64,000 nt of DNA, from assembly GCA_937903135.1 (NCBI GenBank), contig CALDAH010000028.1, positions 2,474 to 66,473 of the forward strand, written 5' to 3'. Positions within the stretch are counted from its first letter, which is position 1; every line of letters starts with the position of its first letter. The position numbers and the translations under genes were made by a program. This DNA is from an uncultured Alphaproteobacteria bacterium (GTDB lineage: Bacteria; Pseudomonadota; Alphaproteobacteria; Rs-D84). The notes under the pieces are model-generated. The model ran no database searches, had not been told where the DNA came from, and saw nothing but the letters and a program-made list of their open reading frames with translations. Below are positions 1-64,000 of the stretch, in pieces.

Positions 1-2
1 AA

Positions 3-308
3 ACATTTAATCCGTATGACGAAGATGAACGCTTATTCGCGTTTGCCGGAATCGGATACCCGCGAAAGTTTTTTAATTCTTTGAAAAATGTTGTCGGAAC
101 AAAAATCTTTGCCGATCACTATCAATATACCAATCAGGACTTAGAACGTTTGTTTGCAATGGCGGCAAAGAAAAAAGCCCAGTTGATTACAACAGAAAAA
201 GACTGGGTAAGGTTACCCGAATGCGTACGGGATAAAATAAAATATGCACGATTAGATATGACAATTGATGAACGGTTTTTTGACTGGCTGGGGGATAAAT
301 TAAAATGA
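3..308 (+). CDS. lpxK: tetraacyldisaccharide 4'-kinase LpxK, C-terminal fragment (5' end upstream of window)
   Basis: The frame is open from the window edge: ...LFAFAGIGYPRKFFNSL...FADHYQYTNQDL...ITTEKDWVRLP, a typical LpxK C-terminal pattern. The stop overlaps the lpxC start (ATGA at 305-308). Confidence 0.7.
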   Translation, partial: TFNPYDEDERLFAFAGIGYPRKFFNSLKNVVGTKIFADHYQYTNQDLERLFAMAAKKKAQLITTEKDWVRLPECVRDKIKYARLDMTIDERFFDWLGDKLK

Positions 309-1240
309 CAACATTAAAAAAAGAAGTCGTAATTCGTGGACACGGTATTCATTCCGGCGCACCGGTTAAGGTCGTTATTCGCCCGAGTAATTCATCCGGT
401 ATATTTTTTCGCCGTACGGATATAAAGGGTTCTATGCCGATTGCGGCGTTATTTAATAACGTCGGGGAAACCAAAATGCGTAATACCACAATCGGGGATT
501 TAAATTCCGCCCATGTTCAGACGGTTGAACATCTTATGGCGGCGCTGTTTATCGCGGGGATTGATAGCGCGATGATTGATATATCCGGGCCCGAGACACC
601 AATACTTGACGGCAGTGCTGCGGAATTTTTGGCGGCGTTTGTTAATGCTGGTGTAACGTCCGGGGCGATGAAACGCATTATTGTAAAACGCGAGGTTATT
701 GCCCATTCGCGTGAGATTTTGCGTACACTATCACCGTGGGTGCGAATTCGTTTATGGTTCTTTAATTTAATATCAGGCCGTCGCGGGAATGGATTCGTAA
801 GATTAAAACCTAATCACGGGAAATCATTAGATATCACCGCAACATTAATATACCCAGAGAAAATTATCGGAGAGCAGACATACCGCTATTCATTTAACGG
901 GTCAAAGAAATCTATTAATGATTTTACAACGAATATTGCACGGGCGCGAACATTTGGAAAATATTCGGAATGGGAATACCTAAAGGCGCATGGAATGGGT
1001 CGCGGGGCAAATGAAAATAATGTTATCGCGTTGAATAATACGGGCGACGGGACATTGAATCCTGTGATATGGCCCGATGAATTTGTTCGGCATAAAATAA
1101 TTGATGCAATCGGTGATATGTTTACCAGCGGCGGCTGGATTATCGGTGACTTAGAATCATTTAAGGGCAGTCATGCTTTAAATAATCTGGTTCTTAAAAA
1201 GTTATTTAGCAATGCTGAAAATTATGATATAGTTGAATAA
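305..1240 (+). CDS. lpxC: UDP-3-O-acyl-N-acetylglucosamine deacetylase
   Basis: 311 aa. Motifs GHGIHSG, TTIGD, VQTVEHLMAAL, PILDGSA, ARTFG, HKIIDAIGDM and GSHALNN are colinear with LpxC. There is an extra hydrophobic segment of about 20 aa (ILRTLSPWVRIRLWFFNLISG) relative to E. coli LpxC. Confidence 0.9.
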   Translation: MTTLKKEVVIRGHGIHSGAPVKVVIRPSNSSGIFFRRTDIKGSMPIAALFNNVGETKMRNTTIGDLNSAHVQTVEHLMAALFIAGIDSAMIDISGPETPILDGSAAEFLAAFVNAGVTSGAMKRIIVKREVIAHSREILRTLSPWVRIRLWFFNLISGRRGNGFVRLKPNHGKSLDITATLIYPEKIIGEQTYRYSFNGSKKSINDFTTNIARARTFGKYSEWEYLKAHGMGRGANENNVIALNNTGDGTLNPVIWPDEFVRHKIIDAIGDMFTSGGWIIGDLESFKGSHALNNLVLKKLFSNAENYDIVE

Positions 1241-1268
1241 AGAATTATTAATAAACAAGGGACATAAA

Positions 1269-1697
1269 ATGAAAAAAATTTTGTCTGTGTTGGGAATTTT
1301 AGCTGTTGCCGGATGCGGCGGTATGATAAAAAATCAAAACGGCAGTGAATATTTAACGCAGCTGGATGCTGAACCGATTGGCTGTACGTTTTTATATAAA
1401 CTGGAATCAGAGGTATCGGTATACGATGCTGATGACGCACGCCGGTATTTGGAAAATCGTATCGCGGATCAGGCGCGCCCTGGGAACGCGTATTGGATAA
1501 CTAGTCAACGGACACGCCCGAATGAATGGGTAATATTTGGCCCGGAACGTGCATTTATTTTGGTTGCAAATGTTTATGATTGTCCGCATCCGCGCAGCCA
1601 GCGAACCGCCCGTGACGGCGGGGCGGCCACAATTGCAATGCCGGTATATGAACAGTCCATGCCCCAGTATTCAGGTGGTTATGGCGTTTATCGTTAA
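1269..1697 (+). CDS. lipoprotein, DUF4156-like
   Basis: MKKILSVLGILAVAGC is a signal peptide with a lipobox. AAGGGA lies upstream of the ATG at 1269. The C...G...NAYWIT...YDC spacing resembles DUF4156 lipoproteins. The family call is tentative. Confidence 0.55.
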   Translation: MKKILSVLGILAVAGCGGMIKNQNGSEYLTQLDAEPIGCTFLYKLESEVSVYDADDARRYLENRIADQARPGNAYWITSQRTRPNEWVIFGPERAFILVANVYDCPHPRSQRTARDGGAATIAMPVYEQSMPQYSGGYGVYR

Positions 1698-1719
1698 TCG
1701 TTTATAAAATTTTAATTTT

Positions 1720-1745
1720 GCCCGCTGTTTTTAGGCGGGCTTTTT
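1720..1745 (+). terminator. Rho-independent terminator
   Basis: GCCCGC-(9 nt)-GCGGGC followed by TTTTT. Confidence 0.75.
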
Positions 1746-1807
1746 CATTCTGTGTTTGCCAAGGTTGATATTTTTATGTTATAATTATTCAAAAGGGCAG
1801 AGAGAAA

Positions 1808-3070
1808 TTGGCAAATCAGGTAATATCCGTTAATAGAAAAAAATACGCGGTTGGGTTGTTTTGGCAGCCGCTGGGCACGCGTAAGGTCGGGCGAAATTAT
1901 GCCCGAAATTTAGCACGCAGCGTTGATAGAAAATTAAATCTGTTTACCGAATACCGTGCCATGGTTGGTCTGGGGTCGCGTCGCGCCGGACATCGTGCCG
2001 GAATGATGGCCGCCGCCGCCGAGGTTATGGAAGCATTCCCGGAATATTCATCTTTTTTAGCGGTATTTCGCATTGATCTTGGTTATTTTTTAGTAGCTGT
2101 CCGTAATGGAATAATCCTTGAGGATAAGATTTTTGAATCCGAGGCCGATGCCCGTTCTGAATACGTGCGGTTATCTGAAATCCCGGACTGGGGGGCATTT
2201 ATTGCGCCGGGGGCATGGTCAATGCCGCGTGCGGTTGAACGTTCGTTGCCGGATTTAATATCACGAAATGCCCGGGCGATGCTGCATTCGGTTAGTCGTT
2301 TTCGCGCCGGTTTGTTTTCGTTGATATTAATCGGTATATTTTTATTTATAATGTTTATGATTTTTCGTGACCCGATAATGCAATTGGTATCCCCACGGCC
2401 ACGACCGGCCCAGATTGATCCCGTATTAGCCGAGGAATATAAACGTCAGATAATTGAAAAAAACAAAGAGCTTGACGAACGGTTTAATATTCAAAAAACG
2501 CCGCCACCGCCACCGTTGGTTATGCCGTATGATAACCTGCCGTCGCCCGCTGCCCGGGCAGAGCTGTGCTATCAGGCGATCGGTTTTTTAATGCAGCCGA
2601 TTACCGGTTGGCATCAGGTAATGGCCGAATGCAATGAAACGCACGCCGTGGCCCAGTTTCGTCGCGATTTCGGAACATTGGGGGATTTTTATAACATTGC
2701 AACGCAGCTAATGCCCGGGACATTCGTCCAAGAACGCGGCGAGGACGAGATTATGGCACGCGCCGCGCTGCCGGCGTTACCCGCCGAACCGTCCCTGGAT
2801 GAACGCGATGCCGAAACTCTGTTGCGCGATGTAACGTCCGCATTTCAGGGCCTGGATACACCGATTAACGCCCAGATTGTCGTAGACGTTTTGTCAAACG
2901 GGGTGGATACGGCCCAGCTGAATATCGTAGAGATATCGGCTGATTCAAAGCTTGCACCGATGCAGTTTATGAAAATATTTGATGAATTCGGTGGCGTGTA
3001 TATGACGCGTTGTGTATGGAATACTGCGGGTCGCATATGGAACTATGAGGTGATTATCTATGCTAAATAA
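1808..3070 (+). CDS. type IVb pilus accessory protein, PilO (R64/PilO2)-like
   Basis: 420 aa with a TTG start. The N-terminus KKYAVGLFWQPL resembles the PilO/PilO2 pilin-accessory family. It has a central TM helix (LFSLILIGIFLFIMFMIF), and its position is colinear with R64 pilO-pilP-pilQ-pilR. Confidence 0.55.
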   Translation: MANQVISVNRKKYAVGLFWQPLGTRKVGRNYARNLARSVDRKLNLFTEYRAMVGLGSRRAGHRAGMMAAAAEVMEAFPEYSSFLAVFRIDLGYFLVAVRNGIILEDKIFESEADARSEYVRLSEIPDWGAFIAPGAWSMPRAVERSLPDLISRNARAMLHSVSRFRAGLFSLILIGIFLFIMFMIFRDPIMQLVSPRPRPAQIDPVLAEEYKRQIIEKNKELDERFNIQKTPPPPPLVMPYDNLPSPAARAELCYQAIGFLMQPITGWHQVMAECNETHAVAQFRRDFGTLGDFYNIATQLMPGTFVQERGEDEIMARAALPALPAEPSLDERDAETLLRDVTSAFQGLDTPINAQIVVDVLSNGVDTAQLNIVEISADSKLAPMQFMKIFDEFGGVYMTRCVWNTAGRIWNYEVIIYAK

Positions 3071-3734
3071 AACATATTTTATTTTATTGGTTTTTATTAT
3101 GGCGTTTTCGTCAGCGCGAACATTCCCGGCATTTGCCGATGAATCCGGTGCAATGGACGCCGAGATGGAAGAGGTTTCCGCCGATGCCGTTGCCGCATAT
3201 AATGTTAACGGGTCATTATTTCAACAGATTACCGATCTGGAACAGGAAAAGGTTTTAATGCAGCTGGAAAAGGAACGCGCCCAGCTGGATCTGGAACTGG
3301 ATCGCTTGGCGGCTGAAAAAATAAAACTGCATATGGAGATAGATACACTATCGGGCCGTGCCGAGCAGCAGCAACAAGAGCTTGAGACTGAAAAAGCACG
3401 ACTGGAGGCCGAGGCAGCACGACTAGCGCGCGAGAAGGAAAGTTTAGCCGAGCAGAGTGCGGCCGATGCCAAGCGCGTATATTCCGCACCCGCCCAAAGT
3501 ACCGCAGCGGCTGATATAAACCTGGCCGATAGATATAAATTGATTAATGTAGTCGGCGTTGGATCACAGCTGCAGGCGACCGTTACAGATTTAAATACAG
3601 GACAAAATAAACGTTTATCCGTAGGTAAAATCCTGGATGATTTTAGTGTAAAATCTATATCCTTAGATGATGGCGTTGTATTTATTAATAATAAGGGTGA
3701 AACGCAGGTATTGAATATCGGCGGGGCACGATAG
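3060..3734 (+). CDS. type IVb pilus biogenesis protein, PilP-like
   Basis: 224 aa with a signal peptide, a long E/Q/A-rich coiled coil and a C-terminal beta domain (YKLINVVGVG...VTDLNTGQNKRLSVGKILDDFSVKSISLDDGVVF) like PilP/GspC. It overlaps the upstream gene by 11 nt. Confidence 0.5.
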   Translation: MLNKTYFILLVFIMAFSSARTFPAFADESGAMDAEMEEVSADAVAAYNVNGSLFQQITDLEQEKVLMQLEKERAQLDLELDRLAAEKIKLHMEIDTLSGRAEQQQQELETEKARLEAEAARLAREKESLAEQSAADAKRVYSAPAQSTAAADINLADRYKLINVVGVGSQLQATVTDLNTGQNKRLSVGKILDDFSVKSISLDDGVVFINNKGETQVLNIGGAR

Positions 3735-3760
3735 TATAACGGTTTTAGGTGCGATTATAA

Positions 3761-5398
3761 ATGAACGATAAAGAAAAAGAAGTTTTAAGCAACGATACAG
3801 TCGAACGTCGCCCATCTGTTCCGACGGGGTTGGAAAATGCCGAAAGCAAAGATATTGTTGATTTTTTATTCGCTAACGGTAATCGGTTGCTGACCGCAAC
3901 CGGTGCCGAGATGGAACTGCCAAAGGATACGCAGGGGCTGATTGCATATTTTTCCGGCGGCGAGATTATTATATCACGAACACACCGTTATGACGGTCGT
4001 GTTTTAGCGTTTTTAGATTTGTTAGAAAAACGCGGACGGCCAATGCGCCGACCGTTTTATTCGGATTTAGGGCTGGTATCTAATATATATAAATTTTATG
4101 AATCGCGGGTCGGCGGATCTAATCGTTCACGATTGGATTACGATAACCAAATGCAAAAGGATTTTGTTGATATTATCGCCAAGGCCGCCGCACAGAAAGT
4201 ATCTGATATTCATATAGAGGTCGCAGATCAGACCACAATTTATTTCCGTATTGACGGCAGTATGCAACCGGTATTGGAATATAATTCCGGCTGGGGGGAA
4301 TCATTCGTTCGCGCGGCATTTGCATCCGCCGATATGTCAAATGCGAACTATGCCCAAAATGAATACCAGTCTGCACAAAAAGATGGTCGTACGCCCCTGC
4401 GCGGGACAAAGGATTTATATCTGCCCGCCGGGATTTTAAGTATTCGTATGCAGTTTAATCCGATCGCATTCGGCAGTCGTTATGTCGTTATGCGATTGTT
4501 GTATGATAACCCGTCCGAGGGGATTAAAACAGAACAGGAATTCGGTGAATACGAACAGCGTTTAATGATGCGCATGCGGGCATTCCCGACGGGACTGGTT
4601 ATTGTCGCCGGGCCGACGAGTTCTGGGAAATCAACAACGCTGGTTCGTAATATGTCGTTAATGCTAAAGGAACGTCATTACGAGATAAATATGATCACGG
4701 TGGAAAACCCCGTTGAGCAAAAAATTTTCGGCGCGCATCAGATGCCTGTTATTAATACAACCAGCGAAGAACAGCGCGACGAGGAATATACCGAGGCATT
4801 GGCCGCCGCGCTGCGCAGTGACCCTGATACTTTAATGGTCGGGGAAATTCGTACGCTGGCCGCCGCCCAATTAACCGTACGCGGTGCGTTATCCGGTCAT
4901 AACGTATGGACCACGCTGCATGCAAATTCAGCACTGGCCGCATTAACCCGTTTACTGGATATGGGGATAGAGGCATTTAAGCTAAAAGAAGAAACGCTAA
5001 TGCGTGGATTAATATCAATGCGGTTGTTTAAAAAGCTATGTCCGTATTGTCGTGAACGCTTAATTGATCATCCTGAAAACCCGGCGTATAATCGCGTCTT
5101 GGACGCGTTCGGTGAAATCGGCCTGCGCCAGGTATATATTCGCGGCGCCGGTTGTAACGAATGTAATGGGACGGGGACACTGGGCCGAATTAAAGCGGGC
5201 GAGATTATAATTACAAACAGTGAATTTTTAGGCCTGGCGCTATCTGGCGATACGGATGGTGCGGTAAAATACTGGCTGGAGGAAATGGATGGCCGAACGT
5301 TAAAAGAGGCCGCAATGGAATTAATGCTGCGTGGAATAATCGGTGTTGATGAATTAGAACGCTGGGTGGGATTACTGGACCGGCCGGGGGTATATTAA
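3761..5398 (+). CDS. GspE/PilB-family secretion ATPase (R64 PilQ-like)
   Basis: 545 aa with Walker A GPTSSGKSTT, Asp box/Walker B DPDTLMVGEIR, His box GHNVWTTLHAN, and a tetracysteine motif CPYC...CNEC. Confidence 0.85.
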   Translation: MNDKEKEVLSNDTVERRPSVPTGLENAESKDIVDFLFANGNRLLTATGAEMELPKDTQGLIAYFSGGEIIISRTHRYDGRVLAFLDLLEKRGRPMRRPFYSDLGLVSNIYKFYESRVGGSNRSRLDYDNQMQKDFVDIIAKAAAQKVSDIHIEVADQTTIYFRIDGSMQPVLEYNSGWGESFVRAAFASADMSNANYAQNEYQSAQKDGRTPLRGTKDLYLPAGILSIRMQFNPIAFGSRYVVMRLLYDNPSEGIKTEQEFGEYEQRLMMRMRAFPTGLVIVAGPTSSGKSTTLVRNMSLMLKERHYEINMITVENPVEQKIFGAHQMPVINTTSEEQRDEEYTEALAAALRSDPDTLMVGEIRTLAAAQLTVRGALSGHNVWTTLHANSALAALTRLLDMGIEAFKLKEETLMRGLISMRLFKKLCPYCRERLIDHPENPAYNRVLDAFGEIGLRQVYIRGAGCNECNGTGTLGRIKAGEIIITNSEFLGLALSGDTDGAVKYWLEEMDGRTLKEAAMELMLRGIIGVDELERWVGLLDRPGVY

Positions 5399-5399
5399 T

Positions 5400-6473
5400 A
5401 TGGAACGGTTGGAAAAATTATATGCCAAACTGGTATTCCGTTTAAATACCGAAAAACGTATGGCGACCGCACGAAAATTGGCATCGTTACTGCGAAATGA
5501 TTTTACATTAATGGACGCCCTGGGACGATTAGAGATGATCGAGTCTAAAAACGGTAAGCGTCCGAATGAACCGTTTGCAATTGTTATGCGCGAATGGCAA
5601 AAAAACCTTGAACGCGGGATGAGCTTTTCTGATGCGACGCGTGGCTGGGTCCCGCCCGATGAAACATTGTTGGTAACGTCGGGGAATCTTTCTAATTTAG
5701 TTGTCGCATTGGAAAACGTCGGGCATGTTGTTGATGGAATGCAGCGTATTCATCGCGCAATGCGCGGGGCCGTTGCGTACCCGATGTTTTTGCTGGCGTT
5801 AACGTTCGGGATTATTATTATGGTTGGTCTGTATCTGGTCCCGCCCCTGGCAGAGGTTGCCGGCAACGATATGGTATGGCGCGGTATGGCGCGGTCGTTA
5901 ATATGGCTATCGGGGGTCGCAACGCATTACTGGTTCGCATTTATAATAGGGTTTGCATTGGTCGCCGGAATAATATGGATGTCAATGGCGAATTGGTCCG
6001 GGTGGCTGCGTTCCCGATTTGATAGTTTCCCGCCATGGAGTATTTATAGGATTAATATTTCGGTCGGGTGGCTAATGTCTTTGGCGGCGATGGTATCGGC
6101 AGGTATTACCGTCCCGAATGCGATACGTATGCTGGCGGATAATGCAAATCGGTATCTGGCGTCTATATTGGAACGGGTTCTGCATTTTATTGCGAACGGT
6201 GATAATTTAGGGGTGGCGTTAAATAACGCCGATCGTAATTTCCCCGATCCAGAGATCATAGGGGATTTAACAATTTACGCTGATATGAACGGATTTGATG
6301 CAAACCTTAAACATATTGCAAACGATTATCTGGAAGAATCCGTCCGCAGGGTAGATGCGATATCTAATGCATTAAACAGCGTCGGGATTTTATTAGTATC
6401 GGCAATTATTGCCTGGGTTGTACTGGGTACATTCCAGATGCAAGATCAGATTACAGCCGCGTTATCGTATTAA
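5400..6473 (+). CDS. GspF/PilC-family inner-membrane platform protein (R64 PilR-like)
   Basis: 357 aa. It starts 2 nt after the ATPase stop, has three hydrophobic TM segments and a GspF-like layout, and its position is colinear with R64 pilR. Confidence 0.65.
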   Translation: MERLEKLYAKLVFRLNTEKRMATARKLASLLRNDFTLMDALGRLEMIESKNGKRPNEPFAIVMREWQKNLERGMSFSDATRGWVPPDETLLVTSGNLSNLVVALENVGHVVDGMQRIHRAMRGAVAYPMFLLALTFGIIIMVGLYLVPPLAEVAGNDMVWRGMARSLIWLSGVATHYWFAFIIGFALVAGIIWMSMANWSGWLRSRFDSFPPWSIYRINISVGWLMSLAAMVSAGITVPNAIRMLADNANRYLASILERVLHFIANGDNLGVALNNADRNFPDPEIIGDLTIYADMNGFDANLKHIANDYLEESVRRVDAISNALNSVGILLVSAIIAWVVLGTFQMQDQITAALSY

Positions 6474-6477
6474 AAAA

Positions 6478-6501
6478 GGCCGGATTTCCCGGCCGTTTTT
6501 T
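6478..6501. terminator. bidirectional Rho-independent terminator
   Basis: GGCCGG-ATTTC-CCGGCC, flanked by AAAAA upstream and GTTTTTT downstream, between convergent genes. Confidence 0.75.
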
Positions 6502-6511
6502 ATACCATAAT

Positions 6512-9689
<3,178 letters not shown>

Positions 9690-9692
9690 TAA

Positions 9693-10340
9693 ATGTTTAC
9701 GGCGGATTGGTTTTTCGGACTGGACAAGGCTTTGCGCGATGCAGGATTAGATTCCGATGCGCAAAGCTTTGATGAAATTCGCGATAACCTGGCGTCGCGT
9801 CATGTATGTGACCCGACTGAATTTGCAACCGCATGCGCATATGTGATTTTAGCAGGTGGCTTTTCGCAAAAAACGGCCAAGAAAATTCATGCCAAGATAA
9901 TGGATGAAATTTTCGCGAACGGTGCAGATTTTAATTCGCTGATATTGTTGTTTAATAATAAAAATAAAATAAACGCGATTTGCAAAATATGGGAAAATCG
10001 CGATGATTTATGTAATAAATATTATCGCCTGGCCGATACTGATGCGCGAATTGGGTATTTATCAACACTGCCGCATATCGGGAAAATAACAGCAAATCAT
10101 TTGGCCCGAAATCTGGGCGAAGATGTCGTAAAATACGATATATGGATTCAGCGTTTAGGCGTGCGATATGCGCAAAATCCTGATATGATGGCGTATATTA
10201 ATAACGGGAAATTATCCCCGCAGATAAAGGCGGCATGTGATGATATGTTCGCGCATCTGGCGTCGGAAACGGGGATGCCGCGTGGATATATTGATGTCGT
10301 TTTATGGAAAGCGTGCCAGAATAAATTAATTAAATTTTAG
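9693..10340 (+). CDS. hypothetical protein with helix-hairpin-helix (HhH-GPD/EndoIII-like) features
   Basis: 215 aa, starting 3 nt after the gyrB stop. LPHIGKITANHLARNLGEDVVKYDIWIQRL resembles the LPGVGxKTA...VDTHV HhH-plus-Asp segment of HhH-GPD glycosylases. The call is tentative. Confidence 0.35.
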   Translation: MFTADWFFGLDKALRDAGLDSDAQSFDEIRDNLASRHVCDPTEFATACAYVILAGGFSQKTAKKIHAKIMDEIFANGADFNSLILLFNNKNKINAICKIWENRDDLCNKYYRLADTDARIGYLSTLPHIGKITANHLARNLGEDVVKYDIWIQRLGVRYAQNPDMMAYINNGKLSPQIKAACDDMFAHLASETGMPRGYIDVVLWKACQNKLIKF

Positions 10341-10390
10341 GAAAATACTGCCAGAATATTATAAAATATTCAGAAATATAAGGTGGTTAT

Positions 10391-11002
10391 ATGAAAAATG
10401 CAGATATTATTAAATGGCAAATTATGACCGGGATGGATGGTTTTCATCTGATCGCGCGGTTATGTTTAAGCGTTTTGTATTTACGTGACGATCGGATCGG
10501 TGTTAAAAATATCACGGGTAATTTCCCCGAATACGGACCGTTATTGGAAAACAAGTGCTGGAGTCTGGCGGATAAAAACGATCGCGAAAAATATCAGAAT
10601 TTATATGCGGACAACGCTTTAAAACATCTGCGCATGCATAAGATTGCAGAATCAGAATTAATGCCTGATGGCGTTCGCAGAATATATTGCCCGGATGCGC
10701 GATTATTCGAAGATCCGATTATACAGAATTTAAACCCTATTATATGGGATAAAACGTATTTTATTGATCAAAAAACCGGTTTCTTTATGGATTTTATCAC
10801 AGATCGCCGTTCGCCGAATTTTACGGCACTGCGGGAACAGTTTGATAAAAGCGCGCGTCGCAGCACGTCGGTAATATTACCCGCGGGGATGGCGAATGAT
10901 CATATTAAAAATATATTAAAATTCGCGGCGGCCCAGGCGTCGTATCGTAAACGCGATATTTCTGCATTTATTGCATCAGAATTAAAAGACCGGCAAAAAT
11001 AA
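10391..11002 (+). CDS. hypothetical protein
   Basis: 203-aa ORF, same strand, 5 nt upstream of ung. No motif recognised. Confidence 0.5.
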   Translation: MKNADIIKWQIMTGMDGFHLIARLCLSVLYLRDDRIGVKNITGNFPEYGPLLENKCWSLADKNDREKYQNLYADNALKHLRMHKIAESELMPDGVRRIYCPDARLFEDPIIQNLNPIIWDKTYFIDQKTGFFMDFITDRRSPNFTALREQFDKSARRSTSVILPAGMANDHIKNILKFAAAQASYRKRDISAFIASELKDRQK

Positions 11003-11007
11003 AGGGC

Positions 11008-11679
11008 ATGGATATAATGGACGTAAAAATTGAACAATCGTGGAAAGATGCGCTAAGTTCCGAATTTAATCAGGATTATTTTATTCGCCTAACGGATTTT
11101 GTTCGCGGGGAATATCTATCGGGGCGTGCCGTATATCCCGCGCCGGCAAATATATTTAACGCGTTTAATTTATGTCCATTGGATCAGGTAAAGGTTGTAA
11201 TTATCGGCCAGGATCCGTATCACGAACCGGGCCAGGCGCACGGGCTGTGCTTTTCTGTGCTGCCGCCGACACGCGTCCCGCCAAGCCTGATAAATATTTA
11301 CAAAGAGATTGAAAGCGATTTAGGGCGTCCATCGGTCACATCCGGGGATTTAACATCATGGGCGCGTTCGGGTGTATTGTTATTAAACGCGACGCTGACC
11401 GTTCGTGCGCATGCGGCGGCATCGCATACCGGGCGCGGATGGGAACAGTTCACAGATGCCGTAATTCGCGCGACCGCCGCCCGGGATAATATTGTTTATA
11501 TGCTATGGGGCAGCTATGCCCAGCGCAAGGCGGAATTCGTTGATCCGCAAAAAAATCTGATTTTAAAATCGGTTCATCCGTCGCCGCTGTCGGCGCATCG
11601 TGGATTTTTCGGGAATCATCATTTTTCACGCGCAAATGAATATCTGGCCGCGCACGGTCGAACACCGATTGAATGGTAA
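11008..11679 (+). CDS. ung: uracil-DNA glycosylase (family 1)
   Basis: GQDPYHEPGQAHGLCFSV (water-activating loop), LLLNATLTV, and HPSPLSAHRGFFGNHHFS (Leu-intercalation loop). Confidence 0.93.
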   Translation: MDIMDVKIEQSWKDALSSEFNQDYFIRLTDFVRGEYLSGRAVYPAPANIFNAFNLCPLDQVKVVIIGQDPYHEPGQAHGLCFSVLPPTRVPPSLINIYKEIESDLGRPSVTSGDLTSWARSGVLLLNATLTVRAHAAASHTGRGWEQFTDAVIRATAARDNIVYMLWGSYAQRKAEFVDPQKNLILKSVHPSPLSAHRGFFGNHHFSRANEYLAAHGRTPIEW

Positions 11680-11830
11680 ATATCGGCGGCCGGTAAAGTT
11701 GAAATGTCTTCTGGAGTGAGCCCCATTTGCGAGGGAAGTTTTACGCGCGCTTGTTCGTATGACAAATGATGTGCTTCTTACGCAGGATTGCATCGCAAGC
11801 ATTTCCGGCCACCGAAAATAAATGGCCACT

Positions 11831-11925
11831 TTTAAAAAAGCGGCCGGGGTGTTACTAGATCATAACAAGCATGACTCTTATGGCCTTTCGGTTGCCCGTA
11901 TTTTATAGCCATAAGCACCCCGGCC
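11831..11925 (-). terminator. composite hairpin / terminator downstream of the PagL-like gene
   Basis: A 10-bp outer stem (11842-11851 / 11916-11925, GGCCGGGGTG/CACCCCGGCC) encloses an 8-bp inner stem (11877-11884 / 11908-11915). On the minus strand the structure is followed by GCTTTTTTAAA. Confidence 0.45.
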
Positions 11926-11935
11926 ATCAGATTTA

Positions 11936-12499
11936 TTAGAAGTTATATATAACGCCCGCCCCATAGAATGCGTATGAATGGTTTTCTTCGGCCGTATTTG
12001 CATTAGAAAAGTGCTGAACAAATATTTCCATCCCCCAGCGATCGTTAAAACGATATCCGCCCGTGATTTTAAACTGAAATAATAACTTCGCCCCCAGGCG
12101 GTCATTTTCCTTTGCCTGCAGGCCGACGCCCGCGCCGGTCGCAAAATACCAATCAGGGCCATATAATAACGCAACATCCCCGGATGCAAATATCATCGGG
12201 ATGGACAGTTTCTTCCAGTTCCAGCCGTATTTACGTCCCATGCCGACCGTTTCGCCAAAGTTTAACGACTGGCGTGCGGGCAGTTTAAAAAATGTCGTCG
12301 GCTGGGAATATTGAATATTCGGCAGCATATAAAACGGCACAAACTGGGACGGTGGCGGGATTAAAAAACCGCTGTTTACACCCTGGCCGATATTAATCGC
12401 AATCTGGTTTTCATAATCGCCCATAAACGGGTTAAAATCAGCATTCGCCGCAGTGGTTAATATTAATAGGGTAATAAAAGAAAATACGATTTTTGTCAT
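11936..12499 (-). CDS. acyloxyacyl hydrolase / lipid A 3-O-deacylase (PagL)-like outer-membrane protein
   Basis: Signal peptide MTKIVFSFITLLILTTAANA, alternating beta-strand pattern, HFSNA (PagL His/Ser motif) and a C-terminal aromatic ...GVIYNF. An alternative start lies at 12535. Confidence 0.55.
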   Translation of the reverse strand: MTKIVFSFITLLILTTAANADFNPFMGDYENQIAINIGQGVNSGFLIPPPSQFVPFYMLPNIQYSQPTTFFKLPARQSLNFGETVGMGRKYGWNWKKLSIPMIFASGDVALLYGPDWYFATGAGVGLQAKENDRLGAKLLFQFKITGGYRFNDRWGMEIFVQHFSNANTAEENHSYAFYGAGVIYNF

Positions 12500-12590
12500 A
12501 GTGCAGATGTTATAATATTTTACGATTATTTTCAATATAATTTATTAATAATGAAAATTATTATCTAAATGAATAAAAACCTATGGGCGG

Positions 12591-12601
12591 GGGGATGATT
12601 T
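12591..12601 (+). repeat. 11-nt direct repeat GGGGATGATTT (copy 1) flanking the tRNA-Met unit
   Basis: An exact 11-mer, preceded by GCGG, recurs at 12771-12781. Confidence 0.6.
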
Positions 12602-12606
12602 GTTTC

Positions 12607-12634
12607 TTGCAATTAAAAAAAACTTTGTTATAAT
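12607..12634 (+). promoter_or_regulatory. sigma70-type promoter for tRNA-Met
   Basis: TTGCAA, 16-nt spacer, TGtTATAAT (extended -10), ending 11 nt before the tRNA 5' end. Confidence 0.6.
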
Positions 12635-12645
12635 GCCGTGGCATT

Positions 12646-12722
12646 GGCGGGATAGCTCAGCTGGTTAGAGCAGCGGAATCATAATCCGCGTGTCGGGGGT
12701 TCAAGTCCCTCTCCCGCTACCA
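12646..12722 (+). tRNA. tRNA with CAT anticodon (elongator tRNA-Met, or lysidine-type tRNA-Ile2)
   Basis: 77-nt cloverleaf: acceptor GGCGGGA/TCCCGCT, D arm GCTC-AGCTGGTTA-GAGC, anticodon arm GCGGA-ATCATAA-TCCGC, T arm GGGGG-TTCAAGT-CCCTC, encoded CCA. It lacks the GGG/CCC anticodon stem and C1:A72 mismatch, so it is not an initiator. Confidence 0.9.
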
Positions 12723-12733
12723 AAATTTAAATG

Positions 12734-12752
12734 CCCGGTTTACCCGGGTTTT
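12734..12752 (+). terminator. Rho-independent terminator after tRNA-Met
   Basis: CCCGG-TTTAC-CCGGG followed by TTTTAATTTTT. Confidence 0.6.
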
Positions 12753-12770
12753 AATTTTTATATAAGCGGC

Positions 12771-12781
12771 GGGGATGATTT
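12771..12781 (+). repeat. 11-nt direct repeat GGGGATGATTT (copy 2)
   Basis: Exact copy of 12591-12601, on the other side of the tRNA-Met promoter-gene-terminator unit. Confidence 0.6.
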
Positions 12782-12810
12782 TCCCCATATATTCCCGGTG
12801 TTTTATTTAC

Positions 12811-12839
12811 TTGTTTTTATAGGCCGCCTAACTTATACT
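12811..12839 (+). promoter_or_regulatory. sigma70-type promoter for the downstream structured RNA candidate
   Basis: TTGTTT (12811-12816), 17-nt spacer, TATACT (12834-12839). Confidence 0.5.
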
Positions 12840-12845
12840 TTTTAC

Positions 12846-13066
12846 GAATTCATAGGGATATGAATTCGGGACTTAGAAAATCCCAATCAAGGCGGTGCAT
12901 CGCATCGTAATCCTGAAATTGGCGCAATTTTGCGCCGTTTCTTCCCCGACTTTGGTCGGGAGGCTGTGGCTATACAACAGGTGGGCCGTTATGGGACACT
13001 AAACACCACAGGATCATCCCTTGATTGATTTTTCTAACTTCCCGACCACCATTTATTTGGTGGTTT
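12846..13066 (+). ncRNA. unclassified structured ncRNA candidate (6S-like closing stem; class unresolved)
   Basis: No ORF. 12868-12892 pairs with 13019-13043 (about 22 bp in four blocks: GGGA, TTAGAAAA, TC, AATCAAGG). The stem encloses hairpins at 12921-12936 (GGCGC-AATTTT-GCGCC), 12945-12960 (CCCGAC-TTTG-GTCGGG) and 12964-12969/13006-13011 (CTGTGG/CCACAG). It is bounded by a promoter and a CCACCA-(6 nt)-TGGTGG-TTT hairpin at 13046-13066. Confidence 0.4.
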
Positions 13067-13092
13067 AATTAATTCAAAACAAAGGGTTCGTT

Positions 13093-14061
13093 ATGCCGAA
13101 AAAAAATCAATCACCAATCGCGGTCGCGTTCTGTTTTGACGAAAATATGTGGATGCTGGCCGGGGTTGCAATCCGGTCGCTGTTATACCATAAATCACCC
13201 GGGCGCGCGTATAATATCTATTGCGTTGTCCCGCCGGATTTAGCCGATGAAAAACGATCCGAGCTGGCCGATATTGTCGCCAGGGCAGATGCCGAAAGTT
13301 GTATTATATTCCTGAATGCAAATTCTGATTTTAATAAATCTGTTGTTCGTCAGTATACCGTCGGAATTTACTATCGTTTTATGCTGGCGCGATTGCTGCC
13401 AGATGTTGACCGGATTATTTACTGTGATGCCGATGTGGCATTCTGCGGGCCGCTGGACGCGCTGTATGATATTAATATGGCAGATAACATAATCGCCGGT
13501 GTTCGTGACGTTGCCCAGGGGCGACCGTATCCGGCGGCCGCGAATGGATATATTAACAGCGGTGTACTGGTTATGAATCTGGCCGAGATTCGCCGCCGTA
13601 ATATGTATTCACGGTGGCGTGAATTATCCATGCGCGATGATTATGCGTATCCCGATCAGGATATTTTAAATCAAACCTGTGACGGAAAGATTTTATATCT
13701 GCCGCCGATTTATAACTATATGCCCGGCGCCGGGAATCGGATGGCGGGGGCAATTGCCAATGGTGTATATAGCGCGCGTGAATGTGAAATGGCCGCAAAA
13801 AACCCGGTGATTATTCATTATATCCTGCGTCAGCCGTGGAATGGCCGGGCAAATGTTTTGGGACATTTATGGTGGCGATATGCCGCGATGACGCCGTTTT
13901 ATGATGCGTTCTTGGCACGGTTGCGGCAAAGTGCGGATGTTATTATTCATCGCGTTTTGTTATTTAACTTTATTAACATAATGACGGTAAAGGTTCGCCA
14001 GAATCTGGTTAAATATTATCTGTTCGGTATAATCCCGATTATAAAGGTAAAAAGTGTATAA
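13093..14061 (+). CDS. glycosyltransferase family 8 (LPS/oligosaccharide glycosyltransferase)
   Basis: 322 aa. YYRFMLARLLP, IIYCDADV (DxD), YINSGVLVMNL and PDQDILN are GT8 signatures. Confidence 0.8.
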   Translation: MPKKNQSPIAVAFCFDENMWMLAGVAIRSLLYHKSPGRAYNIYCVVPPDLADEKRSELADIVARADAESCIIFLNANSDFNKSVVRQYTVGIYYRFMLARLLPDVDRIIYCDADVAFCGPLDALYDINMADNIIAGVRDVAQGRPYPAAANGYINSGVLVMNLAEIRRRNMYSRWRELSMRDDYAYPDQDILNQTCDGKILYLPPIYNYMPGAGNRMAGAIANGVYSARECEMAAKNPVIIHYILRQPWNGRANVLGHLWWRYAAMTPFYDAFLARLRQSADVIIHRVLLFNFINIMTVKVRQNLVKYYLFGIIPIIKVKSV

Positions 14062-14089
14062 AAACACCGGCATTTGCCGGTGTTTTCTG

Positions 14090-14764
14090 TTAAAAATTAT
14101 TGCTGATTTTATCGTATCGTTTATGTATACATCCGATTGTTGTTTTATGAACGCCCGGGGTAATTTCATAATAAATATATCGCCCGGCACGACGTGATTT
14201 TACAAAATCATCATCGTATAGTTTTTTTAGATATTGCGATAGTTTTACCTGAACGATTCCCGTTGCCTGGGATATATCGCATACACACGATTCCCCGGCG
14301 TATATTAAGTATTCCAGTATCCGCAGTTTGTCATAGTTTGCGAATAATTTAATCCTGTTCGCGGCCATCGTTGTATAATCGGTCGGCAGAATTTCTTTGT
14401 GGTTGTCGTTTAAAAACTTTAATTGATCCGTCATATGCCCGAATAGCTTGCGCAGGCATACAAAAATACTCGCGGGGTATTCTTCGCATATATCATAGTA
14501 TATAAATATCCCACGGCGGGTGGTATGAACCAGATTAGCGTCACGCATCTTCTTTAGGTGCTGGGATACTATCATCTGTTCGGTATTTACCCCGCGGGCG
14601 ATCGCAGATACAGATGACGGGCCGAAAACATCTAAAAATTCCAATATACGCAGCCGGGTCGGGTGTGATATATACGACAGACCACGTGCGGCACGTTCCA
14701 TAATATTCGTCGGTAGCTGCTGGGTTATTTTAACGTCGTTTATATATTGTGTGTTTTTTCGCAT
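14090..14764 (-). CDS. ArsR/SmtB-family regulator with two tandem winged-helix domains
   Basis: Two ArsR-like units are present: HPTRLRILEFL...VSAIARGVNTEQMIVSQHLKKMRDANLV and DKLRILEYL...VCDISQATGIVQVKLSQYLKKLYDDDFV. The start at 14764 has GGGGG 7 nt upstream. The ORF track start is 14794. Confidence 0.7.
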   Translation of the reverse strand: MRKNTQYINDVKITQQLPTNIMERAARGLSYISHPTRLRILEFLDVFGPSSVSAIARGVNTEQMIVSQHLKKMRDANLVHTTRRGIFIYYDICEEYPASIFVCLRKLFGHMTDQLKFLNDNHKEILPTDYTTMAANRIKLFANYDKLRILEYLIYAGESCVCDISQATGIVQVKLSQYLKKLYDDDFVKSRRAGRYIYYEITPGVHKTTIGCIHKRYDKISNNF

Positions 14765-14822
14765 TAAATGCCCCCGATGTTTAAACAATAGCATCTTTTG
14801 TTGCGTGATTCAAATAAATTGT

Positions 14823-14851
14823 TTGACTTTTTGATATGTATTAAATATTAT
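14823..14851 (+). promoter_or_regulatory. sigma70-type promoter for the CPVC membrane protein operon
   Basis: TTGACT, 17-nt spacer, TATTAT. An AT-rich imperfect inverted repeat (TATATATTGA / TTTAATATATA, about 14851-14873) lies immediately downstream and is a possible ArsR operator. Confidence 0.45.
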
Positions 14852-14883
14852 ATATATTGATTTTAATATATAAAGGGAAAGGT

Positions 14884-15378
14884 ATGAAACGGTTTTTATT
14901 GTCTTTATTGTTATTTGCGCCCGTGGCGGCGATGGCAAATCCGGCGTGTCCGGTATGTACAGTTGCAATCGGGGCGGCGTTACCGATTACCCGTCGTATT
15001 GGCGTGCCCGATATCATTAGCGGGATATGGATCGGCGCATTTTTGGCAATACTTGGTTACTGGGTTATTAGATTTATGGATCGGCGTGGATGGAATTTCC
15101 GGGGACGTAATGCGCTGGTTTTGGTGTTATCCATCGCGACGATCGGGTTTTCGTATCTAGGGCAGCTGCGATATAGCCCGTGTTTATATTTCGGATTTTT
15201 AAATATTGATCCGCTGTTACTTGGCACTATTATCGGCGCGTTGGTATTTATTATAACCGAAAAGGTATATGAATACCTGAAGCTGAAAAATGGCGGGCAT
15301 GCGCATTTCCCATTTGAAAAGGTGGTATTGCCGATTATTACACTCGCGGCGGCAAGTTTATTAATGACGTTGTGCTGA
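14884..15378 (+). CDS. integral membrane protein with an N-terminal CPVC motif
   Basis: Signal peptide MKRFLLSLLLFAPVAAMA, then NPACPVCTVAIGAAL and about 4 TM helices. Divergent from the ArsR-family gene. No named family recognised. Confidence 0.6.
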   Translation: MKRFLLSLLLFAPVAAMANPACPVCTVAIGAALPITRRIGVPDIISGIWIGAFLAILGYWVIRFMDRRGWNFRGRNALVLVLSIATIGFSYLGQLRYSPCLYFGFLNIDPLLLGTIIGALVFIITEKVYEYLKLKNGGHAHFPFEKVVLPIITLAAASLLMTLC

Positions 15379-15399
15379 TAAAACAAAGGACGGTATGTA

Positions 15400-15975
15400 A
15401 TGGAAAAAATAAAAAATCTGGAAGAGTTTGTTGAAAAAATGGATGCCGCAAAGAAGGTAAATCCAAAAGATCTATCCGCGGATCAGGATTTAACAATCGG
15501 GATTATGAACCTGATATCTATTGAGGAACATTTGATGTTTTCCGGTGCAAAAACCGGCAAGAACGAGTTTTATGATTTGATTAATGATATTCGCGAACAG
15601 CGCAAAAATATGATGTTAAAGATTATCCCGTCATACGAGGGCGAGGTTTGGTGTATATCAAAACATCTGCTGGCCGCCGCAATGCGTGTGTTTGAGGTCG
15701 GAACAAAACAGCTGGCCGCGGGGGAACGCGGCTCGGCATATGAATTATTTAATCAGTCATATGGACTCTATTGTATATTCTGGGGGCTGAATATGGGAAT
15801 GATGGGCGGCGGTGATGTTCGCTGGGTAAAAACGCCCGCGGCTAAAAAGGCGCGCAGATCCAATAACGCGGTAAACGGTGATGAGATAGATAATGCCGAT
15901 TTACCAGAAAACGCCGCGGGGATATCTAAATTAAAAGCGTGGGTAAAAAACGCGGTTAATTGCTGCATAGAATAA
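15400..15975 (+). CDS. hypothetical soluble protein (C-terminal CC motif)
   Basis: 191-aa ORF 21 nt downstream of the membrane protein gene. Contains EEHLMFS...WCISKHLL and ends ...NAVNCCIE. No named family recognised. Confidence 0.55.
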   Translation: MEKIKNLEEFVEKMDAAKKVNPKDLSADQDLTIGIMNLISIEEHLMFSGAKTGKNEFYDLINDIREQRKNMMLKIIPSYEGEVWCISKHLLAAAMRVFEVGTKQLAAGERGSAYELFNQSYGLYCIFWGLNMGMMGGGDVRWVKTPAAKKARRSNNAVNGDEIDNADLPENAAGISKLKAWVKNAVNCCIE

Positions 15976-15999
15976 CAGCTGTTTAGTTTTTATTGGACG

Positions 16000-16029
16000 C
16001 ATCCTGCATTTTTATGCGGGATGTTTTTT
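16000..16029 (+). terminator. Rho-independent terminator
   Basis: CATCCTGCAT-TTTT-ATGCGGGATG (10 bp with one G:U) followed by TTTTTT. Confidence 0.75.
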
Positions 16030-16080
16030 ATCCTTGATTTTTCATCCCCATGCCGTATAATTGGCAGGCAAATATTATAT

Positions 16081-16154
16081 GCCCTAATAGTCTAGTGGTA
16101 AAACACGTCCTTGGTAAGGACGAGTCGCAAGTCCGATTCTTGCTTAGGGCACCA
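16081..16154 (+). tRNA. tRNA-Thr (GGT)
   Basis: 74-nt cloverleaf. The anticodon arm CGTCC-TTGGTAA-GGACG is near-identical to that of E. coli tRNA-Thr(GGU). Acceptor GCCCTAA/TTAGGGC, encoded CCA. The T loop reads TCCGATT (C at position 55), and the D stem has one C:A mismatch. Confidence 0.8.
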
Positions 16155-16204
16155 GGTTAAAAAATTCCAATTAATTTTATCAGACGGGAAGCGGACGGGT
16201 AAAA

Positions 16205-16906
16205 ATGAAACCAAAGATTATTATTCCCGCATGGGTGGATAACGGAAAAATAACACAGAGAATGTCATATGAAAATTCTGTGGTTAATGCCGGCGGTATT
16301 CCAATTTTATCATCACCGGAAAATACTAAGTTTATCTGTGGCCATCTAAAACCGGATGGGGTTTTACTCTGCGGTGGTATTTTTGATTTGCCGCCCGCGG
16401 CCTTGATACCGACCGGTTGCCCGATCAGGGCGTTGGATTTATCCAGATATAATCAGTATATTTATTTAATAAAATATGCAAAAAAAAATAAAATCCCACT
16501 GTTCGCTATATGCGCAGGGTTTGAAGTTATGGGGAATTTTTTAGGCGGCCGGGTTAAACGTATATCCGGGCATAAATCGGATGATTGCAATTTAATAACT
16601 AACCATTCGGTAGAGGTTATAGGGCCAAATAAATATATAAATAAACAAAGTTTTATTGTTAATTCAATTCACGGCGCGGGATTAGATTTAGCAGATTCTA
16701 AAAACATAGATGTTTTAGCCAAGGCGTCCGATGGCACAATAGAGGCAATAGCACCGCGAAAACCATGGGCTGATTTTGTATTGGCGGTTCAATGGCATCC
16801 GGAATTATTAGATAATAAATTGCAAAACGGTTTGTTTAAACAATTTATCCAATCGGCCGCGCGGGTCGCGGAAAATAACCGTGGGCGCTGTGATTCGGGC
16901 CGCTAA
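16205..16906 (+). CDS. class I glutamine amidotransferase / peptidase C26 (gamma-glutamyl hydrolase, PuuD-like)
   Basis: 233 aa. The nucleophile elbow PLFAICAGFEVMG and the VQWHPE His/Glu motif are present. Confidence 0.7.
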   Translation: MKPKIIIPAWVDNGKITQRMSYENSVVNAGGIPILSSPENTKFICGHLKPDGVLLCGGIFDLPPAALIPTGCPIRALDLSRYNQYIYLIKYAKKNKIPLFAICAGFEVMGNFLGGRVKRISGHKSDDCNLITNHSVEVIGPNKYINKQSFIVNSIHGAGLDLADSKNIDVLAKASDGTIEAIAPRKPWADFVLAVQWHPELLDNKLQNGLFKQFIQSAARVAENNRGRCDSGR

Positions 16907-16969
16907 AAATATTAAAATCATCGCGGATATATTTTATAAATTTATAAAAAATATGTTAATAGTTTATTC

Positions 16970-16998
16970 TTGAAATTCCGAAAATTCTTGTGTAAACT
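16970..16998 (+). promoter_or_regulatory. sigma70-type promoter of the aspS leader
   Basis: TTGAAA (16970-16975), 17-nt spacer, TAAACT (16993-16998). This predicts an untranslated leader of about 245 nt. Confidence 0.5.
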
Positions 16999-17004
16999 TG
17001 CGAA

Positions 17005-17248
17005 AGTGAAGTGGCTGTATGTGATTTAAATGCTGCAGCGGCGCGCATCAGAAATATGATTTAATATATTTTTGGGGAAAATTTTTTGGGCGCGAACGTA
17101 GTGATGTGATTGACAACCACGGAATGTTCAGAACCCGGTTATATAAGTTACAAGTCGGGGTGGCACCGCGCAAAATTGCGCCCCCGGTTATAAATTTACG
17201 GGTGCTGTTTAATAATCATAGTGCTCGGATAAAAACAAAGGGGCAGAT
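17005..17248 (+). promoter_or_regulatory. T-box-like tRNA-sensing leader (candidate Asp specifier) upstream of aspS
   Basis: GGGGUGGCACCGCG (17157-17170) matches the conserved T-box core GGUGGNACCGCG. 17156-17186 folds as helix CGGGG/CCCCG, a 7-nt bulge UGGCACC, and helix GCGC-AAAAUU-GCGC, which is the T-box antiterminator architecture. The leader's only GAC triplet (17112-17114) is followed by A. A weak alternative terminator pairs 17180-17186 with 17199-17205, followed by UGUUU. I could not delineate Stem I. Confidence 0.5.
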
Positions 17249-19003
17249 ATGTTATCACTGAAATCTAAATACAGAACGCATACATGCGGCGATTTAAACG
17301 CGGCAAATGTCGGGGAAAACGTTACGCTATCGGGTTGGGTACATCGTAAACGTGACCATGGGGCATTGCTGTTTATTGACCTGCGTGATAATTATGGAAT
17401 AACGCAGTGTGTTTTTGATGGCGGGGACGCGGAAATGGAAAAAATTCGCCCCGAGTCTGTTATTAAAATCACAGGAAAGGTTGTCGCCCGCGACGCAAGT
17501 GCCGTTAATGATAAAATACCGACCGGTGAAATTGAAATTCAGGCCACATCGTGCGAGGTGTTAACAAACGCAGACGTTTTGCCATTTCAGGTATTTGGCG
17601 ATGACGGTTCGGTATCAGAAGATTTGCGTTTAAAGTATCGCTATATTGATCTGCGTCGTGAAACACTGCATAAAAATATTTTATTCCGTAATCGCGTAAT
17701 GAAATTTTTACGTGATAAAATGTGGGATATGGGATTTTCAGAATTCCAGACACCGATACTTACCGTATCTAGTCCCGAGGGGGCGCGCGATTATATCGTT
17801 CCATCACGTCATCATCATGGAATGTTTTATGCATTGCCCCAGGCGCCACAGCAGTTTAAACAGTTAATTCAAATATCCGGTTTTGATCGCTATTTTCAGA
17901 TCGCACCGTGTTTTCGTGACGAAGATTTACGTGCCGATCGTTTGCTGGAATTTTACCAGTTGGATCTGGAAATGTCGTTTGTTGATCTGCCCGATATTCA
18001 GGCGGTCGGGGACGAATTAATACCGGCATTAATTCGTGAATTTGTACCCGATGCAAAAATCGCAGATGAAATCCCGCATATCCCGTTCGAGGAAGCAATG
18101 CTAAAATACGGATGTGATAAACCGGACCTGCGTAATCCGATTATTATATCCGATGTAACGGATGTTTTCCGTGGATCAGATTTCGCGATATTTGCAAATG
18201 CAATTGAAAACGGTGCGGTTGTTCGTGCAATACCTGCGCCGAATTCGGCCGATAAACCACGCAGCTGGTTTGATAAATTGGGTGACTATGCGGTCAAAGA
18301 ACTAGGGCTTGGCGGTCTGGGATATATTATTTTCGCGGACGAGCCAAAAGGCCCGGTCGCCAAGAAATTGGATGCGGCGCGCATCGCGGCACTGCGTGAA
18401 ATTGCCGGGGATAATTCGTCGTTATTCTTTGTATGTGATACGGCCGCGAATGCCGCCAAGGCTGCCGGGAAACTGCGCATTAAGCTTGGTGATGATTTAG
18501 GCTTAATTGATCCAAAGGAATTTCGTTTATGCTGGATTGAAGATTTCCCGATGTATGAATTAAACGAAGAAACCGGTGCGATTGATTTTGGTCACAACCC
18601 GTTTAGTTTGCCAAAGGGCGAACTGGATGGCGACCCGTTACAGATTAAGGCGAATCAGTTTGATATGGTATTAAACGGGGCCGAGATCTGCAGTGGCGGG
18701 CTGCGTAACTATAACCCTGAAACCATGGTAAAAGCGTTTGCGATTGCAGGATATGGCGAAGAGGTTGTAAAGCAAAAATTCGGCGGAATGTATGCAGCGT
18801 TTCAATACGGCGCGCCGCCGCACGGCGGATGTGCATTCGGAATTGACCGATTAATCCAGATTATGCTGGGTGAACAAAACCTGCGCGAGGTTGTTTTGTT
18901 CCCGACCAATCAGCGCGGCCAGGATTTAATGCTCGGCGCCCCGCGTGAGGTTACAGAACAGCAGCTGCGCGAGGTTCATATACAGGTTCGCAAAAAGAAC
19001 TAA
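17249..19003 (+). CDS. aspS: aspartate--tRNA ligase
   Basis: 584 aa: YRTHTCGDL...VTLSGWVHRKRDHGALLFIDLRDNYGITQ (OB fold), class II motifs FRDEDLRADR and GGLRNY..., GAPPHGGCAFGIDRL. Confidence 0.95.
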   Translation: MLSLKSKYRTHTCGDLNAANVGENVTLSGWVHRKRDHGALLFIDLRDNYGITQCVFDGGDAEMEKIRPESVIKITGKVVARDASAVNDKIPTGEIEIQATSCEVLTNADVLPFQVFGDDGSVSEDLRLKYRYIDLRRETLHKNILFRNRVMKFLRDKMWDMGFSEFQTPILTVSSPEGARDYIVPSRHHHGMFYALPQAPQQFKQLIQISGFDRYFQIAPCFRDEDLRADRLLEFYQLDLEMSFVDLPDIQAVGDELIPALIREFVPDAKIADEIPHIPFEEAMLKYGCDKPDLRNPIIISDVTDVFRGSDFAIFANAIENGAVVRAIPAPNSADKPRSWFDKLGDYAVKELGLGGLGYIIFADEPKGPVAKKLDAARIAALREIAGDNSSLFFVCDTAANAAKAAGKLRIKLGDDLGLIDPKEFRLCWIEDFPMYELNEETGAIDFGHNPFSLPKGELDGDPLQIKANQFDMVLNGAEICSGGLRNYNPETMVKAFAIAGYGEEVVKQKFGGMYAAFQYGAPPHGGCAFGIDRLIQIMLGEQNLREVVLFPTNQRGQDLMLGAPREVTEQQLREVHIQVRKKN

Positions 19004-19021
19004 GATCGCGATCGCAGTTAA

Positions 19022-19055
19022 ATCACCCGCATGTTCTGCGGGTGATTTTATTTTT
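19022..19055 (+). terminator. Rho-independent terminator after aspS
   Basis: ATCACCCGC-(7 nt)-GCGGGTGAT followed by TTTATTTTT. Confidence 0.8.
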
Positions 19056-19128
19056 ACCACGATAAGAGAAATCATACCTATTACAACTAATTTTTTCCCA
19101 TGTATAATTTATACAAAGGATGTGGGGT

Positions 19129-19485
19129 ATGGTTGATATTAATTCATTAGAATATTTATCTCAAACACTTGGGCTTAGCCCGTATCAGGAAAACCATCTG
19201 CGATTAAATCAGCATAAATATAACATGGGCCGGTTGGTAAAACGCGGCGGCGTTTTATATGCGCCACACGCCGGACGCGGCTTTATCCGTGGCATCGGGC
19301 GAGTATTATTTGGATGCCCGGCGGATTTAATCGGAAAAAATAAAACACTGTTAAAAAATCAGCGCGGTATTAAATTCTGCGCTGATGGATATCACTGCGT
19401 TCGTATCGGACGATTTACATATTATGCCGACCCGAATGGCCAGGCGGTTTCGCGTGAAATCTTTATGCGCGCATCACAGCGTTAA
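19129..19485 (+). CDS. hypothetical protein
   Basis: 118-aa ORF (the track start 19120 is 3 codons upstream). TTACAA-16-TGTATAAT promoter-like sequence at 19081-19108. No motif recognised. Confidence 0.45.
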   Translation: MVDINSLEYLSQTLGLSPYQENHLRLNQHKYNMGRLVKRGGVLYAPHAGRGFIRGIGRVLFGCPADLIGKNKTLLKNQRGIKFCADGYHCVRIGRFTYYADPNGQAVSREIFMRASQR

Positions 19486-19491
19486 TCACGA

Positions 19492-21969
19492 TTAAAACTT
19501 TGTATGATTTTTTATAAACTCGCGCATATATGCCGGGTCAAAGTTTATCATAATCTCGGATAATGAATATTCACGACCGGTGCTGGAAATGTTAAGTTGT
19601 ATCGGCGCAGGTGCAGGCGACGTCCCGCGCAGAATAATATCTGTCGCGACTGTCATTTCACCGTCTGTAATCGCCATTATTCCCGTGGCATCAACGTGAC
19701 GAAGTTGTAATTCAAACGGGGATGTTGTTATAAAATTACCGTTTTCATATCGGCCGATGATATGCAGTTTCTTTAGCATACTTTGCCCGCCGCGCAATGC
19801 ATCGGATAATGCGTATTCGGCATTTAGGGTGGTTATTTTATCCGCCGCGGCATAAAATTCATCAAATCCGATGCCGGATATATATCCGCCTTGGAATGTA
19901 ATATCTGCGTCGCCGGCTAAATTATATTTAATATCATGTGCGATTTTACCGGATGTTGTCATGTTTATTTCTGCCGTAATACTGCTGTCGCTAATATTTA
20001 TTGGCATATCCGGTTTTAGCAGATAACCGTTTATTGCAAACTTATTTAATTGAACAGATATATTATATTTATTTTTAACCTTTTCTATGATCGCCAGCAT
20101 ATTCCCGCGGGAACTGTCGGAAATTGAAAACGTCTGGGTATTAGGTTTTAAAGAATATATAAAATTACCGTATTCGTCCCCGTTATATATAACCCGTGAC
20201 GCCGATAATGAAATATTTGCATTTAAATCAAACGGCAGCATAACCGGCGACATAGTTAAAAATTCCATTTCGGCATAATTATCCAGGTATTCCTGGTTAA
20301 CAAACGCATCCAGGTTAAATAGATCTGTATGCAGGGTAATCTGATCCCCGGATATGTTGCCGGTAAATTCTTGGCCCGCGATATTAATTGTTAAATCAGA
20401 TACGTTTTTACTGCTATATGTTCCCGATATGGTATATTCCAGATTGTTTAATAAACGGGTGTCAATATTGGATGCCCAGTCTTTTATATTTTTCCCACGG
20501 ATATAAAAGCGATTATTTTCAGATACAAATGACCAGTTCCCGGAATGTGGTATAAACGTTAAACTGTTCGCATTCCATGAAAAATTCCCGATATCATTTA
20601 GCATAGTTTTAGGCAGAAACCAAATATCCGGTGCGATATCGTGTATGGTTTTATCATTGGCAAATGTAAACGATGCACGTGTTTTTTTATCATCCGGGGC
20701 GATATCAAATGTCCCGCCGATATCTGAAAATTGAAAATTTACACGGCCGGATTTACCTAATCTTTTCAGATGTTTTTTTATTTCCCCTGCATCCGGCATT
20801 GGTTGGTCGGATTGAATAAATATCTCGAATATATCATCCGTGACGGATATGCTGCCGGTATACGGGCCGTATGTAAAATCACTGCATTTCCAATCGTTCG
20901 GGCGACCCGATAGTATGCACGTGGCATTAGTTCCGTTATATGGCATATTTATCATTATATTATGCGCGCCGTTTTTATCAATTGTACCGCCGGTAATCGC
21001 GATATCATCCGCGATAATATTGGTAATCTGCAGTTCATCGTGCGTTCCGATCGCATTAATTTTTAGGTGTTTAAAATCAAAGTCTGCAAATTTAAGGTCG
21101 CCATAAAAATCCAGGTTAAAGCTGGTTTTATGAAAAATCCGGCTGGGGTTTAGCAGGAATGAAAAATCATAATCCATGTTATCGGATGATAATTGAATTA
21201 CTTTATCGCCGTTTGGTAACAGCTTAATATTTCCGGCAAAGTCATTCGCAACGATATTTGTAAAATCAAATCCATAAGCGCCGTCCCAGTCAAAGTTCAT
21301 AGACAGTGACACGGTTTGATTAATCACCGGTTCGGTGAATTCAAACCACTGATTAATATTATCGGTTATAATTGACATATGCCCGCGGGCACTGCCGTCC
21401 GCATATAGTTGCCCGGTAATGTTTAGGTTATTATTTCTGTTTTTAATATGAAAATCACCGTTGTCATAGTCTATGTCATACCGGTGTTGGTTTGTGCGAA
21501 CAATTCCGGAAAATTTTCCCTGCGAAACGGTTGCGCGGACAATCTCATAGTCTTTGTCCATAAACCGGGCGATGCTGTTGTTTATAGATATTTTGCTTGG
21601 GAAATTCTGTGGCTCAAGGCTTGTTATATTAATCTTTGCCCCATAAACACTGATTTGCCCGGATAGCTTTGCCCGATCAATATTAAACATATCGTGCAAC
21701 GGTATTGTAAACATTACAGCACGCGCATTGGCATCCATAACGGATACGTTATGTGCAACAATTGTTGCACGGCCGAGCAGACTAAAGTGAATATCCCCAT
21801 GAATCTGGGCCGCCATACCGGTCTGATCGGCGATTGCATGTTCAATTTTAGGCTTTAAACGATTTAAATTAATCATTGGCGGGATAAAAATAATTGCCAT
21901 AAAAATCCCGGCCAGCAATATAACAGCGGACCATAAAAATATACGTTTATTTTTAGGGTTTAATACCAT
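19492..21969 (-). CDS. AsmA-family outer-membrane biogenesis protein
   Basis: 825 aa. An N-terminal membrane anchor (IFLWSAVILLAGIFMAIIFI) is followed by LKPKIEHAIADQTGMAAQIHGDIHFSLLGRATIVAHNV, typical of AsmA N-termini, then a long beta-rich body. Confidence 0.65.
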   Translation of the reverse strand: MVLNPKNKRIFLWSAVILLAGIFMAIIFIPPMINLNRLKPKIEHAIADQTGMAAQIHGDIHFSLLGRATIVAHNVSVMDANARAVMFTIPLHDMFNIDRAKLSGQISVYGAKINITSLEPQNFPSKISINNSIARFMDKDYEIVRATVSQGKFSGIVRTNQHRYDIDYDNGDFHIKNRNNNLNITGQLYADGSARGHMSIITDNINQWFEFTEPVINQTVSLSMNFDWDGAYGFDFTNIVANDFAGNIKLLPNGDKVIQLSSDNMDYDFSFLLNPSRIFHKTSFNLDFYGDLKFADFDFKHLKINAIGTHDELQITNIIADDIAITGGTIDKNGAHNIMINMPYNGTNATCILSGRPNDWKCSDFTYGPYTGSISVTDDIFEIFIQSDQPMPDAGEIKKHLKRLGKSGRVNFQFSDIGGTFDIAPDDKKTRASFTFANDKTIHDIAPDIWFLPKTMLNDIGNFSWNANSLTFIPHSGNWSFVSENNRFYIRGKNIKDWASNIDTRLLNNLEYTISGTYSSKNVSDLTINIAGQEFTGNISGDQITLHTDLFNLDAFVNQEYLDNYAEMEFLTMSPVMLPFDLNANISLSASRVIYNGDEYGNFIYSLKPNTQTFSISDSSRGNMLAIIEKVKNKYNISVQLNKFAINGYLLKPDMPINISDSSITAEINMTTSGKIAHDIKYNLAGDADITFQGGYISGIGFDEFYAAADKITTLNAEYALSDALRGGQSMLKKLHIIGRYENGNFITTSPFELQLRHVDATGIMAITDGEMTVATDIILRGTSPAPAPIQLNISSTGREYSLSEIMINFDPAYMREFIKNHTKF

Positions 21970-22009
21970 TCTCTCTTCTCTTGTATTTTGATTATAATGA
22001 ATTATAGTT

Positions 22010-24007
22010 ATGCTTGTGAATAAAAAAATATTTAATCTTGAAAGTAATTATCAGCCGACAGGGGATCAGCCGTCGGCAATTGCTGAACTGGTATCCGGTG
22101 TTCGTGACGGTCGTCGCAGTCAGGTACTGCTAGGGGTTACAGGTTCGGGTAAAACATTTACCATGGCAAATGTAATAGCCGAGCTCGGACGCCCCGCGCT
22201 GATTATGGCACCGAATAAGATTTTAGCAGCGCAGCTTTATACGGAAATGAAATCATTTTTCCCGCATAACCATGTTGAATATTTTGTATCATACTATGAC
22301 TATTATCAGCCCGAGGCGTATATGCCAACAACTGATACGTATATTGACAAAGATGCGTCTATTAACGAACAGCTTGATCGTATGCGCCACAGTGCGACGC
22401 GTGCAATGCTAGAAGAACGCGACGTTGTCGTCGTATCGTCGGTATCGTCAATTTACGGTATGGGATCGCCCGAGCAGTATTCGGGAATGCGACTGGTATT
22501 AAATGCCGGGGATAAAATCGGAATAAAAGATGTAACCCGGGCGTTGGTTGATATTCAATATAAACGAAATGATACCGCATTTGAACGCGGGGATTTTCGC
22601 GTCCGCGGGGATATATTGGATGTATTCCCATCCCACGCCCAGGATCGCGCATGGAAGTTATCGTTCTGGGGCGACGAGATAGAAGAAATCTGGGAATTTG
22701 ACACGCTTACCGGGGCAAAGCTGCATCGGCTGGATAGGATTGCGATTTACCCAAATACGCACTATGCGACCCCAATGCCAAGTATACTGCAGGCAATCGG
22801 CCAGATACGAACGGATTTAGATGAACGGTTAAAATACTTCCGTGATAATATGAAGCTGTTAGAGGAACAGCGTCTGCGCGAACGTGTTAATTTTGACATA
22901 GAGATGATGGAATCTACCGGGACGTGTCGGGGGATTGAAAACTATTCGCGTTATCTATCGGGACGCGCCCCGGGGCAGCCGCCGCCGACGTTGTTTGAAT
23001 ATCTGCCGCGCGATGCTGTTTTGTTTATTGATGAAAGTCATGTTACCGTCCCGCAGATATCGGCGATGTCCCGCGGGGATCGCGCACGAAAGGAAACACT
23101 GTCCCAGTATGGATTCCGTCTGCCGGCGTGTATTGATAACCGGCCGCTGACGTTTGATGAATGGGATGCGCTGCGCCCGCAGACAATTTTCGTATCGGCA
23201 ACGCCTGCGGAATGGGAACTGGCCCAGGCAAACGGGATCGTATCCGAACAGGTTATTCGGCCGACGGGGCTGCTTGATCCGATATGCGAGGTGCGACCGA
23301 CCGAACACCAGGTTGATGACCTGTTGCATTCGGTAAAATCGGTCAAAGGGCGCGTGTTGGTAACCACACTTACCAAGAAGATGGCCGAACAGTTAACGGA
23401 TTATTTAAACGAAAACGGGGTCAGGGCGAAATACCTGCACAGTGATATTGAAACGCTGGAACGTATTGAGTTATTACGCGATCTGCGTTTGGGTAAATAT
23501 GATGTTTTGGTCGGAATTAATTTGCTACGCGAAGGGCTGGATGTTCCCGAATGCGAACTGGTTGCAATTATGGACGCGGACAAGGAAGGGTTTCTGCGTT
23601 CGACGCGCAGCCTTATTCAAACGATCGGTCGTGCGGCGCGAAATGCGAATGGGCGTGTAATTTTATACGCGGATCGCATAACGGATTCTATGCGGGCGGC
23701 ATTGGATGAAACGGCACGGCGTCGGGAAAAACAGATGGCATATAACACCGCGCATAACATTACCCCTAAAACCGTTGAAAAGGCAGTGTTTAGCGAGGTT
23801 GCAGAAAAAGAAGAAAAGACCGATAAACGTCGTCGCTTTGTTTATGATAAATCCGGCGGTGTAATGGATGCTGCGACGCTGCGCCGCGAGATAAAGGATT
23901 TAACGAAAAAAATGCGTCGTGCGGCCGAAGATCTGGAATTTGAAACCGCGGCCGAACTGCGTGATGCAATTCATAAACTGGAAGATGATTTATTGTTACT
24001 GGAGTAG
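22010..24007 (+). CDS. uvrB: excinuclease ABC subunit B
   Basis: 665 aa: YQPTGDQPSAI, Walker A GVTGSGKTFT, YYDYYQPEAY, DESHVT, helicase motifs, and a C-terminal UVR domain (EDLEFETAAELRD). Confidence 0.95.
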   Translation: MLVNKKIFNLESNYQPTGDQPSAIAELVSGVRDGRRSQVLLGVTGSGKTFTMANVIAELGRPALIMAPNKILAAQLYTEMKSFFPHNHVEYFVSYYDYYQPEAYMPTTDTYIDKDASINEQLDRMRHSATRAMLEERDVVVVSSVSSIYGMGSPEQYSGMRLVLNAGDKIGIKDVTRALVDIQYKRNDTAFERGDFRVRGDILDVFPSHAQDRAWKLSFWGDEIEEIWEFDTLTGAKLHRLDRIAIYPNTHYATPMPSILQAIGQIRTDLDERLKYFRDNMKLLEEQRLRERVNFDIEMMESTGTCRGIENYSRYLSGRAPGQPPPTLFEYLPRDAVLFIDESHVTVPQISAMSRGDRARKETLSQYGFRLPACIDNRPLTFDEWDALRPQTIFVSATPAEWELAQANGIVSEQVIRPTGLLDPICEVRPTEHQVDDLLHSVKSVKGRVLVTTLTKKMAEQLTDYLNENGVRAKYLHSDIETLERIELLRDLRLGKYDVLVGINLLREGLDVPECELVAIMDADKEGFLRSTRSLIQTIGRAARNANGRVILYADRITDSMRAALDETARRREKQMAYNTAHNITPKTVEKAVFSEVAEKEEKTDKRRRFVYDKSGGVMDAATLRREIKDLTKKMRRAAEDLEFETAAELRDAIHKLEDDLLLLE

Positions 24008-24010
24008 GGT

Positions 24011-24415
24011 ATGATTAAAAACGAATATATTTTACCGAATTTAGATGCCACGCATAAATTCGCACGTGATTTTGCCCGGCAATTAACCGCGCCCGTGGTC
24101 GTTGCACTGCACGGGGATTTAGGGATGGGAAAATCCGAAATCGCACGAACAATAATTCAGACGCTACGCGGCGACGATACTGTCGTCCCGAGTCCAACGT
24201 TTACAATCGTTCAGAGCTATGATGGGATTTCGCACTTTGATCTATATCGTATATCGGACGTGTCGGAATTAACGGAAATCGGTCTGCGGCATGCGATGGA
24301 TAATGATATTACATTAATAGAATGGCCTGATATCGCCGCGGATATTTTACCGAATGATACTATTCACCTTTATATCACCGAATATGGGGACGGGCGAAAA
24401 ATTGTTATAAAATAA
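24011..24415 (+). CDS. tsaE: tRNA t6A37 biosynthesis ATPase TsaE
   Basis: 134 aa: GDLGMGKSEIAR (P-loop), VPSPTFTIVQSY, HFDLYR, LIEWP. Confidence 0.85.
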   Translation: MIKNEYILPNLDATHKFARDFARQLTAPVVVALHGDLGMGKSEIARTIIQTLRGDDTVVPSPTFTIVQSYDGISHFDLYRISDVSELTEIGLRHAMDNDITLIEWPDIAADILPNDTIHLYITEYGDGRKIVIK

Positions 24416-24633
24416 TAATCCGTCATCGCGCAAAGAAGTAATAGAGCCGCCTGGGAAATCGTCCCTGTTGAATATATTTGCCGGCGAATGCATAGTGTTT
24501 ATGGTTATTTAATTATAACCGGCGCGAATGTAAATTCGCAAATGCGAACACTGCACATGCGGGCTTTTATAGCCCCGAACCCACATCCCTATGATTTGGT
24601 TTATCGCTAAATCTTAAAAGCATTGTTTGTATA

Positions 24634-24662
24634 GAAAATCCCGGGTAGATCCCGGGATTTTT
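24634..24662. terminator. bidirectional Rho-independent terminator
   Basis: ATCCCGGG-TAGAT-CCCGGGAT, flanked by GAAAA and TTTTT, between convergent tsaE and ftsA-rpe. Confidence 0.7.
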
Positions 24663-26427
24663 AATTCTGTGTTTTTTTTAATAAACTTTCCACCGCCAAT
24701 GGGAAATCCGAACTTTTCGCCAGATATGAACCGCTGACCAATAAATCCGCGCCCGCATCCCAGCACAATGCTGCTGTTTTATCATTTATTCCGCCGTCAA
24801 TTGTTATTGTAAACTTTAACCCGTATTTTTTTCGCGTCGCGTTTAATACCGATATTTTATGCAGGCATTCCGGATGAAATGCCTGACCGGCCGCGCCGGG
24901 GGTAACGGTCATAACCATAACCTCGTCAATGTCACGTAAAATCGGTTTTAATATCGCGACCGATGAATCCGGATTAAGTGCCACGCCCGCCCGACGACCG
25001 GCCGCCCGAATATTCCGCAGTGCCGCCCGCAGACCGGATGTATTCGTCGAGAGGATTACCGTATCTGCCCCGGCCGCGACGGCGTCCGCCGCCCATACGG
25101 TCGGGCTTTCCGTCATTAAATGGACATGCAGATGATCCGACGTATGGGCGCGAATATATTTTAGCTCGTCAATATTGCCGGCGATTTTATCAACATAAAA
25201 ACCATCCATTATATCTACGTGAATCATTGATATTCCGCCCGATTTAAATAATGAATACGTTGAATCACTTTTCATGTCAAAGCATAATGTGCTGGGTAAA
25301 ATCGGTATAAAACGTGGACGTTTTTTAGGTTTGGACCGAAAAATTGTTTTTAATCGGCCAAAACGCGTCGCCCAGCGCATATATGCATCACGGTGTGCCT
25401 GTTCGTTTTTCCATATTAATTCCGATAACCCGCGCAGTGCCGTGTCTGTGTGCATGTTTTCGGCGATAATCCCAAATGCATTTTCAAAGAAATCTACTGC
25501 GCCTTCTATCTCGGCCCCGCCGCCGGTTAATATAATCTTGGTAGGTTTGTATTTGGTAAATGCATCCATTGCTGCGTTTTTAATATCCGCGATAATATCT
25601 ACCATATGCGGGGTTACGATTTCATTAATATCCGCACGGGAAAAACCGTATGCCGTATCCGCCGGGGTAAAACGATCCATATCCTTTGGGATCAGACTGG
25701 CGACGGCGCATTTTATTCGTTCCGCATCGTCAAAATCAATACTTAGTTTTTCAGATATATCCAACGTTATATCCGTTCCCGCATGTGCCGTACGGTAATG
25801 CCATACCGGGCCGCGATCCGTCCATATTGACGCAGACGAAAACTGTGCCCCGATATCAATAAACATAACGTTTTCCTTGGGCCGGCGCAGCAGTGAGTTT
25901 TGTAAAAATTGTGGATCATAGAATGCATCTGACTGAATATGGGCACGACGCAGGATTGAATATAATTCATTTAGGCGTTCGGTTGAATAAAATATCGCAC
26001 CGAATGCAGATATTAGCTGACGATCGGTATGCCCGATCGGCGATAGCATATTCCGGGCACTGGGGGTATCGTATCGCAGTGGGATTATATGCATCGGATA
26101 AAAACCCGTCGGTGCGGTTATCTGGGATATCTGGTTTTGAATATCGGCCGGGCCGATTTTATGTTCCCCGTTCCATAGCGTACTTTTCGCGGCCATTTCA
26201 AACAACGATGGGCCAAAGTTCCCCGTGATATAGGCCGAGTCAAAATGCGTCCCGATCTGATGTTCCAGTTCGTCGACCACGGCGTTTATTGCCGCGACGG
26301 TATCAAAGCTATTAAACGAATATATTGCAGATTTATCAATTCGTGCCGACCGTATACGGTGCGCAATTCCGCGAACGCCACTGGATCCGATGTCTAAGCA
26401 TAAAAAAGATGAATCAAATAGGTTCAT
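24661..26427 (-). CDS. FtsA-like actin-fold cell-division protein fused in frame to a ribulose-phosphate 3-epimerase (Rpe) domain
   Basis: 588-aa single ORF. The N-terminal ~350 aa carry FtsA motifs: LCLDIGSSGVRG, MFIDIGAQFSS, GTDITLDISEKLSIDFDDAERIK, IILTGGGAEIEG. A basic amphipathic linker (RWATRFGRLKTIFRSKPKKRPRF) follows. The last ~220 aa are a full Rpe barrel: ILPSTLCFD, IHVDIMDG, HVHLM, MTVTPGAAGQAF, TIDGGIN, VSGSY. The junction is at about 25320-25335. Immediately downstream of ftsQ. Confidence 0.75.
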   Translation of the reverse strand: MNLFDSSFLCLDIGSSGVRGIAHRIRSARIDKSAIYSFNSFDTVAAINAVVDELEHQIGTHFDSAYITGNFGPSLFEMAAKSTLWNGEHKIGPADIQNQISQITAPTGFYPMHIIPLRYDTPSARNMLSPIGHTDRQLISAFGAIFYSTERLNELYSILRRAHIQSDAFYDPQFLQNSLLRRPKENVMFIDIGAQFSSASIWTDRGPVWHYRTAHAGTDITLDISEKLSIDFDDAERIKCAVASLIPKDMDRFTPADTAYGFSRADINEIVTPHMVDIIADIKNAAMDAFTKYKPTKIILTGGGAEIEGAVDFFENAFGIIAENMHTDTALRGLSELIWKNEQAHRDAYMRWATRFGRLKTIFRSKPKKRPRFIPILPSTLCFDMKSDSTYSLFKSGGISMIHVDIMDGFYVDKIAGNIDELKYIRAHTSDHLHVHLMTESPTVWAADAVAAGADTVILSTNTSGLRAALRNIRAAGRRAGVALNPDSSVAILKPILRDIDEVMVMTVTPGAAGQAFHPECLHKISVLNATRKKYGLKFTITIDGGINDKTAALCWDAGADLLVSGSYLAKSSDFPLAVESLLKKTQN

Positions 26428-26437
26428 ATGGCGGTTT

Positions 26438-27118
26438 TTATTTAACTAAAATTCGGGCGTGGTCACGCATATCTATGATTTTAATATCCTTAGATAAAAT
26501 GTGATGTTGGTTATTTAATATAATTAGTGATCCGATTGCAGCCGTCGGGTTTTCTTCGGGCAATAATACCGTAATGCCGTCGTTTGTTATTATATTCCAG
26601 CGACGATTTTCAATCCATTCCATATAGTTAATATTGCCTACCATATTATGGGCGGCATTTGTAATATCGGTTATATCATTTGGGATCGGGCCGTGAAATA
26701 CCACCGATGCCGGATCGCGTTCAGTCATTGGTTTATTTACAATTGTCCCGTCGGCCGATAGCGGGAAATAGCTGTCCCCGTCGGACCATTGGGCAACGGC
26801 GCGGTATAATTTAACCTTTACCGCGATATTACCATTTGGTAATCGGCGAACAGATGACTGTTTAACCCCCGGGACGCCCGCGACGCGTGCATTCATCGCA
26901 TCGAGGTCAACAGAATATGTATGTGTTCCGGGCGGTAATGCGACCGCGATTTGTAATGCGGACATATCTTTGTCGTTTTGATCGGCGGATATAGATATAT
27001 TCCGAACACGTGCAACCGTACCGTGGCCAAGTCCCGTCATAATAACGCGTGTTGAAAAATATATCGCCAAAATTATGGCAATAACAAAACAGAGCCAAAA
27101 CCATATAGAACGTTTCAT
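26438..27118 (-). CDS. ftsQ: cell division protein FtsQ
   Basis: 226 aa with an N-terminal TM anchor and POTRA-like LPPGTHTYSVDLDAMNARVAGVPGVKQSSVRRLPNGNIAVKVKLY. Located directly upstream of the ftsA-like gene. Confidence 0.75.
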   Translation of the reverse strand: MKRSIWFWLCFVIAIILAIYFSTRVIMTGLGHGTVARVRNISISADQNDKDMSALQIAVALPPGTHTYSVDLDAMNARVAGVPGVKQSSVRRLPNGNIAVKVKLYRAVAQWSDGDSYFPLSADGTIVNKPMTERDPASVVFHGPIPNDITDITNAAHNMVGNINYMEWIENRRWNIITNDGITVLLPEENPTAAIGSLIILNNQHHILSKDIKIIDMRDHARILVK

Positions 27119-27157
27119 GGTAGTAACTATATCATAAAAACGGTTAATGTAAAAGTT

Positions 27158-27538
27158 TTACATCGCACGGAGCAGATAACCGCGTCGGAACATGCATTTA
27201 CGGTATGAACCGACCGATTTAGACGTTGTATTTCGCGGCACAGACATTAGCGAACGCTGGCCGACGTCTTTGTACTCGTTTGACTGAAATGTTACCCACA
27301 GCCCGTCCCAGTCGGGCATTAAACCACTCTGGTTCGGGGCCAATAGTTTCGCAATACGCGAACGCGGGATATACGACGGCTTGGTTATTCCCAGGCACGC
27401 CTTGTGATCGCGGACGAATTGTTCGGTTGTAACCGCTTCGTTTTCCCAGTTAAGGACGGTCGCGTTATCAATACTGCCGCGATTAGGCGATGCACATGCA
27501 GATAATATTAAAAAAATCCCAAGGTATTTTATTCTCAT
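27158..27538 (-). CDS. lipoprotein, hypothetical
   Basis: MRIKYLGIFLILSAC has a lipobox. 126 aa. No family recognised. Confidence 0.5.
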   Translation of the reverse strand: MRIKYLGIFLILSACASPNRGSIDNATVLNWENEAVTTEQFVRDHKACLGITKPSYIPRSRIAKLLAPNQSGLMPDWDGLWVTFQSNEYKDVGQRSLMSVPRNTTSKSVGSYRKCMFRRGYLLRAM

Positions 27539-27613
27539 TACATGCATTATAATTTAATTGCCTTTATGGGGCAATAGTTTTTATAATAGGAAAAAGGGAC
27601 AAAGGAAAGAGGC

Positions 27614-27940
27614 ATGGCAATAACAGTTCAGAATTTTATTAAACTGGCCAACTATTATAACCAAACGGCGATGATTATGTCGGCGATTTGCGTAGAAAAA
27701 GGCGGCGTTGCCATTGATAATTACGTCGGGCGTTTCTTTGCGGCCGATGTGTTGGAATATATCGTGGAATACGGCCGACGGTTAACAGATAATCGCAATG
27801 AAAGTATCCCACCGGAAATCGCGGATTTAATTAAAAGATTCGCACAACAGTTCGAACACGTAAAACATCTAACGACGCCAATGCAAAAACCGTTCTATGA
27901 AATGACACTGGAAGAGTTTGAAAAGGTAATGAATATATAA
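27614..27940 (+). CDS. hypothetical protein
   Basis: 108-aa ORF with AAAGGAAAGAGG upstream. No motif recognised. Confidence 0.5.
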   Translation: MAITVQNFIKLANYYNQTAMIMSAICVEKGGVAIDNYVGRFFAADVLEYIVEYGRRLTDNRNESIPPEIADLIKRFAQQFEHVKHLTTPMQKPFYEMTLEEFEKVMNI

Positions 27941-27969
27941 CCATATGGTTTTATAACAAAGGGGACAGT

Positions 27970-29304
27970 ATGACTATTTTTAATTTATATCACAAAATCA
28001 TCGTGGTTATATCTCTGTTCATGGTATGCGGGTGCGCGTCACAGCAATCTAATTCCCCGCAATACGATACTGTAACGGTCATAGATAACCTGGTAATTGA
28101 TGAAAACGCTGTTCCGATTTTCCCGAAAAAGGCCGCACTGACGACCGATACCGCACGTCGGTTTTCAATTGATCTGCCAAAACGATGCCGCGTGGATTGG
28201 AATAACCAAAGTGTCGTATCCGTCGTCCCAGAGGAAAAGATTGAAATCGTTCGTTTATCCGTTGGTGACCCAATGCCCGCGTTAAATGTATCTGATTATG
28301 AATTCAAAGAACTAACCGTTCGCCAGGCATTGGATAAATTACTGGACGGGACAGATATATCCGTAATAGAAGACGAAGATTTATATGAAAAAATTACGGG
28401 AACAATTACATCCGGGCAGCTATCCGATGCCGTTGAATTAATGGCAAAGATGGGCCGCGTTTATTATTCATACGATGCCGCCGCCGGCGAGATTCATCTC
28501 TCGCATCGTGCGAAATGGATGATAAAGATGCCAAAGGATGAAACGATTATCATGGCACTGTTGGATGCAATGCACGGGGCGGATATGCGTAATCTTTTGG
28601 TTAACTGGCAGGATAAAACCGTTGTATTCGAAGGGAATTATCAAACCGAACGCGAGGTCGCAAAAATAATATCAGATATATCATCTAAGAAGTATATGAT
28701 TGCATGGGATATTGATGTTTATCGCGTATACCCGCGTACGGATAACCCGATCGTTTGGATGAACCTGCTGCCGGCATTCGGGGATAAAAATGTAAAGATG
28801 TCCATCCCGGGCGTCGTCGGACGTGCGCTGGTGGTAAGCCCAGAGATTAATACAAAAACATTACAAGAATTTCTGCACCAGCAGGCAAATGTTGTCCTGA
28901 TCTCGCAGGGGACATTTGCGATTCCGAACGGATGGCAGTCAAGATTTGATATCGGCCAATGCGGCAAAGAAGAACGCCTGGAAACCGATTTAATAATCGG
29001 GGCAACGGGGACGTACGGTAACTTTGGCGGGTATAAGAAAATTGATGCGAAAATTGTTCTGCGTACAACCGGCGGTGAACTATCGTCGTTTAATATCCCG
29101 TCAAGTGTTGGTGATAATTATGTAATTATCGGTATCCCAACGCATTCATTTGTAACAACGCCGGAAACACTGGTTTCCCCGTTCGCGGAACTGGTTGTAT
29201 TTATGTCACCACGCGTGATATCAATCGTTGATCCGGCAGATGTACCGACAAATGCTTTAACCCCACTGGCCGGGGACGCGCTGCGCGCATTTTTAAGTGA
29301 ATAA
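27970..29304 (+). CDS. secretin-like outer-membrane lipoprotein (possible type IVb PilN/BfpB-class secretin)
   Basis: 444 aa. Lipobox (LFMVCGCAS). N-domain-like ELTVRQALDKLLDGTDISVI. The C-terminal pattern ...IVLRTTGGELSSFNIPSSVGDNYVIIGIP...ELVVFMSPRVI resembles the end of secretin domains. The match is divergent, so the call is tentative. Confidence 0.4.
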   Translation: MTIFNLYHKIIVVISLFMVCGCASQQSNSPQYDTVTVIDNLVIDENAVPIFPKKAALTTDTARRFSIDLPKRCRVDWNNQSVVSVVPEEKIEIVRLSVGDPMPALNVSDYEFKELTVRQALDKLLDGTDISVIEDEDLYEKITGTITSGQLSDAVELMAKMGRVYYSYDAAAGEIHLSHRAKWMIKMPKDETIIMALLDAMHGADMRNLLVNWQDKTVVFEGNYQTEREVAKIISDISSKKYMIAWDIDVYRVYPRTDNPIVWMNLLPAFGDKNVKMSIPGVVGRALVVSPEINTKTLQEFLHQQANVVLISQGTFAIPNGWQSRFDIGQCGKEERLETDLIIGATGTYGNFGGYKKIDAKIVLRTTGGELSSFNIPSSVGDNYVIIGIPTHSFVTTPETLVSPFAELVVFMSPRVISIVDPADVPTNALTPLAGDALRAFLSE

Positions 29305-29318
29305 GGATATAGATTAAG

Positions 29319-30572
29319 ATGTTTTCTAAACTAGAACGTAAAATTGCATTCAGATATATGTGGGCGAAAAAACGCGGGTTTGGTTCTGTGATCTCGTGGG
29401 TGTCGCTAATTGGCATAATGCTAGGGGTCGCGACGCTGATCGTCGTTATGTCGGTTATGGGGGGATTTCATGATACGCTGCTGTCGCGTATTGTCGGGAT
29501 GAACGGTCACGTGGTTGTATATCACCAGGATGGCGCGATTACCGATTATGATTTCTTGGTTGATAAAATGCGGCAAAACAAGGTCGTCGCCGCGAACGCG
29601 GTTGGAATTGTTCCGATCGCCGAAGGGCAGGTTATGGTAACCGCCAACGGGAATAATTCCGGTGCAATGATCCGTGGTATTCGTATGCCGGATTTAATTG
29701 CAAAAACACACGCCGGAACACGTATTTACGGTAAATCATTGGATAAAATATCCGACGGGGAATTGGTTGCCGGCAACAGCTTAAACCGCGCGCTTGGCGT
29801 TACGATGGGGGATAAGGTTTCACTTGTATCGGCAAATGGTGCAACGCCAACGCCATTTGGGACTATGCCGCGAATAATGTCATATCCGGTTATGTCGTCG
29901 TTTTTTATGGGCATGTATGAATATGATTCCGGGTATATATTTATGCCCCTTGAAACGGCCCAGAAATATTTAAATATCGGAAATGCCGTAACGCATATTG
30001 ATATATTTTTAAAAGACCCCGAGGATACAACCGCCGTTCGCGATGCATTGTCGCGTTTGTTGCCGGACGGGTTTGTTGTCCGTGATTGGCGGGATTTAAA
30101 CAGTGGCTTTGTCGGCGCGCTGCAGGTTGAATCTAATGTTATGTTTTTAATATTAATGTTAATTGTAATCGTTGCTGCGTTTAATATCGTATCGTCGCTG
30201 GTTATGTTGGTGAAAGATAAATCAAAAGATATCGCCGTTCTGCGAACGTTCGGGGTATCACGTCGTTCAATGATGAAAATATTCATTTTATCGGGAACAA
30301 GTATCGGCGCAATCGGGGCATTTTTCGGGACTGTATTCGGCGTATTGATCGCGATATATATTGAACCAATCCGTCGCGCGGTTCAGGTAATAACCGGCCG
30401 TGATTTATTCCCTGCGGAATTATATTATTTATCGGAATTACCGTCAAAGCTAATTCCGACAACAGTTATTGGCATTGCATTACTCGCGATATTACTATCG
30501 TTTCTGGCAACGCTTTACCCCGCATGGAAAGCGGCAAATACCGACCCCGTTGATGTGCTGCGAAATGAATAA
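29319..30572 (+). CDS. lolC: lipoprotein-releasing system permease LolC/LolE family
   Basis: 417 aa with N-terminus FRYMWAKKRGFGSVISWVSLIGIMLGVATLIVVMSVMGGF, a periplasmic MacB-like domain, and a C-terminal FtsX 3-TM domain. Confidence 0.85.
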   Translation: MFSKLERKIAFRYMWAKKRGFGSVISWVSLIGIMLGVATLIVVMSVMGGFHDTLLSRIVGMNGHVVVYHQDGAITDYDFLVDKMRQNKVVAANAVGIVPIAEGQVMVTANGNNSGAMIRGIRMPDLIAKTHAGTRIYGKSLDKISDGELVAGNSLNRALGVTMGDKVSLVSANGATPTPFGTMPRIMSYPVMSSFFMGMYEYDSGYIFMPLETAQKYLNIGNAVTHIDIFLKDPEDTTAVRDALSRLLPDGFVVRDWRDLNSGFVGALQVESNVMFLILMLIVIVAAFNIVSSLVMLVKDKSKDIAVLRTFGVSRRSMMKIFILSGTSIGAIGAFFGTVFGVLIAIYIEPIRRAVQVITGRDLFPAELYYLSELPSKLIPTTVIGIALLAILLSFLATLYPAWKAANTDPVDVLRNE

Positions 30573-30585
30573 AGGATAAAAAATA

Positions 30586-31296
30586 ATGGCGAATATATTA
30601 AATTCTTTGTCAAAAGTATCACGAGATGACGTCGTTTTATCCGTTCGTGATATTAAAAAAACCTTTATGGAAGGCGGCCAGCCATTACATATCCTTCGCG
30701 GTGGTGGTTTTGATCTGCATCGCGGTGAAATTATCGCCATGGTCGGCGCGTCCGGGTCGGGAAAATCTACGCTTTTGCAGTGCGTCGGATTATTGGATAA
30801 ACCGACGGCGGGCAGTATTTTAATCGCCGGGATGCCCGTTCAGAAAATGGACGATGAAATGCGTACGCGAATACGCCGTGATAAAATCGGATTTGTATAT
30901 CAGCGACATAATCTGCTATCGGATTTTACAGCGATTGAAAATGTTATGCTGCCAATGCTGGCCGCGGGGATGGAATCAGATGCCGCCACGGCCCGTGCAA
31001 TGAAATTACTGCGTGCTGCAAATGTTGCACATCGTGCATCGCATCTCCCGGGCGAGATGTCAGGCGGGGAACAACAACGAACAGCTGTTGCGCGTGCGCT
31101 GGCGAATACCCCGGATATATTACTGGCCGATGAACCAACCGGCAGCCTGGATCCGGCACATGCCACGGCCGTATTTGATTTGCTTTTGGATTTGGTTCGC
31201 AAAAATAAAATGGCAATGTTATTTGTAACGCACGATATGAATCTGGCCGCGCGGGCGGACCGAACAATTACAATAACCAACGGAATTGTAAAATAA
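30586..31296 (+). CDS. lolD: lipoprotein-releasing system ATP-binding protein
   Basis: Walker A GASGSGKSTLL, signature MSGGEQQR, Walker B LLADEPTGSLD. Adjacent to lolC. Confidence 0.88.
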   Translation: MANILNSLSKVSRDDVVLSVRDIKKTFMEGGQPLHILRGGGFDLHRGEIIAMVGASGSGKSTLLQCVGLLDKPTAGSILIAGMPVQKMDDEMRTRIRRDKIGFVYQRHNLLSDFTAIENVMLPMLAAGMESDAATARAMKLLRAANVAHRASHLPGEMSGGEQQRTAVARALANTPDILLADEPTGSLDPAHATAVFDLLLDLVRKNKMAMLFVTHDMNLAARADRTITITNGIVK

Positions 31297-31317
31297 TATA
31301 AATATAGGAGAGAGAAA

Positions 31318-32049
31318 ATGGCAAAACCGCAAATTAAAAACAAAGAATCGCAAACTGTTATAATCGGCTGCAGCCGTCGTCATAAAATAATAGGGGCGTT
31401 CGCATTACTGGGGTTGTTTATATGCGGATTAATGGTTGGCATCGCGATAAAAAGCGATGAAAATAAAAATATATCCACGCCCGATACGGTGCAAACCGAC
31501 GATCCGGATCGCCCGGTATGTGCGGTCATAGAAGAAATGATGCATGGATGGCTATACCCCGAATCCAGTATAAATATGGATGATCATAATCAAAATATTA
31601 AAACATATTCAATACTTCTGGAAAAGGGTTGTCCGGAAAACGCCGATATATATCGCGAAGGGATTGAACGCGAACAGGCGATATTATCCGCACTGCAAAC
31701 AGTCCCGAATGATACAACATGCGTCGAGATAGAAACTTTATTAATGCCGTACAATCAAAGAATGCAAAGCGCGTATGACTACATAGAACGGGCACAGCGA
31801 TATACTCGCCTCTCCGAGGTTGGATGCCCCAAAAACACCCAGAAATATCGGGAAATGGCGGCACATGATCTGGAAATTGCACGTGCCATTAATGATGACA
31901 TGGAGACCTCTACCGCAGAGGAGATAATTGAAACCTATAAGCGTTTAAATATGCAGGCGGCCGCGACGGATTTTTTAAACAAGATCAAGAAACTAACCAA
32001 CCCGGCCATTGATTTTATCATAGAAATGGAAAAGATAATTAATGAATAA
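31318..32049 (+). CDS. membrane-anchored hypothetical protein with an internal repeat
   Basis: 243 aa with a TM anchor (IIGAFALLGLFICGLMVGIAI). The motif EKGCPENADIYREGIEREQA repeats as SEVGCPKNTQKYREMAAHDLE. Confidence 0.55.
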   Translation: MAKPQIKNKESQTVIIGCSRRHKIIGAFALLGLFICGLMVGIAIKSDENKNISTPDTVQTDDPDRPVCAVIEEMMHGWLYPESSINMDDHNQNIKTYSILLEKGCPENADIYREGIEREQAILSALQTVPNDTTCVEIETLLMPYNQRMQSAYDYIERAQRYTRLSEVGCPKNTQKYREMAAHDLEIARAINDDMETSTAEEIIETYKRLNMQAAATDFLNKIKKLTNPAIDFIIEMEKIINE

Positions 32050-32584
32050 AATATCATATAAAATTTGTGTAATATTATCTCTCGCTGTTCTGGTATTCCC
32101 GGCATATCCCGATGATGCGCCGTCGGTTGCGGAACGGACTAACTGTGCAGAGATTAATGCCGAGATTTTATCATTATCATCTGTTGAAAATCCCGATAGC
32201 GAACAATTGGCGGACATAGAAAAAATGCAGGCGATCTATCGTCGCGATTGTATAAAGCGTGCCGGTGGTCGCATAGCATCCGGGCGCGGGAATGTTGTTC
32301 GCACGATGCCGGAAACCGATGCCGCCGATGCAGAAAAAACGGATCTAGATGACGCCGATAGTAATGCGCCCACAGATGCGCCATCGGCGATGCCGGCCGA
32401 TGATAATTCATCACCCATCCTCTCGCCCGCGCAGGTAATTGCAAATCTGGAATCGGGGCTTTGTGCGGATGGGACTGCGCCAAATCGCTTTGGCTGCTGC
32501 GCCGGTGAAATATTCAAAGACATCGGGGATTTAGTTTTTGCATGCTGTGCAGAAAACGGCGAATGCTTTCCGCCAATGAAATAA
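32042..32584 (+). CDS. secreted Cys-rich hypothetical protein
   Basis: 180 aa. The start overlaps the upstream stop (ATGAATAA). Signal peptide ICVILSLAVLVFPAYP, acidic middle, and a C-terminus with paired cysteines (FGCCAGE...FACCAENGEC). Confidence 0.55.
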   Translation: MNKISYKICVILSLAVLVFPAYPDDAPSVAERTNCAEINAEILSLSSVENPDSEQLADIEKMQAIYRRDCIKRAGGRIASGRGNVVRTMPETDAADAEKTDLDDADSNAPTDAPSAMPADDNSSPILSPAQVIANLESGLCADGTAPNRFGCCAGEIFKDIGDLVFACCAENGECFPPMK

Positions 32585-32651
32585 CGCGGCGTGTAATAAA
32601 TGCTTGCTTTTGGTGAAAATTGGTATATAATCACTGGGCTTTGAATTTGTT

Positions 32652-32726
32652 GCGGGCATAGTACAAAGGCTAGTATGCAAGCCTTCCAAGCTTGAAATGC
32701 GGGTTCGATTCCCGCTGCCCGCACCA
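32652..32726 (+). tRNA. tRNA-Gly (TCC)
   Basis: 75-nt cloverleaf: acceptor GCGGGCA/TGCCCGC, anticodon arm CAAGC-CTTCCAA-GCTTG, T arm GCGGG-TTCGATT-CCCGC, encoded CCA. Confidence 0.92.
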
Positions 32727-32731
32727 AGATT

Positions 32732-32818
32732 GGGCGTGCGCCGGAGTTGGAGAGCCGGGGCAGACTGTAAATCTGTTGGCTTAAGCCTGAGCTGGTTCGA
32801 ATCCAGCCACTCCCACCA
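32732..32818 (+). tRNA. tRNA-Tyr (GTA)
   Basis: 87 nt. Anticodon arm GCAGA-CTGTAAA-TCTGT, long variable arm (GGCTT/AAGCC), T arm GCTGG-TTCGAAT-CCAGC, encoded CCA. One C:U mismatch in the acceptor stem. Confidence 0.88.
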
Positions 32819-32825
32819 GGAAATG

Positions 32826-32850
32826 CCGACCCGTATGGGTCGGTGTTTTT
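32826..32850 (+). terminator. Rho-independent terminator after the tRNA pair
   Basis: CCGACCC-GTAT-GGGTCGG followed by TGTTTTT. Confidence 0.8.
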
Positions 32851-33147
32851 ATTTTGCGTAACATGAAACTTGGCGTATATGTTGGATAATAGCATACGCA
32901 AATCTGTGCTTTTTTAAGATAAAATCGCAAATTTTTTATAAAAATAAATCTGATGAATTTCAGTCTATATTCAATCACAGGTTGTGCAGGTCTGGCGGGC
33001 ATGTGAAAAAATCATATGGCGATGGTTAGCATATGTTTATTGATTTTACCGGTTTATTGTGATTATTAAATTGTCCGATTATTAGCAATTAATTTACAAA
33101 GGTTTTTTTCAAGCCTATGTGATAAAAATTGTGATATAATTATTGTT

Positions 33148-33891
33148 ATGAAAACCGCTATTATCAGAATTTATTTGGAATATATCAGATATCGCATGGG
33201 GCTGCGCAGTTCAATACCTGCGTATTTTATTAATAAAATATGTGTAAATGCACTCGGGACGTCGTTGGTTAATATTATTAATGACGATATGTTTTGTTTT
33301 GATGATTCTGTTAAACGTCGTGGTGTATTTTTGGTTCGCGCTGATTTAGTGCCAATGCTGCATGCCGCATCCCGCGCGCTGCCGGCGGGGTATAGATTAT
33401 TTTTCTATCACGGATATCGTCCGCGTTTATATCAATGGGTTTTATGGCTGCAGAAGATTAACGCGGCGCGATCCGCGAATCCCGGTATGCCGGATGCAGA
33501 TATAGAAAGGGATGTCCGTGCAACCGTTGCGTGTCCGAAAAATGGATATGGCCCGCATCAGACGGGCGGGGCGGTTGATGTAACGATTGTTGACTGTAAT
33601 GGCGTGCAATTGGATATGGGGACTGCGCCGTTGCATCTGGGCATAGAAAGCGTTATGAATTATAAAAACATAACCCCGGTGCAGCGAAATAATCGTAAAA
33701 TATTGGCGTCTGCGATGCAGCAGGCGGGTTTTAATAACTACCCGGCGGAATGGTGGCATTGGTCGTACGGTGATCAGATGTGGGCGGCATATCAGCATAA
33801 ACCGTTCGCAATATACGGCGAGGTGGAATCGCCATTGTATATTTTAACCGACGAAGAAAAACAGATATTGGCTCAGAATAAAATTATTTAG
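33148..33891 (+). CDS. D-alanyl-D-alanine dipeptidase (peptidase M15D, VanX/DdpX-like)
   Basis: 247 aa. GPHQTGGAVDV matches the HxxGxAxD zinc motif, and AEWWHWSYGD is the VanX-type EWWH motif. The start is uncertain, with internal Met candidates. Confidence 0.7.
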   Translation: MKTAIIRIYLEYIRYRMGLRSSIPAYFINKICVNALGTSLVNIINDDMFCFDDSVKRRGVFLVRADLVPMLHAASRALPAGYRLFFYHGYRPRLYQWVLWLQKINAARSANPGMPDADIERDVRATVACPKNGYGPHQTGGAVDVTIVDCNGVQLDMGTAPLHLGIESVMNYKNITPVQRNNRKILASAMQQAGFNNYPAEWWHWSYGDQMWAAYQHKPFAIYGEVESPLYILTDEEKQILAQNKII

Positions 33892-34079
33892 AAACATCGT
33901 ATCTCAGAGAAATTAATATCGCTAATAATTCCCGCGTGCGCATTAAATCGCGTGGACAATAATTACGTTATTTAGACTTTGGGCAGAATAAACGCGCACG
34001 GGGATTTTGCATAATAATTCAACCGTGGGTTGAAAGCGTGCTGAGAAGTAGTGCGTATGCGTCATGCGGGCGGGGCGGA

Positions 34080-35699
34080 TTATTCTTCTATTTCTATGCT
34101 GTCTATGTAGGTTTTGCTGATGCTTTCAAGTGATACCGGCTGAAAATCCGGGTCTGTGATTATGTCACTGTCATCCTCGGGCAGGATGGATATAACCGTC
34201 GGACGCGGGCTCGCATCGGGCGTGGTCGTTGCGTTCGCACCATATGTTTTTGACCGATACTTTGATCGCAGCCGTTCCGGAATCTGGATATAATTCATCG
34301 GATTTATTCCCGGTGTTTCCAATGCCATCGCACGGGCCGGCGTAATATGACGCTGTTCAATATTATATAATGGCGTCATGAAATTAGTTGCCGCTGGCTT
34401 TATATCACGCGGCGTGCCTGATCCGTTTAATTCCACAATACGCATCGCGCGTTCGTTATCCCCCGTCGGGCGCAGGCGAATTAAGCCATCCATACCCATA
34501 TATCCGCTGGGGTTTAGCAGATATGCCGCATTTGATTTATCCGAGTTTAGCATCCCGATTGCCATATTCGCCGCGTCATATCCAAACGTTGCCAACCGGG
34601 ACGGCGTCCCCCCTGCGATTTGGTCATAGAGGTTAGCAAATTCTGCATTTATTTCCGGCAGCGTTGCAAACTTTGCCCCGGACATTGTAAAATCAGATGC
34701 GATATCCGATCCGTCCCAGACGGCCGTGCCATAAAATCGTGCGTCACGTGCCCCGACCCCGTAATAGCGCATAAACGACGCCAGGCTTTTTGTATCATCG
34801 CCCGAGCCTAGGAATAAAACCGCGTCATATGGGACGGGCCCTAATGTATCGTTTTTAGATAGTCGGTCAAGTTGCCGCGTTAGATTTGATTTTTCAATCG
34901 CGGTTAGACGTTCGTTTGTTAATATATCCGATAATATCTCACGCGCACGGTTATTCGCGGCCACGCGTGCCGTATTCATCGTCGCCGCAGACGTTGTGTT
35001 TTTTATAGAATCCGCATCCTTTTCGGTATAGAAAAATACACCGGATACCTGGATATCATATATGGCGGCGGCGGCGCGTGCTGTGCCCGCCATTAATCGG
35101 CCCGATTGCGTGTCCGGGGCGAATATTATAAATTGGCGAACATGGTCGGACTGCATTTCTTTTACGATCGCCTCGACACTATTGGTTGGCATCAGCGCCA
35201 TTGTCATAACGCCATTGCCGACGGCCGTGGCGTCGGATGTAAATGATAACACCGGCATCTGTTCCGGTTTTGCCGTACGTACCGCGCGCGCATCACCGGC
35301 GAACAGTGGCCCGATAATAATATCCGGCATCGTCTGCAGTGCCCGGGTGATTTCCGCACCGCCGTCGGCCGCGCTGTCATAAAACGTTACCGCCAGATTT
35401 TGCGGCGCACGCTGCAGTACGGCCATTTCAATTGATGTCCGTATTGCCCGGCCGGCCGATGCCCCGTTGCCAGATAGCGGCAGCAAAACCGCCATATGAC
35501 GCGCGGCGGTGGGCGTCATATTATCAGAGGCCGATATAATATCCACGGCCGTGCCGTATTGCATCTGGGCGGGCGTTCCCGCGTCCGCGTTGTCGTATTC
35601 AACGCGCCATTTGCCATCCGGGGTGGATACGCATCCCGATAATGTAAACAGAACCGAACAAATCCCAAAAAATTTATTTATAGACATTGAAAAATCCAT
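34080..35699 (-). CDS. penicillin-binding protein activator (LpoA/LppC-like periplasmic binding-fold lipoprotein)
   Basis: Lipobox LFTLSGC and a type-1 periplasmic binding-protein-like body. It is divergent from rsmI, as E. coli lpoA (yraM) is from rsmI (yraL). The track start at 35741 would overlap rsmI, so 35699 or 35687 is more likely. Confidence 0.5.
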   Translation of the reverse strand: MDFSMSINKFFGICSVLFTLSGCVSTPDGKWRVEYDNADAGTPAQMQYGTAVDIISASDNMTPTAARHMAVLLPLSGNGASAGRAIRTSIEMAVLQRAPQNLAVTFYDSAADGGAEITRALQTMPDIIIGPLFAGDARAVRTAKPEQMPVLSFTSDATAVGNGVMTMALMPTNSVEAIVKEMQSDHVRQFIIFAPDTQSGRLMAGTARAAAAIYDIQVSGVFFYTEKDADSIKNTTSAATMNTARVAANNRAREILSDILTNERLTAIEKSNLTRQLDRLSKNDTLGPVPYDAVLFLGSGDDTKSLASFMRYYGVGARDARFYGTAVWDGSDIASDFTMSGAKFATLPEINAEFANLYDQIAGGTPSRLATFGYDAANMAIGMLNSDKSNAAYLLNPSGYMGMDGLIRLRPTGDNERAMRIVELNGSGTPRDIKPAATNFMTPLYNIEQRHITPARAMALETPGINPMNYIQIPERLRSKYRSKTYGANATTTPDASPRPTVISILPEDDSDIITDPDFQPVSLESISKTYIDSIEIEE

Positions 35700-35735
35700 T
35701 TTATTTTGTATCATTTTACTATAAAAGGAAAACGA

Positions 35736-36530
35736 ATGCAAACCGGGCTTTATATTGTTGGAACGCCAATAGGAAATATGTCGGATATGTCACCGCGGGC
35801 GATTGATGTTTTGCGTACGGTGGATTTAATCGCGGCCGAGGATACACGTGTATTTGGAAAGATCGCGGCCCGTTTTGATATTAAAACGCCACGCGTCGCA
35901 TGTCACGAGCATAATGAACGTGATGTCATACCGGATTTAATTGAAAAGATTCAGTCGGGGATGTCGGTCGCTGTCGTATCTGATGCCGGAATGCCGGGGG
36001 TAAGCGATCCCGGTTTTCGTATTGTTCGGGCCGCACGTGATGCGAATGTGCCGGTATTTGTTGTCCCCGGGCCGACGGCTGTGATATCGGCGTTGGTATT
36101 ATCAGGATTCCCGACGGATCGGTTTACGTTCTGTGGTTTTCTTGATGAAAAAAAATTGGCCGCCGATAATAAGCTGCGTCATACATTGGTTTATTATGAA
36201 AGCCCTAATCGGGTAATGGCAACGATTGCGGCGATGGCCCGCGTTATGCCTGAACGAAAAATCGCAATAGTACGCGAGATTACAAAAATCTATGAACAGA
36301 CCATAATCGGGTATCCGGCGGATTTAATGCACATAGAACCGCCCCGCGGCGAGATTGTTATTGTTGTATCCCCCGCGCCCGAGCATAAAATGTCAGATTC
36401 CGAAATCGCTGATATTGTAAATGATATTGCGGCGACGTCTATGAAATCTGCGGCGGCGGATTTGGCGGCACGCGCGGGGATTTCAAAAAAAGATGCATAT
36501 CGGCGTCTGTTAAACAAGGGGGAAAAATGA
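35736..36530 (+). CDS. rsmI: 16S rRNA (cytidine1402-2'-O)-methyltransferase
   Basis: LYIVGTPIGNMSDMSPRAIDVLRTVDLIAAEDTR, SDAGMPGVSDPG, and YESPNR are the RsmI/tetrapyrrole-methylase pattern. The start at 35736 has AAGGAAAA upstream. Confidence 0.88.
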   Translation: MQTGLYIVGTPIGNMSDMSPRAIDVLRTVDLIAAEDTRVFGKIAARFDIKTPRVACHEHNERDVIPDLIEKIQSGMSVAVVSDAGMPGVSDPGFRIVRAARDANVPVFVVPGPTAVISALVLSGFPTDRFTFCGFLDEKKLAADNKLRHTLVYYESPNRVMATIAAMARVMPERKIAIVREITKIYEQTIIGYPADLMHIEPPRGEIVIVVSPAPEHKMSDSEIADIVNDIAATSMKSAAADLAARAGISKKDAYRRLLNKGEK

Positions 36531-37081
36531 TTAGATTCGTAGGGGGCTTTGATCGCGTGTCAGATTTGCCAAAAACGCAATTCCCCGAATATGCATTTGT
36601 CGGGCGCAGTAACGTTGGAAAATCATCGCTAATAAACGCGATATGTAACGCGCCGATTGCGCGAACGTCAAATACGCCCGGGCGTACGCAGACGATAAAT
36701 ATGTTCAACATCGGCGATCGCGTTATGATCGTGGATTTACCGGGATATGGATATGCGCGCGTCGCACGCAGTGATGCGATGCGGTGGCTGGCCCGGCTGG
36801 AGGATTATTTGATAAATCGCCGGCAGCTAACGCGGTTGTTTATACTAATTGATTCACGCATAGGCCCGCGGGATTCGGATTTAGATTTAATGGATTTCTG
36901 TGACGCAAATGCAATCCCTTATCAGATCGTATATACCAAAAAAGATAAGCGTGTACGCGAGGAAAAACAGAAAACACTTTCGCATACCGATCACGGGGCA
37001 ATGATGCCAGATATATTGGAAACATCCGCCGAAAAAAAATTCGGCATAGATACTATGCGAGCAATCATTGGAATTAAATAA
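36527..37081 (+). CDS. engB: ribosome biogenesis GTP-binding protein YihA/EngB
   Basis: FVGRSNVGKSSLINAI (G1), DLPGYGYA (G3), TKKDK (G4). The start overlaps the rsmI stop (ATGA). Confidence 0.88.
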   Translation: MIRFVGGFDRVSDLPKTQFPEYAFVGRSNVGKSSLINAICNAPIARTSNTPGRTQTINMFNIGDRVMIVDLPGYGYARVARSDAMRWLARLEDYLINRRQLTRLFILIDSRIGPRDSDLDLMDFCDANAIPYQIVYTKKDKRVREEKQKTLSHTDHGAMMPDILETSAEKKFGIDTMRAIIGIK

Positions 37082-39590
37082 TAATCTTGGCAATATTTTT
37101 TATCCATCAAATCCGGCGCGAATGCTGGATGCGTTATGGGCGTTGATATCCGCGTGCGATATTAATCCGGCCGATATGCTGATTTTTTTACCCAGTCGTC
37201 GTGCCGTTCGCAGTGTTGAAAAAATGTTGGTTGAAAAAACGGGGGGGGCGCTGATTTTACCCCGCCTGGTTGCGCTGGGCGAGGCGGCCGACGACGCAGA
37301 GGATATTATTGCCGATGACGCGGTTATATCAAATACTGCGCGGACCGTATTACTGGCCAAGCTGCTGGCGGCCGATGCAAATGTTGGAAATATCGCAACC
37401 GCGCTGCCGATTGCAAATGATCTGGTCCGTATGACGGATTATATGGAAAACGAAGGGATTGATATTAGCGCCGTTCGCTGGGACGAATTAATCGGTGAAA
37501 AATATGCCGCGCATTTTCAGGCAAAAGCGCGAATGCTGGAAATACTAACATCGGTTTTGCCCGGAATGTACGATGGGCGTGCGACTGTGGTCCGTGCGCG
37601 AAACGCAGGTATTCGCGGATGGATAGATTGTCTGGATAAATATCGGCTGGTTATTGTATGCGGATCAACCGCCAGTGTTCCCGCGACGCGCGATTTAATG
37701 GTCGCCGTTGCAGGCAGGGAAAATGGCCGGATTATTTTGCCTGGGAAAATATCGGGGCGTGTGTGTGATTTTGAATTAAATACTAATCCGTATAATTCCG
37801 AATATAAATTCTTGTGCGAAATCGGTTGCGATCCAACCGCGGTAACAGAGATTGATGTCGGCCGATCTGTGATTGATTTTTTCAACGCCTCATTTGGTAA
37901 TGACCCGGCCGTACCCCGGGCGGGTAATGATTTGCGGCATTGTTCGTTAATTGAATGCGAACGCGAAGCGGACGAGGCCGCCGTGGTCGCAGAAATCGCC
38001 GCGCGCGCGATTAAGCAAAACAAAACTGTTTTGGTTATAACCCCCGATGCCGCGGGTGGTCAGCGAATATCGGCAGCGTTTGCAGCGCGTGAGATTCAGG
38101 CGGATTTTTCCGGGGGAATATCCGGTGCGATGACCGCGGCCGGGCGCGCGATTTTAAATCTGTTTGACGGCTGGGTTGAAAATAAATCGGATGCGTTTGA
38201 TAAGCTATATGCGGCGGCGGGCGGCGATCTGTTTCGTATGATTGTAAATTTAATAGACGCGGGCAATATCGCATTTTCGCCGGCGTTTGTGGCGGACGAT
38301 CCGGCGTATCGCGACATTTGGGCCGCGATCCGGCATATATCCGAATGTATCAGCGCGGCCGGGATTGATTTAACCGCGTCGGATGCCCGGGCGTTTTTAT
38401 CAGACGCACTGTCGCGGGTGGTTATTCGCCCGGTTATGCCCGATGCACCGAGTGTTGCGGTACTCGGGACAATTGAATCACGAATGCAGACGGCGGATAT
38501 TGTGATACTAACCGGCCTAAATGACGGTATGTTCCCGGCGCGCGGTTATGAAAACGCATGGCTGCCGCGCGGCATCGCGGATAAAATAGGGTTGCCGCCG
38601 GCCGACCGCAAGGTATCGCTAATGTCACTGGATTTTATGAACCTCTCGTCCGGGCCGCGGGTATATTGGACGCGCAGTAAATCCGCCGGTGGCACACAGA
38701 CCACAGAATCACGATTTTTATCGCGCGTATTTGCGCGCGGTGCGATTTTAAATGCCGACGCGGGCCCTGATATATATCGTGCCGTTTTGGCGCGTGACAA
38801 TATCGCCCCGGTGTCGCTGGATTATTCCGCACCAACGCCACCGGCCGACTGGTCCGATGTATATGTAACCGAACTGGAGCTGCTGGTTCATAACCCGTAT
38901 GCGTTTTATGTCCGACATATATTACGTCTGCGGCCGCGGGATGACTATTGGGCGGGACCGGATATGCGAAAATTTGGAACGTTGGTTCACAGTGTTATTG
39001 AAAACGCGCGTGATTTAACGCCGGGCGCGCTGATCGCGCAGATGGATGCGGCGGCGCGCGCAATACTTGGGTCGGATAGTATTATTTTTCACTTTTGGCA
39101 TAAACGTTTTGTTGAGATTGCGCCCGTCGTATCGGACGTGTTGGCGCGCCTGTCCCCCGATGGCAGGACCGAAATTGCCGGCGCGGCCACGATCGCCGGC
39201 CGCGTTGTGCGTGCGCGTGCGGATCGCGTATGGGACGGGGGCGTGTTGGATATAAAAACCGGGGCAGCCCCGGGCCGGGCACAGTTATTCGCTGGGAATA
39301 TGCCGCAGATCGGGCTGGAGGCGTATATGCTGCAATCAGGGGGATTCCCGATACGCACATCCGCGCCGGGCCGCACCCCGGATATAGTATTTTTACAGCT
39401 AAAAAACAAAGACGCGCGGCCGATAGAATATACCGGTGATGATGCCGAAAAAATAATCCAGGCGGCGGTGGATAAAACGACGCAGTTATTTAATATCTAT
39501 TCGGCCGGCGCTGCGGCATATGAATACCGCGCGACGAACGATCAAAAATATCACGTATACGACGATTTGGCGCGCATAGACGATTTATAG
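37068..39590 (+). CDS. addB: double-strand break repair protein AddB (alphaproteobacterial type)
   Basis: 840 aa, TTG start. N-terminal FLPSRRAVRSVEKML, and a C-terminal PD-(D/E)XK segment RADRVWDGGVLDIKTG. Overlaps engB by 14 nt. No addA follows it. Confidence 0.7.
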   Translation: MELNNNLGNIFYPSNPARMLDALWALISACDINPADMLIFLPSRRAVRSVEKMLVEKTGGALILPRLVALGEAADDAEDIIADDAVISNTARTVLLAKLLAADANVGNIATALPIANDLVRMTDYMENEGIDISAVRWDELIGEKYAAHFQAKARMLEILTSVLPGMYDGRATVVRARNAGIRGWIDCLDKYRLVIVCGSTASVPATRDLMVAVAGRENGRIILPGKISGRVCDFELNTNPYNSEYKFLCEIGCDPTAVTEIDVGRSVIDFFNASFGNDPAVPRAGNDLRHCSLIECEREADEAAVVAEIAARAIKQNKTVLVITPDAAGGQRISAAFAAREIQADFSGGISGAMTAAGRAILNLFDGWVENKSDAFDKLYAAAGGDLFRMIVNLIDAGNIAFSPAFVADDPAYRDIWAAIRHISECISAAGIDLTASDARAFLSDALSRVVIRPVMPDAPSVAVLGTIESRMQTADIVILTGLNDGMFPARGYENAWLPRGIADKIGLPPADRKVSLMSLDFMNLSSGPRVYWTRSKSAGGTQTTESRFLSRVFARGAILNADAGPDIYRAVLARDNIAPVSLDYSAPTPPADWSDVYVTELELLVHNPYAFYVRHILRLRPRDDYWAGPDMRKFGTLVHSVIENARDLTPGALIAQMDAAARAILGSDSIIFHFWHKRFVEIAPVVSDVLARLSPDGRTEIAGAATIAGRVVRARADRVWDGGVLDIKTGAAPGRAQLFAGNMPQIGLEAYMLQSGGFPIRTSAPGRTPDIVFLQLKNKDARPIEYTGDDAEKIIQAAVDKTTQLFNIYSAGAAAYEYRATNDQKYHVYDDLARIDDL

Positions 39591-39594
39591 GCGA

Positions 39595-40365
39595 CTATTT
39601 CAGTGTTAGCATTAAACCTGTATGGTCGGTCGGTTTATCGGCCAGGCGCGGGGATATATCAATCTCGCAATTTTCAACTAAACGCATTGCCGCCGGGTTC
39701 GCCATAAAGTAATCCAGGCGCAGGCCCTGTTTTTTACCGACAGTATCGCCCCCGCGATAGCCGTACCAGGTATAGTCAATATCATTCGGGTGCAGTTTGC
39801 GCCAAACGTCAGTCCAGCCGGCCGCGATCCATTCGTTCATAATCGCACGTGCCGCCGGGGCCGCGATCGCAATTCCAACATAGTTGGCCGGATTCCATAT
39901 GTCGCGATCTTCTATTGATACGTTAAAATCACCCCCGATTATAACGGGTTCTTCGCTGTTTAAATACTGGGATATATAGTCTGTAAATGCACGCATCCAT
40001 TCCAATTTATACGGGAACTTAGGCGAGTTTATTGTATCGCCATTTGGCATATATACGTTAATTAGCCGCAGACGGCCGTCAATTACGCATTCGAGAAAAC
40101 GGGCATGGGCATCCGGATAGTTCGGCAGGCCGCGAATAGCGTCTTCTATGGAATGTTTAGAAAAGGTTGCAACGCCGTTCCAGCTTTTTTGGCCAAAAAC
40201 CTTAACATTATACCCGTATTCATCAAATAAATTATGTGGGAATAGGGCGGTTTCAACCTTTAGCTCTTGGACCATTATGGTGTCATATTCGCCGGATTTT
40301 AAAATGTTAATAAAGCTTTCAATATGCGCACGAATTGAATTAATATTCAATGTTAATATTTTCAT
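39595..40365 (-). CDS. xthA: exodeoxyribonuclease III
   Basis: MKILTLNINSIRA, VQELK, NGVA, GDFN, LRLDY and TDHTGLM are EEP-family XthA motifs. The first 14 codons of the track ORF were trimmed. Confidence 0.88.
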   Translation of the reverse strand: MKILTLNINSIRAHIESFINILKSGEYDTIMVQELKVETALFPHNLFDEYGYNVKVFGQKSWNGVATFSKHSIEDAIRGLPNYPDAHARFLECVIDGRLRLINVYMPNGDTINSPKFPYKLEWMRAFTDYISQYLNSEEPVIIGGDFNVSIEDRDIWNPANYVGIAIAAPAARAIMNEWIAAGWTDVWRKLHPNDIDYTWYGYRGGDTVGKKQGLRLDYFMANPAAMRLVENCEIDISPRLADKPTDHTGLMLTLK

Positions 40366-40433
40366 GTTTGCAATCCTTTGTAATAGGATTATAATATCAC
40401 AGTCCAATATGAAAACAACAAGGATTTTAAGTT

Positions 40434-42014
40434 ATGAATATGTATCAATTACTGGAACGTGCAGCAGCAACATGGCCGGATAATTTATTCCTGGTTCGCG
40501 AAAATGTTACGTTTTCAGGGTTTATTGATTTAGTTAAAGCACGTGCGGCATCGTTGCACGCAGCAGGTGTCGGGCGCGGAAAAATCGTAGGTGTATTGTC
40601 ACATAATATCCCAGAGTTTCCAATTACATTATTCGCCGTTTGGTATCTGGGCGGGACGGTATTGATGCTGGATACCAACCTGACGCCGTTTGAGTATGAT
40701 AATATGACATCAACAACCGATTGTCATATCGTATGCGCAGAAAAATCGTTCTTTTATAAAACAGATAAATTTAAATTTTATGATATTACATCCAAAGATG
40801 GACCGATTAATCCTAAGCTGACGGCCGCGCCATTGGAAACGTTGGACGTCGCGACGCTATCGTTTACATCCGGGTCAACCGGTACGCCAAAGATCGTGCC
40901 GTTGACGCACTTTAATTTAATTGAATGTGCAAATTCATTGGATGATATGCGCGAATGGATGAAACCGGGTGATATTATGTACGGTTTCCTGCCGATGTAT
41001 CATATATTTGGTTTTGCGGTTGAACTGTTGGCGACACTGCATTTCGGCGGCGGCGTATTATTGCAGCCGACCGTTAATCCAAAAGAGATTATGGCCGATT
41101 TTGCAAAATATCGCCCCCAGATTATTCCGGCCGTTCCACGGTTGTTTGAGGTTATTCGTAATCGCATCATAGACACGTTAAAGGCACAGAAAAAATGGTG
41201 GCTGGCGTCGCTGGTTTTAAAACACGGCCGGATGCTGGAAAAACTGGGCCTGGGGTTTGTCCTGCGCAAGGTCCAAGATCCCGTTCGCGCAATATTTGGT
41301 GGCCGCATACGCGTATTAATCGCCGGCGGCGCCGCGACCAAGCCCGAGGTTGAAACGTTCTATGAACGCTTAGGGATTGTATTTATCCAAGGGTATGGTT
41401 TAACCGAAACGGTTGGCCCGATATGTATATCGCGTCCGTCAAAACGCCGTTTCCCGTTTGCATTCGGTGGCCCGACATCAAATAACGAATGCGAGATTCG
41501 TGATAAAAACGAAGATGGCGTAGGCGTACTGTGGCTGCGCGGGCATCAGGTATTCGGCGGGTATTTAAATAACCCCGGCGTTAACGAGGAAGTATTTGAC
41601 GAACGTGGATTCTTTAATACCGGTGATATGGTAACAATGGATAAAAACGGTGAACTGCATTTCGCCGGCCGTAAAAAACAGGTTATTGTTTTAGATAGCG
41701 GTAAAAACGTTTACCCCGATGAACTTGAAGGGATGTATATTGAAATCCCGGGGGTTAACAACGTTGCCGTATTTGAACATAAGATAAAGAATAAAACTGT
41801 TGCATACGGTGTATTCAGCGTTGATCCGAATATGACTATGGAAAAACTTGGCGCCGAGATTGCAAATGCAAATAAAAAGGTCGCGAGTTATAAATGGGTA
41901 ACGCATTTTGCGATGACAACGGATGAACTGCCGATGACCAGCACGCAGAAGGTTAAGCATCATATCGTTCGTCAGAATTTAATTGATGGAAAATACCCAT
42001 TACGTAAGGAATAG
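40434..42014 (+). CDS. AMP-dependent acyl-CoA synthetase/ligase
   Basis: 526 aa: LSFTSGSTGTPK (AMP-binding motif), GYGLTET, TGDMVTMDKNGELHFAGRKK. Confidence 0.8.
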   Translation: MNMYQLLERAAATWPDNLFLVRENVTFSGFIDLVKARAASLHAAGVGRGKIVGVLSHNIPEFPITLFAVWYLGGTVLMLDTNLTPFEYDNMTSTTDCHIVCAEKSFFYKTDKFKFYDITSKDGPINPKLTAAPLETLDVATLSFTSGSTGTPKIVPLTHFNLIECANSLDDMREWMKPGDIMYGFLPMYHIFGFAVELLATLHFGGGVLLQPTVNPKEIMADFAKYRPQIIPAVPRLFEVIRNRIIDTLKAQKKWWLASLVLKHGRMLEKLGLGFVLRKVQDPVRAIFGGRIRVLIAGGAATKPEVETFYERLGIVFIQGYGLTETVGPICISRPSKRRFPFAFGGPTSNNECEIRDKNEDGVGVLWLRGHQVFGGYLNNPGVNEEVFDERGFFNTGDMVTMDKNGELHFAGRKKQVIVLDSGKNVYPDELEGMYIEIPGVNNVAVFEHKIKNKTVAYGVFSVDPNMTMEKLGAEIANANKKVASYKWVTHFAMTTDELPMTSTQKVKHHIVRQNLIDGKYPLRKE

Positions 42015-42085
42015 TTTGATGATTGCGGTCACATCGTGATTGTTATATTTAAACTGTTCTGAAAATTATATTTAATATATAAATA

Positions 42086-42110
42086 AAATCCCCCGGATGG
42101 GGGATTTTTT
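42086..42110. terminator. bidirectional Rho-independent terminator
   Basis: ATCCCCC-GGAT-GGGGGAT, flanked by AAAA and TTTTT, between convergent genes. Confidence 0.75.
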
Positions 42111-42125
42111 AACCGAATATTTTTA

Positions 42126-42665
42126 TTAACGCGATGAATAGCATTTATTTATAAATTCGGCCCATAATTTTTCATTTAACTGCTGTTTTTCATCCGTTAT
42201 CAGGGCCAGCTCTGCGGCCATATCGGTGCTATGCTGTTTTATGTTTTCGCATAAATTTAATTTAGCCTCGCGCAGGATTTCTGCGTACTCGCGTTCTGAT
42301 GCTGTGCGTTTTTTTGCATCGGCATTTTCCAATTCCTCTGCAACGGATAAAATCCATTTTTCCGCCGGTGATATATTTATCGGTTCTTTGAAAAAGTTTA
42401 TATCAAAGTTTTGTAGATATGTGCTTTCCGCCGGGCGCGATGGTTTGGGCTGTTTCCCGATACGGGTGTTTTTAACCACCACGGCAATTTTTTGATTGCG
42501 TTTTTTGCGATCTGCACTGCGGGTATCCTTAATCGTATGACCCAGTGGTTTATTATTCCCGGCCGGTGTATTTTGTACCGGGCCGTGTATGTTATAACAA
42601 TAATGTGTTGTAATATATTTCCGTGTGTTATTTTGTTTAATCGGATAGACCAGATGTATGCACAT
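42126..42665 (-). CDS. hypothetical protein (basic N-terminal half, acidic helical C-terminal half)
   Basis: The start at 42665 (MCIHLVY) has AAGGAG 5 nt upstream. The track start at 42713 overlaps mnmE. No family recognised. Confidence 0.5.
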   Translation of the reverse strand: MCIHLVYPIKQNNTRKYITTHYCYNIHGPVQNTPAGNNKPLGHTIKDTRSADRKKRNQKIAVVVKNTRIGKQPKPSRPAESTYLQNFDINFFKEPINISPAEKWILSVAEELENADAKKRTASEREYAEILREAKLNLCENIKQHSTDMAAELALITDEKQQLNEKLWAEFINKCYSSR

Positions 42666-42697
42666 TTTTACTCCTTTGCATATATTTTTTATATTAA

Positions 42698-43996
42698 TTA
42701 TTTCCCCAGGCACAGTTGTGAAAACGTTGCGTCCATAACATCTGCTGCGGTTATTGTCCCCAGTATTTTACCGATACTATCGGCGGCGCGACGAACGTGT
42801 TCGGCAAATATATCATAGTTATCGCCTGCGTTATTTATCGCCGCGCCCAGATCGCAGGCGGCCGATTCTAATAATGATTTTGTTCGTGCGTTTACAACAA
42901 CGCCGTGATCCGCACCGGATATTTTATCTGATATTTTACTGCGAATTGTATTTAGTAATTTGTCCATCCCGTCCCCGGTTTTTGCCGATACCAGTATCGC
43001 GTCCGGGATATTCGGTCGGGTTATATCAGATTTATTAATAACCAAGATTTCGTTTTTATAAACGGTTGAATTGTTCAGTCCGTCGGCACTTTTTACATGA
43101 ATTATTATATCGGCGTTTTCTATCTCGGTCCGGGTTTTGGCGATCCCGATTTTTTCAATATCGTTATCTGTATCGCGTATACCGGCCGTATCAGATAGGT
43201 TTACCAGATATCCGTCAATATCCAATGTGGCATTAACAACATCACGCGTTGTCCCGGGCGTATCCGATACAATCGCACGGTTCGTCCCGGCCAGGTAATT
43301 AAATATGGATGATTTTCCGACGTTTGTTTCCCCCGCCAACGTAATGTTCAATCCCGCCTGTACGGCGCGCACCGCCCCATAGCGCGCGAGGGCATCGTTT
43401 ATCTCGTTATATAAATTTTCAGTGCGCTGATGGATTGTTTTGCCGATATTCGCGGGCAGGTCATTCGCATCATAATCCAGGATTGCCGCCGCATAGGCCG
43501 ATATTTCAATCATCTGATTGCGCCAGTTTTGATATGTTTCGCTGTCGCGCCCCATCATGGATTTTAGCGCAAATGCACGCTGTCGGTCGGTTTGCGCATC
43601 CAGCAGCGCCGCCAGGCCGTCAATATCGGATAAATCCATTTTATTATTATAAAACGCACGTTTTGAAAACTCGCCAGGCAGTGCCATACGCATGTTATTC
43701 TGGGATAAAAATGAAAATATTTTTTCAATAACGGCCCGCGCCCCGTGGCAATGAATTTCTATGACATCTTCGCCCGTAAATGATGCCGGGCCGACGAAAT
43801 ATATAATAACGCATTGGTCAATAATATCACCATTCCGGTCGGCAAGGTTTGTAAAATACGCATGCCGCGGTGTGATCGCCGGGCGGCGTATAAACGCCTG
43901 GGCCGTATTTTTTAAATCTGTTCCGGATATGCGGATAACCGCAACGCCGGATTTCCCATGCCCAGATGATAGGGCAAATATAGTATCGTTATTCAT
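42698..43996 (-). CDS. mnmE: tRNA modification GTPase MnmE
   Basis: 432 aa: DTIFALSSGHGKSGVAVIRISG, G domain GETNVGKSSIFN / DTAGIR / NKSD, and a C-terminal CLGK. Confidence 0.92.
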   Translation of the reverse strand: MNNDTIFALSSGHGKSGVAVIRISGTDLKNTAQAFIRRPAITPRHAYFTNLADRNGDIIDQCVIIYFVGPASFTGEDVIEIHCHGARAVIEKIFSFLSQNNMRMALPGEFSKRAFYNNKMDLSDIDGLAALLDAQTDRQRAFALKSMMGRDSETYQNWRNQMIEISAYAAAILDYDANDLPANIGKTIHQRTENLYNEINDALARYGAVRAVQAGLNITLAGETNVGKSSIFNYLAGTNRAIVSDTPGTTRDVVNATLDIDGYLVNLSDTAGIRDTDNDIEKIGIAKTRTEIENADIIIHVKSADGLNNSTVYKNEILVINKSDITRPNIPDAILVSAKTGDGMDKLLNTIRSKISDKISGADHGVVVNARTKSLLESAACDLGAAINNAGDNYDIFAEHVRRAADSIGKILGTITAADVMDATFSQLCLGK

Positions 43997-43999
43997 TTG

Positions 44000-44569
44000 T
44001 TATTTTGTTGTAATGATTTTTAATGCCATCGGAACAAGCTTGGCAATATCTGCGCCCGGGTTGTCCGATACCAGCGTCTGGGCGATGTCAATGACGTCCA
44101 GGCGGCGGTAGCCGAGTGATTCCAGTGCGGCGAGCAGGTCGGGCAGAACACTTTGATTATCGGTTGTTAAATCAAATGTAACGCCGCCGATTTTGCTTTT
44201 TAATTCGACGATAATTTTTTCTGCGACTTTTTTCCCGACGCCCGGGGCGGTCGCAATGGTTTTTGCATCCCCGGTCGCAATCGCTGCGGTTATCATATCC
44301 GGTTTGATAGTCCCGAGGATCGCCATCGCAACCTTTGGCCCGACGCCTGATACCGCCGTTAGCATATTAAACAGGTTCTGGGCCGCGATCGTTGTAAATC
44401 CGAACAGGCGCAATGAATCCTCGCGTACAATTGTTTCAATCCACAGCTTAGCCGCGTCGCCCGGGGCAAAGAATTCGGTTGTAAAAACCTTATACCCGAC
44501 GGGGCCGGCCATAACAATTATAAAACCATCGCCGATATAATCAACAATACCTTGCAATTTGCCAATCAT
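44000..44569 (-). CDS. ruvA: Holliday junction branch migration complex subunit RuvA
   Basis: MIGKLQGIVDYIGDGFIIVMAGPVGYKV, and HhH motifs LTAVSGVGPKVAMAIL and TAPGVGKKVAEKI. Confidence 0.9.
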   Translation of the reverse strand: MIGKLQGIVDYIGDGFIIVMAGPVGYKVFTTEFFAPGDAAKLWIETIVREDSLRLFGFTTIAAQNLFNMLTAVSGVGPKVAMAILGTIKPDMITAAIATGDAKTIATAPGVGKKVAEKIIVELKSKIGGVTFDLTTDNQSVLPDLLAALESLGYRRLDVIDIAQTLVSDNPGADIAKLVPMALKIITTK

Positions 44570-44619
44570 TTGTTATCCTTTTGGGGTAATTCTAATCTAA
44601 TAAAAGCAAAAGGTCAAAT

Positions 44620-45336
44620 ATGAGTGGGCATAGTAAATGGCATAATATTCAGCATAAGAAAGGTGCGGCCGATGCTGCACGCAGCGGTTTATTTACAAAA
44701 CTTGCACGTGAAATTACAATGGCTGCTAAACTGGGGGATAAAAACCCGGATAATAACCCGCGTCTGCGTTTAGCAATTTTAACAGCACGTAAAAATTCAA
44801 TGCCGAACGATAATATTAAACGCGCAATTGATAAAGCGTCCGGCGCAAATACTGAAAACTATGTTGCCGTTCGCTATGAAGGGTATGGCCCAGGCGCAGT
44901 CCCGGTTATAGTAGAGGCGTTAACAGATAACCCACGTAGAACCGTACCTGAGATTCGTAATATTTTCGCAAAAAATGGCGGTAATATGGGCGAAGAAGGA
45001 TCAGTCGTATTTATGTTTACACGCGCCGGGCAGATTTTCTATCCGCTATCGGTTGGCAAAAGCGAAGATGAAATGATGGAAATCATTATGGATGCAAATG
45101 CCGATAACCTGGAAACATCCGAAGAGGGATATATTATTACCACAAAACCGGACGATTTTATTACTGTTCAAAAGGCGTTAAATGACAGCCTGGGTGAACC
45201 GGAACGGGCCGAGCTGACGTGGTTGCCGAATATGCCAATGGATCTGGACGATGAAGCATGGGCAAAAATTGAAAAGCTGGTTGATGCCCTGGACGCGAAC
45301 GATGACGTTCAGAAAGTATTTACCGCAGCCGAATAG
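44620..45336 (+). CDS. YebC/PmpR-family transcriptional regulator
   Basis: MSGHSKWHNIQHKKGAADAARS...RLRLAILTARKNSMPNDNIKRAI...YEGYGPGAV is the family hallmark. Confidence 0.9.
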   Translation: MSGHSKWHNIQHKKGAADAARSGLFTKLAREITMAAKLGDKNPDNNPRLRLAILTARKNSMPNDNIKRAIDKASGANTENYVAVRYEGYGPGAVPVIVEALTDNPRRTVPEIRNIFAKNGGNMGEEGSVVFMFTRAGQIFYPLSVGKSEDEMMEIIMDANADNLETSEEGYIITTKPDDFITVQKALNDSLGEPERAELTWLPNMPMDLDDEAWAKIEKLVDALDANDDVQKVFTAAE

Positions 45337-45419
45337 TTTTCGGTGCTGATTATATTAAATCGCCGTTTGAAACGGCGGTTTATTTTATGATATAATATCA
45401 CCATAGAAATAGGTATATT

Positions 45420-45899
45420 ATGACACGAATATTGGGAATTGATCCGGGGTTGCTGCATACGGGATGGGCAATAATTGATGCCGCCGGCGCGGATCGTAAA
45501 TATATCGCCAGTGGGGTGATTTTACCCCCGCGCACGGCGGAATTCCCGACGCGATTAGCGGTTGTCTTTCGCGAGGTAACGGCGATATGCGAACGATTTA
45601 GCCCGGATGTTTGCAGCATAGAGATTACGTTCGTTAATAAAAATCCGAAAACAACATTAATCCTAGGGCATGCGCGGGCGGCGGCAATTGTTGCCGTGGC
45701 TAATCGCGATATTCCTCTATTTGAATACGAACCTAATAAGATAAAAAAGGCGTTAACATCCGCCGGGCATGCCGACAAGGCGCAGGTTGATAAAATGGTT
45801 CGTTTATTATTACCGGCCGCCGCCCCGAAAAGCGCGGATGAAAGTGATGCGCTGGCGATCGCATTGGCGCATAGTAATATGAGTAAATTCAGTTTTTAA
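45420..45899 (+). CDS. ruvC: crossover junction endodeoxyribonuclease RuvC
   Basis: ILGIDPGLLHTGWAII, IEITFVNKNPKTTLILGHARAAA, and DESDALAIAL (catalytic acidic residues). Confidence 0.9.
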   Translation: MTRILGIDPGLLHTGWAIIDAAGADRKYIASGVILPPRTAEFPTRLAVVFREVTAICERFSPDVCSIEITFVNKNPKTTLILGHARAAAIVAVANRDIPLFEYEPNKIKKALTSAGHADKAQVDKMVRLLLPAAAPKSADESDALAIALAHSNMSKFSF

Positions 45900-45948
45900 T
45901 ACGGGTGCTTTTTTGCTATAATAAACACATAACAAAAAAGGTGTTTAA

Positions 45949-46224
45949 ATGAAAAAAGAATCTGTTGATATGTATGCCGCGCAGCTGTTATCGCGTCAGC
46001 GAATAATGTTTCGTGCGTTTTTTATAAATTTAATTTTAGGGCTTCTGGTCTGGGGGCTAACGTTTATCCCGGCGTTTTTATATCTGGCCGTCTGGGCAAC
46101 AGGGATTTCCCCGATGATGATGTATTTTTCCATGATAGGGGGGATCGCCCTGTGGCAGATGCTAGGCGTGGTATTATTCCTGGTCCCGGCGATTTCTGTA
46201 TGGCTGGAACGCAGATATAATTAA
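45949..46224 (+). CDS. small membrane protein, hypothetical
   Basis: 91 aa with 2-3 hydrophobic helices, AAAAGG upstream and a terminator downstream. Confidence 0.45.
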   Translation: MKKESVDMYAAQLLSRQRIMFRAFFINLILGLLVWGLTFIPAFLYLAVWATGISPMMMYFSMIGGIALWQMLGVVLFLVPAISVWLERRYN

Positions 46225-46250
46225 AAAAAACGCCCCCGCGGGCGTTTTTT
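46225..46250. terminator. bidirectional Rho-independent terminator
   Basis: AAAAAAA-CGCCC-CGC-GGGCG-TTTTTTT. Confidence 0.75.
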
Positions 46251-46270
46251 TATTTCGGACATTTTTGTCC

Positions 46271-46708
46271 TTATTTTGCGTTTGCCGCCGCCTGTTTATC
46301 TTCGTATAGTTTTGCGAAGTCAACCGGCTGCATTACGAATGGCGGGAAACCGGATTCGCCCGTTAAACGGATAAACATTGCACGAACCGCCGGGAATAAT
46401 AATGTCGGAACGTCAATTAATAACGTGCGTTTCTTTACCTCTTCGTCTTTTTCTTCTTCCATCTGAACCAGTCCGGAAAATGTTGATTCAATCAAGAATA
46501 TAGATTTATCATCTTTTTCTAGTTTTGAATGAACCTTGGTAATTAAATCAACCATATACAGGTTATTTTCTGCGGCCTTAATCTGAATGTCTATCTGGAC
46601 GTCAACTTTTGCCGGGCTGTTTTCTTGGTTAAAAAATAATTCCGGGGCGTTCGGGCTTTCAAAAGAAATATCTTTTAAAAACTGTAACATAATATTAAAT
46701 TTTGCCAT
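46271..46708 (-). CDS. secB: protein-export chaperone SecB
   Basis: 145 aa: FNIMLQFLKDISFESPNAP..., FLIESTFSGLV, and LLFPAVRAMFIRLTGESGFPPFVMQPVDF are the SecB pattern. Confidence 0.88.
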   Translation of the reverse strand: MAKFNIMLQFLKDISFESPNAPELFFNQENSPAKVDVQIDIQIKAAENNLYMVDLITKVHSKLEKDDKSIFLIESTFSGLVQMEEEKDEEVKKRTLLIDVPTLLFPAVRAMFIRLTGESGFPPFVMQPVDFAKLYEDKQAAANAK

Positions 46709-46819
46709 TAGCTTTCTCCTTAAAAATATTTATTGGGTTATGTCCGCTGGACTTAACCCAGCATTTTATGTTAATATAGCATTATAAATAATGTTTTACA
46801 AGTGGGGGAAAAAATAAAA

Positions 46820-47923
46820 ATGTATATGTTGGGAAAAAAAGTGCTGTTGCGTGGTATTTTAGGAATGGTTTGCGCACTGTCCATTGCGGGATGTGATCTC
46901 TCGGCGCCGACGCACAGCGGGGATAATTCCGTTGTGCCGTCAAATCTGAAACGCGTGTCATACGACGATTTACCCGGGTGGCGAGATGACGATGTGCGTT
47001 ATGCACTGCAGGCGTTTCGTAACAGCTGCCGGGCCAAGCTGCAGTATACCGGGCGCGTCGTACCCGATCGCGAACTGGTCGCGGAAAAATGCCGAATGCT
47101 GCCCGCGGCATCAGCGGACGTGGCAACGGTTCGTGCGTGGTTTGAATCTAATTTCCAGCCGTATCAGATCTTTAACGACAACGGGACGTCACGCGGGACA
47201 TATACAGGATATTATTCGCCAATAATTCCGGCATGCCGGACGCAGACGGCCGAATGCAATGAACCGCTTATGGGTGTTCCGACCGATGGCCGAAACTACA
47301 AAGGCGTTGCCAAAAAAGATATTGTTGAGAAAAATATCGGTCGCGTTTTATATTGGGCCAATATAGTTGATGTGCAAAATATTCAAATCCAGGGCAGCGG
47401 TATGCTGCAGCTGGACGATGGTCGTCAGGTAAAGCTGAACTTTGCCGCCGTAAATGATATGCCGTTTAAATCAATTGGCGAAGAGCTGCGTTCCCGTGGA
47501 ATTCGGCCCGACGGGGGGTATTCGGCGGATGCTGTATGGCAGTATCTGAAAAAGAACCCGTCGCTGGCAAAGGATGTAATTTATAAAAACCCGCGATATG
47601 TATATTTTTATGAATCTGTCCCGCCGGATGTAATTGGAAAGCTGGGCACGCCCCTGTCAAAGATTCGCAGTATCGCGATGGACGATAGCATATATACATT
47701 AGGTATGCCGGTTTATATCAATACCAACCTGTCGGACGGGCGTCGTTTTCGTCGTTTAATGATTGCCCAGGATACCGGCAGTGCGATCCGCGGCTGGATT
47801 CGTGCAGATATATTTTTCGGCAAAGGCGACGAGGCGTATAAATTTGCCCACGGCCAGCATGCCCAGGGGGAAATGTTTATATTAATGCCAAAAGAATATA
47901 GCTATGTTAAACCGACAAAATAA
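46820..47923 (+). CDS. mltA: membrane-bound lytic murein transglycosylase A
   Basis: Lipobox ALSIAGC; GYYSP; and the 3D domain IAQDTGSAIRGWIRADIFFGKGDEA. A GTG alternative start lies at 46802. Confidence 0.82.
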   Translation: MYMLGKKVLLRGILGMVCALSIAGCDLSAPTHSGDNSVVPSNLKRVSYDDLPGWRDDDVRYALQAFRNSCRAKLQYTGRVVPDRELVAEKCRMLPAASADVATVRAWFESNFQPYQIFNDNGTSRGTYTGYYSPIIPACRTQTAECNEPLMGVPTDGRNYKGVAKKDIVEKNIGRVLYWANIVDVQNIQIQGSGMLQLDDGRQVKLNFAAVNDMPFKSIGEELRSRGIRPDGGYSADAVWQYLKKNPSLAKDVIYKNPRYVYFYESVPPDVIGKLGTPLSKIRSIAMDDSIYTLGMPVYINTNLSDGRRFRRLMIAQDTGSAIRGWIRADIFFGKGDEAYKFAHGQHAQGEMFILMPKEYSYVKPTK

Positions 47924-48233
47924 ATTTACCGCCCGTGCGTCCCGCCCCCAGACCATTGCCGGGGCGGTCGGCGGGCTGTTGCGTATTTTCGGTGCACGCG
48001 CGTCGGATGCGGATCTGATGGCGCGCTGGGATGAAATAATGGGCGCGGATATCGCGTCCATTGCGCGTTTAGCGGCAATAAAGAAAACACGTGATGGTAA
48101 GTTTAATATAGCCGTGCGCCCCGTAAATCCGGCACTGGGGCTGCAGCTGTCGTATATGTCGGACGAGATTGTGGCAAAAATAAATAAATATTTTGGTCGC
48201 GATGCCGTTGGCAAAATAACGCTTAGGAGGTAG
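47904..48233 (+). CDS. DUF721 (DciA-like) protein
   Basis: 109 aa: IAGAVGGLL...LMARWDEIMGADIA...FNIAVRPVNPALGLQLSYMSDEIVAKINKYFGRDAVGKI, a DUF721 pattern. Overlaps the end of mltA by 20 nt. Confidence 0.65.
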   Translation: MLNRQNKFTARASRPQTIAGAVGGLLRIFGARASDADLMARWDEIMGADIASIARLAAIKKTRDGKFNIAVRPVNPALGLQLSYMSDEIVAKINKYFGRDAVGKITLRR

Positions 48234-48235
48234 AT

Positions 48236-48316
48236 ATGATGACTCTATTCGCCGTCTTTATTGCGATTGTTATAATCGGGGTAATTATTATTGCCGATCA
48301 TAACCAGCGACGTTAA
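48236..48316 (+). CDS. candidate 26-aa hydrophobic micropeptide
   Basis: Not in the ORF track (below 60 aa). AGGAGG lies 5 nt upstream of the ATG at 48236. Sequence MMTLFAVFIAIVIIGVIIIADHNQRR is one TM helix plus a basic tail. Confidence 0.4.
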   Translation: MMTLFAVFIAIVIIGVIIIADHNQRR

Positions 48317-48370
48317 GGGTTTGCGAAAATATACCTTTTGTGATATTATATTTTTCCCATAAAGGGAAAG

Positions 48371-49567
48371 GTGAATTTTATGGCCAAAGATAAATATATT
48401 TCAGTACGCCCATCGGTTAGTGGTTTTTCGTTTGCAAATCTCGGACTGTTTACCGGGTTTGCCGACGGTATTTATAATGCTGTTTATTCATTAGTTATTT
48501 TAGAGATATTTCGTTCATCGGCAATTGTCGGGCTATACGTTGCTCTATATGCCGCGTTTTGTATGGTTGTTGCATTATTCGCGAACGAACTGTTTCGTCA
48601 GTTCTCAAAGGTAAAGGTTTTTTATTTTTCACTTCTGATGCTGGCGGCATGCTATGCGATGATGGGTTTTTCAATACGTCCGCTGACGTTTATTACCCTG
48701 GATTTTACGACCGGTATCGCGATTACGTTGGCCCAGGTGTTAATACCGCTGTTTATGTCTGATTTCGCGGGCAAGGTTGGGATGGCAAAGCTGAATTCGC
48801 GTTATCATTTATGGTTAAATATCGGCGCGTTATTCGCCCCAATGATAGCGGTCGCGATTGCAAATCAATTCAGTAATCGGGCGGCATTTTTTGCATCTGC
48901 GCTGATATATTTTGCCGGCTGGATGTTTTTTAAATATTTCCGAATTGTCCAAGAGGATAAAAAAATAAAGCCCGCAGATCCACGCCGAACATTTCGGGCG
49001 CTGTGGAAAAATTCGGTGGCGTTTTTTCGTACGCCCGGGATGCTGCGTGCGTATATTGTAAACTTTGGTTACTATTCCCTGCGTGCGATGCGCTATTTAT
49101 ATGTCCCGATCGTTGTTATTGAAAACGGTTTTTCAAAGGATGCCCTGGGCTGGGTTTTAACCCTTGGGATTATTCCGTATCTATTTTTATCTGAATTTAT
49201 GGGCCGGGCCGTTCGCCGATTTGGTAAAAATATATGGCTAATCCTGGGGTTTTCGTCGTTCGCGATATTTTCCCTGCTTGCGACATTTGTGACCGGGTAT
49301 CCGTTGCTGGCAATATTTGTTTTATGGCAGATATCGGGCGCGTTAATGGAATCGGTTCATGATCTGTTGTTCTTTGATGCGACCCGAAAATCCCAGCAGA
49401 CACGATTTTATGGTGTTTTTCGCACCAGTGTTAATTTCCCCAATGTTGCCGCTCCGATACTTGCCGCGGCATGCATAACACTATTCGGGGCGACGTCCGC
49501 CGTATGGTTCGTTACCGCCATAATCGGGGCAATATCTGTTATGGTTTTACTGGCCCGGGGCAGGTAA
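48371..49567 (+). CDS. MFS-type transporter
   Basis: 398 aa with about 12 hydrophobic helices in a 6+6 arrangement around a basic central loop (QEDKKIKPADPRRTFR). GTG start, with an ATG alternative at 48380. Confidence 0.6.
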   Translation: MNFMAKDKYISVRPSVSGFSFANLGLFTGFADGIYNAVYSLVILEIFRSSAIVGLYVALYAAFCMVVALFANELFRQFSKVKVFYFSLLMLAACYAMMGFSIRPLTFITLDFTTGIAITLAQVLIPLFMSDFAGKVGMAKLNSRYHLWLNIGALFAPMIAVAIANQFSNRAAFFASALIYFAGWMFFKYFRIVQEDKKIKPADPRRTFRALWKNSVAFFRTPGMLRAYIVNFGYYSLRAMRYLYVPIVVIENGFSKDALGWVLTLGIIPYLFLSEFMGRAVRRFGKNIWLILGFSSFAIFSLLATFVTGYPLLAIFVLWQISGALMESVHDLLFFDATRKSQQTRFYGVFRTSVNFPNVAAPILAAACITLFGATSAVWFVTAIIGAISVMVLLARGR

Positions 49568-49577
49568 GTTATTTTAA

Positions 49578-49606
49578 TTGCGTTCGGGCTTTTTTCCTTG
49601 TATGAT
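49578..49606 (+). promoter_or_regulatory. candidate recA promoter with an overlapping palindrome
   Basis: TTGCGT, 17-nt spacer, TATGAT. The palindrome CTTGTAT-N7-ATACAAG (49597-49617) overlaps the -10 element. Confidence 0.45.
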
Positions 49607-49631
49607 TTAAATACAAGAAAAGGGGAATTTT

Positions 49632-50711
49632 ATGGCGAAGAAAGAAGTTGTAAAAGAAGCAGGCGCTGGGGTTAAAAATCCTGCGCTGGAATCTGCATTG
49701 GCGCAGATTCAAAAACAATTCGGAAAAGAAGCAATTATGAAAATGGGGGACGGTTCGCAGCAAAATATTGAGGCGATATCATCCGGATCATTGGGCCTGG
49801 ATATTGCGCTGGGGATCGGCGGATACCCACGTGGACGTATTATTGAAATCTATGGGCCTGAGAGTAGTGGTAAAACAACGCTGGCACTGCACGCCGTTGC
49901 CGAGGCCCAGAAAACCGGCGGCACATGTGCGTATATTGATGCTGAAAATGCACTTGACCCAAGCTATGCTAAAAAACTGGGGGTAAGTGTTTCGGATTTA
50001 ATTATTTCTCAACCCGATTCCGGGGAACAGGCATTGGAAATCGCCGATACGTTAATTAAATCCGGTGCAGTGGACGTTGTCGTAATTGACTCGGTCGCGG
50101 CACTTGTCCCAAAGGCCGAGCTAGAAGGGAATTTCGGTGACTCGTTCGTTGGTACAACGGCACGCTTAATGTCACAGAGTTTGAAAAAGTTGGCCGGATC
50201 TGTGGCACGCAGTAATACGTTATTAATCTTTATTAACCAAATTCGTATGAAAATCGGTGTTATGTTCGGCAGTCCCGAAACAACATCCGGGGGAAATGCG
50301 TTAAAGTTCTATGCGTCGGTACGACTGGATATTCGCAGAACCGGCCAGATCAAGGACAAAGAAAACGTTATCGGAAACGAAACACGCGTAAAGGTTGTTA
50401 AAAACAAAGTCGCACCACCGTTCCGTACCGTTGATTTTAAAATTATGTACGGCGAAGGAATTTCGCGCATTAGCGAGATTTTGGATATGGGCGTAAAATA
50501 CGACCTGATTGAAAAGGCCGGCAGCTTCTATTCATATAACAGCGAACGAATGGGCCAGGGTGAGGCAAATGCCCGCACATGGCTGCGTGATCATCCAGAT
50601 GTTCAGCAGGAACTGTTGGATAAAATCATGGCCAAGGCCAGCGGTATCGCCGAAGAAATGACAACCGGGCCGGTTGACGATGCAGACGATCAGGGCGCGG
50701 ATGCGGAATAA
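49632..50711 (+). CDS. recA: recombinase RecA
   Basis: 359 aa: [35 protein letters not shown] (Walker A), VVIDSVAAL (Walker B), [37 protein letters not shown]. Confidence 0.96.
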
Positions 50712-50737
50712 GAATATAATCAACATAGGGGTGTTTT

Positions 50738-51646
50738 ATGAAATTAAGCAGAACATGGGCATTATCGGATATCGTGCTGCGGGCACATATATTAAATCCG
50801 TTATGGTGGCCGCGTGATAAACGTCGTGAACACCGTTGTAATATCGCAAAAGTGGCCATTCCACGTTATCTGAAGCGTTATGTTCCGGCCGCCGGGACTG
50901 TTGCGGATGGCCCTGTTATTAAAAACGATAAAAACGAAAAAGTGTTCATGTTCTGGGGATATAACCCGACACCCCCGTTGGTTGCAGCATGTATGAAAAG
51001 TGCCGAGAAAAACTTAAAACAAGACGTTTTACAGTTAAACGAAAAAACACTTTTTAACTATATTGATCTGCCGGGCGTTATTATGGACAAGCAGCGCAAC
51101 GGTCAGATAGCGATTGCGCATTTCCTGGATATATGCCGCGTTGAGTTGTTATATAATCATGGTGGTTTCTGGTTGGATTCAACCGGTTTCGTAACCGCGC
51201 CGATTCCGCAAAATATCATAGATCAGGATTTCTTTGTTTATATGGCGGGAAATAATGTCGGCAGCCCGTATAGCTTTATCCAGAACTGTTTTATCCGTTC
51301 CAGAAAAGGGGCGTATCTGTTAAATGCATGGCGGCAAACCATTCAAAACTTCTGGATGGCCGAACCGCGCGAATTTGACTATTTCATGCATCAGTTAATG
51401 TTTAAGGCATTGGTTCAAAACGATCCGGTCGCCGCAGAATATTTTGAAAAAATGCCGCATATTGACCAAGATCCAACACACGCCGTTTGGTGGGATATTG
51501 CAAATAAACCGTTTAGTCAGGAATTGTTTGATAAATATACATCCGGTGCGTTTTTCCAAAAAACGGCATATAATGCACCGTGGGCGAAAAACCCAATCCC
51601 GGGCAGTGTTGCCGATGTTATGATAAATAAGATGTATAAGGATTAA
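50738..51646 (+). CDS. capsular polysaccharide synthesis-type glycosyltransferase (Caps_synth/OCH1-like)
   Basis: 302 aa. FMFWGYNPTPPLVAACMKSAEKN and AHFLDICRVELLYNHGGFWLDSTGFV match the Caps_synth pattern (W..G...P.v..C; SD..R..LL...GG.W.D.T). Confidence 0.6.
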   Translation: MKLSRTWALSDIVLRAHILNPLWWPRDKRREHRCNIAKVAIPRYLKRYVPAAGTVADGPVIKNDKNEKVFMFWGYNPTPPLVAACMKSAEKNLKQDVLQLNEKTLFNYIDLPGVIMDKQRNGQIAIAHFLDICRVELLYNHGGFWLDSTGFVTAPIPQNIIDQDFFVYMAGNNVGSPYSFIQNCFIRSRKGAYLLNAWRQTIQNFWMAEPREFDYFMHQLMFKALVQNDPVAAEYFEKMPHIDQDPTHAVWWDIANKPFSQELFDKYTSGAFFQKTAYNAPWAKNPIPGSVADVMINKMYKD

Positions 51647-51661
51647 AAAAAGGACACGCAT

Positions 51662-52687
51662 ATGCCTGCAATATCTATTATAATCCCGGTATATAACGTA
51701 GAAAAATATTTACCCCGTTGCCTGGATAGTGTTTTAAATCAAACATTTACAGACTGGGAAGCGATATGCGTAAATGACGGCAGTCCGGATGGGTCTGCCG
51801 ATATTTTATCAGAATATGCGGCGCGTGATAAACGATTTAAAATCGTTACCCAGAAAAACGGCGGACTGTCCGATGCACGTAATTCCGGGATGCGGGTGGC
51901 TGCCGGGGAATATATTTTATATCTCGACAGTGATGATTTTATACACCCGCAAACACTGGAAATTACCCATTACCTGGCCCGGCGTGATGCGGCCGATATC
52001 GTATCTTTTACATATGATCGTATATATCGTCCGCAGTTAATGATCCGTCATAAATTGGGAATGGATACCGACAGTGTTATTCCGGGGCGTATTTATAAAA
52101 AATATAACCCGGCTGATATTAAAACATTAACGACTGATAACGTATATGAATATGCAACCGAACGGGCGCATAATGCGCTTAACCCACGGCGAAAATGGTT
52201 AATTAAGCACTGCCAGGTATGGAAAAATTTATATCGCCGTGAATTAATTGCCGATACGCCTTTTATCAAAGGGATTTTATTTGAAGATTTCCCGTGGTGG
52301 TCGGCTGTTATGTTAAAGTGCCCGCGGGTAACGATCGCGCCGCTGCCGCTGTATTTTTATGTGCCAAATTTTGGTGGAATTGTTTTATCTGCAAAACAGC
52401 TGCGTATTCTGCAGAGCCTGTGTGCCGGGATTAAAAATGCGTATACGTTATATGCTGAAAATGCAAATGAATATCAGATGCGTATGTGGTCGGAACAGTT
52501 TTTATGGTATTTTATAAAATGGGCATTTCGCAAGGTAAAATATCTAGATAATGAAACGGATCGTAAAATTGCCCGGGAATGTTTTTGCGATTTAAAACAT
52601 ATCGGTGCGCTGGATAAACCGCCGTTTAAATGGGCAAAAAAATTGCGTGACGATATACATAATTTTGTAAAAGGGGAATGCAAGTAA
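51662..52687 (+). CDS. glycosyltransferase family 2 (copy 1 of a tandem pair)
   Basis: ISIIIPVYNVEKYLPRCLDSVLNQTF...NDGSPDGS...LDSDDF is the GT2 signature. Confidence 0.85.
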   Translation: MPAISIIIPVYNVEKYLPRCLDSVLNQTFTDWEAICVNDGSPDGSADILSEYAARDKRFKIVTQKNGGLSDARNSGMRVAAGEYILYLDSDDFIHPQTLEITHYLARRDAADIVSFTYDRIYRPQLMIRHKLGMDTDSVIPGRIYKKYNPADIKTLTTDNVYEYATERAHNALNPRRKWLIKHCQVWKNLYRRELIADTPFIKGILFEDFPWWSAVMLKCPRVTIAPLPLYFYVPNFGGIVLSAKQLRILQSLCAGIKNAYTLYAENANEYQMRMWSEQFLWYFIKWAFRKVKYLDNETDRKIARECFCDLKHIGALDKPPFKWAKKLRDDIHNFVKGECK

Positions 52688-53706
52688 TGTCTGCCCGGCC
52701 CGCGATTTCGGTTATAATCCCGGTATATAACGTGGAAAAATATTTGCCGCGCTGCCTAGATAGCGTTTTAGCCCAGACTTTTTCCGACTGGGAGGTGATT
52801 TGCATCAACGACGGCAGCCCGGATAATAGTGATAAGATTTTAGCGCGCTATGCGGCGGCCGACCCGCGGTTTAAAATTATTACAAAACAAAACGCCGGTC
52901 TGTCCGCGGCGCGTAATGATGGAATTATCGCCGCTCATGGGGAATACATTTTATTCCTTGATAGTGATGATTTTATTCATCCCCAGACGATGGAGATTGT
53001 ATATTCCCTGGCGCAGAAAAATAATGCGGATCTGGTTGCATTCGGGCATGATGAAAAATTCTATCGCTATGCGCGTGATCTGCTAAATCATGGGCGCAAT
53101 ATTGATGATTTGCTGCCCCGGGCGTCGTTATATAAATATAATGTCGGGAATATTCGGCATAAAACCACAAATAATTTAATTGCACATGCGACGGAACGCA
53201 ATCATGGTCTGTGCCCGGGGTGGAAAATATATCATTGCTATCCGCCGATGCGTCTGTATCGTCGGATAATGATCGCCAAGATTCCGTTTATTCGTGGAAT
53301 TATTATGGAAGATTTTCCATGGTGGTCGGCCGTTATGTTACAGCGTCCACGTACGGTTTATGCAGATCTGCCGCTGTATTTTTATATGCCGAATGCAGGA
53401 TCTATTTTATCCAGTTCCAAGGCCTTGCGGATGATTGACAGCATCGCCGCGGGGTTAATGTATGCGTATAATTTATATTGCGCGAACGCCACCGCGCGCG
53501 AGATGAAAATATATAACCGTGAATTTTTATGGCCGTTTATTATTATTGCGGCGCAAAAACTGCGCGACCTAAAAAACGCCGAAGATATACGCGTCGCCCG
53601 TGAACGGTTTACCGAATTATATGCGCGTGGTGTTATGGATCGGCCTGCGAATTTACGTGCGCGCAGATATCGCCGCCGCATATTGTCGTTTATAAATAAC
53701 GGTTAA
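52687..53706 (+). CDS. glycosyltransferase family 2 (copy 2 of a tandem pair)
   Basis: ISVIIPVYNVEKYLPRCLDSVLAQTF...NDGSPDNS...LDSDDF. By-eye estimate of about 70% identity to copy 1 over the N-terminal domain. The start at 52687 forms a TAATG overlap with the copy 1 stop; the track start is 52678. Confidence 0.85.
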   Translation: MSARPAISVIIPVYNVEKYLPRCLDSVLAQTFSDWEVICINDGSPDNSDKILARYAAADPRFKIITKQNAGLSAARNDGIIAAHGEYILFLDSDDFIHPQTMEIVYSLAQKNNADLVAFGHDEKFYRYARDLLNHGRNIDDLLPRASLYKYNVGNIRHKTTNNLIAHATERNHGLCPGWKIYHCYPPMRLYRRIMIAKIPFIRGIIMEDFPWWSAVMLQRPRTVYADLPLYFYMPNAGSILSSSKALRMIDSIAAGLMYAYNLYCANATAREMKIYNREFLWPFIIIAAQKLRDLKNAEDIRVARERFTELYARGVMDRPANLRARRYRRRILSFINNG

Positions 53707-53738
53707 AAAAATATCCGCGCCCGCGGATATTTTTATGT

Positions 53739-54590
53739 CTATATGCCGGTGGTTTTAAACCGGTCGGGGATTGTTGTTACCCATTTTAGCCCAAGCATTG
53801 CGGGTTTATTCCAGTCGTATATCGGGCGCAGCAGGGTCTGCATTATGCGTGCGATTGCAGGGCTATGGCGGCGATTTCGGGCGCGCGTTATTATATCAAT
53901 TGTTCGTGCCCGTTTTTTCAGATGCTTTTCCCATGACGGATCACGATCGCCGATTTTATTTTTTATCATATTCAGATCAACGCTGCCAAAGTGCAGCAGA
54001 TATAGGTTTTTGTTTATATGAAAATTTTTACCCTTTACGCTGTGAAAACCACTGCCCCAGGTTGCCGGGCGAAATAATACAACCGGCTTGGTATAACGGG
54101 TTGACATCAGTGCGTATTTACGCTGGGATAAAAACGTGGCGGCCGTGTCTAATTCATCCTCGGTTTCGGTGTCCATTCCAACGTCCAGGCCCAGGCCCGA
54201 TACAGACGTTTTATTTTTTATCCCCGATAAATAATCCGGCAATGATTTACCGCATTTCGGGTCTGCGATTAAAAATTCATCACAGTCACATCCGATTACA
54301 ATATCATATCCGTCGGCAAAAAGTTTCTTGGCTAAATCCGACAGCATTAATATACGGGTTTTATCACCGTGCTGAACTGCCTCGTCCCGATGGGGCATTT
54401 TTGTAATATGTGCGCACGTCGCCGCCGCAGGTGTTTTTTGTTCCAGCCCGTCAAGGTATATATACAGATTTTCCTGGCCCAGGATATCGCCATAGTATTT
54501 AATCCAGCGATTTAAAAAGAATTCATCGTTGCGCGCCATTGTTATGGCAGCGATACGTTTCTTGGATATTTTTTTGGTGTGGTTTTTCAT
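53739..54590 (-). CDS. glycosyltransferase, GT2-like (Glyco_tranf_2_4/GT92-like)
   Basis: 283 aa. IAAITMARNDEFFLNRWIKYYGDILGQENLYIYLDG and GCDCDEFL resemble this family. Confidence 0.5.
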   Translation of the reverse strand: MKNHTKKISKKRIAAITMARNDEFFLNRWIKYYGDILGQENLYIYLDGLEQKTPAAATCAHITKMPHRDEAVQHGDKTRILMLSDLAKKLFADGYDIVIGCDCDEFLIADPKCGKSLPDYLSGIKNKTSVSGLGLDVGMDTETEDELDTAATFLSQRKYALMSTRYTKPVVLFRPATWGSGFHSVKGKNFHINKNLYLLHFGSVDLNMIKNKIGDRDPSWEKHLKKRARTIDIITRARNRRHSPAIARIMQTLLRPIYDWNKPAMLGLKWVTTIPDRFKTTGI

Positions 54591-55432
54591 ATTCCCTCGG
54601 TAAATATTTTATGTATCGCGTTGGTTATATTCCGGTATATTATTTTAATCGGGTTGCGTGTTAAAAGATGTCGTATATATTCATCCCCATAAATACGTCG
54701 GGCGTTTTCCAAAATCGCATTGCGGGCCGCGGGTGATATATTGCGCAGTATATATGCGATTTGCGCGCCCAATGCCCCGCGATGACGCGTAAAGGCCAAT
54801 TTTTTCATAAACGGCATCCCGGCCTGATAGAGTTTCTTTATCTTGTTATAAACGCCGCGGTTTTTAACATAATATAACGCGTCCCATGATAGGTTATGTG
54901 CCATCGTCTGCTGCGTGAACCCATGTTCATATAGGCGCGTAATCAGCCCCTTGGATTCCTGTTTCTTTACCGATGTAATAAATGTATTAAACCATTTTGC
55001 GTTAAATATGGTCGGTCTGCACCCGATAAACCATGACTGAATATGCGGCCGTTCACGATGGCGTTTTGCGACAATGCCGAATGCGTCAGTATTTAACGCC
55101 TCGGCCCGTTCAAGTGTTCCCCCCATCGGCATTAATGGCCCGTATACGGAATCGTTTACCATATACATAAAATCATAGTTTTTTAAGATTCCCATATCAC
55201 GGGCATAGATATATGCGCGTTTATATGAACCGAAATCGTATTCATCGTGCCGCAGTGCAGCCGCATGAATAACATACGGGGACAGCTTTTGCAATTGGTC
55301 GTCCGATACATCGTTACCCATTATAAAGATAACATCCCCGAACGCCGATAGGGCACGAACATAATAAATTAATGAAGCGTCAATAACGCCGTTGCGGTCA
55401 TATGCGGCGAACAGGAACAATCGTTTTGTCAT
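54587..55432 (-). CDS. rhamnan synthesis protein F (RgpF)-like polysaccharide biosynthesis protein
   Basis: 281 aa. LFLFAAYDRNGVIDASLIYYVRAL, YDFGSYKRAY, MVNDSVYGPL and HIQSWF are colinear with RgpF. The stop overlaps the downstream start (ATGA). Confidence 0.65.
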   Translation of the reverse strand: MTKRLFLFAAYDRNGVIDASLIYYVRALSAFGDVIFIMGNDVSDDQLQKLSPYVIHAAALRHDEYDFGSYKRAYIYARDMGILKNYDFMYMVNDSVYGPLMPMGGTLERAEALNTDAFGIVAKRHRERPHIQSWFIGCRPTIFNAKWFNTFITSVKKQESKGLITRLYEHGFTQQTMAHNLSWDALYYVKNRGVYNKIKKLYQAGMPFMKKLAFTRHRGALGAQIAYILRNISPAARNAILENARRIYGDEYIRHLLTRNPIKIIYRNITNAIHKIFTEGI

Positions 55433-55714
55433 TTTTTGAATTTTAACCTATGCTATTGTTTAATATAAACTTACACTTTATTGTGTATTTTTGCAACCGA
55501 GGAATTTATCTGATTTTAACAAATATCTATGTGCCGGATTTATATAAGAAATTTTTAGCAGTGCAATATAAACGCGCACGGCGGGGATGTCGGCGATCCG
55601 ATGGGCCGGGCCGGGCAATAAAACGCGCGTTGATAAAAATCATGGCATGTTTTATTCCCGGCCGATATTGTCGCGGTAATTTTCGTACCCGCGCCCGGAT
55701 TTTTTTATGTGCGG

Positions 55715-57550
55715 TTAAATATCCGTGTTTTTACGTGTCTTTTTGCGGATATTACTGTCTAGTTCTTTTTTGCGCAGGCGAATTGTATCGGGCGTTACCT
55801 CAACCAATTCGTCGTCTTGGATATATGACAGTGCCTCTTCTAGTGATATGCGCCGGGGCGGTGCTAAAAATAATTTTTCATCCGCTGTAACCGAACGCAT
55901 ATTGGTAAGCTCTTTGCCCTTGATCGGATTTACCTCAAGGTCGTTTTCCTTTGTATGTTCGCCGATAATCATCCCCGAATATACCTGGGTCTGGGGATCA
56001 ATAAACAGCGTACCGCGCGGCTGCAGGTTAAAGAGTGCATATGTTGCCGCCGCGCCGTTTTCCATAGATACCAATACCCCCGGGCGATATTGCGATATCG
56101 GGCCGCGGTATGGGCCATATTCTGCAAATACGCGGTTCATAATACCCGTCCCGCGCGTATCTGTGCGGAATTCAGATAAATATCCGATAAGACCGCGTGA
56201 TGGCGCAGAAAATACAATGCGCGTTTTACCAATGCCCGATGGTTTCATTTCTGTAATCGTTGCCTTGCGCATGGTCATTTTTTCAATAACTGTTCCTGAA
56301 AACTCGTCGTCTACGTCAATAACGACATCTTCAATCGGTTCTAAGGTATTGCCGTTTTCATCTGTATGCGTTACGACGCGTGGGCGACTAACGCTTAGCT
56401 CGAATCCTTCGCGGCGCATGGTTTCAATTAAAATACCCAGCTGCAGCTCGCCGCGGCCTGATACCTCGAATGATTCATTGTTTTCACTCTGGGCAACCTT
56501 TAATGCGATGTTTGTTTCGGCCTCTTTAAACAATCTTTCGCCGATCATACGCGACGTTAGTTTTTTTCCGCCGCTGCGTCCGGCCAATGGCGATGTGTTT
56601 ACAAAAAATGTCATGGTAAGGGTCGGCGGATCAATCGGCAGTGCCGGAATCGGTTCGCTAACCGACGGGTCGCATAGGGTATCGGCCACGGTCGCTTTTG
56701 AAAAACCTGCGATAACAACGATATCCCCGGCAGATGCACTGTCGCGGGATACTTTTTCCACGCCACGGTGTTCAATAATTTTTGTGATTTTTGCGTTTTC
56801 AATGAATTCGCCGTTCATGTTAATGGCCTTTACCGCCTGGCCGACGCGAACGGTCCCGGATTCAATTTTTCCCGTTAATATTCGCCCGACGTATGGATCG
56901 GCCTCAAGCGTGGTTGCCAGCATTTTAAACGGCGCGTTCAGCTCGCATCGTGTGCCGCCACAATCCGGGGCAGGGACATGATCAATAATCAGCTGAAACA
57001 GCGGGGTTAGATCCTTTTTCTCGTCGGCAAGGTCACGAACGGCCCAGCCGTCACGCCCGACCGAGTATAGGTATGGGAAATCCAGCTGGGAATCGGTCGC
57101 GCCAAGTTTATCAAATAAATCAAATGTTTCGTTTAAAACCTCGTCCGGGCGGGCATCGGCACGGTCAACCTTGTTAATACATACAATCGGGCGCAGTCCG
57201 AGTTTTAAAGCCTTGGACAGAACAAACTTAGTCTGGGGCAGTGGCCCTTCGGCGGAATCAACCAATAAAACAACGCCGTCAACCATGGATAAGATACGTT
57301 CAACCTCGCCCCCGAAATCGGCGTGGCCCGGGGTGTCAACGATATTAATCTTATATTCGCCCCATTGAATAGACGTAGGTTTCGCCGATATCGTAATACC
57401 ACGTTCGCGTTCAATATCGCCGCTGTCCATTACTCGGTCTTCTACTTTCTCGTTTGCGCGGAATGTTCCGGCCTGTTTTAACATATTATCAACCAGTGTG
57501 GTTTTCCCATGGTCAACGTGTGCGATAATTGCAATATTGCGAATTTTCAT
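55715..57550 (-). CDS. typA: translational GTPase TypA/BipA
   Basis: 611 aa: IRNIAIIAHVDHGKTTLVD, DSGDIERERGITI, DTPGHADFGGEVER, NKVDR. Confidence 0.95.
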   Translation of the reverse strand: MKIRNIAIIAHVDHGKTTLVDNMLKQAGTFRANEKVEDRVMDSGDIERERGITISAKPTSIQWGEYKINIVDTPGHADFGGEVERILSMVDGVVLLVDSAEGPLPQTKFVLSKALKLGLRPIVCINKVDRADARPDEVLNETFDLFDKLGATDSQLDFPYLYSVGRDGWAVRDLADEKKDLTPLFQLIIDHVPAPDCGGTRCELNAPFKMLATTLEADPYVGRILTGKIESGTVRVGQAVKAINMNGEFIENAKITKIIEHRGVEKVSRDSASAGDIVVIAGFSKATVADTLCDPSVSEPIPALPIDPPTLTMTFFVNTSPLAGRSGGKKLTSRMIGERLFKEAETNIALKVAQSENNESFEVSGRGELQLGILIETMRREGFELSVSRPRVVTHTDENGNTLEPIEDVVIDVDDEFSGTVIEKMTMRKATITEMKPSGIGKTRIVFSAPSRGLIGYLSEFRTDTRGTGIMNRVFAEYGPYRGPISQYRPGVLVSMENGAAATYALFNLQPRGTLFIDPQTQVYSGMIIGEHTKENDLEVNPIKGKELTNMRSVTADEKLFLAPPRRISLEEALSYIQDDELVEVTPDTIRLRKKELDSNIRKKTRKNTDI

Positions 57551-57673
57551 TTAGTGCCTCTGTCGGATTTAGGTTTTTATTTTTAATAAGCAAAGATTAT
57601 ACTAAAAATTCATATTTTCAACAAGTATATGAAAAATATTGATTTTTTTTGAATATATTGCTGGGGTTGCGTG

Positions 57674-57701
57674 TTGACATTTTAATGTTTGGTGTTATGA
57701 T
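57674..57701 (+). promoter_or_regulatory. sigma70-type promoter
   Basis: TTGACA, 16-nt spacer, TATGAT, 30 nt upstream of the 57732 ORF. Confidence 0.55.
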
Positions 57702-57731
57702 TTGGTAAAAAAATAAATAAGGGCAGTTATT

Positions 57732-58310
57732 ATGAATTATGATAAAAAAGAAATTTATATGGATATTTCTGACGGTTTTAAGTGTTTTATAATGCTGGTG
57801 CTGTTAAAGAAACGTAAAATGATCGCAAAGCTATCTGAAAAGGAACGCGATGATTTTAACGCCGCGCTGAGATATGTTGAAACGGTCGCACAAGAACCAT
57901 GGGTATTTTTTTCGCGTGCCGCAACACGGGATGTCTATCAGTTTCTTAATGTCAGCGAATTAACCCCGGTTGAAAAAGATGCCCTGGATCGGATTCGTTC
58001 GCCCCGTTTAACAAACGGATCTGATGATTATGTAATAATTGAGCCAAAGACTATTGTGATAAAAAATTCATTAAATATGTTTTTAGATAATGAATTATTT
58101 CGCGATTTTTATTCATTTTGCACCCTGGTTCAAAATTGGGAATATGATCGCGTGTCTGCGAACGTTGCGATGGCAGTTAATTCATATAAATTTTCGGCAA
58201 AGATCAGACAGGATACGCAGAACTTGAAAAAACAGGTTAAGGTAATGGATGTAAAATCCGGTCCGATGATTTTATGGCCAATACGGAAATTGCGTTCGTG
58301 GATGCGTTAA
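57732..58310 (+). CDS. hypothetical protein
   Basis: 192-aa ORF with a near-consensus promoter upstream and a terminator downstream. No motif recognised. Confidence 0.5.
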   Translation: MNYDKKEIYMDISDGFKCFIMLVLLKKRKMIAKLSEKERDDFNAALRYVETVAQEPWVFFSRAATRDVYQFLNVSELTPVEKDALDRIRSPRLTNGSDDYVIIEPKTIVIKNSLNMFLDNELFRDFYSFCTLVQNWEYDRVSANVAMAVNSYKFSAKIRQDTQNLKKQVKVMDVKSGPMILWPIRKLRSWMR

Positions 58311-58338
58311 AAAATCCGGCAAATGCCGGATTTTTTTT
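58311..58338. terminator. bidirectional Rho-independent terminator
   Basis: AAAA-ATCCGGC-AAAT-GCCGGAT-TTTTTTT, between convergent genes. Confidence 0.8.
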
Positions 58339-58340
58339 AA

Positions 58341-59618
58341 TTAATGCTTCCCGCCAATTTTGGTTCGTCCACCCATTAACGGTTGCAGCTTTTTCGGGAT
58401 ATTTACAGACCCGTCTGCGTTTTGGTGGTTTTCCAAAATCGGAACTAATGCACGTGGTACGGCGATCCCTGTGTTATTCAGCGTCGCACAGAAACGCATT
58501 GAACCGTCCGCTGCGCGATAGCGGGTGTTCGTTCGGCGTGCCTGGAATTGACCAATAGATGAACAGCTGCCAAGTTCTTTATAGCTGTTTTCACTTGGCA
58601 CCCAGGCCTCGACATCATTCATCTTTACCTTATTAAATCCCATATCGCCCGTAGAGTTTGCAATAACGCGATAGGGCAGTTCAAAATCCGCGATTATATC
58701 GCAGAGGTTGTTTAGGATATGCTCGTGCATTTCATCGGATTGTTCCGGGGTGCAGAAAACATACTGTTCAACCTTATTAAACTGATGAAAGCGTGCCAGA
58801 CCGCGGGTATCGCGCCCGGCGGCGCCGGCCTCTTTGCGGAAACATGGGGAAAATCCTGCGTATTTTATCGGCAGATCTTTTTCATTTAATATTTCGCCCG
58901 AATGCAGTGAATTCAATATAATCTCGGCTGTGCCGGCCAGGCAGCGATCAGTCCCCGATAGCATAAATACATCGCCCGACATTACAGATAAATCCGATCC
59001 GATGAAATGCCCGGCGTCAAATATTGTCGCAGGTTTGGTAATTGACGGGCATTCAATAAATATAAAACCGTTCGCGATTAATTTTTGTATTACATATGTT
59101 TCAATCGCCAGCTGCAGTTCGGCCGCTTCGCCGATTAAGGCGTATGTGCGCGTCCCGCATAGCTTTGCGATTTTTTCCGGCGCCCACCATCCGTTCATAT
59201 CCAACAGATCCCACTGCGCGCGTGGGGTAAAATCAAATTTACGCGGTGTCCCTATGCGGCGAACTTCGGTATTAAAACTATCATCCGGGCCAATCGGTGC
59301 GTCGGCGGATGGAATCTGTGGGACGCGATGCATTAAATCGTTTAATTTATCCTCGGCTGTGGACAGCTCGGCCAGGTCGGCGGCAATCTCTGCGCCGATT
59401 TCCTTTGATCGTGCAATTAGCGGTGCTTTGTCGGTTGCGGTTGGAATTTCACGGGTAATTTTATTCTTTTCCGCGGTCATATTCTGCGTAATTGTTTTTA
59501 ATTCACGAACACGGGCGTCGAGTTCTAAGATCTCGTCGGTCGGGTCGGCAAACCCTTTAACCCGGCAGGCGTTTTTAACAATATCTGGGTTTTCACGAAT
59601 AAATTTTATATCCAGCAT
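58341..59618 (-). CDS. serS: serine--tRNA ligase
   Basis: 425 aa: MLDIKFIRENPD, an N-terminal coiled coil, and class II motifs FSPCFRKEAGAAGRDTRGLARFHQFNKVE and GIAVPRALVPILENHQNADGSVNIP. Confidence 0.95.
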   Translation of the reverse strand: MLDIKFIRENPDIVKNACRVKGFADPTDEILELDARVRELKTITQNMTAEKNKITREIPTATDKAPLIARSKEIGAEIAADLAELSTAEDKLNDLMHRVPQIPSADAPIGPDDSFNTEVRRIGTPRKFDFTPRAQWDLLDMNGWWAPEKIAKLCGTRTYALIGEAAELQLAIETYVIQKLIANGFIFIECPSITKPATIFDAGHFIGSDLSVMSGDVFMLSGTDRCLAGTAEIILNSLHSGEILNEKDLPIKYAGFSPCFRKEAGAAGRDTRGLARFHQFNKVEQYVFCTPEQSDEMHEHILNNLCDIIADFELPYRVIANSTGDMGFNKVKMNDVEAWVPSENSYKELGSCSSIGQFQARRTNTRYRAADGSMRFCATLNNTGIAVPRALVPILENHQNADGSVNIPKKLQPLMGGRTKIGGKH

Positions 59619-59769
59619 AGTTTTTAATTCCTTATGTTTAAAACAAATATACTTTATTCGGTCTGAAAAATCAATATTTTCATATACGTATAAAATGTTT
59701 GCGCAGTATCTGTGTCTGTGTTATGCTGATGTGAAATTAAATTATAAAAAAGGACAAGGAGTATTCCAT

Positions 59770-60675
59770 ATGTTGGAAATCTATGACGTTATTATTTTAG
59801 GATCAGGGCCGGCCGGGTTAACGGCGGCACTGTACTGTGCGCGGGCAAATAAAAAAACTCTGATTTTAGGTGGCGATCGCCTGGGCGGGCAGACGGCCGG
59901 GATCGCTGTTTTGGAAAACTATCCCGGGTGGCGCGGCAGTGGTTTAGAATTATCTGAATTTATGCTGTCCCAGGCCACGACATTCGGCGCCGAGATTGTA
60001 TATGCCAGCGCTAAAAGCGTATCGGGTGACGCAGAGAGTGGTTTTAATGTTTTATGTGATGACGATAATAGATACGTTGGGAAAACTGTAATCGTCGCGA
60101 CGGGCGCATCCCCGCGCAAGCTGGAGATAGAAGGGGCACGTGACTTTTTCGGCAAAGGCGTATCGTATTGTGCAACGTGTGATGGATTTTTCTATTATGA
60201 CAAAGATGTGATCGTTATGGGTGGCGGGAATTCGGCCCTAAATGATGCGTTGTATTTAGCGGATATTGCAAAAAGCGTGAAAATAGTTTATCGCAAGGGG
60301 GCATTTACCCGGGCCGAGGCCGTATTGCGAAACCGTGTCGCGGAACGTGAAAATATTGAATGCTTGTTTAACACCGATTTGAAAAAAATATCCGCCGCTG
60401 CGGATTCTGAACGCCTGGTCGCGACAACGACCGACGGGACGGAAATTACCGTTGACGGTATATTCGTTGCAATCGGTCACGAGGCGAATACAGACTTTTT
60501 AACCGAGGATATTCGTCGCGATAACATGGGACGTTTAATCCCATCCGAGATGCCCGAGGGTATATTCGTCGCAGGTGACGTTCATTCCGAGATTAAGATG
60601 CAGATCGCGACCGCCGTCGGCACAGGCTGCAGCGCTGGGATGGATGCAATTGCGTATCTGAATTCAAAATCATAA
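59770..60675 (+). CDS. trxB: thioredoxin-disulfide reductase
   Basis: 301 aa from MLEIYDVIILGSGPAGLTAALY (FAD GxGxxG), redox-active CATCDG, and GGGNSA (NADPH site). AAGGAG upstream. The upstream part of the track ORF (58834-59769) is antisense to serS. Confidence 0.9.
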   Translation: MLEIYDVIILGSGPAGLTAALYCARANKKTLILGGDRLGGQTAGIAVLENYPGWRGSGLELSEFMLSQATTFGAEIVYASAKSVSGDAESGFNVLCDDDNRYVGKTVIVATGASPRKLEIEGARDFFGKGVSYCATCDGFFYYDKDVIVMGGGNSALNDALYLADIAKSVKIVYRKGAFTRAEAVLRNRVAERENIECLFNTDLKKISAAADSERLVATTTDGTEITVDGIFVAIGHEANTDFLTEDIRRDNMGRLIPSEMPEGIFVAGDVHSEIKMQIATAVGTGCSAGMDAIAYLNSKS

Positions 60676-60679
60676 AAAT

Positions 60680-60703
60680 ACCCGCGTTATGCGGGTGTTT
60701 TTT
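60680..60703. terminator. Rho-independent terminator
   Basis: ACCCGC-GTTAT-GCGGGT followed by GTTTTTT. It abuts the convergent 60702 gene stop. Confidence 0.75.
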
Positions 60704-62504
60704 AGCGTGCGTTGCAGGTTTTATGCTGCAGAAATCTAATCTTGGCCATTATGCGTTCCCGACCGGGCAGATCTGACGTTATGCCCCGGGATATAAATTC
60801 GGTTGCGGCGTTAATCTCGGCCCTGGTGTATTTATGTAAAACGCGGCACAGCGCTTCCCAGTCTTGGTATATAACGATATTTGTAATCTTGCGAATATAT
60901 GGTTTTTCAAACATCGTGTGATTAATCCGTATTGCGCCCATGTCAATTATTGTATTGCCGCGGATATTTTCTATGTTTAAATCAAATGGTCGGGCGGGCT
61001 TAAATTTTTCAAACGGTGATCCGGGTATCGTTGATTTTCGCACATCGCCATTAATATACGGGTATATTATATATCGTTCACCGCGTTGATTGCTAATCCC
61101 GGCCGTAGATACGGGGCGAAATCTGATTTTCCCGTAAAACTTTTTCCCCGATAATAAAAAAGAATTTTGTATCTCGGTATTATGACACCATGCATCGGAT
61201 AACGCGTATGTATTACTGCTGTGATAGATTTTCCAAACATACCCATTCCCGGTGCCGATATTAATAATAAATGTTTTGCTAAATTGCCCCGCCCCTAGTA
61301 ATTCAATCGCTGATGGCTGTTTGGTTATTCGGGTCAGTGCGTCGGATAGTTCTGTTAATGCGGGGCATGGCGTATCGGCGTTTACGAATGAAAATATATT
61401 CGCATATGGCGAATAGAGTTTTCGTGTCGCGGCGACAAATGCGCTGTGCAGACGACGTGTTGCGTCGCCGCGCATATGCAGCGGGATCATTTCCAGCCAT
61501 TGATATGGGAAACATCCCGGATTTTTATATCGGCCGGTGATTGCTATGCCGTTCATTTTATAATCCGAGATAGGTTTATGTCGTATGTATTTATTTATCG
61601 CCGCCACCGGCGCATCCGCGTTCGGACGTTCGGATATAACCTGGGACAGCTGGGGCAGGGTTATATCACATATCTCGCACGTGGCTGTATGCGAGTTATA
61701 TTTTTGAATATAATTATCAATTTTATAGCCGAGTTTTTCAATCTCTGGGATAAATGAGTATAGCGCGCGACGTTCGGCGCTGGTTATGCTATCGTTGCAT
61801 ATAAATGAATATCTAAGTGATTCCAGTATCACGCCTTTGCTGATATGCGATATTTGTTTTTTATTTATTATATATTTAAAATTTTGCTCGGCTTCGTTCC
61901 TCTTGGCCGCGTTAATGGCGGAATTTAGCTTCTGGCTAACCGATATCTGGTCGTTATATTTTATTACATACGACGGGGTATTTTTTATTCCATGCTTGTT
62001 AAATATCAACGGCAGTACTGAAATAACCGATACGTTAAATATCCGGCGTTTTTGTATTTCAAAATAATAAACACCGTTATATATATTTACCGTGTAAACG
62101 CGAATGGCGTTATTCCCCGGATGTATAACTTTTTTTAGATTCTGACCAACGCCGGGCGAATGGGCGGTAATGTGATAATTTACCGGAATCTGTAAAATTT
62201 CAATATTCGGACACCCGCTGAACGCATAGCGGTATACATATTTTAATTTTTTCCCCATGCATAATATACGCAGCCCGGGGTTGTTGCAAAATACGGGCGA
62301 TTTTATATCGGTTACAGAATCCGGTATATATAACTCGGTCAGCCCGGGCAGATTATTCCCGACATTTTTTTCTATTGTCCGTACGCCATGCGGAATACGT
62401 AAAGCGCCGATCGGATCTAAATCCGATGCATCTGCCGATAAAAGGGTGTCACCTATTATTTTCATTTTATTTATGCTTGCACAGAGATGCGTTTTTGTCA
62501 ACAC
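60702..62504 (-). CDS. leucine-rich-repeat (BspA/LRR_5-type) protein with a C-terminal protein-kinase-like domain
   Basis: 600 aa. The N-terminus has LRR_5-like units (IPHGVRTIEKNVGNNLPGLTELYIPDSVTDIKSPVFCNNPGLRILCMGKKLKYVYRYAFSGCPNIEILQIP). The C-terminus has LGAGQFSKTF (Gly-rich loop), YVWKIY (candidate Lys), FDLNIENI (HRD-like) and IIDMG (DFG-like). The kinase call is an inference from motif spacing. Confidence 0.55.
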   Translation of the reverse strand: MLTKTHLCASINKMKIIGDTLLSADASDLDPIGALRIPHGVRTIEKNVGNNLPGLTELYIPDSVTDIKSPVFCNNPGLRILCMGKKLKYVYRYAFSGCPNIEILQIPVNYHITAHSPGVGQNLKKVIHPGNNAIRVYTVNIYNGVYYFEIQKRRIFNVSVISVLPLIFNKHGIKNTPSYVIKYNDQISVSQKLNSAINAAKRNEAEQNFKYIINKKQISHISKGVILESLRYSFICNDSITSAERRALYSFIPEIEKLGYKIDNYIQKYNSHTATCEICDITLPQLSQVISERPNADAPVAAINKYIRHKPISDYKMNGIAITGRYKNPGCFPYQWLEMIPLHMRGDATRRLHSAFVAATRKLYSPYANIFSFVNADTPCPALTELSDALTRITKQPSAIELLGAGQFSKTFIINIGTGNGYVWKIYHSSNTYALSDAWCHNTEIQNSFLLSGKKFYGKIRFRPVSTAGISNQRGERYIIYPYINGDVRKSTIPGSPFEKFKPARPFDLNIENIRGNTIIDMGAIRINHTMFEKPYIRKITNIVIYQDWEALCRVLHKYTRAEINAATEFISRGITSDLPGRERIMAKIRFLQHKTCNAR

Positions 62505-62584
62505 GATAATATATCGTGGCGTGGTGTGATTTTTGGCTTTTCAGTTTTGTGTTTTTATGTTAAAATTAAGGTCATAGAGAGAAT

Positions 62585-64000
62585 ATGAAAAACATTACAC
62601 GATTTTTATTATCCGCGTTATGCATAATGCCATTCGAGGTATCTGCGACGCCCGTCCCGACGACGCTGGGCAGTAATTTAACCGCATTTAACGGATCGTC
62701 GGGGGCAACAAATAATAATAACTGGAATACGTTGATGAACGCGCGTCCGACTGCGCCCGCGGCGGATTTTGGAAACTGTAATGCAATTATTTTACGATGT
62801 GCCCAGCCAAAGTGTTCAAGCGGTGGCTGTTCGTCATTGGATATTGCCCGTCCGATTGTATCGGGATGTGTTCAGTCAAATGCAAACTGCAAGCAATACG
62901 GTGACGATTTAATTGAATATATATCAGCACAGCTGGTTGCAACATCAACGGCACGTGCGAATGAACAATCGGCGGCTGCCGCCGCGGCGGCCGCATCCGC
63001 CCAGCAGCAACAAAACGCCGTTCAGATGCAACAGCTGCAGTCACAAATGCAAAACCAGATTCAGCAGATGCAATCCCAGATGGCGGCCGCGAACGCTGAA
63101 ACGGTTGCGCAGCTGCAGTCCGCACTGGATGAACAGAAACAGCTAACCGCGGCGGCAATTGCTGCAAATACCGCGTCTGCGCCCGCAACATCTTCGGCCG
63201 CGAATGGTTTAACCGATCATCAGATATCGGCCGCCGAAAGCGGTATATCGGCCGATGTTTTAGCGCGCGAACAGATAGCGGGCGAGGTTATGTCTAAGCT
63301 GGAAAACGCCCAGACTAATCTAAAAAAGCTAAAGGCGACGATGGACGGTGTTTTTGAATACGCCGGATGTGATAAAACGGGGAATAACTGTACCGGGCCG
63401 AAACGTGTGACAACATTTAAAAATCGTGCGATGGAATTTTTTGAACCGTATAACGACGTTTTAAACGAATTATTTGACGCACTGATTTTGGCACAATCTG
63501 TCGGCGTGGATATTAAAGATATTTACATGATGCTAAACGGCAGCTGTAACTTATGGGGACAGTATTTATGCTATGGCGAAAATAAGCAATATAATAGCAA
63601 TAATTGCAAGGGGGGAAAATCTGTTGCATATGGCGGAACTGCCCGTGGGGGACATGAATGTACGATTAACTCGGTTGTCCCGCCCGAAGATGACCCGGCA
63701 TGTACACTTCAGAAAACATTAACAGATCAGGAGCAAATTCGCCAGGAATGGCTGTATGCAGAAACCGGATCGCGTGATTCAATTATCCGCCTTGGATGTG
63801 CATCGGCTGCGCTGGAAACATCAGCAATGTTTCGGGGACGAAAAAAACAGGCGTCAATTGATATTGACACGCTTCAGCGTATTATTGAACAGGATGCGCC
63901 GCGCGTTTATTCTAATCGTTCCGGAATCGGTACTACCCCGGGGCTGGATGGTGTAAAATACTGCGCTATTGGGGAAAAGCGTTATAATGAATTAACAAAG
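62585..64000 (+). CDS. secreted Cys-rich / Gln-rich hypothetical protein (3' end beyond window)
   Basis: Not in the ORF track because no stop is reached. It is open for 472 codons from the ATG at 62585 to the window edge. Signal peptide MKNITRFLLSALCIMPFEVSA, at least 18 Cys, and an A/Q-rich coiled segment (QQQQNAVQMQQLQSQMQNQIQQMQSQM). Confidence 0.6.
   Translation, partial: MKNITRFLLSALCIMPFEVSATPVPTTLGSNLTAFNGSSGATNNNNWNTLMNARPTAPAADFGNCNAIILRCAQPKCSSGGCSSLDIARPIVSGCVQSNANCKQYGDDLIEYISAQLVATSTARANEQSAAAAAAAASAQQQQNAVQMQQLQSQMQNQIQQMQSQMAAANAETVAQLQSALDEQKQLTAAAIAANTASAPATSSAANGLTDHQISAAESGISADVLAREQIAGEVMSKLENAQTNLKKLKATMDGVFEYAGCDKTGNNCTGPKRVTTFKNRAMEFFEPYNDVLNELFDALILAQSVGVDIKDIYMMLNGSCNLWGQYLCYGENKQYNSNNCKGGKSVAYGGTARGGHECTINSVVPPEDDPACTLQKTLTDQEQIRQEWLYAETGSRDSIIRLGCASAALETSAMFRGRKKQASIDIDTLQRIIEQDAPRVYSNRSGIGTTPGLDGVKYCAIGEKRYNELTK

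Follow-up and report, generated by a model that had tools for sequence, protein, structure and literature searches.

Very probably a drastically shortened T-box riboswitch: the aspS leader of an alphaproteobacterial gut lineage

T-boxes are viewed as mainly Gram-positive. A two-codon 'NT-box' of Clostridium acetobutylicum, attributed to Saad et al. 2013, reportedly controls the tRNA-dependent asparagine pathway. Compact members are known in the translational ileS T-boxes of actinobacteria, whose Stem I is 'ultrashort' (work of Sherwood, Grundy and Henkin in 2015, with structures 6UFG and 6UFM, as reviewed in PMC7583486). Affinity for tRNA is held to need the distal platform of Stem I or, when Stem I is short, Stem II (PMC7583486); both are absent from the leader described here, which speaks against its being a T-box. 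In the surveys PMC2494555 and PMC3766115 the leuA T-boxes of Deltaproteobacteria (Geobacter, Pelobacter) are the only proteobacterial ones and none is listed for Alphaproteobacteria, in agreement with the preliminary description of this locus, which had held T-boxes to be unreported in that class.

Here we describe the leader of aspS in a 64,000-nucleotide stretch of DNA (the window, 64 kb). The leader element is more than a chance match, and it is very probably a real, drastically shortened T-box riboswitch. Our reading, held with good confidence, is of a miniaturised T-box that senses uncharged tRNA-Asp (tRNA-Asn in a quarter of the related species), probably with a translational output, for which tRNA binding, the K-turn and switching are properties that we infer. 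Candidatus Enterousia, the group to which the host belongs, is missing amino-acid biosynthesis (PMC12306168), and the aspS switch may be among the few direct sensors of nutrient status in these obligate symbionts.

Architecture and conservation of the aspS leader

The preliminary description took the genome to be alphaproteobacterial and placed a T-box-type element 5' of aspS, and both assignments hold: the genome falls in an alphaproteobacterial clade (Candidatus Enterousia, order Rs-D84, Alphaproteobacteria), the enzymes nearest to the AspRS of the window are those of Bradyrhizobium/Pseudomonadota, and the downstream gene scores 746 bits against NF001750 (Table 1). The intrinsic terminator behind aspS indicates that the gene is monocistronic and that standard terminators are in use in this genome, where the real ones found elsewhere are long stems with T-tracts. 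Neither gatCAB nor asnS was among the 10 candidate window ORFs scanned. The promoter from which a 245-nt leader had been predicted is present as the only plus-strand candidate in the intergenic region, but it is weak, matching at 9 of 12 positions, and promoter-type matches are no more frequent than in shuffled sequence (4 found, 3.0 expected). It lies ~80 nt farther upstream than the stronger promoters of the relatives (TTGCAA-N17-TAnAAT), which end ~10-15 nt before Stem I. In 18 relatives a tRNA-Thr adjoins Stem I; with promoters or tRNA-Thr in this position, room for a long Stem I is lacking.

Table 1. Features of the aspS locus in coordinates of the window
Feature	Position	Strand	Evidence
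Sigma-70-like promoter candidate TTGAAA-17-TAAACT	16970..16998	+	weak; 9/12 match
Compact Stem I	17088..17136	+	covariation of P2 and 3-bp stem; K-turn from sequence pattern
Stem I P1, GGG/CCC	17088-90 / 17134-36	+	
Stem I internal loop, CGC/AGAA		+	
Stem I P2 (C-stem), GAACGU/AUGUUC	17094-99 / 17124-29	+	covaries
K-turn-like motif: bulge AGU; tandem G.A pairs GA/GA	17100-02; 17103-04 / 17122-23	+	
3-bp stem, GUG/CAC	17106-08 / 17118-20	+	covaries
Stem I apical loop	17109-17117	+	
Specifier GAC (Asp codon)	17112..17114	+	inside 7-nt anticodon-loop-like loop UUGACAA (17110-17116); next base purine A17115
Linker with conserved AAGUUAyAAr box	17137..17155	+	alignment conservation; no conserved helix
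T-box antiterminator-type (antisequestrator) element	17156..17186	+	invariant 12-mer, covariation of A1 and A2 extension, RF00230 alignment
Helix A1, CGGGG/CCCCG	17156-17160 / 17182-17186	+	
7-nt bulge UGGCACC	17161-17167	+	
Helix A2, GCGC(A)/(U)GCGC	17168-17172 / 17177-17181	+	
Middle hairpin	17199..17227	+	found in 71/79 leaders, without U-tract
Middle hairpin 5' arm CGGGUGCUGU, including conserved GGUGCY box (17201-17206)	17199-17208	+	
Middle hairpin 3' arm AUAGUGCUCG, candidate anti-SD	17218-17227	+	
Shine-Dalgarno region AAAGGGGC, 5 nt 5' of ATG	17237..17244	+	read from sequence
aspS, bacterial-type aspartate--tRNA ligase, 584 aa	17249..19003	+	NCBIfam NF001750, 746 bits (cut-off 443)
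Canonical intrinsic terminator 3' of aspS, 12-bp stem and T-tract	19020..19058	+	

The 3' half of the element carries the T-box core. The 12-mer GGTGGCACCGCG at 17159-17170, reported in the preliminary description in its longer form GGGGUGGCACCGCG (17157-17170), occurs once in the 64-kb window and is found unchanged 5' of aspS in all 80 relatives, which are genomes of Candidatus Enterousia (order Rs-D84) retrieved through their AspRS at 82-90% identity. The A1/bulge/A2 fold around it is present as originally drawn, with C as the variable base of the bulge in every leader, and it is kept in the related genomes, where helix A1 and an extension of A2 covary. In many leaders this antiterminator is the minimum-free-energy fold already in the absence of tRNA.

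Upstream, the canonical long Stem I, which the preliminary description had been unable to draw, is absent, and its place is taken by a compact, K-turn-like Stem I that ends in an apical loop of 7-9 nt displaying the specifier. The specifier internal loop with its S-turn, the AG bulge and the distal loop that forms the tRNA-elbow platform are all missing from it. In the tandem G.A pairs one G and both A residues are invariant, while position 3b/3n varies and is not a Watson-Crick pair; the pattern fits a K-turn at the base of Stem I, which would kink the helix in three dimensions. The proposed specifier is confirmed both in being the only GAC of the leader (17005-17248), followed by A, and in its position, anticodon-like in the loop of a conserved covarying hairpin. 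It is GAC in 60 of the 80 leaders and AAC (Asn) in the other 20, with no third codon, and is followed by a purine throughout (A in 72, G in 8). Fifty of the 80 specifier loops contain GAC-AAC or AAC-GAC tandems, and both codons specify substrates of a non-discriminating AspRS.

Comparison of the relatives' aspS leaders supports four helices by covariation, and the same four were recovered independently by RNAalifold. Of the 19 pairs 13 are altered on both sides, and across the alignment 95.8% of cells pair, as opposed to 35-55% in slid controls. None of 500 shuffles reaches this level, although the shuffle statistics, like the permutation statistics below, ignore phylogenetic relatedness. A covariance model built here finds exactly one element per locus, always 5' of aspS; no further copy is present in the window, the region upstream of serS included, or in the 80 loci.

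RNAalifold predicts no conserved helix for the ~40 nt that link Stem I to the T-box, a result that does not speak to pseudoknots, and no equivalent of Stem II, IIA/B or Stem III was found there. A match to RF00230 at the threshold set by Rfam was not obtained: the model scores 25.8 bits, below its gathering score of 93 (E = 6e-4 in a 401-nt search), with high posterior probability confined to the antiterminator part and low posterior probability over the 5' part. At the gathering score Rfam reports no T-box, whether for the window or for 15 loci chosen to represent all groups. The preliminary description would have let a sub-threshold RF00230 score or a missing canonical Stem I count against its own proposal; we consider both outweighed by the comparative evidence.

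The tRNA partner and the expression platform

Bacterial tRNA-Asp carries the discriminator G73, to which the bulge base C would be the fitting partner. No tRNA-Asp gene lies in the window or in any of the 200 loci scanned, and the only partner gene found was the tRNA-Asn(GUU) of one relative (L117), which has G73-CCA and the anticodon loop CUGUUAA. In two further relatives (L174, L183) the same leader precedes an aspartate--tRNA(Asn) ligase.

Downstream of the T-box helix, 71 of 79 leaders carry the GGUGCY box in the 5' arm of the middle hairpin, and the sequence of this box complements that of the entire T-box bulge. In the window the Shine-Dalgarno (SD) sequence can form a duplex with the 3' arm of this hairpin (-6.9 kcal/mol) or with the CCCC of the A1 3' strand (-11.7 kcal/mol). 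The 3' arm and the SD covary: across leaders, their cognate pairs form more favourable duplexes than non-cognate pairs (-6.87 vs -5.86 kcal/mol), and none of 5000 permutations, again blind to relatedness, was as favourable. In four divergent short forms (L101, L195, L035, L149) the GGUGCY box is itself the ribosome-binding site, and their minimum-free-energy fold pairs the bulge with it; no sequestrator is evident in the eight short forms whose SD is GGGACC. In some minimum-free-energy folds the T-box 5' strand pairs with the first codons of the gene (UGUUAUCAC), the one observation in favour of this pairing being that codon 2 is UUA in 58 of 79 leaders as against codon 4 in 21 of 79.

A mechanism consistent with these features would run as follows. 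The specifier GAC on the 7-nt loop would pair with the tRNA anticodon GUC, and ~40 nt downstream an uncharged tRNA would offer its free 3' terminus, G73-C-C-A, for pairing to the first four bases of the bulge (17161-17164). With no tRNA bound, the GGUGCY box may pair with the bulge or with the 3' strand of the T-box helix, and the SD sequence would be masked by the 3' arm so released from the middle hairpin, or by the CCCC strand. Binding of uncharged tRNA would lock the T-box helix and leave the GGUGCY box to close the middle hairpin, so that the ribosome-binding site would be open and more AspRS would be made. In folding calculations the accessibility of the SD does not move in one direction, which speaks against this relay. 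With the antiterminator forced, it goes up in 22 leaders and down in 21 relative to the free fold. When the bulge is forced to pair with the GGUGCY box, at a median cost of 2.5 kcal/mol relative to the antiterminator state, the SD becomes less accessible in 32 leaders and more so in 20. Because this forced state is on average the less stable one and its effect on the SD is mixed, the relay is a step that we infer.

Alternative readings of the leader

The principal alternative is a classical T-box that attenuates transcription, in which a weak terminator with UGUUU behind it would arise by pairing of 17180-17186 and 17199-17205 unless uncharged tRNA-Asp prevented it. The pairing and the UGUUU given in the preliminary description are present, the A2/A1 3' strand and the box at 17197-17208 form a duplex of -12.1 kcal/mol, and the homologous position in the elements of CPR type (see below) is a real terminator; a few relatives (L003, L069, L076, L078, L079) also have U-rich sequence after the box. 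The structure is not, however, conserved as a terminator. In the relatives, the box at 17199-17205 supplies the 5' arm of a conserved hairpin behind which a U-tract is generally lacking: GAAAA follows the box in the majority of the 71 long-form leaders, where the box belongs to this separate, stable hairpin, and the eight short forms lack such a box entirely. The would-be stem is 6-7 bp with a loop of 10-25 nt and no U-tract, unlike the real terminators of the genome, and no terminator-like site occurs in 16600-17500. A leader without a terminator in a genome that has canonical ones suggests that the expression platform is probably not one of transcription attenuation, which we regard as unlikely, and makes a translational output the most likely one for the lineage of the window. 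Control there is thus probably translational, by the predicted relay.

Two further readings dispense with tRNA-dependent switching. The leader might be a relic of a horizontally acquired T-box, kept as an RNA structure that serves, for instance, mRNA stability or the processing of a tRNA-Thr-aspS co-transcript. Consistent with this, many leaders are predicted to have the antiterminator as their minimum-free-energy fold and might be constitutively 'on', and tRNA-Thr adjoins the leader element in 18 relatives. Under such relaxed use one would not look for unpaired functional bases (the bulge UGGCACC, the Asp/Asn-only specifier and its purine) that stay invariant amid freely varying flanks, nor for an element retained when the type of aspS gene is exchanged, and we consider a relic very improbable. 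Still less credible to us is a tRNA-like operator bound by AspRS, an autoregulatory mimic comparable to the E. coli thrS operator, or a leader bound by some other protein. A hairpin with a 7-nt loop resembling an anticodon loop does stand 5' of an aminoacyl-tRNA synthetase gene, and the K-turn-like motif could recruit a protein of L7Ae type; yet the loop displays the codon (GAC/AAC), whereas AspRS recognises the anticodon (GUC/GUU), and the second conserved element complements the tRNA 3' end instead of mimicking tRNA. The T-box 12-mer and helix topology that match RF00230, together with the antiterminator/terminator switch of the CPR relatives, also speak against an operator and for the tRNA-sensing T-box.

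Other lineages and comparison with described T-boxes

In other lineages, too, the same compact design occurs, there in front of aspS genes of three different kinds. Contigs resembling CPR/Paceibacteria carry the compact Stem I and a T-box with a textbook antiterminator/terminator and U-run, the terminator overlapping the 3' strand of the antiterminator, and the covariance model from this analysis scores these elements at 50-70 bits. In a high-GC group (group Y; L160, L107) an anti-SD lies on the A1 3' strand (CCACACCUCCC, with the SD GGAGGUGGG). A metagenome scan for the compact design with a middle specifier base other than A gave no match. About 12 high-GC matches from a second metagenome scan were discarded as chance, as they lie inside coding sequence without A1 and A2; seven of them were run against the covariance model and gave no score. 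A search for AspRS homologs returned clade members only, at identities of at least 83%, and did not reach outgroups. Whether all these elements make up one hitherto undescribed minimal class of aspS T-box is, in our judgement, evenly balanced. Such a class would consist of ~100 nt (K-turn, apical anticodon-like specifier loop and T-box bulge helix), would still sense tRNA without elbow platform, Stem II or Stem III, and would span Alphaproteobacteria (Rs-D84/Enterousia), CPR/Patescibacteria and an actinobacteria-like lineage, with toggling between Asp and Asn specifiers. In its alphaproteobacterial branch tRNA would have a competitor for the bulge in GGUGCC-R, a sequence that mimics the tRNA 3' end in cis and that in some species is the ribosome-binding site.

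The occurrence of a T-box in every sampled genome of this reduced-genome gut lineage, and of the same compact design in the CPR-like bacteria, widens the range of T-boxes, of which the standard Rfam model overlooks a whole subclass. The deltaproteobacterial leuA T-boxes likewise have a proteobacterial host; they are typical T-boxes before an amino-acid biosynthesis gene, whereas the present element is compact, precedes an aminoacyl-tRNA synthetase gene and belongs to Alphaproteobacteria. With the transcriptional T-boxes of Firmicutes (RF00230, including the glyQS type without Stem II) it shares GGGUGGNACCGCG, the A1/7-nt bulge/A2 topology, a specifier with a purine after it, a K-turn (here a K-turn-like motif) at the foot of Stem I and a regulated aminoacyl-tRNA synthetase gene, and its compact counterparts of CPR type carry a standard terminator. 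It differs from them in having no long Stem I, Stem III or terminator and in falling far under the Rfam gathering score.

The actinobacterial ileS T-boxes are close in architecture. The specifier is in the apical loop of a short Stem I above a K-turn (here a K-turn-like motif), the distal double-T-loop platform is missing, and, as proposed here, the T-box bulge helix acts as antisequestrator with an output that masks the SD; the anti-SD arrangement of group Y corresponds to the actinobacterial design. The ileS elements also have a Stem II S-turn and IIA/B pseudoknot, without which a short Stem I is reported not to bind tRNA, as well as Stem III, whereas the linker of the window has no conserved helix. 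In actinobacterial class II (translational, ultrashort Stem I) the Stem II S-turn docks on the specifier-anticodon duplex, and RNAalifold finds no conserved helix for such a domain in our linker. The two also differ in specificity (Ile as opposed to Asp/Asn), in host (actinobacteria as opposed to an alphaproteobacterium) and in the proposed anti-SD logic, which here would use a box complementary to the bulge and a relay hairpin. The architecture challenges the view that a short Stem I requires Stem II for tRNA binding, and therefore offers a ~100-nt minimal system in which to ask what suffices for tRNA recognition and charge sensing.

The NT-box is similar in linking a T-box to a non-discriminating AspRS and Asn-tRNA formation and in having more than one codon in its specifier region. 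It is reportedly of full-length Firmicute architecture, whereas here the switching between Asp and Asn specifiers is between species. With close relatives differing in this way, nature has in effect run an experiment on the specificity of T-boxes, one linked to a non-discriminating AspRS.

The compact leader of aspS and its conservation

Direct reading of the window located every sequence feature listed in the preliminary description, each in its place, and its core reading, a T-box that senses tRNA-Asp ahead of aspS in an alphaproteobacterium, gains strong support from comparison of related sequences. An AspRS protein scan (one genome per species) yielded 80 loci with identities of 82-90%, all from gut or rumen MAGs labelled Alphaproteobacteria and many of them Candidatus Enterousia, which NCBI places in Alphaproteobacteria incertae sedis and GTDB in order Rs-D84. 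Genomes of this lineage are below 1 Mb and lack amino-acid biosynthesis (PMC12306168). The closest AspRS outside the clade (55% identity) are from Bradyrhizobium and other Pseudomonadota, so the window enzyme looks natively alphaproteobacterial. One relative, L035 (OZ246409.1), is labelled 'uncultured Muribaculaceae bacterium'; on its complete chromosome of 716 kb lies an Enterousia-type aspS, 86% identical, behind the same leader, and the label is probably wrong.

Features of the window
Feature	Position	Strand	Basis or remark
GspE/PilB-type secretion ATPase	3761-5398	+	
tRNA-Thr	16081-16154		
233-aa gene	16205-16906		between tRNA-Thr and aspS leader; class I glutamine-amidotransferase-like product, weak match to gamma-glutamyl-GABA hydrolase
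Promoter-like TTGAAA-17-TAAACT	16970-16998	+	sequence; match not above shuffled sequence
GAC specifier triplet, then A	17112-17114	+	single GAC in leader
Helix A1 CGGGG/CCCCG	17156-17160 with 17182-17186	+	sequence
T-box core GGTGGCACCGCG	17159-17170	+	sequence
7-nt bulge UGGCACC	17161-17167	+	sequence
Helix A2	17168-17172 with 17177-17181	+	sequence
GGUGC(C/U)(G/A) box	17201-17206		5' arm of middle hairpin
aspS ORF, bacterial-type aspartate--tRNA ligase	17249-19003	+	NF001750, 746 bits
Canonical terminator	19020-19058		directly after aspS
ORF, 825 aa	19492-21969	-	one of several large ORFs without NCBIfam match
LolCE lipoprotein-release permease	29319-30572	+	
MnmE	42698-43996	-	
serS	58341-59618	-	no T-box-like leader

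The T-box fold, which the preliminary description had proposed comparing among relatives, is conserved: the 12-mer core is exact in 80 of 80 relatives, where it precedes the aspS start codon by 59-170 nt, and the helices covary. The aligned leaders share a compact architecture of four parts, namely helix P2, variable and 5-6 bp long; a K-turn-like motif comprising a 3-nt bulge with invariant terminal U and an invariant GA opposite GA, its 3b/3n position variable and non-Watson-Crick; a helix of 3 bp bearing a 7-nt loop, (C/U)(U/C)-[GAC|AAC]-(A/G)-A; and a linker of ~40 nt with a conserved AAGUUAUAAA box, leading into the T-box helix. When 19 pairs were written onto the alignment, standard pairs occupied 95.8% of cells, as against 35-55% in controls with partners slid by 1-3 columns; both sides changed in 13 of the 19, and none of 500 shuffles reached the observed values. 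An independent RNAalifold run gave the four helices again and placed none in the linker.

Upstream of P2, about 50 relatives have a strong TTGCAA-N17-TAnAAT promoter ending only 10-15 nt away, and in 18 others a tRNA-Thr ends 6-56 nt away, leaving no room for a longer Stem I, so that the ~100-nt element is predicted to be the complete aptamer. The tRNA-Thr(GGU) of these 18 (L003, L012, L015, L016, L020 and L024 among them) is, from its proximity to the T-box, likely co-transcribed with aspS. The promoter put forward for the window fared less well, scoring no better than shuffles and lying ~80 nt farther away than is usual in relatives; if real, it would add a 5' segment of ~85 nt (17005-17087), absent from relatives, that includes the GC-rich palindromic stretch TGCTGCAGCGGCGCGCATCAG (~17032-17052). 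At 17088-17093 the window has GGGCGC, kept as GGGCGCG in ~20 of 80 relatives, of which helix P1 needs GGG only. It perfectly complements the antiterminator 3' strand GCGCCC (17178-17183), with which it pairs when the core is folded as a single sequence (minimum free energy), and could provide a further alternative pairing or part of a 3x4 internal-loop motif, CGC/AGAA.

Specifier and discriminator

Of the 80 leaders, 60 have GAC as loop triplet and 20 have AAC, in all cases followed by a purine and usually preceded by U; the sole GAC of the window leader, with its A, bears out the preliminary description. From this pattern the loop is predicted to be an anticodon-loop-like display of the codon. 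That the leader might instead be a tRNA mimic bound by AspRS is argued against by this very loop, which displays the codon and not the anticodon. GAC and AAC are exactly the codons of both tRNAs charged by a non-discriminating AspRS, and two Enterousia-like leaders (L174, L183) precede an archaeal-type aspartate--tRNA(Asn) ligase, not the bacterial-type enzyme. The triplet after the specifier is often another AspRS-related codon (GAC-AAC 46, AAC-AAC 13, AAC-GAC 4 and GAC-GAC 1 among the loops of L001-L080; window 17110-17117). Such tandem codons may hint at dual Asp/Asn sensing within one leader, for which a clostridial two-codon T-box is reportedly a precedent.

On the T-box reading, the variable bulge base, C in every leader, predicts G73 in the cognate tRNA. 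The tRNA-Asn(GUU) of one Enterousia-type contig (L117) ends in G73-CCA, and its anticodon loop reads CUGUUAA. No tRNA-Asp gene was found in the window or on any of the 200 loci scanned, and G73 of tRNA-Asp is therefore taken from the general identity rules for the bacterial tRNA.

A candidate translational switch

The terminator proposed in the preliminary description was not recovered: no terminator-like site was found in the window aspS leader, in a genome that uses canonical terminators, as directly after aspS. A stable hairpin with no U-tract after it lies between T-box and Shine-Dalgarno sequence (SD) in 71 of 79 leaders. Its 5' arm carries a nearly invariant GGUGC(C/U)(G/A) box, the exact complement of the 7-nt bulge, and hence includes GCC(A/G), which mimics the tRNA 3' end. 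The box is also able to pair with the antiterminator 3' strand GCGCCC, the position that partners the terminator in group X, one group of compact aspS leaders. The variable 3' arm tracks the SD (UCGCC/GGCGA, ACACC/GGUGU; UGCUC/GGGCA in the window), mean arm:SD duplex energies being -6.87 kcal/mol for cognate versus -5.86 for non-cognate combinations, an advantage that none of 5000 permutations matched. A relay hairpin is missing from the alphaproteobacterial forms that diverge most (L101, L195, L035, L149); there the GGUGCC/GGUGUC box is the ribosome-binding site itself, and when folding is left unconstrained the minimum-free-energy structure has it paired to the T-box bulge, beating the antiterminator fold by 1.0-4.8 kcal/mol. 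Together, box:bulge complementarity, arm:SD tracking and the folds of the divergent forms suggest a switch acting on translation, in which the bulge would be contested by the tRNA 3' end and the cis-encoded box, the hairpin of the long forms, the window's included, relaying the signal to the SD.

This switch model is clearly weak in several places. Forcing the antiterminator raised SD accessibility in 22 leaders and lowered it in 21. Forcing the bulge:box state cost a median 2.5 kcal/mol in stability relative to the antiterminator state and lowered accessibility in only 32 of 71. Eight short forms with SD GGGACC showed no obvious sequestrator, and in the free fold of the window A1 is open, CCCC being paired to the SD GGGG and the first codons to the T-box 5' strand. 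Confidence is accordingly high that the element is of T-box type and only moderate for the proposed switching pathway. Palindromic insertions that look like small mobile or repeat elements (ATCCCCCTTCGCC...GGCTTCGGGGGAT and ATCCCACTTCGC...TTTGTGGGAC, for example) separate hairpin and SD in L021 and L050 (~65 nt) and in L025 and L029 (~30 nt), the T-box being intact.

Range of the class and relation to known T-boxes

A covariance model built from the leader alignment gave a single match in the window (80.9 bits) and a single match at each related locus, in every case the aspS leader, and none at the window serS. A metagenome scan for this compact design with other specificities, using a non-A middle specifier base, gave no matches. 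A second scan with relaxed linker gave at least 120 loci sorting into five groups. Among the matches listed, ~85 are Enterousia-type leaders, before AspRS 67-90% identical to that of the window, and two (group Z; L174, L183) precede the archaeal-type enzyme. Group X is low-GC, its downstream enzymes clustering with Candidatus Parcubacteria/Paceibacteria proteins or being short bacterial-type AspRS without insertion domain; group Y is high-GC with an anti-SD/SD arrangement of actinobacterial style. About 12 of the matches listed are chance occurrences inside coding sequence, and the seven tested with the covariance model gave no score.

Groups X and Y score 50-70 and 28-30 bits with the model. 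In group X a long hairpin with a U-run after it takes the antiterminator 3' strand as its 5' arm, a textbook T-box antiterminator/terminator. These scores and the group X terminator make the compact Stem I a feature of the class, with an unambiguous T-box expression platform in at least one branch. CPR/Paceibacteria-like metagenome contigs (L089, L090, L093, L104, L108, L126, L162, L187, L199, L200) combine a compact aspS T-box and classical terminator with a purine-rich linker of 30 nt (GGUAGAAGAGGGAAGAAUGAGACCAAAGUAG); the genes downstream have no visible SD at their start codons.

The Rfam match named as a check in the preliminary description did not materialise: at gathering score no T-box was detected throughout the window or in any of 15 representative loci, and a permissive search of 16900-17300 gave RF00230, the T-box model, 25.8 bits (E = 6e-4; gathering score 93), with confident alignment limited to the antiterminator part. 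The class would extend the T-box to new phyla in a minimal architecture overlooked by the standard model, with natural Asp/Asn specifier switching among relatives and a suggested mechanism based on competition for the T-box bulge by a mimic of the tRNA 3' end.

Surveys record T-boxes only in Firmicutes, Actinobacteria, Chloroflexi and Deinococcus-Thermus and, before leuA, in Geobacter and Pelobacter (PMC3766115, PMC2494555); full-text literature searches found no report from Alphaproteobacteria, in agreement with the preliminary description, or from CPR/Patescibacteria. Actinobacterial translational ileS T-boxes have apical-loop specifiers on a short Stem I; Stem II with its IIA/B pseudoknot is kept there, as is Stem III, and tRNA binding by short Stem I elements is reported to be poor when Stem II is missing (PMC7583486). 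Four features tie the window element to the family: the T-box helix, a specifier followed by a purine, the K-turn pattern and an aaRS gene as target. It has neither the elbow platform nor Stem II/IIA/B nor Stem III, and its score falls below the Rfam threshold. Given these shared features, missing parts and the Rfam failure, the aspS leader is best placed within the T-box kind, as a putative non-standard member.

Follow-up and report, generated by a model that had tools for sequence, protein, structure and literature searches.

The ftsA::rpe locus

We identified, on the minus strand of the 64 kb window (the whole stretch of DNA that was analysed), a single gene encoding FtsA joined in frame to ribulose-phosphate 3-epimerase (Rpe). 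The gene lies directly after ftsQ. The features of the locus are as follows.

6-290, C-terminal fragment of lpxK, which precedes lpxC
305..1240, lpxC
24011..24415, plus strand, tsaE (Pfam TsaE, E 2.9e-32), convergent with the fusion gene and downstream of it
24634..24662, unstranded, hairpin from a terminator scan, with a 12-bp stem flanked on either side by T/A runs, overlapping the stop codon of the fusion gene
24661..26427, minus strand, ftsA::rpe fusion gene
24664..25305, minus strand, Rpe domain (residues 375-588), a complete (β/α)8 barrel
25306..25401, minus strand, linker (residues 343-374), a modelled amphipathic helix and then a polybasic disordered stretch (RSKPKKRPR)
25402..26427, minus strand, FtsA domain (residues 1-342), a divergent actin/ASKHA fold with a 1C (SHS2-type) insertion
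26438..27118, minus strand, ftsQ (Pfam POTRA_1 and FtsQ_DivIB_C), separated from the fusion gene by 10 nt

The fusion gene is one ORF of 588 codons plus stop, with an ATG start and no internal stop, and its product has the three parts listed. Pfam places FtsA (PF14450) at residues 189-320 and Ribul_P_3_epim (PF00834, E 2e-42) at residues 390-569. A sequence-only reading of this DNA had described a 588-codon frame after ftsQ, a convergent tsaE as the next gene, and lpxC far off beside lpxK; the analysis agrees with it on all of these points and adds the strand of the frame, which that reading had left out. Probably, ftsQ and the fusion gene are co-transcribed, and the hairpin is likely a bidirectional terminator common to the fusion gene and tsaE. 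Two cDNA-labelled faecal runs (metatranscriptome-like) yielded three short contigs only, none of which spans the junction.

Distribution of the fusion

The same architecture of about 590 residues was found in more than 800 protein clusters; among the matches listed, more than 120 clusters have 67-74% identity, and all of these are 588-595 aa long. A relative of the window Rpe is present in 255 species-level genomes, and the fusion is complete in all 80 that were fetched. The carriers are gut MAGs of Candidatus Enterousia and the order Rs-D84, with genomes of less than 1 Mb. The fusion is a lineage-wide feature of these reduced-genome gut Alphaproteobacteria (Candidatus Enterousia and relatives). 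In every related locus examined (86/86) ftsQ is directly upstream, and one locus (L081) has the order ftsI-ftsQ-fusion.

Searching exhaustively with the FtsA part, we found no intact unfused close relative. Full-length relatives, down to 26% identity, are all fused, 542-623 aa long and located after ftsQ. Ordinary FtsA proteins appear next, at about 25% identity. Two shorter proteins were considered as unfused relatives and rejected. One (P0127, 430 aa) is an incomplete record, and its cluster mate has 592 aa. The other (P0123, 329 aa, from locus L087) ends at a single in-frame TGA on a 2.1 kb contig of 2.15x coverage; because the frame continues into Rpe, this split is probably an error or a recent nonsense mutation rather than an ancestral state. 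No clean two-gene split was found among about 20 representative clusters.

The FtsA domain and the linker

The N-terminal 342 residues are an orthologue of FtsA: their coding sequence follows ftsQ, they fold like FtsA, including subdomain 1C, and fused intermediates link them to canonical FtsA. Sequence matches of this part in the PDB are to FtsA only (best 7q6f, E 8e-9), and Foldseek TM-scores (normalised to the target) are 0.65-0.71 for FtsA versus 0.53-0.56 for PilM. The stretch HIIPLRYD...SPIG aligns to FtsA 1C, Pfam SHS2_FTSA is matched in four fused relatives (P0128, P0141, P0143 and P0152), and one of these (P0143) aligns with FtsA over its full length (E 4e-29). Assignment to PilM, MreB or a sugar-kinase-type ASKHA protein, which would be metabolically linked to Rpe, was rejected, as the PDB matches and best folds are FtsA; the presence of SHS2 and the synteny with ftsQ and ftsI also rule it out.

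The domain resembles FtsA of E. coli, Vibrio maritimus (7q6d/7q6f) and Thermotoga maritima (1e4f/4a2a) (PMC7613929, PMC5508204) in its place after ftsQ, its ASKHA fold and its 1C/SHS2 subdomain. Also shared are an NPxG-type hairpin motif (here SPIG), the adenosine motif LTGGGAEIEG, and a basic amphipathic segment after the core. Unlike these proteins, it is about 40 residues shorter, its presumed membrane helix lies inside the polypeptide instead of at the C-terminus and is followed by a 214-residue enzyme, and no ftsZ follows the gene. The score for PF14450 is 37.9 bits (cut-off 31.8), and that for NCBIfam TIGR01174 ftsA lies far under the curated threshold, at 70.4 bits versus 175.85, so we regard this part as divergent. 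The claim that residues 1 to about 350 carry all FtsA motifs was right as to the domain and wrong as to "all", as the phosphate-2 motif is degenerate (DIGAQFSS versus DxGGGTT).

Canonical FtsA binds the C-terminal peptide of FtsZ via subdomain 2B and polymerises with ATP. A motif of the 2B region, MDRFTPAD..Y.FSR, is strongly conserved in the fusion family. Several lineages of the family lack the Mg/ATP-binding aspartates of FtsA, and thus ATP-dependent polymerisation is not assured.

The linker matches the basic amphipathic segment that had been noticed after the FtsA core. In the AlphaFold2 (AF2) model, residues 343-363 form a helix and pLDDT falls below 50 at residues 364-370. The peak hydrophobic moment is 0.58, versus 0.62 for the membrane-targeting helix of E. 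coli FtsA. The net charge is +9 in the window protein and positive in 22/22 family members; a short-linker subgroup (P0149, P0152 and P0168) has a weak amphipathic helix or none. Judging from its sequence and position, the linker is presumably the former membrane-targeting sequence of FtsA, now internal.

The Rpe domain

The C-terminal part is a full Rpe TIM barrel, as the sequence-only reading had proposed. Its best PDB match is the S. pyogenes Rpe (2FLI, E 3.5e-43), to which it is superimposed by Foldseek with a TM-score of 0.91 and an rmsd of 1.6 Å over 211 columns, at 38% identity. Four residues were identified as metal/catalytic residues.

25219-25221, minus strand, H403
25213-25215, minus strand, D405
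25120-25122, minus strand, H436
24796-24798, minus strand, D544

These align with H34, D36, H67 and D176 of 2FLI, which, from established knowledge of Rpe, we take to be the Zn ligands and catalytic acids. They are kept in 20/22 diverse members of the fusion family, as are M438 and the DGG and SGS phosphate-binding motifs. The domain is thus like Rpe (2FLI, NCBIfam subfamily NF004076) in its (β/α)8 barrel, its His/Asp/His/Asp metal site, its Met cushion and its phosphate-binding motifs, and unlike it in having FtsA fused at the N-terminus and in two loops. The loop after β2 reads MDGFYVDK in the window, versus canonical MDGxFVPN. This alteration had been noted from the sequence, and it extends across the whole fused family: the loop has become YVD[KR], and no member examined keeps the Pro-Asn pair. 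The PGFGGQ loop is altered to PGAAGQ. Because both loops are altered, substrate specificity may differ from Ru5P.

Two very AT-rich lineages (P0131 and P0134) have lost the catalytic residues, and both keep a full-length barrel and the same synteny. The barrel is confidently modelled as eight-stranded in both, with its retention in P0134 partly assumed, because the alignment used for that model consisted of active homologues. That the domain is kept where the residues are lost hints at an additional, non-catalytic role, and it gives some support to the earlier suggestion of a structural module. The companion suggestion of a degenerate Rpe is not supported for this genome, in which all four metal/catalytic residues align with those of 2FLI.

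We identified one Rpe-like sequence per locus or window, and no second one in the window or the 80 loci. Proteobacterial Rpe enzymes in the PDB are matched at E 1e-21 to 1e-22, much more weakly than the streptococcal one, and the domain may thus be of foreign origin.

Gene order and the absence of ftsZ from the locus

The absence of ftsZ next to the fusion gene had been noted, and tblastn with an E. coli FtsZ query against the 64 kb window and 80 related loci (L001-L080) with 10 kb flanks gave no match. The related loci without a match total about 1.5 Mb around the fusion site. In the window, tsaE occupies the usual place of ftsZ after ftsA. In divergent loci that were fetched separately, the genes downstream of the fusion are tsaE, rpmB or argS. 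Neither of the usual places of ftsZ, behind ftsA and ahead of lpxC, holds the gene here; the dcw cluster has been broken up and reordered, with the neighbourhood of ftsZ and lpxC lost.

It is conceivable, and in our judgement improbable, that Rs-D84 bacteria lost FtsZ entirely and divide with an FtsA whose covalently bound, oligomeric Rpe barrel takes over from FtsZ in organising the FtsA filaments at the membrane. If true, this would be an FtsA-based, FtsZ-independent divisome in a peptidoglycan-containing proteobacterium.

Proposed function of the fusion protein

We propose, with moderate confidence, that the gene encodes a bifunctional, membrane-tethered FtsA-Rpe protein made as one polypeptide of about 65 kDa. 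The FtsA part would still act as an actin-like membrane anchor and recruiter of divisome proteins. Its own amphipathic, polybasic tail would have become the internal linker and would tether the protein to the inner membrane. The Rpe part would be an active ribulose-5-phosphate / xylulose-5-phosphate epimerase, and, from the gene content of the loci, is probably the only one of the cell. Free Rpe enzymes are dimers or hexamers. Because of this, and because the domain is kept where catalysis is lost, the Rpe domain probably has a further role, as a module through which FtsA oligomerises or is scaffolded. Reconstruction of Rs-D84 metabolism indicated a non-oxidative pentose-phosphate pathway without transaldolase (PMC12306168). 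A step of this residual pathway would thereby be placed at the membrane or divisome.

Alternative explanations

The fusion may instead be neutral, of the "Rosetta-stone" kind: genome reduction would have removed the stretch that separated ftsA from an adjacent rpe, and the halves would keep separate jobs, with a functionless link. We regard this as possible but doubtful. Such an origin suits a lineage with genomes below 1 Mb and a coding density of about 90% (PMC12306168), and a dcw cluster that has been broken up. It is also consistent with the linker being the least conserved part of the protein (44% identity within Enterousia) and with the uncertain inter-domain geometry of the AF2 model (pTM 0.56). 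However, the two parts have stayed joined throughout the divergence of the FtsA domain to 26% identity, and no clean fission was found in about 20 representative clusters. Furthermore, a purely enzymatic passenger would not explain the retention of the domain in the two lineages that lost catalysis.

One gene could also give two proteins, if internal initiation or proteolysis of the linker released Rpe and a normal, helix-ended FtsA. The linker contains many Lys and Arg residues and is disordered at residues 364-374. A Met stands immediately ahead of the PS motif in about half of the relatives (IPIMPSTL), and a gene caller opens a separate Rpe ORF at this Met in locus L087. Yet the window protein has Leu, which is not a start codon, at the position before PS, and the split in L087 is the single in-frame TGA at 2.15x coverage described above. 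The only in-frame ATG, GTG or TTG codons at residues 330-400 are M350 and M385. Neither Met is conserved in relatives or preceded by a Shine-Dalgarno-like motif, in keeping with the observation from the sequence that no Shine-Dalgarno-led start is visible at the junction, and initiation at M385 would cut off β1 and the conserved Ser379. An internal start at the junction was therefore rejected, and we consider release of two proteins quite improbable overall.

There is very little likelihood, in our view, that all lineages carry the Rpe-like domain as a pseudoenzyme, attached to FtsA purely for structure or oligomerisation, with the real Rpe encoded elsewhere. The TIGR01163 equivalog score of the Rpe part (149.7 bits versus a cut-off of 212.6), the altered FVPN and PGFGGQ loops, and the two lineages clearly without catalytic residues would fit this. 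Against it, the NF004076 score (176.8 bits) is above the cut-off of 165, and the metal-site, Met and phosphate-binding residues are kept in nearly all of the diverse members. The Rpe domain is also the most conserved part of the protein (80% identity within Enterousia versus 66% for the FtsA domain), and the loci and window hold no other Rpe-like sequence.

Finally, an assembly or sequencing artefact, in which two genes were run together through an indel or the loss of a stop, had been raised as an option; we found nothing in its favour, and it is already refuted: Logan contigs of three independent runs (from three studies) are identical over the fusion and its junction (0 mismatches, 0 gaps), all 80 fetched loci are fused, and hundreds of genomes and metagenomic contigs carry the same architecture in the same frame, so the in-frame FtsA-Rpe fusion is real.

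Novelty and significance

FtsA is a core divisome protein, and few of its features vary as little as the free membrane helix at its C-terminus and the pairing of its gene with ftsZ. The fusion is a new domain architecture formed from two known families. As the sequence-only reading had supposed, it appears to be undescribed: full-text literature searches found no paper combining FtsA, Rpe and fusion, and the paper characterising Rs-D84 mentions neither FtsA, FtsZ nor the fusion (PMC12306168).

The closest analogues are metabolic enzymes that moonlight in control of the cell cycle or division, such as KidO, GdhZ and CitA of Caulobacter (PMC7083601). Like these, the fusion protein physically ties a central-metabolism fold to the division machinery, a tie that in some cases does not depend on catalysis. 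UgtP of B. subtilis and OpgH of E. coli are further metabolic enzymes with such a role in division, and the same likeness applies to them. Unlike all five, which are separate proteins acting on FtsZ or on cell-cycle regulators, the enzyme here is covalently within FtsA, and any regulatory effect would be conjectural.

Databases label the fusion protein as an Rpe enzyme only. This can mislead comparative studies of division genes or of the pentose-phosphate capacity of Rs-D84, as the annotation reads "Rpe" and FtsA is apparently missing. The fusion is at the same time a handy molecular signature of the Rs-D84 lineage, and it illustrates remodelling of the divisome under genome reduction. Throughout an order of bacteria that is widespread in human and animal guts, an enzyme is attached behind the presumed membrane segment of FtsA. 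If the link is functional, these bacteria would represent a natural experiment in which central carbon metabolism, or enzyme-driven oligomerisation, is coupled to cytokinesis.

Gene structure and neighborhood

We identified one gene, ftsA::rpe, that encodes an FtsA part (residues 1-342), a linker (343-374) and a ribulose-phosphate 3-epimerase (Rpe) barrel (375-588). The relevant features are:

24661..26427, minus strand: ftsA::rpe fusion ORF; 588 codons, ATG start, no internal stop codons
26438..27118, minus strand: ftsQ, upstream of the fusion (Pfam)
24011..24415, plus strand: tsaE, downstream of the fusion and convergent (Pfam)
24634-24662: hairpin with a perfect 12-bp stem, GAAAATCCCGGG / CCCGGGATTTTT, between tsaE and the fusion, overlapping the fusion stop codon (terminator scan)
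305..1240: lpxC, preceded by the C-terminal end of lpxK

The sequence-only reading had described an uninterrupted 588-codon frame after ftsQ, convergent tsaE downstream and lpxC beside lpxK, and annotation confirms each of these. The hairpin looks like a bidirectional intrinsic terminator common to the fusion and tsaE. An antisense ORF of 174 aa inside the fusion gene (25274-25798, plus strand) translates to a low-complexity sequence and is in all likelihood spurious.

The reported lack of an adjoining ftsZ also stands, as both usual ftsZ neighbors occur without it. Pfam annotation of the window's larger ORFs identified neither ftsZ nor a recognizable FtsZ regulator, and tblastn with an E. coli FtsZ query found no ftsZ in the 64 kb window or in the 10 kb flanks of 80 related loci. 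Directly upstream of the fusion, ftsQ is present in 86/86 related loci examined; ftsZ is downstream in none. The gene order in the most canonical lineage (locus L081) is ftsI-ftsQ-fusion-rpmB.

Three conserved genes of unassigned function (129, 108 and 444 aa, no Pfam match) lie at 27158-29304 between ftsQ and a LolC/MacB-like ABC system, a block that is syntenic in most loci of Candidatus Enterousia (gut Alphaproteobacteria of order Rs-D84) and in the two very AT-rich lineages described below. A type IV pilus / type II secretion-like cluster at 1808-6473 (PilO-like 420-aa protein, T2SSE ATPase and T2SSF platform protein) is notable given a genome of <1 Mb and presumed dependence on partner cells. 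BspA-type leucine-rich repeats (LRR_5) mark the 600-aa product of 60702-62504 (minus strand) as a candidate for a surface or adhesion role.

The two halves and the linker

By Pfam, the FtsA domain PF14450 spans residues 189-320 (37.9 bits, cut-off 31.8) and Ribul_P_3_epim spans 390-569 (E 2e-42). Among NCBIfam models, the score exceeds the cut-off for Rpe subfamily NF004076 (176.8 vs 165 bits) and falls below it for the equivalogs of FtsA (TIGR01174, 70 vs 176 bits) and Rpe (TIGR01163, 150 vs 213 bits). Both halves are thus recognizable yet divergent, the FtsA half more so.

Every PDB sequence match to residues 1-365 is an FtsA (best 7q6f, E 8e-9), with the 1C hairpin motif aligned. The AlphaFold model of the fusion (mean pLDDT 82.5) gives target-normalised TM scores of 0.65-0.71 against FtsA structures vs 0.53-0.56 against PilM. 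The fused homologue P0143 has a full-length match to FtsA (E 4e-29) and bridges the divergent Enterousia sequences and canonical FtsA. Residues 244-266, in the subdomain 2B region, carry a motif that is almost invariant in Enterousia (SLIPKEMDRFTPADTAYxFSRxD), where model confidence is low. As canonical FtsA uses this subdomain to bind the FtsZ tail, the motif may be a conserved partner interface.

The Rpe half matches Streptococcus pyogenes Rpe (2FLI) with E 3.5e-43, TM 0.91 and rmsd 1.6 Å. Residues H403, D405, H436 and D544 align to 2FLI H34, D36, H67 and D176, the metal ligands and acid/base residues. Matches to proteobacterial Rpe structures in the PDB are far weaker (E 1e-21 to 1e-22), and P0143 Rpe is likewise closer to the streptococcal enzyme, so the domain may be of foreign origin. 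The altered substrate loop noticed earlier is a family trait: FVPN is replaced throughout the fused family, and PGFGGQ becomes PGAAGQ in Enterousia.

The basic amphipathic segment proposed to follow the FtsA core is borne out. The model has a helix at 343-363, then a disordered polybasic stretch; the hydrophobic moment peaks at 0.58 (0.62 in the membrane-targeting helix of E. coli FtsA), and the net charge is +9. Net linker charge is positive in 22/22 diverse family members (+2 to +15); an amphipathic peak of 0.5-0.8 occurs in most of them but not in a short-linker subgroup. The simplest reading of sequence and model is that the linker is FtsA's own membrane-targeting tail, now internal.

Distribution and age of the fusion

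The check for the same fusion in relatives was positive. A search with the fusion protein gave 820 matches; the 120 listed, from many unrelated assemblies, are all 588-595 aa with both Pfam domains, at 67-74% identity save one at 99%. The linker and both domains are in frame throughout an alignment of 22 of the matches. When one genome per GTDB species was scanned, 255 genomes encoded a relative of the fusion's Rpe, and 80/80 loci retrieved span residues 1 to about 585. Nearly all of these genomes bear a Candidatus Enterousia or uncultured Alphaproteobacteria label and a gut source (human, rodent, bird or ruminant); among them is a closed MAG of 958,618 bp (OZ007020.1). Two Enterousia-type ftsQ-fusion contigs in bins labeled Bacteroides fragilis and Muribaculaceae (L060, L076) look mis-binned.

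An exhaustive search of 1.84 billion representative proteins with the FtsA part alone returned 46 proteins at E ≤ 1e-10. All full-length close relatives are 542-623 aa (identity down to about 26%); next, at about 25% identity and with E-values of 1e-13 to 1e-7, come ordinary FtsA proteins of 400-440 aa, which, where named, carry the annotation FtsA and stem from several phyla. Pfam identified an Rpe domain in every full-length family member tested and an FtsA-type N-terminal match (PF14450 and/or SHS2_FTSA) in all except P0131. Since full-length close relatives are all fused and ftsQ is invariably upstream, this FtsA subfamily exists solely in fused form, and the fusion is old.

Two apparently unfused relatives were rejected. 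One of 430 aa is a partial record with a 592-aa cluster mate. The other, the 329-aa 'FtsA' P0123 (locus L087; ENA contig NODE_82158, 2146 bp, coverage 2.15x), owes its split into called 'FtsA' and 'Rpe' genes to a single in-frame TGA that corresponds to window residue ~327; apart from it, the fused frame is continuous. The TGA is probably a sequencing error or recent nonsense mutation; recoding is unlikely, as the residue is Ala, Thr or Ser in other family members.

Possible roles of the fusion

We lean towards a bifunctional, membrane-tethered FtsA-Rpe protein. A neutral fusion born of genome reduction, the link having no function, is possible at distinctly lower probability. Production of two proteins from the gene, by internal initiation or cleavage, is improbable: M350 and M385, the sole in-frame start codons around the junction, are neither conserved nor preceded by a Shine-Dalgarno motif, in agreement with the sequence-only reading.

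It is very doubtful that Rpe is a pseudoenzyme in all lineages, given that the full catalytic set is kept in 20/22 diverse members, which argues for a working enzyme. Nor does the earlier suggestion of a degenerate domain hold for the window, where H403, D405, H436 and D544 are intact. Within Enterousia, identity to the window is 80% for the Rpe domain, 66% for FtsA and 44% for the linker. P0134 and P0131, from two very AT-rich sister lineages (locus G+C 25.6% for L085/L086 and 23.6% for L088; gene G+C about 19%), have lost the histidine/aspartate ligands and phosphate loop of Rpe, with full-length Rpe domain and synteny unchanged. In P0134, the nucleotide-binding aspartates and ATP-binding motifs of FtsA are gone as well; the P0134 model (mean pLDDT 90.5, eight β-strands) is biased by active homologues in its alignment. 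That a dead domain of roughly 210 residues survives while these genomes erode strongly is a hint of a non-catalytic role. The idea of a structural module gains some support from these lineages.

Unfused Rpe enzymes form dimers or hexamers, and the 2FLI entry has 12 chains. FtsA function depends on oligomeric state (PMC7613929, PMC5508204, PMC11323482). An oligomerisation or scaffold role of Rpe for FtsA is therefore reasonable but unproven.

Assembly artefact, raised initially, is ruled out by Logan contigs from three independent runs of three studies (X1, labeled mouse gut metagenome, X2 and X4; word depth 8.5-23) without mismatches or gaps over 24400-26700, and by the same architecture in many genomes.

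Neither domain has a new fold, both being from well-known families, and in public records the protein goes by the name 'ribulose-phosphate 3-epimerase' alone. As the initial reading supposed, we found no description in the searchable literature of the FtsA-Rpe architecture, the internal membrane segment or the lost ftsA-ftsZ pairing. The nearest conceptual relatives are metabolic enzymes with moonlighting roles in the control of division or of the cell cycle, such as KidO, GdhZ and CitA (PMC7083601); these are separate proteins, whereas Rpe here is fused to FtsA. The paper describing order Rs-D84 (PMC12306168) gives it genomes <1 Mb, dependence on a partner, MreB/RodA/MrdA and a non-oxidative pentose-phosphate pathway that lacks transaldolase; FtsA, FtsZ and the fusion do not appear in it. 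In the bifunctional protein that we favor, the FtsA part would serve the divisome, the former FtsA tail would tether the Rpe barrel to the membrane, and the Rpe part would be the cell's epimerase, with an additional structural contribution.
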